From assembly GCF_004376175.1 (NCBI RefSeq), contig NZ_SNUY01000109.1:1-6161 (forward strand): DNA of 6,161 bases, given 5' to 3'. The notes beneath the pieces were generated by a model. That model was not told the DNA's origin. It saw only the letters and a list, made by a program, of their open reading frames with translations, and did no database searches. Position numbers and translations under genes: made by a program. Position 1 is the stretch's first letter. Every line of letters starts with the position of its first letter. This document shows positions 1 to 6,161 of the stretch, piece after piece. This DNA is from Halalkalibacterium halodurans (lineage in GTDB: Bacteria; Bacillota; Bacilli; Bacillales; Bacillaceae_D).

Positions 1-125
1 TATACACTTCGCCCTTGACAGAACCTTCTGAAACTTTTTGTGTAGTCACCAAGGCTGCTTAAGGTCTAATATATTGGCAATTCCAAAGGAAACCCTGCGA
101 GCTTACACAAAATTCTTGACGGTAC
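1..125 (+). mobile_element. Diverged partial copy of the non-coding right end of the IS type seen at 4236-6059; cut by the window edge
   Basis: Collinear conserved blocks against 5931-6059: cttcgcccttga (7-18 vs 5931-5942), ctgaa, ctaata.a.tgg (66-77 vs 6001-6011), gaa(a)cc.tgc.ag.tt (about 90-105 vs 6022-6036). The terminal ttcttgacggtacc (112-125) matches ttttgacactacc (6047-6059). Roughly 60-65% identity by eye, with similar spacing. Confidence 0.45.
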
Positions 126-166
126 CTATTTTTATCTGCTTTTGATAAATTTATAAAAAACCTCAT

Positions 167-646
167 TTACTTATGGTACGGTTCCCCCCTATTAATCCGA
201 AACGCCCGATACACCTGCTCCAACAAGATCAACCGCATGAGCTGATGGGGGAAGGTCATCTTCGAAAAGGAGAGCTTTTCGTCTGCGCGCTTGAGGACGG
301 CGTCGCTGAGGCCGAGGGAGCCGCCGATGACGAAGGCTACCTTGCTCTTTCCATAAGTGGCGAGTCTATCCATAGTATCGGCTAATTCTTCTGAACTTTT
401 CATGCTTCCTTCGATGGCTAGGGCAATCACATAGGTGTCGGGGTGGAGTTTGGCGAGGATGCGCTCGCCTTCTTTTTGTTTGACGTGTTCCATTTCGGTG
501 TCGCTGAGCTGCTCTGGGGCTTTTTCGTCGGGGACTTCGATGAGCTCGGTCTTAGCGTAGGCGCTGAGGCGTTTCGTGTATTCAGCGATTCCTTGCTTTA
601 AGTATTTTTCTTTTAATTTTCCAACTGAAATAATCGAAATATTCAC
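167..646 (-). CDS. rlmH: 23S rRNA (pseudouridine1915-N3)-methyltransferase RlmH (SPOUT family), 159 aa
   Basis: The translation is near-collinear with Bacillus RlmH/YydA ([65 protein letters not shown]). I place the start at GTG 646-644 (sequence VNISII), which is preceded by AAGAGG 9 nt upstream. The track start at 667 adds 7 residues that are probably untranslated. Confidence 0.93.
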
Positions 647-713
647 AGTGTATAACCTCTTTTGCACAGTTTTCCACAGGAGTTATCCACATATCAACAT
701 GTGGATGTGTAAG

Positions 714-872
714 TTATTCAGATATGCTATAAATGGCGTTGTTTTTACAGAAGGCGCATGTTGTGGATAATTGCTCGTCTTCTGTTAATTGATTGATGAT
801 GGGGGCTGTTTCTTTTTCGTCGATGATGATTTCCATTGCGAGTTCTACGTGTTCAAGGCAAGTGTTGTACAT
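714..872 (-). CDS. Small CxxH/CxxC protein (BA_5709-like family), 52 aa
   Basis: The ORF is MYNTCLEHVELAMEIIIDEKETAPIINQLTEDEQLSTTCAFCKNNAIYSISE, with an N-terminal CLEH and a C-terminal CAFC motif. ATG at 872-870 is preceded by AAAGGAGCGGAG. The track start at 896 is probably too far upstream. Confidence 0.65.
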   Translation of the reverse strand: MYNTCLEHVELAMEIIIDEKETAPIINQLTEDEQLSTTCAFCKNNAIYSISE

Positions 873-902
873 GTTTTCTCCGCTCCTTTTCGTCACGTGT
901 TT

Positions 903-936
903 ATTATAGCATACCCTGTTGACGTGCTGTGGATAA
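903..936 (-). promoter_or_regulatory. Candidate sigmaA extended -10 promoter for the CxxH/CxxC gene (possibly also rlmH), with a DnaA box over the -35 position
   Basis: The minus strand reads TGCTATAAT (911-903), a perfect -10 with a TGn extension. There is no good -35 hexamer. The perfect DnaA box at 928-936 overlaps the expected -35 position. Confidence 0.45.
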
Positions 937-1058
937 GTTTGTTTATTTGACTGGATGCTCGTGTTGTGAGGATGTCGTTCTTTTTAACATTTTGGCTGTG
1001 GATTTTTTATACCGTGGTACGTTTGAGGGCAATCCACAATGGATCAAAAAGGAGAGAA

Positions 1059-1506
1059 ATGAAGATTGAACATGTACCAAGCGTTTGCATCGCCTATGTG
1101 CGACAGGTGGGGCCTTATGCTCCTCGTAATCGTCAAACGATGGAAAATATCAAAAGCTGGGCGAGGTGAACCGTCTTCTTGATGATCAAGCGATTATCCT
1201 TGGCACTTCACAAGACCCTCCTGAAACGACTCCCCCTGAAAAATGTCGTATGATGCGTGTATCGTGATTTCAGATGAGCAGCCATTGGATGGTTCGGTTC
1301 GTGAAGGGATGCTATCTGCCGATTTATATGCGGTGTACGAAGTAAAACATACAGCAGAAGCGCTGGAGCAAGCGTGGGGGGACATTTTTTCTGAGCTCCA
1401 AAGCAGTGGGTATGAAATGGATACCAAGCCGCTGTTTGAACGGTATGCTGGCGAGATCGTTTCTAGCGGTGCGTGTGAAATCAGCGTCCCGATTAGAAAA
1501 GCGTAA
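1059..1506 (+). pseudogene. GyrI-like small-molecule-binding domain protein (effector-binding domain type), disrupted by two -1 frameshifts
   Basis: ATG at 1059 follows AAAGGAG. The reading MKIEHVPSVCIAYVRQVGPY...SWAR stops at 1167-1169. It continues in frame -1 as NRLLDDQAIILGTSQDPPETTPPEKCR (from 1172), and again in frame -1 as YDACIVISDEQ...FERYAGE...CEISVPIRKA, ending at 1506. The total of 448 nt is two bases short of a 150-codon frame. Confidence 0.7.
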
Positions 1507-1576
1507 AGCACCCGCTTAAAAACGTAGCAGCTGGACCGGACAGCGAGCAGATGATGAATGATCAACTCTCTCTATT

Positions 1577-1618
1577 AAAAAAACTCCTGCGCCTGAATGA
1601 TCAGACGCGGGAGTTTTT
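1577..1618. terminator. Bidirectional rho-independent terminator between the convergent GyrI-like gene and the sortase operon
   Basis: The 13-bp stem CTCCTGCGCCTGA (1584-1596) pairs with TCAGACGCGGGAG (1601-1613), with one mismatch and one G-U pair, around the loop ATGA. It is flanked by an A7 run (1577-1583) and a T5 run (1614-1618), so each strand has a U-tract. Confidence 0.8.
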
Positions 1619-2243
1619 AGCTGTTTTCGTTTTCACTCTCGTCTTTCTCTTTAATGAGCGTTGCTTCTAAAATGTAACGCTCCGGTGCAGAGCCGATAAA
1701 GTCGAACGGATAGCAGGTTGACACGGTGAGCGTGGCCCGCGGCTTTGGTACGATGACGGTTCGGTCATCCTCGTCCACGATCCGCACCTTGCGCACGCGG
1801 TACGTATGGGTGCCGGTCGCGGTTTCGACGATGAGCAGGTCACCGACGCCGACCTCGCCAAGCTCGCGGAAGACGGTGTCGCGGTGCCCAGATAGCACCG
1901 AATTGTCCTCTTCCCCTGGCAGGACGCTGTTCGCGAAATGGCCCACACCGCGCTCCAGTTCATCCTCATCGGTTCCGTGATAAATCGGAAGGGTGGCTTC
2001 CAGCTTCGGAATGTATAGCTCCCCCATCAAGTCCCCTTTTTCAGGTTTGAGGGGGTACGGTGAATCAACAGGTTCTGTCGGTTCGTCTTCGGCTGGCGGC
2101 ACAGGCTGCGGTTCCTCTTTCGTCATTTGACCCGCCTTGAAGATGGCGTATCCGGTTAAAAACTTGCTGAGGTTCGTCGTGCTGAACCAGATACCAAAAA
2201 TGATCGCAACGACAGCCAGGCCGAGTATCCCTTTTCTCATCAT
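1617..2243 (-). CDS. Class D sortase (YhcS/SrtD-like), 208 aa
   Basis: N-terminal TM anchor (ILGLAVVAIIFGIWF). Sortase catalytic signatures are present: LSGHRD (His), TVSTCYPF (the TLxTC-type Cys motif) and APERYIL (Arg). The start ATG overlaps the stop of the upstream substrate gene. Confidence 0.9.
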   Translation of the reverse strand: MMRKGILGLAVVAIIFGIWFSTTNLSKFLTGYAIFKAGQMTKEEPQPVPPAEDEPTEPVDSPYPLKPEKGDLMGELYIPKLEATLPIYHGTDEDELERGVGHFANSVLPGEEDNSVLSGHRDTVFRELGEVGVGDLLIVETATGTHTYRVRKVRIVDEDDRTVIVPKPRATLTVSTCYPFDFIGSAPERYILEATLIKEKDESENENS

Positions 2244-3217
2244 CCGTTTTGCTTAACGGAGAATCTGCGATAGACGAACACTCCACCTAATGCAAGAAGG
2301 AGTCCATACAATGTGTGCTCTAAGTAGTTAGAGGCCGTCTTTGGCAGCTTCGCCCCTTTGACTGTTTTCGTCACTTCACCGTCTTGCTTTTGCACGGTTT
2401 CATTGACTTTCTTCAAGTCTTTCCCTGTCTCTTGGATTAAATCCCATCCGAAATCTTCGGCGCGAAGAAGGATATCAGCAAGGAACTCTCCCTCAAGATT
2501 GTACAATTCGATTAGTAAGTCATAGCCGTTTGTTGTCGTCATTGATACAAGCTCACGCAAAGAGAGAGCGATTTTCTCGTCGCCTTTCACGAGGTACATT
2601 TTCACGTCAAGCTCAAATAGGTCAAGCATTTCTGAAAAAATGTCGAGAAGCTCCGCAATTTGTCTTTCCGTTAACTCAGACGCTTCGTCAAACTCTTCGA
2701 ATGCCATCAAGCGATCCGATAAGTTAAGGAGACGTGCTTCAAACGCTGGATCTTCATAGTCTAACGTTTTGAAGTGCTCAATGAGACGATCCAACTCCTC
2801 TGGTGTAAGGCCGATCATCTCGAAAAAGTCGGAGTAAAGGTCGTCCCAATCTTCTCCGTTCAGATAGAACCAGATCGCAAAGTCTAAGTCATCGTAAAAC
2901 TTATAATCATCCAGCGTTTCCCCATATTCGGCAAGCAGTTCTTCAAGCTCTGCTCTCGTTAAACCATACTCATCGAGTAGTTCTTGTAAGTTTTCTTCCG
3001 TTAAAACAGGGCCTAAGAAGTCACGAAGCTCGTCCACTGAATCAAAATCAGAAATAACCAATCCCATTTCTTCTAAGTACCATTCAAGCTCTTCCTGTGA
3101 CCACTCAATGTCAGTTAAGTAGTTGTCCAGCTCCGCTTGGTTCACAGCTGCAGACGCCGTGAACGGAGAAGCGAACGCCAATACGAGTGCAAAACATAAG
3201 GCTAATAATTGTCGCAT
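2240..3217 (-). CDS. Processed acidic surface protein with a C-terminal LPKTA sortase sorting signal, 325 aa
   Basis: Signal peptide MRQLLALCFALVLAFASPFTASA/AV. The body is extremely Asp/Glu-rich, with degenerate EEL..YL.EYGLT..EL repeats. The C-terminus has LPKTAS (LPKTA at 2333-2347), then a hydrophobic segment LYGLLLALGGVFVY, then an RR..K tail. I place the start at ATG 3217, which follows GGAGG 8 nt upstream; the track start at 3232 lies inside the SD. Confidence 0.85.
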   Translation of the reverse strand: MRQLLALCFALVLAFASPFTASAAVNQAELDNYLTDIEWSQEELEWYLEEMGLVISDFDSVDELRDFLGPVLTEENLQELLDEYGLTRAELEELLAEYGETLDDYKFYDDLDFAIWFYLNGEDWDDLYSDFFEMIGLTPEELDRLIEHFKTLDYEDPAFEARLLNLSDRLMAFEEFDEASELTERQIAELLDIFSEMLDLFELDVKMYLVKGDEKIALSLRELVSMTTTNGYDLLIELYNLEGEFLADILLRAEDFGWDLIQETGKDLKKVNETVQKQDGEVTKTVKGAKLPKTASNYLEHTLYGLLLALGGVFVYRRFSVKQNG

Positions 3218-3260
3218 TCTAGGTTCCTCCATTATGAAATTTTTTACTTTTAATGAGAAA

Positions 3261-3266
3261 ATTATA
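3261..3266 (-). promoter_or_regulatory. Candidate -10 element for the surface-protein/sortase operon
   Basis: The minus strand reads TATAAT (within AATTATAATT) about 44 nt upstream of ATG 3217. No convincing -35 is present (TATCCA at 17-bp spacing). Confidence 0.3.
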
Positions 3267-3371
3267 ATTCATTCTGACTATTTTGGATAGAGCCTATTTT
3301 TCGGCAAAATTCGCCAAAATTCGAATGGATTGCGACGGCTCTATTGCTAGTTTGGGAGAGGACACACAAGG

Positions 3372-3399
3372 CGACACACAAAGAGCCCTGTTGGGGTCT
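3372..3399 (-). terminator. Weak candidate terminator downstream of the small membrane-protein gene
   Basis: The minus strand reads AGACCCC-AACA-GGGCTCT (7-bp stem, one mismatch), followed by TTTGTGTGT. Confidence 0.3.
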
Positions 3400-3451
3400 A
3401 GCACCACACTAAGGGCAAAGTACTTTGCTCACCTACTAAGGTGACCTTTCA

Positions 3452-3736
3452 CTATTGGCTTTTCTTATACTTAAAGTAATCGTTCATGATGATCATGATT
3501 GGAAAGATTAATACGACCAAACCAATAATGTAGTTGAAATAGCTCATGAAGGCGAAACCTAAGATAACGTTTAGAAACGCTAAGACTAACAATGACCAAA
3601 AAGTGTTTTTCTTTTTTTTGAAGCGATAAACAATAAAGCTGAGTATTAAAGAGACGAGGAAAAGGCTTGAACTAATAGCGATAACCAATATAATCACCTG
3701 AAGGAAGTAATGTTGAGCAACATGGCACTTCACCAA
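3452..3736 (-). CDS. Small hypothetical integral membrane protein (about 3 TM helices, up to 94 aa)
   Basis: There are three long hydrophobic stretches. A KKKKN loop follows the first TM and the C-terminus is basic (KYKKSQ). The gene is AT-rich compared with its neighbours. There is no SD before the TTG/GTG at 3736/3733. An internal TTG at 3688-3686 is preceded by AGGTGA 5 nt upstream, so the true start is uncertain. Confidence 0.5.
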   Translation of the reverse strand: MVKCHVAQHYFLQVIILVIAISSSLFLVSLILSFIVYRFKKKKNTFWSLLVLAFLNVILGFAFMSYFNYIIGLVVLIFPIMIIMNDYFKYKKSQ

Positions 3737-3853
3737 TTTACGTAAATACTAGAGGTCATGTTAAAAAACGAGGAGAACGCCTAGTTAAATAAGAAGGATT
3801 TGATTTTTCAAGGGGTTGCTATTGTACTGTGTTTCTTTTTATACATTTTTGAA

Positions 3854-3879
3854 AGCCCCGTGGACTCTTCTACGGGGCT
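3854..3879 (-). terminator. GC-rich hairpin just after the second small-peptide ORF (probable terminator, poor U-tract)
   Basis: On the minus strand, AGCCCCGT-(10 nt loop)-ACGGGGCT begins 13 nt after the stop at 3893. The stem can extend to 10 bp. It is followed only by TTTC and then an A-run. Confidence 0.5.
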
Positions 3880-3892
3880 TCTGCCTGGTAAA

Positions 3893-4024
3893 TCAGGCTC
3901 CGGTACTCTGTTTCTGCTGGATCGTAAATCCGTCTCCTGAACTGCTGTTTTGACTTAGCTCCTGAGGACTCACAAAGCCAAAGAGTAAACCTGCTGCAAT
4001 GAGTGATAGGAAAACATTCTTCAT
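3893..4024 (-). CDS. Small secreted-type pro-peptide, paralog 2 (43 aa): MKNVFLSLIAAGLLFGFVSPQELSQNSSSGDGFTIQQKQSTGA
   Basis: Hand translation of the minus strand. The SD is AGGAGG (4040-4035), 10 nt before ATG 4024. It has a signal-peptide-like N-terminus and a polar Ser-rich tail, and is about 48% identical to the adjacent ORF. A hairpin follows the stop. It falls below the ORF-track length cutoff. Confidence 0.65.
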   Translation of the reverse strand: MKNVFLSLIAAGLLFGFVSPQELSQNSSSGDGFTIQQKQSTGA

Positions 4025-4077
4025 GTTCTCTCTGCCTCCTCCTGTGCCTTTTTACAGGGGCATTGCACGATATTTTA

Positions 4078-4212
4078 TCAGTTTCCACCTCGATGCAATT
4101 CCTGAGTGGTAAAACCGCTTTCTGATGAACTGCTGTTGATATTGACTTGATCTGGACTTGCAAAGCCGAACACAAAGCCTGCTACAATCAACGTTAAAAT
4201 TGTCTTTTTCAT
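4078..4212 (-). CDS. Small secreted-type pro-peptide, paralog 1 (44 aa): MKKTILTLIVAGFVFGFASPDQVNINSSSSESGFTTQELHRGGN
   Basis: Hand translation of the minus strand. The SD is AGGAGG (4228-4223), 10 nt before ATG 4212. The 22 nt upstream of the ATG match those of paralog 2 at 19/22 positions. It has the same architecture, with shared FGF(A/V)SP and NSSS..GFT.Q blocks. Confidence 0.65.
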   Translation of the reverse strand: MKKTILTLIVAGFVFGFASPDQVNINSSSSESGFTTQELHRGGN

Positions 4213-4227
4213 ACTCTCTCTGCCTCC

Positions 4228-4235
4228 TCTTGTGT
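4228..4235. repeat. Left copy of the 8-bp target-site duplication TCTTGTGT
   Basis: The identical octamer occurs at 6060-6067, immediately outside the opposite IS end. The preceding cc is also shared, so the duplication could be read as up to 10 bp. Confidence 0.7.
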
Positions 4236-4252
4236 CGTATTGTCAAAACTTT
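4236..4252 (+). repeat. IS left terminal inverted repeat (IRL) CGTATTGTCAAAACTTT
   Basis: Matches the reverse complement of 6043-6059 (GGTAGTGTCAAAAGTTC) at 13/17 positions. The core is TGTCAAAA. Confidence 0.7.
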
Positions 4253-4305
4253 ATATAAAAATAGGCTATTAAATCCTATGTTAGAGGGCTTTATAAGCAA
4301 AAAAA

Positions 4306-4333
4306 TTGCCACTCCCTGATTTCTGTAGATAAT
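4306..4333 (+). promoter_or_regulatory. Candidate transposase promoter
   Basis: TTGCCA (4306-4311), a 16-nt spacer, then GATAAT (4328-4333). Downstream are AAAGGA (4361-4366) and the TTG start at 4376. Confidence 0.4.
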
Positions 4334-4375
4334 TGAGGTTACCATACACCCAATTCCAGAAAAGGACGTGACAAT

Positions 4376-5827
4376 TTGTACCCTCAAATTCTAACCTATT
4401 TATTAACTTTTATAGACTATCAAGAACAAATTATTCGAACTGTGCTTACTCTTTTGATTGGACAAAGCATGTTCGATAAACCAAAAGAAGCTCCTGTTAA
4501 TCAGCCTTATCGAAAGCTTCTAATTGATGATTTACCTATCCTTGATAAGGTAGAAAAGCTCGCTTATCAGCTTTTATTAACGGAATACCTTCAATCAAAA
4601 GGAAAACCGTTAAAACCAGTACGCCGTCGAGCCAATTCTACGCCCGTACCTTCTGCATTGTGTTGTCCTAAGTGTGGTGCCCCTTCTGCGTATTTGTACG
4701 CAAATAACGGAGGAAAAGGACAATATCAATGTAAGGTGTGTGCGTGTGTTTTCAATAAAAATAGTCGTTATCAGAAAGAGGCCATTCTTAAGTGTCCTCA
4801 CTGCCTTAAACCGCTTGAAAAAATTAAAGAACGAAAAGATTTTCACGTGTTTAAGTGCAAAAATGATATGTGTACCTATTATCAAAAAAACTTGAGCGCC
4901 ATGACCAAAAAAGAGAAAAAACAATTTAAAGAAGATCCACAATCGCTGAAAGTACGCTACATTTACCGGAAGTTCCACATCGACTATCAACCGTTATCAA
5001 AACAATCACCAAAACAGCCAAAAGTCGATTTATCAAGATTGTATGTTTCCCCACATACGCTTGGTCTCATCTTGACGTATCATGTCAATTACGGATTATC
5101 GGCCCGTAACCCGGCCGCGATCAGGAAGGATATTCACGGCGTGTCTGTCTCCCATCAAAGTATCCTAAACTACGAAAACAGCGTCGCATTATGGCTCAAG
5201 CCTTATATCGACTACTTTCCGTATGAGCTCTCGGATCAATTTTGTGGGGATGAAACGTACATCCGTGTCAATGGTCGTTGGCATTATCTGTTTTTATTTT
5301 TTGATGCGGTAAAGAAAGTCATTCTTTCGTATCCTGTATCACCAAATCGAGATACCGCAACAGCGATACGAGCGATTGATGAAGTATTAGTGAAGCTGAA
5401 AGAGATTCCAGAAAATCTACAGTTGGTTGTAGATGGTAATCCAATCTATTTGTTAGCACAGCATTTCTTCGCAGAGAATCAAATATCGTTTGACGTCAAA
5501 CAGGTCATCGGGCTAACAAATGAAGACGATGTCTCTAGAGAGTATCGACCTCTCAAGCAAATCATTGAACGACTAAATCGCACGTTTAAAGGGAATTATC
5601 GTTCGACGCACGGCTTTGGTTCTGAACAGGGATCTGTTTCTTTTGTGACATTGTTTGTGGCTTACTTTAACTTCTTACGTCCACATTCTTCACTCGAAGG
5701 GAAAGTGCCAGTAACAATTCCAGAATTAGAAAAGCTACCAACCATGCCCGCGAGATGGACAACCCTTATTGGATTAGCTCAAGACTGGATTCAACACCAA
5801 CAGTCAGCCGAACTTTTGGTTAGCTGA
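4376..5827 (+). CDS. DDE transposase, IS6/IS240-type catalytic core with an N-terminal double zinc-ribbon extension, 483 aa
   Basis: The core contains GDETYIRVNGRWHYLF (D292), LVVDGNP (D353) and QIIERLNRTFK (E398, K405). The spacing is D-61-D-45-E with K at E+7. The N-terminus contains CCPKC..x18..CKVCAC and CPHC..x17..CKNDMC. The start could be TTG 4376 (preceded by AAAGGA) or ATG 4469. Confidence 0.9.
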   Translation: MYPQILTYLLTFIDYQEQIIRTVLTLLIGQSMFDKPKEAPVNQPYRKLLIDDLPILDKVEKLAYQLLLTEYLQSKGKPLKPVRRRANSTPVPSALCCPKCGAPSAYLYANNGGKGQYQCKVCACVFNKNSRYQKEAILKCPHCLKPLEKIKERKDFHVFKCKNDMCTYYQKNLSAMTKKEKKQFKEDPQSLKVRYIYRKFHIDYQPLSKQSPKQPKVDLSRLYVSPHTLGLILTYHVNYGLSARNPAAIRKDIHGVSVSHQSILNYENSVALWLKPYIDYFPYELSDQFCGDETYIRVNGRWHYLFLFFDAVKKVILSYPVSPNRDTATAIRAIDEVLVKLKEIPENLQLVVDGNPIYLLAQHFFAENQISFDVKQVIGLTNEDDVSREYRPLKQIIERLNRTFKGNYRSTHGFGSEQGSVSFVTLFVAYFNFLRPHSSLEGKVPVTIPELEKLPTMPARWTTLIGLAQDWIQHQQSAELLVS

Positions 5828-5837
5828 GCCCTATTCA

Positions 5838-5987
5838 GCTATCGGCGAAGCGAACTCTTGACAATCCGAACTTGCCAATGGTTTAAAATGGAAAAAGTCA
5901 AGGGTTATTTGGCATGCCTACTTTTGTTCCCTTCGCCCTTGATTGACCTCTGAATAAACCATTGGCGTGTTTGTCAAGAGCGATAGC
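5838..5987. other. Nested inverted-repeat / long-hairpin region in the IS 3' non-coding segment (candidate structured RNA or transposase-binding array)
   Basis: Perfect pairings: 5838-5844/5981-5987 (7 bp), 5855-5864/5971-5980 (10 bp) and 5874-5885/5955-5966 (12 bp). A fourth pairing, 5896-5904/5936-5944, is 9 bp including one G-U. The apical palindrome GGCATGCC is at 5911-5918. Confidence 0.6.
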
Positions 5988-6042
5988 GCGGCCTTTCCAC
6001 CTAATAAATGGTAGGTAGTATGAACCGTGCTAGTTTTTCATA

Positions 6043-6059
6043 GAACTTTTGACACTACC
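6043..6059 (+). repeat. IS right terminal inverted repeat (IRR) GAACTTTTGACACTACC
   Basis: Inverted match to IRL (13/17). It contains a perfect TTGACA at 6049-6054. Confidence 0.7.
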
Positions 6060-6067
6060 TCTTGTGT
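6060..6067. repeat. Right copy of the 8-bp target-site duplication TCTTGTGT; also the spacer between two IS copies
   Basis: Identical to 4228-4235. It lies between the IRR of copy 1 (ends 6059) and the IRL of copy 2 (starts 6068). Confidence 0.7.
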
Positions 6068-6161
6068 CGTATTGTCAAAACTTTATATAAAAATAGGTTA
6101 TTAAATCCTATGTTAGAGGGCTTTATAAGCAAAAAAATTGCCACCCCCTGATTTCTGTAGA
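6068..6161 (+). mobile_element. Left end of a second, directly oriented IS copy (partial; runs off the window)
   Basis: 6060-6161 matches 4228-4329 at 100/102 positions with no indels, at an offset of 1832 bp (IS length plus 8). The mismatches are at 4266/6098 and 4313/6145. Confidence 0.8.

Follow-up and report, generated by a model that had tools for sequence, protein, structure and literature searches.

The window analysed here, a stretch of 6,161 nt from Halalkalibacterium halodurans, carries on its minus strand two small tandem paralogous open reading frames (pep1 and pep2; Table 1), and the question raised by this locus is whether they encode exported signalling peptides and, if so, which receptor these would address. 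In the preliminary description they were read as unannotated genes for Phr-like exported pro-peptides, with no receptor gene of the Rap or other RRNPP type adjoining them.

Both ORFs are present in the window with exactly the translations previously given. Their tandem paralogy, put at about 48% identity, was borne out (21 of 43 residues identical, 49%; BLASTP E=1e-12), as were the nearly identical leaders, visible in the sequence, and an AGGAGG Shine-Dalgarno (SD) sequence before each ATG. By inspection, the N-termini consist of MKK or MKN followed by 15-17 hydrophobic residues and SP(D/Q), and the c-region (FGFASP in pep1, FGFVSP in pep2) has Ser followed by Pro, an AXA site being absent. 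The predicted pheromone lies within the C-terminal 5-7 residues, (E)LHRGGN, in pep1 and within (Q)KQSTGA in pep2. The GC-rich hairpin reported after the second stop codon was recovered by folding (dG -26.8 kcal/mol over a 66-nt stretch, z = -5.7, with 0 of 200 shuffles equally stable) and is kept 3' of the last phr copy in C-125, L001, L007 and L010; it is likely a transcription terminator, with no clean U-tract and not called by a consensus terminator scan. What did not hold was the term "unannotated": pep2 already has a public entry, BH4012 of strain C-125, and is identical in other strains, while pep1 has been deposited from other strains, the exact protein being present in 14 H. halodurans contigs. 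Both entries read "hypothetical protein" and the genes are therefore unnamed (they are merely not called Phr), not unannotated.

Table 1. Features of the phr array and of the adjacent insertion sequences (IS) in the window.
Feature	Position	Strand	Basis
GC-rich hairpin closing the array, likely transcription terminator, without canonical U-tract	3852..3881	-	folding
phr paralog 2 (pep2 = BH4012), predicted 43-aa Phr pro-peptide MKNVFLSLIAAGLLFGFVSPQELSQNSSSGDGFTIQQKQSTGA	3893..4024	-	read from sequence
Shine-Dalgarno AGGAGG of pep2, ATG 10 nt on	4035..4040	-	read from sequence
phr paralog 1 (pep1), predicted 44-aa Phr pro-peptide MKKTILTLIVAGFVFGFASPDQVNINSSSSESGFTTQELHRGGN	4078..4212	-	read from sequence
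Leader: last 7 rap codons and stop (CAA GAG GAG GCA GAG AGA GTA TGA = QEEAERV-stop), TGA overlapping the pep1 ATG	4209..4233	-	comparison with relatives
Shine-Dalgarno AGGAGG of pep1, ATG 10 nt on	4223..4228	-	read from sequence
8-bp target-site duplication CCTCTTGT (ACAAGAGG on the minus strand), first copy, flanking IS copy 1	4226..4233		repeat start 4226 = 6058
IS copy 1, 1824 bp, DDE transposase ORF 4376/4469-5827	4234..6057	+	repeat comparison and profile searches
8-bp duplication, second copy, between the two IS copies	6058..6065		repeat comparison
IS copy 2 (first part only), in direct tandem with copy 1 and continuing past the window end	6066..6161	+	98% identical to 4234-4329

The preliminary description held that frameshifts or stops tolerated in related genomes would speak against real genes; instead, the reading frame is intact in all 18 distinct alleles (18/18), the indels being multiples of three. 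Over these alleles dN/dS (JC) amounts to 0.18-0.25 in frame, compared with 1.1-1.9 in the shifted frames, and takes a value of 0.18 both within the pep1 lineage and for pep2. The substitution pattern, a check that had also been proposed, indicates that the peptide frames are under purifying selection. Nor are the peptides part of a longer gene in another frame: the overlapping ORF at 3870-4175 (101 aa) is not conserved and is broken in L001, and the one at 4052-4387 (111 aa) runs into the IS, so that neither was retained as a real gene. Within the peptides, the pro-region keeps the motif SSS..GFT[IT]Q and the C-terminal tail is hypervariable.

The receptor gene is found in the relatives that lack the IS. 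In IS-free strains the same chromosomal locus can be recognized, with the sortase/rlmH side identical, and in all IS-free relatives a gene for a 371-aa Rap receptor is located directly upstream, its stop codon overlapping the first peptide gene (ATGA). In C-125, rap occupies positions 8701-9816 and phr positions 9813-9947, the pep1 ortholog overlapping the rap stop codon. This linkage with translational overlap was observed at 12 rap loci of the clade. The locus neighbours are chromosomal and include walK-region genes, an LXG toxin, sortase and rlmH. The Rap protein contains the Pfam domains RapH_N and TPR (an N-terminal helix bundle plus TPR) and is homologous over its full length to Rap3T, RapI, RapJ, RapF and RapH of the PDB, with E values from 2e-46 (Rap3T, the best match) to 2.5e-39 (RapH). 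A profile search of genome contigs with the Rap alignment returned one close relative (B. caseinilyticus, L013) and distant Raps of the B. subtilis group, H. halodurans itself not being returned, and a metagenome search with the same alignment found nothing. The reading of the ORFs as exported Phr-like pro-peptides is thus strengthened, the same two genes following immediately upon a Rap-family TPR gene where strains of the species lack the IS; the statement that no Rap/RRNPP-type receptor adjoins them is correct for the window itself, from which rap is absent, but not for the same locus of IS-free strains. Based on these comparisons, pep1 and pep2 very probably belong, as tandem and paralogous phr genes, to a chromosomal quorum-sensing cassette of the Rap-Phr type in H. 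halodurans, and rap would be out of view in the window because insertion sequences landed just upstream.

The number of tandem phr copies of one family varies from 1 to 5 depending on the strain, with 2-5 copies behind rap at this locus in IS-free strains; the arrays comprise one (L007, L008, L013), two (C-125), three (L001), four (L010-L012) and five copies (L003), and other rap loci of H. halodurans likewise have arrays of more than one copy. In most arrays each extra copy is a unit of ~185-195 bp that keeps the rap 3'-end leader and SD. The duplication units include rap 3' sequence, the repeat of L032 beginning ~98 nt inside rap, and all downstream copies keep ACA[AG]GAGGAGGC[AT]GAGA..ATG. 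The AGGAGG SD is kept at every phr copy in all strains compared, and a single hairpin closes each array. At the nucleotide level pep1 is identical to copy three of the arrays of four genes (L010-L012).

The IS placed by the preliminary description on the upstream side of the two ORFs proved to be a direct tandem pair, positions 4226-4329 and 6058-6161 matching at 98% with a period of 1832. The boundary between IS and flank was set between 4233 and 4234 by comparison with the IS-free sequence of C-125, and the insertion point, ACAAGAGG, is located 5 nt upstream of the pep1 SD. The element has imperfect terminal inverted repeats (TATTGTCAAAAC / TAGTGTCAAAAG) and a transposase ORF, divergent from the phr genes, whose product combines an IS240/IS6-like catalytic domain with a Cys-rich N-terminus (Pfam DDE_Tnp_IS240, E=1.8e-10; NCBIfam IS6, 68.5 bits, under the 125-bit cut-off); a search of the literature for the name of the IS found no match. 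The leader left in front of pep1 is identical to the rap 3' end of L003 (20/20) and has 2 mismatches to that of C-125, and may be either the true rap 3' end cut by the IS or the leader copy of a downstream phr unit. In the former case, a rap lying beyond the IS array would be predicted to end in ...LQEVVSKVL.

The IS pair would have cut pep1 and pep2 off from rap and from any upstream promoter, and their expression in the strain of the window is therefore uncertain. A consensus promoter scan of the minus strand predicted no sigma-70-like promoter from the IS end to pep1, and both genes may consequently be silent here; a sigma-H-like promoter seen by eye within the pep1 3' end (AGGAATT ... GGAAAC) was unconvincing and embedded in constrained coding sequence, and was discarded. 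From this arrangement it could be argued that these are Phr-derived genes no longer functional in this strain, either orphaned and silenced by the IS, which separates them from rap and its promoter with no promoter-like site remaining in between, and/or because the downstream copies are leftovers of unequal crossing-over en route to loss, as in the transient duplicates of Even-Tov et al. (2016). The variation in copy number between strains, which implies frequent gain and loss, points in the same direction, as does C-125, whose array resembles what a deletion in the three-copy array of L001 would leave, although the two Raps are 96% identical. Against this, the ORFs, both SDs and the terminator hairpin are all intact in the window, and the downstream-only copies show a dN/dS of 0.21, none of their 11 alleles having a stop or frameshift, so that loss of function is considered unlikely. 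Since pep1 and pep2 are nucleotide-identical to alleles of IS-free strains, any silencing would be recent.

With pep1 and pep2 regarded as phr genes of a Rap-Phr cassette, the pocket of the receptor can be compared with the peptide tails. Taking the roles of the RapF anchor residues as in PMC3601957, Tyr152, Asn227, Tyr300 and Asp338 are kept in nearly all of these Raps, and the RNPP-invariant Asn (Asn218, equivalent to RapF Asn227) is invariant in them; conversely, Tyr66, Gln183 and Arg223, which in RapF grip the C-terminal end of the peptide, are not conserved. The residue equivalent to Asp194 covaries with position 2 of the 7-residue tail, Ser or Ala being paired with Leu and Asp or Glu with Lys or Arg in 12 of 12 Rap/first-phr pairs, which represent only ~3-4 independent clades. 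This residue is number 185 of these Raps, Ser in the C-125 type and Glu in the paralogs of the L007 and L035 types. The position of RapF Glu303 is invariably Lys, and E or Q alone occurs at tail position 1. The covariation suggests that the residue 6 places from the C-terminus belongs to the active peptide, which probably begins immediately behind the conserved GFT[IT]Q and would then be a 7-mer, non-canonical in frame and length. The active peptide of pep1 is thus probably longer than HRGGN, whose fit to Phr pentapeptides had been noted earlier, the Rap/peptide covariation favouring 6-7 residues; in the pentapeptide frame Arg falls at position 2, but in the local Rap the Asp194 position is taken by Ser. 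The same pairing suggests that pep1 (…ELHRGGN) is cognate to the local Rap, with Ser/Ala in place of RapF Asp194, and that pep2 (…QKQSTGA) fits paralogous Raps with Glu/Asp at that position. 

The preliminary description had also mentioned a membrane-anchored micro-protein or a type I toxin, rather than a secreted signal, as an alternative. A single hydrophobic segment of 15-17 residues after a basic N-terminus, with no obvious AXA site, would be compatible with such a product. However, the rap linkage with translational overlap is obligatory at the 12 loci, SSS..GFT[IT]Q is conserved next to a hypervariable tail that covaries with a Rap pocket residue, and ORFs on the opposite strand are not conserved; a search of the window for Rfam families, including antitoxins and sRNAs, found none. 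The alternative is thus very improbable.

The peptides could also be compared with the arbitrium-type (AimP-like) lysogeny pheromones of a prophage remnant, as they belong to the same length class (43 aa) and gave weak matches to NCBIfam AimP_fam (E 2.5e-4 and 1.4e-3). AimP ends in ...RGA, to which the ...TGA of pep2 is superficially similar. Nevertheless, the scores (21.2 and 18.8 bits) fall far short of the 35-bit cut-off, and the matched region is only the signal-peptide half (residues 1-32), so that they were judged to reflect signal-peptide similarity and not family membership. Furthermore, the receptor in the relatives is a Rap (RapH_N+TPR, the best PDB matches all being Rap proteins) and not an HTH-bearing AimR, and the neighbouring genes are chromosomal, with no phage context. 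An AimP origin is accordingly regarded as extremely unlikely, and the Rap-Phr assignment is followed below.

The pep2 gene together with the hairpin closely resembles the single rap-overlapping phr of L007/L008, from which it differs by few nt (1 in the coding sequence) over ~200 nt, and which belongs to a Rap paralog encoded at another locus (72% identical). In a sister species, ...QKQNTGA is the tail of the sole phr of its Rap. The near nucleotide identity of pep2 with the phr of a paralogous rap implies exchange between loci, and since pep1 fits the local Rap, the array probably carries one self signal and one acquired from, or shared with, another Rap. In a broader and more tentative reading, which we regard as possible but less likely than not to apply, the tandem phr arrays of H. 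halodurans would be multi-signal batteries and not mere duplication debris, one rap operon broadcasting its own pheromone plus exact copies of those of other Rap paralogs or alleles. If so, Rap paralogs would be wired into a cross-regulated network, or one strain could disturb the pherotypes of another; heptapeptides would serve as the pheromones, held by a non-canonical Leu-to-Ser/Ala anchor instead of the classical Arg-Asp salt bridge; and the IS insertion in the strain of the window would represent a natural signal-uncoupled variant, with Rap nearly intact and both signals detached. In line with the multi-signal reading, the Lys of pep2 is mismatched with the Ser pocket of the local Rap.

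By analogy with the established Rap-Phr pathway, a mechanism can be proposed in which the pre-pro-peptides would be exported by Sec through their MKK and the 15-17-residue hydrophobic leader, cut down extracellularly to a C-terminal oligopeptide and taken back up through Opp. By binding to the concave TPR face of Rap, this oligopeptide would then switch off the action of Rap on its response-regulator target, e.g., Spo0F~P or a ComA-like regulator. In the strain of the window, insertion of the tandem IS pair at the target site would have detached both phr genes from rap. Two "hypothetical proteins" (BH4012 and its neighbour) would in this way become named parts of a quorum-sensing cassette. The locus also provides a compact natural series, in which near-identical Raps are followed by 1-5 phr copies, paralogous loci have exchanged cassettes and one variant is split by an IS; this series could be used for testing both the duplication-dependent model of shifts in pheromone/receptor specificity and the Ser/Ala-Leu pair in place of the Asp-Arg anchor of Rap-Phr recognition.

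Comparison with known families and systems places the peptides as follows. A match to a family model is not a strict requirement, given the shortness and divergence of most Phr precursors. For five peptides of the family no Pfam match was obtained at E<=10 except a chance PsbI, and no curated Phr model of Pfam or NCBIfam matched, the sub-threshold AimP_fam hits being the only ones. With arbitrium AimP they share a 43-aa precursor, for which secretion is predicted here, and a receptor of the RRNPP type, but the H. halodurans receptor is a Rap and not AimR, and the profile score is under the cut-off. In Rap3T-Phr3T and Rap105-Phr105, tandem pheromone repeats are contained inside one pro-peptide and freed by proteolysis (Felipe-Ruiz et al., 2024, PMC11343458). 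The likeness is that one Rap faces several related candidate pheromones from its own locus; the difference is that each H. halodurans candidate has its own gene, SD and predicted signal peptide.

Duplicated phr genes behind one rap are a kind of system already known. Even-Tov et al. (2016, PLoS Biol, PMC5199041; S10C, D and S11 figures) described whole-gene phr duplication, with more than one phr behind a single rap and diverged putative autoinducers, proposed it as an intermediate in specificity shifts, and counted six Rap homologs in B. halodurans; its text and the supplements searched, as well as the H. halodurans Phr/RRNPP literature searched, make no mention of pep1 or pep2. The present locus resembles those cases in that pep1 and pep2, 49% identical, stand behind one rap in the relatives and have diverged tails (ELHRGGN and QKQSTGA). 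It differs in that the number of copies ranges from 1 to 5 by strain, compared with the two phr per rap of that text, and in that one H. halodurans copy matches, almost to the nucleotide, the phr that is cognate to a paralogous rap.

The closest parallel is given by the Rap-Phr systems of the B. subtilis group within RRNPP (RapF-PhrF, RapC-PhrC and RapH-PhrH), with which the locus shares the co-oriented order of rap followed by phr with start/stop overlap, as well as a 42-46 aa precursor with a basic N-terminus, a hydrophobic leader and a variable C-terminus containing the predicted pheromone. In contrast to these systems, the local Rap has Ser/Ala and not the near-universal Asp194, paired with Leu and not Arg/Lys in the peptide; other residues stand in place of the anchors of the C-terminal carboxylate (Tyr66, Gln183 and Arg223), and the covariation favours a pheromone of 6-7 residues over one of 5-6.

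pep1 and pep2, two back-to-back reading frames on the minus strand (see table), share 49% identity (BLASTP E=1e-12), and their leaders are near-identical over ~25 nt. The hairpin 3' of pep2 (66-nt stretch, -26.8 kcal/mol, z=-5.7, equal stability in 0/200 shuffles) is without a clean U-tract and was uncalled by a consensus terminator scan. The reading frames and translations, the AGGAGG Shine-Dalgarno (SD) motifs, the similar leaders, the hairpin and a paralogy put at ~48% in the preliminary description were all found. Its term "unannotated" did not hold, since both peptides are already in public records as H. halodurans proteins, pep2 as BH4012 and pep1 as a "hypothetical protein"; they are unnamed only. 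A profile search with both peptides returned matches solely from Halalkalibacterium (Bacillus) halodurans, and the remainder of the window is consistent with the rlmH region of this species.

Features of the window and of corresponding loci in relatives
Sequence	Feature	Position	Strand	Remarks
Window	RlmH	167-667
Window	YyzF-like CxxH/CxxC protein			rlmH region
Window	GyrI-like/Cass2 gene	966-1506	+	degraded; rlmH region
Window	Class D sortase	1617-2243	-
Window	LPXTA "processed acidic surface protein"	2240-3232	-	sortase's substrate
Window	Membrane ORF	3452-3736	-	94 aa, two TM
Window	Hairpin	3852-3881		3' of pep2
Window	pep2	3893-4024	-	43 aa, MKNVFLSLIAAGLLFGFVSPQELSQNSSSGDGFTIQQKQSTGA
Window	AGGAGG of pep2	4035-4040	-	10 nt before ATG
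Window	pep1	4078-4212	-	44 aa, MKKTILTLIVAGFVFGFASPDQVNINSSSSESGFTTQELHRGGN
Window	AGGAGG of pep1	4223-4228	-	10 nt before ATG
Window	IS copy 1	4234-6057		1824 bp
Window	DDE transposase ORF of IS	4376/4469-5827	+	IS240/IS6-like core
Window	IS copy 2	beyond second CCTCTTGT		extends off window
C-125 (L005)	rap	8701-9816
C-125 (L005)	pep1 ortholog	9813-9947
C-125 (L005)	pep2	10001-10132
C-125 (L005)	Island past rlmH	14104-20132
L001 (relative)	Island past rlmH	14462-20135
L004 (relative)	Island past rlmH	14057-20132

No receptor gene lies in the window, as previously described. Exact-sequence look-ups of the peptides led to this chromosomal locus in strains free of the IS, where a 371-aa gene with Pfam RapH_N and TPR domains is located directly upstream of the peptide genes on the same strand, its stop overlapping the ATG of the first (ATGA); in C-125 the order beyond pep2 is membrane ORF, surface protein, sortase and rlmH. 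The 371-aa protein has full-length matches to Rap3T (2e-46), RapI, RapJ, RapF and RapH (2.5e-39). The RapF peptide anchors Tyr152, Asn227 (RNPP-invariant), Tyr300 and Asp338 (PMC3601957) are kept in nearly all H. halodurans-clade Raps compared, a Gln for Tyr152 in the Rap of loci L032/L033 being the sole anchor replaced there. By sequence, the upstream gene product is a bona fide Rap. The C-125 pep1 ortholog carries Cys for Phe17 (FGCASP), a change seen neither in the window nor in other strains, which produces an L-x-G-C-like, loosely lipobox-like string near the leader end.

The occupation of the upstream side by an IS was confirmed: 4226-4329 is repeated at 6058-6161 (98% identity, period 1832), and by alignment with C-125 the flank ends at 4233 and the IS starts at 4234. 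In order, the segments are flank, CCTCTTGT, IS copy 1, CCTCTTGT and IS copy 2, a direct tandem pair (T-IS-T-IS, 4226-6161) with copies separated by the 8-bp target duplication alone. The transposase (452-483 aa) scored below the NCBIfam IS6 cut-off and has a long Cys-rich N-terminal extension with several CxxC motifs. Insertion took place 5 nt upstream of the pep1 SD, and the leftover 25 nt (4209-4233) encode QEEAERV*, a Rap C-terminus. Because every downstream phr unit of other strains has a copy of this leader, the IS may have cut either the genuine 3' end of rap or a spacer separating phr copies, the two being indistinguishable; in the former case the junction sequence predicts a Rap lacking its last five residues only. 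A consensus promoter scan predicted no sigma-70-like promoter between the IS end and pep1, and expression in this strain is therefore uncertain.

Selection was analyzed on 18 distinct nucleotide alleles, all of which (18/18) keep the ORF at 42-46 codons, with indels always in multiples of three. In the annotated frame dN/dS was 0.25 over all alleles, 0.18 in both the pep1 and pep2 lineages and 0.21 in downstream-only copies, vs 1.1-1.9 in the two shifted frames, which held hundreds of stop-codon cells. By these values the copies not adjacent to rap are constrained equally; that pep1 and pep2 are dead duplicates in this IS-split strain is a modest possibility. The last eight codons were the least constrained (pN/pS 0.58 vs ~0.4 elsewhere), as expected of a specificity-determining pheromone. 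A longer gene in another frame was rejected, as the overlapping 101-aa ORF (3870-4175) is not conserved. With rap upstream in IS-free strains and the frames under selection, the Phr-like reading of the preliminary description gains support, and pep1 and pep2 are very probably the phr genes of a Rap-Phr cassette.

Copy number of phr at this locus varies among strains, with two copies in C-125-type strains and the window, three in L001 and four in the relatives L010-L012. Five are present on the metagenome contig L003, probably another rap locus (Rap 74% identical), and one each at the paralogous rap locus of L007/L008 and in the sister species B. caseinilyticus (L013). Several phr copies likewise follow rap at further loci of H. 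halodurans (three in L029, two in L032/L033). Most arrays have units of ~185-195 bp; the segment duplicated in L032 begins ~98 nt inside rap. Part of the L003 array (8582-9739) goes back to the doubling of a block of two units, with copy 1 resembling copy 3 (91%) and copy 2 copy 4 (88%). Three of its tails, the variable residues after GFT[IT]Q (QKHNTGG, EKHRNGGN, EKGRTGN), recur in the same order in L029 (3113-3799) behind a different Rap (74% identical), so whole sub-arrays move between rap loci.

In RapF, Asp194 forms a salt bridge with Arg2, a residue conserved in Phr peptides (PMC3601957). When RapF residues were mapped onto twelve Rap/first-phr pairs, the equivalent position varied and tracked the second tail residue in 12/12, a covariation that is suggestive and no proof, as the pairs represent perhaps 3-4 independent clades. 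Ser/Ala accompanies E-L tails (ELHRGGN, ELGRSGN), and Asp/Glu accompanies x-K/R tails (ERHRNGN, QKQSTGA, QKQNTGA, QKQRTGN, QKHNTGG, ERNNTGN, EKPRIGGF, EKQRTGA). The Glu303 position is invariantly Lys and the first tail residue always E or Q; in B. subtilis Raps, a Lys at this position is partnered by an acidic residue at the start of the peptide (PMC3601957). The RapF clamps of the pentapeptide C-terminus (Tyr66, Gln183, Arg223) are replaced. Jointly, these three features suggest a pheromone of 6-7 residues starting just after GFT[IT]Q. On this basis, pep1 may be cognate to the local Rap, which is of the Ser type, and pep2 may address Raps of the Glu/Asp type. In support, the pep2 gene with its hairpin differs by few nucleotides over ~200 nt (one in coding sequence) from the single phr of L007, whose Rap shares no more than 72% identity with the local one. 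C-125-like strains have a Glu-type Rap elsewhere in the genome (tail EKQRTGA). A membrane-anchored micro-protein or type I toxin, the alternative initially offered, is unsupported, and the obligatory rap linkage and receptor-covarying tail speak against it. Both peptides matched AimP (21 and 19 bits, cut-off 35) in the signal-peptide half only, and this assignment was rejected, also because the receptor is a Rap and phage context is absent.

Regarding the surroundings, the sortase (LPxTATN-specific model, 208 bits) and surface-protein (TIGR04383, LPKTAS sorting signal) genes are translationally coupled and in every strain follow the phr array directly on its downstream side. The intervening membrane ORF, with no family match, is intact in C-125 (81 aa from a GTG start) but in L001 is broken in two (36 aa and 46 aa), making its gene status doubtful. 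Single-nucleotide indels relative to C-125 split the GyrI-like/Cass2 gene into 67-aa and 87-aa pieces. In other strains it was called at 73, 95, 113 and 117 aa, and it appears to be either in decay or variable in homopolymer length. The DNA directly beyond rlmH differs between strains and forms an island of defence-type genes, of which the window reaches the edge only (1-166), containing SLATT+reverse transcriptase, TIR, SIR2/STALD and ThsB-TIR in L001, N6_N4 methylase+MTaX1+helicase+SMC-like in L004 and D12 methylases+AlwI-type restriction enzyme in C-125. Upstream, an LXG-domain toxin is head-to-head with rap in all strains (~3300-8400 in L001/L004/L005/L010), accompanied by DUF5344/YwqH-like partners and a variable run of small putative immunity genes; further rap-phr loci of the species (L032, L029) adjoin LXG toxins, IS21 elements or phage-like genes.

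As RRNPP systems, Rap-Phr cassettes are textbook knowledge, and a cassette with duplicated phr is a kind of system already known. Six Rap homologs were counted in B. halodurans by Even-Tov et al. (2016, PMC5199041), who also described whole-gene phr duplications with diverged autoinducers, both from B. subtilis subclusters and from further Bacilli, and proposed that these are transient stages in a shift of specificity; intragenic pheromone duplications were studied by Felipe-Ruiz et al. (2024, PMC11343458). Searches of the literature on H. halodurans Phr/RRNPP, and of the text and accessible supplements of PMC5199041, turned up no mention of pep1 or pep2. What is possibly new is the size of the arrays (up to five copies), the copy-number polymorphism, the exchange of phr among loci and the pairing of Ser/Ala with Leu. 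The H. halodurans phr locus, although of a well-understood type, offers a tidy natural series for the study of pheromone diversification.

Follow-up and report, generated by a model that had tools for sequence, protein, structure and literature searches.

Insertion sequences of the long IS6/IS26-like type, classified as clade VIII or clade i (ISTet2, ISHahy6, ISHco2), are described as longer than 1700 bp, with a transposase of about 450-480 amino acid residues that carries a zinc-finger region and an N-terminal extension, an 8-bp target duplication and terminal repeats whose outermost bases are non-complementary (PMC6807381, PMC7986276). Neither publication mentions a structured right end of 230 bp or targeting close to Shine-Dalgarno sequences in this clade. 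IS6/IS26 relatives are replicative (PMC8477213), and IS110 elements have been reported to excise and rejoin their top strand, with circles that are single- or double-stranded (bioRxiv 10.1101/2025.10.25.684509). On plasmids of Gram-positive bacteria, the usual priming signals are folded single strands that the host polymerase reads as promoters (PMC4595007). Long 3' non-coding regions have not been found in DDE families, and long structured non-coding ends were thought to separate the IS110/IS1111 elements from DDE insertion sequences (PMC11187229). Here we describe such an end in a DDE family with thousands of Bacillota homologues.

The window (the whole 6,161-nt stretch of DNA that was analyzed) contains one insertion sequence with both ends, the start of a second copy in tandem and the right end of a third, diverged family member (Table 1). 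The first copy has the 8-bp duplication, the terminal repeats of at least 18 bp with non-complementary outermost bases and the length above 1700 bp that characterize the long IS6/IS26 clade (PMC6807381), and it agrees with the published descriptions of clade VIII and clade i in all features listed above. Its transposase, which ends with a stop codon at 5825-5827, fits the same clade, as it has an N-terminal extension and a zinc-finger region besides its IS240-type DDE domain; its N-terminus is conserved among homologues, and the CxxC motifs are invariant. It scores 41.5 bits against Pfam DDE_Tnp_IS240 (PF13610, cut-off 27) and 68.5 bits against the NCBIfam IS6 model, which is below the cut-off of 125. 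Perfect 8-bp target duplications were found at 10 of 41 related loci, and in the window the left one is directly preceded by CCTCC, the complement of a Shine-Dalgarno sequence, at 4223-4227. The second copy is not identical to the first; members of the family often insert in tandem, as in the window, L014 and L079. The blocks that a preliminary description of this DNA had seen shared between 1-125 and 5828-6059 belong to the right end of the diverged copy. In this long IS6/IS26-like insertion sequence, 5828-6059 represents a conserved module of the right end.

Table 1. Features of the insertion sequence copies and of the structured right end.
Feature	Position	Strand	Basis or remark
Third, diverged family member, right end	1..126	+	End of box (b) to terminus ...CTTGACGGTACC; alignment
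Left 8-bp target duplication TCTTGTGT	4228..4235	.	Identical to 6060-6067
Insertion sequence copy 1, long IS6/IS26-like type, 1824 bp	4236..6059	+	Ends set by alignment with L001 and L002; terminal repeats CGTATTGTCAAAA... (start) and ...TTTTGACACTACC (end)
Transposase promoter TTGCCA-16-GATAAT	4306..4333	+	Promoter scan; conserved in left ends
Transposase gene, 483 aa, TTG start; N-terminal extension, Cys-rich region, DDE domain	4376..5827	+	ORF list, family scans
Box (a), GCCGAACTTTTGGTTAGCTGAGCCCT	5807..5832	+	Spans transposase stop codon; direct repeat of box (b)
Four-stem nested hairpin, 150 nt	5838..5987	+	Folding and covariation
Stem S1	5838-5844/5981-5987	+	7 bp, perfect
Mini-hairpin GCGAAGC	5845..5851	+	Internal loop between S1 and S2; family variants
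Stem S2	5855-5864/5971-5980	+	10 bp, perfect
TTGACA, -35-like box	5858..5863	+	5' arm of S2; family comparison
Conserved 5' bulge	5865..5869	+	Between S2 and S3; TCCGA here, CCGAA in family; alignments
Stem S3	5873-5885/5955-5967	+	12-bp perfect core 5874-5885/5955-5966
TAAAAT, -10-like box (TAnnnT)	5884..5889	+	Boundary of S3 and internal loop; family comparison
Stem S4	5896-5905/5935-5944	+	Includes G-T pairs
Apical GGCATGCC	5911-5918		
Box (b), GCCTACTTTTGTTCCCTTCGCCCTTG	5916..5941	+	3' half of apical loop and 3' arm of S4
Variable tail	5988..6032	+	Hairpin to terminal repeat; poorly conserved in alignments
Right terminal inverted repeat GTTTTTCATAGAACTTTTGACACTACC	6033..6059	+	Conserved in all family members; pairs with 4237-4251
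Second tandem copy, start only, runs off window	6068..6161	+	6058-6161 is 98% identical to 4226-4329

The nested stems noticed in the preliminary description were recovered at the same positions as S1-S4. Folded as RNA, the 150-nt hairpin reaches -55.5 kcal/mol (z = -5.8; none of 200 shuffles was as good) and as DNA -28.8 kcal/mol (z = -5.1), whereas for all 232 nt z is -4.0 (+ strand) and -3.5 (- strand). No open reading frame of at least 40 amino acid residues follows the transposase stop codon in the ORF list, as had been stated before. Small reading frames in the loop and the 3' arms were considered on both strands and rejected, because the frames shift among close relatives and the start codon is unconserved. 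Two further pairings were also discarded. One, an outer stem S0 in which GAGCCC of box (a) would pair with GGGC after S1, occurs in 21 of 55 copies but does not exceed shuffles; in the other, read from the sequences, box (a) would pair instead with the 5' arm of S4, an arrangement that breaks down in the L071 and L059 lineages. Neither the window nor nine diverse loci gave a relevant match in Rfam. Together with the literature on DDE families (PMC11187229), this supports the earlier view that a structured RNA would be new in IS6-like elements; for DDE insertion sequences as a whole, we know of no description of an element of this kind.

At least 63 family members, with transposase identities of 47-96%, have the core of the module, approximately 5807-5993. 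Across a 55-sequence alignment 93.6% of the paired cells are complementary, 28 of 41 pairs have changed on both sides and 339 cells are compensatory; slid controls pair at only 32-45%, and none of 500 shuffles reached the observed values. Alignments fitted to a model are biased towards the structure; covariation is already visible in stems 1 and 2 of a structure-blind MAFFT alignment, and the result is the same when both transposon families (see below) are combined. Variation is lowest in S2, where 4 of 10 pairs never change, while stems 1, 3 and 4 vary freely in sequence yet remain complementary. With these abundant compensatory changes, the right end looks like a functional structured element, neither filler nor debris, as the preliminary description had proposed.

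Several unpaired or asymmetric features are conserved as well. The mini-hairpin takes the form GCGNAGC or GCGNNAGC in the family, fits exactly in about 46 of 55 copies (hand count) and otherwise appears as ACGAAGT, CCGAAGG or GTGAAAC, where compensatory closing pairs keep the pairing. With two G-C pairs closing a G...A loop, it matches the definition of a DNA motif that is extraordinarily stable as DNA and much weaker as RNA, and that is known from the single-strand priming sites of G4, St-1 and alpha3, from RSF1010 ssiA (CCGAAGG) and from N4 hairpin promoters (PMC13037366). The 5' bulge, listed at the family level also as CCGAAC on the tnp-sense strand, has no opposing bases on the 3' arm. 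The most conserved letters of all are those of the two promoter-like boxes. TTGACA is present in 41 of 55 copies (the remainder have TTTACA or TTGACC) and TAnnnT in 52 of 55, and the partner of the latter on the other arm is unconserved. The preliminary description had placed a promoter here; its boxes TTGACA and TTTAAA (5882-5887) are both present and the conservation supports them, but the conserved -10-like box is TAAAAT. The two boxes are 19-20 nt apart in 49 of the 52 copies with a placeable -10 box and about 15 apart in the folded form, so that the spacing is canonical in neither and folding gives no rescue. A promoter scan called none in the hairpin region. The window has TTT 7 nt after S1, and a run of at least four T follows the hairpin in 12 of 55 copies; runs of six or seven are specific to one clade, which is why we rejected a bidirectional or intrinsic terminator as the general role of the fold.

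Boxes (a) and (b) form a direct repeat, one outside and one inside the hairpin, and co-vary between lineages: their longest common substring is 9.3 nt for cognate and 5.6 nt for non-cognate combinations. We looked for a site complementary to box (b) by exact words, by scanning the complete mRNA for RNA duplexes and by aligning the box locally, in either orientation, with left end and tail; none of the three gave a consistent site. A direct repeat that has no complementary partner would follow if a copy of one box anneals to the other.

The same cassette is found 3' of two lineages of IS110-family (DEDD) transposases on 25 viral contigs. These elements differ in termini from the IS6-like ones and carry a variable, flank-matching guide in the left end, outside the cassette. 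A BLAST search of plasmids with both cassette versions gave matches only in insertion sequence copies, or none, and a similarity search of the genome collection returned only two related loci. The core is a discrete cassette that has been moved between transposon types, and since it also sits behind an unrelated, RNA-guided type of transposase, it looks like a portable functional one.

The two element types also share an insertion habit: both insert beside Shine-Dalgarno sequences and in a single orientation. CAT-N-(SD complement)-N5-16 adjoins the left end in 35 of the 41 left flanks; the mirrored test gave 0 of 40. The IS6-like elements insert between a promoter and its Shine-Dalgarno sequence.

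That a DDE family and two IS110-type lineages have one cassette in common suggests a function connected with the host or with a replicative step that they share; as the transposases that it serves are of two unrelated types, a host factor is a more likely partner than a transposase. With somewhat less than even confidence, we favor the reading that the host recognizes the cassette as a fold of the top (tnp-sense) strand in single-stranded form and that this fold, much like a single-strand origin, acts as a hairpin promoter or as a signal for priming; the host factor would most likely be RNA polymerase. The pairs are nearly all Watson-Crick: interior G-T cells number about 31 and interior A-C cells about 16 of 2210 (hand tally), and G-T makes up about 1% at sites alternating between A-T and G-C. 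This near absence of G-U inside the stems, together with the type of mini-hairpin, makes us lean towards DNA over RNA. Starting from the observed fold, covariation, strand-specific motifs, modularity and co-varying repeat, we infer the following course of events. The top strand would be unwound or released during replicative transposition, allowing stems 1-4 to form; polymerase would be recruited by duplex TTGACA in S2 and exposed TAnnnT at the end of S3 and would copy a short RNA from the 3' arm of S4 and box (b); this RNA could then prime complementary-strand synthesis leftwards across tnp. The most speculative step concerns box (a), immediately outside the hairpin: as a second copy of the template, it may give the primer a place to re-anneal past the stable stems. 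A single-stranded stage is plausible in view of the top-strand excision and circles reported for IS110 elements and of the replicative movement of IS6/IS26 relatives.

Some points count against a single-strand origin. To our knowledge, no DDE insertion sequence uses one, and a symmetric Shapiro intermediate would not need one. The ssoA type of origin has as its signature CS-6 (TAGCGT) in the terminal loop together with RSB; CS-6 is absent from the apical loop TTATTTGGCATGCCTACTTTTGTTCCCTTC, and TAGCGA occurs only in the side mini-hairpin of some variants. Similarity to known origins was found neither in the Rfam scans nor among plasmids outside insertion sequence copies. A more comprehensive form of the priming proposal we hold only tentatively: a portable single-stranded DNA priming cassette common to RNA-guided IS110-type and DDE IS6-like elements would combine a hairpin promoter with a DNA mini-hairpin and duplicate its primer template outside the fold for primer relocation. 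Both kinds of element would then go through an intermediate with a single-stranded top strand and carry a signal of their own for making the second strand.

Control at the RNA level, the main rival, is possible, if doubtful. The hairpin would then form only in transcripts coming from tnp, as a 3'-UTR structure that stabilizes, terminates or insulates the message, and TTGACA...TAAAAT in its 5' arm would be an outward promoter of the double-stranded DNA; RNAs started there lack the 5' arms and would thus escape the structure. Between the stop codon and the cassette, which follows it directly, there is no terminator, and since the scan called no intrinsic terminator in 4200-6161, the region is certainly transcribed as the tnp 3' UTR, so that an RNA role is equally available. 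The left end appears to follow the same logic: the -35 box of the transposase promoter lies inside a CTTGCCAC-type segment which, as read from the sequences, can pair with the transposase ribosome-binding site GTGACAA (approximately 4367-4373), a promoter-in-5'-arm design where the -35 segment can sequester that site. Insertion between a promoter and its Shine-Dalgarno sequence suggests that the right end would face read-in transcription, which an outward promoter could oppose. The spacing is a canonical 16-17 nt in L073 and L086, and TGn precedes the -10 box in 13 of 52 copies, but the longer spacing prevails in the family and the scan called no promoter at these boxes. Similarly, the clade with six or seven T after the hairpin would suit termination, but most copies have no such run. 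G-U exceeds A-C on the + strand when all cells are counted (110 vs 53), but inside the stems G-U is rare for an RNA family, and a GNA triloop closed by two pairs is not unusually stable as RNA (PMC13037366). ISPpu9 provides a precedent for a small-RNA module downstream of tnp (PMC12288879); here, the duplex scan and local alignment gave the free 3' arms and box (b) no target in the mRNA.

It is improbable that the hairpin is a relic without present function, such as a fossil tandem of insertion sequence and miniature element or an inverted duplication whose palindrome is kept by DNA-level correction. As noted in the preliminary description, 5852-5868 matches the right terminal repeat at 13 of 17 positions and 5966-5982 resembles the left one, which direct reading bears out, and 5966-6059 is bounded like a 94-bp mini-element. 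Tandem insertions are frequent in the family, and the small-RNA module of ISPpu9 is a hitchhiking MITE (PMC12288879). However, the cassette is kept at transposase identities down to 47% while the adjacent tail is not, and the mini-hairpin, the bulge and the -10 box are conserved on one arm only. A recent nested insertion, considered at the outset, does not agree with the retention of 5870-6042 in all copies over the same range of identities. Nor does a free-standing MITE: 5966-6059 lacks a flanking duplication, and no solo copy was found in plasmids or among the collected loci.

The same resemblance to the terminal repeats suggested that the TTGACA cores of S2 and of the repeats are an array of transposase sites (pseudo-ends) serving synapsis or autoregulation, and the low variability of S2 would suit this. 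We consider it highly improbable as the reason for the fold, since a protein reading sequence offers no explanation for stems 1, 3 and 4 that swap sequence and stay complementary, and the cassette also occurs in elements whose transposases are unrelated (DEDD) and whose termini differ.

Least probable of all is a bridge- or seek-like guide RNA, with loops that would base-pair to target and donor DNA and direct the DDE transposase to positions beside Shine-Dalgarno sites. Insertion does show a striking preference for site and orientation, box (b) has a C/U-rich run resembling an anti-SD at its end, the left guides of bridge RNAs look like a loop directly copying a DNA site, comparable to box (a) (PMC11208160), and IS110-family elements do carry the cassette, but loops and flanks have no cognate match (flanks against box (a) or (b) in either orientation, cognate 12.4 vs non-cognate 12.1; left-end motif TTGCCACCCCCT against flanks, p = 0.39), the guide of the IS110-like carriers is elsewhere, and box (a), being internal and 230 bp from the terminus, is not a donor end. 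Bolder still than a priming cassette common to both kinds of element would be the reading that RNA of the cassette helps the DDE transposase to find targets close to Shine-Dalgarno sequences.

If the cassette is a priming signal, it offers a handle on how the long IS6-like clade moves, described as unknown by Harmer and Hall, and on how top-strand IS110 intermediates become double-stranded. If it acts as RNA, it represents a new, widespread, covarying RNA family missing from Rfam. The orientation-specific insertion of both element types close to Shine-Dalgarno sequences is a second testable oddity.

Among known systems, the left ends of IS10, IS50 and IS200 have hairpins that protect against read-through, with a promoter element in the 5' arm and a structure that forms only in transcripts from outside. 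The cassette shares the promoter element in the 5' arm with them; those hairpins sequester a ribosome-binding site, whereas the 3' arm of the cassette contains nothing translatable and its structure is four times longer. Bridge RNAs and seekRNAs of IS110/IS1111 resemble it as long structured non-coding ends, located 3' of tnp in IS1111, with a sigma-70-like promoter, a loop directly copying a DNA site and an occurrence in IS110-family elements. Unlike these RNAs, the cassette has loops that match no flanks, its IS110-like carriers have their guide in the left end, the transposase in the window is DDE and not DEDD, and there is one long hairpin instead of two loop-bearing stem-loops.

The ssr9 module of ISPpu9 (MITEPpu9, IS110 family) is, like the cassette, a discrete non-coding module immediately downstream of tnp that is exchangeable or modular and repeats sequence from elsewhere in the element (PMC12288879). 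Ssr9 differs from it in sequence and structure, has its own end boxes and occurs solo, whereas the cassette was found only inside elements and is common to a DDE family. In contrast to the single-strand origins sso (rolling-circle plasmids, ICEBs1), F-plasmid Frpo and G4/RSF1010 ssi, the cassette lies inside insertion sequences, directly 3' of the transposase gene; in sequence it resembles none of the known origins and lacks the CS-6/RSB signature, and its (a)/(b) direct repeat has no counterpart among them. In common with these origins, it is a strand-specific hairpin of 130-200 nt conserved as a structure and shares Bacillota hosts with them. In the known origins, promoter-like boxes are located within the fold and host RNA polymerase makes a primer from them (PMC4595007); the cassette has candidate boxes of this kind, and the GCGNAGC/CCGAAGG mini-hairpins of their priming sites (PMC13037366) are also those of the cassette.

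The non-coding hairpin module 3' of the transposase gene (tnp), hereafter the cassette, is a real, conserved, modular structured element that is absent from curated libraries. Four stems of 7, 10, 12-13 and 10 pairs, numbered from the outside, are nested around GGCATGCC, and the fold of the 150-mer is much more stable than those of shuffled sequences (z = -5.8 as RNA and z = -5.1 as DNA). The nested hairpin of the preliminary description was thus recovered, as were its arms resembling the right and left terminal repeats (IRR and IRL) and its TTGACA and TTTAAA boxes, all at the positions it had assigned to them.

Features of the insertion sequence, its cassette and the surrounding window
Feature	Position	Strand	Remarks
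Right end of third, diverged family member	1-126		from alignment
Adjacent ORFs resembling one split gene	966-1169, 1243-1506	+	region 1060-1506
Small paralogous ORFs	3893-4024, 4078-4212	-	43 and 44 aa
Insertion sequence, copy 1	4236-6059		1824 bp
tnp promoter	4306-4333		called by consensus scan; -35 box TTGCCA at 4306
tnp	4376-5827	+	483 aa
Cassette core	about 5807-5993
Box (a)	5807-5832		at and just past tnp stop codon; repeated by box (b)
Hairpin	5838-5987		stems 1-4
Box (b)	5916-5941		3' half of apical loop and 3' arm of stem 4
Tandem arrangement	6060-6161		IRR, 8 bp, IRL
Second copy	from 6068		2 of 104 compared bases differ from first

Ahead of the insertion sequence lie rlmH, one sortase-like gene and a pair of paralogous genes for small peptides. 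The bounds of the insertion sequence were set by alignment to the two relatives that reference genomes yielded, one from Halalkalibacter oceani, with a 96% identical transposase, and one from Peribacillus tepidiphilus (79%), and an 8-bp duplication, TCTTGTGT, lies on both sides of the first copy. Family scans identify a DDE_Tnp_IS240 domain in the transposase, and its IS6 match is weak, falling under the NCBI cut-off; its CxxC motifs are invariant and its N-terminal extension is conserved among homologues. The element fits the long IS6/IS26-like clade VIII/i in its length, the size of its duplication and the lack of complementarity between its outermost terminal bases (criteria from PMC6807381 and PMC7986276), a clade whose mechanism of movement is stated as unknown (PMC6807381). 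The tandem arrangement recurs at the ends of IS6-like locus L079 and, with a 4-bp spacer, in the right flank of L014; it could reflect repeated insertion at a single hot spot, or dimer/junction forms. Both small ORFs have signal-peptide-like N-termini (MKK..L.L.AAG..FGF) and Ser-rich tails, and the second has the element on its promoter side. The split gene, possibly encoding an effector-binding domain protein, resembles a single gene broken by frameshifts and is probably a pseudogene.

The transposase family is very large (3963 of 8000 scored candidates at E <= 1e-20 in a protein search). We compared 80 metagenomic loci, plasmid copies and two genomic loci. In nearly all of them, 200-300 non-coding bases separate the stop codon from the right terminal repeat, and the same nested hairpin folds in each locus with that interval; the tail between hairpin and terminal repeat is unconserved. 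A covariance model trained on 23 close relatives gave full-length + strand matches in at least 63 loci, including Geobacillus (66%) and Lactiplantibacillus (47%) copies. In a 55-sequence alignment fitted to this model, 93.6% of cells are paired (32-45% with partners slid), 28 of 41 pairs have changed on both sides and 339 cells are compensatory; none of 500 shuffles was as good as the observed values. Covariation in stems 1 and 2 is also recovered by a structure-blind MAFFT alignment (one pair, for instance, is A-U in 23 sequences, C-G in 12 and U-A in 7). The interpretation in the preliminary description is supported in part. Its suggestion of a conserved structured element stands. Segment 5870-6042, whose absence from other copies would have pointed to a recent nested insertion, is retained in relatives with transposases as little as 47% identical, and that reading is therefore discarded.

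In a small number of distant members the hairpin is missing or replaced (Pediococcus L004, Clostridium L005, L026/L030 and L077). No comparable fold was found in L004 and L005. The right ends of L026 and L030 are a rearranged version with TTGTCAAG/CTTGAC arms at the apex, and a hairpin of unrelated sequence, almost perfect and about 130 nt long, is found in L077 at 2925-3222. The copy in Aeromonas sp. Ne-1 plasmid pNe-1 (L007, 2350-2452) is a truncated Bacillota-type element broken by a run of N; its taxonomic assignment or assembly may be unreliable.

Four features are kept on the tnp-sense strand only. The first is a mini-hairpin between stems 1 and 2, GCGNAGC or GCGNNAGC, with compensatory variants ACGAAGT, CCGAAGG and GTGAAAC; the second is a CCGAAC bulge with no bases opposite. 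The others are TTGACA in the 5' arm of stem 2 and a TAnnnT box at the end of stem 3 (TAAAAT in 41 of 55 copies; also TACAAT, TATAAT and TAAACT), opposite which the sequence is variable. The interval between these two boxes is 19-20 nt in most copies and 16-17 nt in L073 and L086, which have TTGACA-17-TACAAT, a textbook promoter. No promoter was called by the consensus scan at the boxes of the window. Boxes (a) and (b) share words that vary by lineage (GCCTAAATTTTG, GCCTATATATCTG, CCTTTATATCTTT, GTCTTGTTTTT, CTTTTTATCTTT), averaging 9.3 nt in cognate versus 5.6 nt in non-cognate pairs and reaching at least 9 nt in 54% versus 3.6%.

Scanning viral contigs with the conserved core identified 26 loci, only one with an IS6-like transposase. 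The other 25 contain a full-length hairpin homologue (75-86 bits) immediately 3' of a gene whose product has DEDD_Tnp_IS110 and Transposase_20 domains, in the same layout: box (a), GCGCAGC mini-hairpin, CCCTTGACAAACCGAA, TATCCT and box (b). Judged from C-terminal sequence, the gene in L097, L108 and L111 appears to belong to a second, diverged IS110-type lineage, and the cassette there is nearly identical to that of the other carriers. Likeness between the two transposon types is limited to the cassette; tails and termini differ, and covariation statistics are unchanged after adding the IS110-type sequences. Since the cassette is common to unrelated transposases, a host factor is its most plausible partner. 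A variable, guide-like left-end segment of these carriers matches the left flank (GAACACCTCCT with ...CACCTC/CT, GAACATCACCT with ...GGATCAC/CT, GAGGCGTTACT with ...GGCGTTAC/CT), and joined ends would give the promoter TTGACT-17-TATTAT, both hallmarks of IS110-group elements (PMC11208160). With the flank-matching segment located in the left end, we rejected the cassette as their bridge RNA. Guide and flank are apparently swapped in L096 and L105.

Both types insert in the same orientation relative to Shine-Dalgarno sequences. In 35 of 41 left flanks of IS6-like copies (L001-L087; window 4210-4236), the left end lies 5-16 bp from a Shine-Dalgarno complement followed by CAT, and the mirrored test on right flanks gave 0 of 40; insertion is shortly before the ribosome-binding site of a gene pointing away from the element. 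In the viral set (L089-L113, for example L107 8926-10600), the insertion point falls within the Shine-Dalgarno sequence (left flank ...CACCTC, core CT). IS6-like flanks favour CCCCCT, resembling the left-end motif TTGCCACCCCCT; no cognate signal was found between the two.

Transcripts of tnp must include the cassette region as their 3' untranslated region, and an RNA role is therefore available. The main rival, possible if doubtful in our estimate, is an RNA structure formed only in transcripts from tnp, together with an ordinary outward promoter in the 5' arm. It parallels the left end, where the tnp -35 box lies in a segment able to pair with the tnp ribosome-binding site (GTGACAA; window 4300-4376), a design conserved across the family; because of this pairing, read-in transcripts would be translationally silent. 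Context also favours it: with elements placed between the promoter and the Shine-Dalgarno sequence of a gene, read-in transcription would be expected at the right end. The scan called no terminators anywhere in the element, and terminator function, at most specific to one clade, was rejected. No complementary partner for the (a)/(b) repeat was found in the mRNA, left end, tail or flanks. A guide RNA is unlikely, as are a transposase-binding array, despite the terminal-repeat-like arms, because stem sequences change while pairing is kept, and a functionless relic, because the cassette persists in elements whose transposases have diverged to 47% identity.

We tentatively rank first a single-strand hairpin promoter or priming signal. 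Three observations on the aligned copies lean towards single-stranded DNA: the mini-hairpin type, near-strict Watson-Crick pairing (about 1% G-T at A-T/G-C alternating sites; by hand tally, interior G-T and A-C are both rare, about 31 and 16 cells) and best-conserved letters that are those read by RNA polymerase. The 3' arm of stem 4 and box (b) would serve as template for the RNA, and box (a), a second template copy just outside the fold, could perhaps let the primer re-anneal beyond the stable stems. The ranking also draws on precedent. A folded single strand taken by polymerase for a promoter is the standard second-strand priming signal in Gram-positive plasmids and F (PMC4595007), and IS6/IS26 relatives are replicative (PMC8477213). 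The mini-hairpin consensus is exactly that of an extraordinarily stable DNA mini-hairpin, much weaker as RNA, which occurs where primers are made on single-stranded phage and plasmid DNA, and in hairpin promoters (PMC13037366). Finally, in an IS110 element from a Firmicute only the top strand is reportedly excised and rejoined, giving single- or double-stranded circles (preprint, bioRxiv 10.1101/2025.10.25.684509); the strand-specific motifs of the cassette all lie on the tnp-sense strand, the same strand as that top strand.
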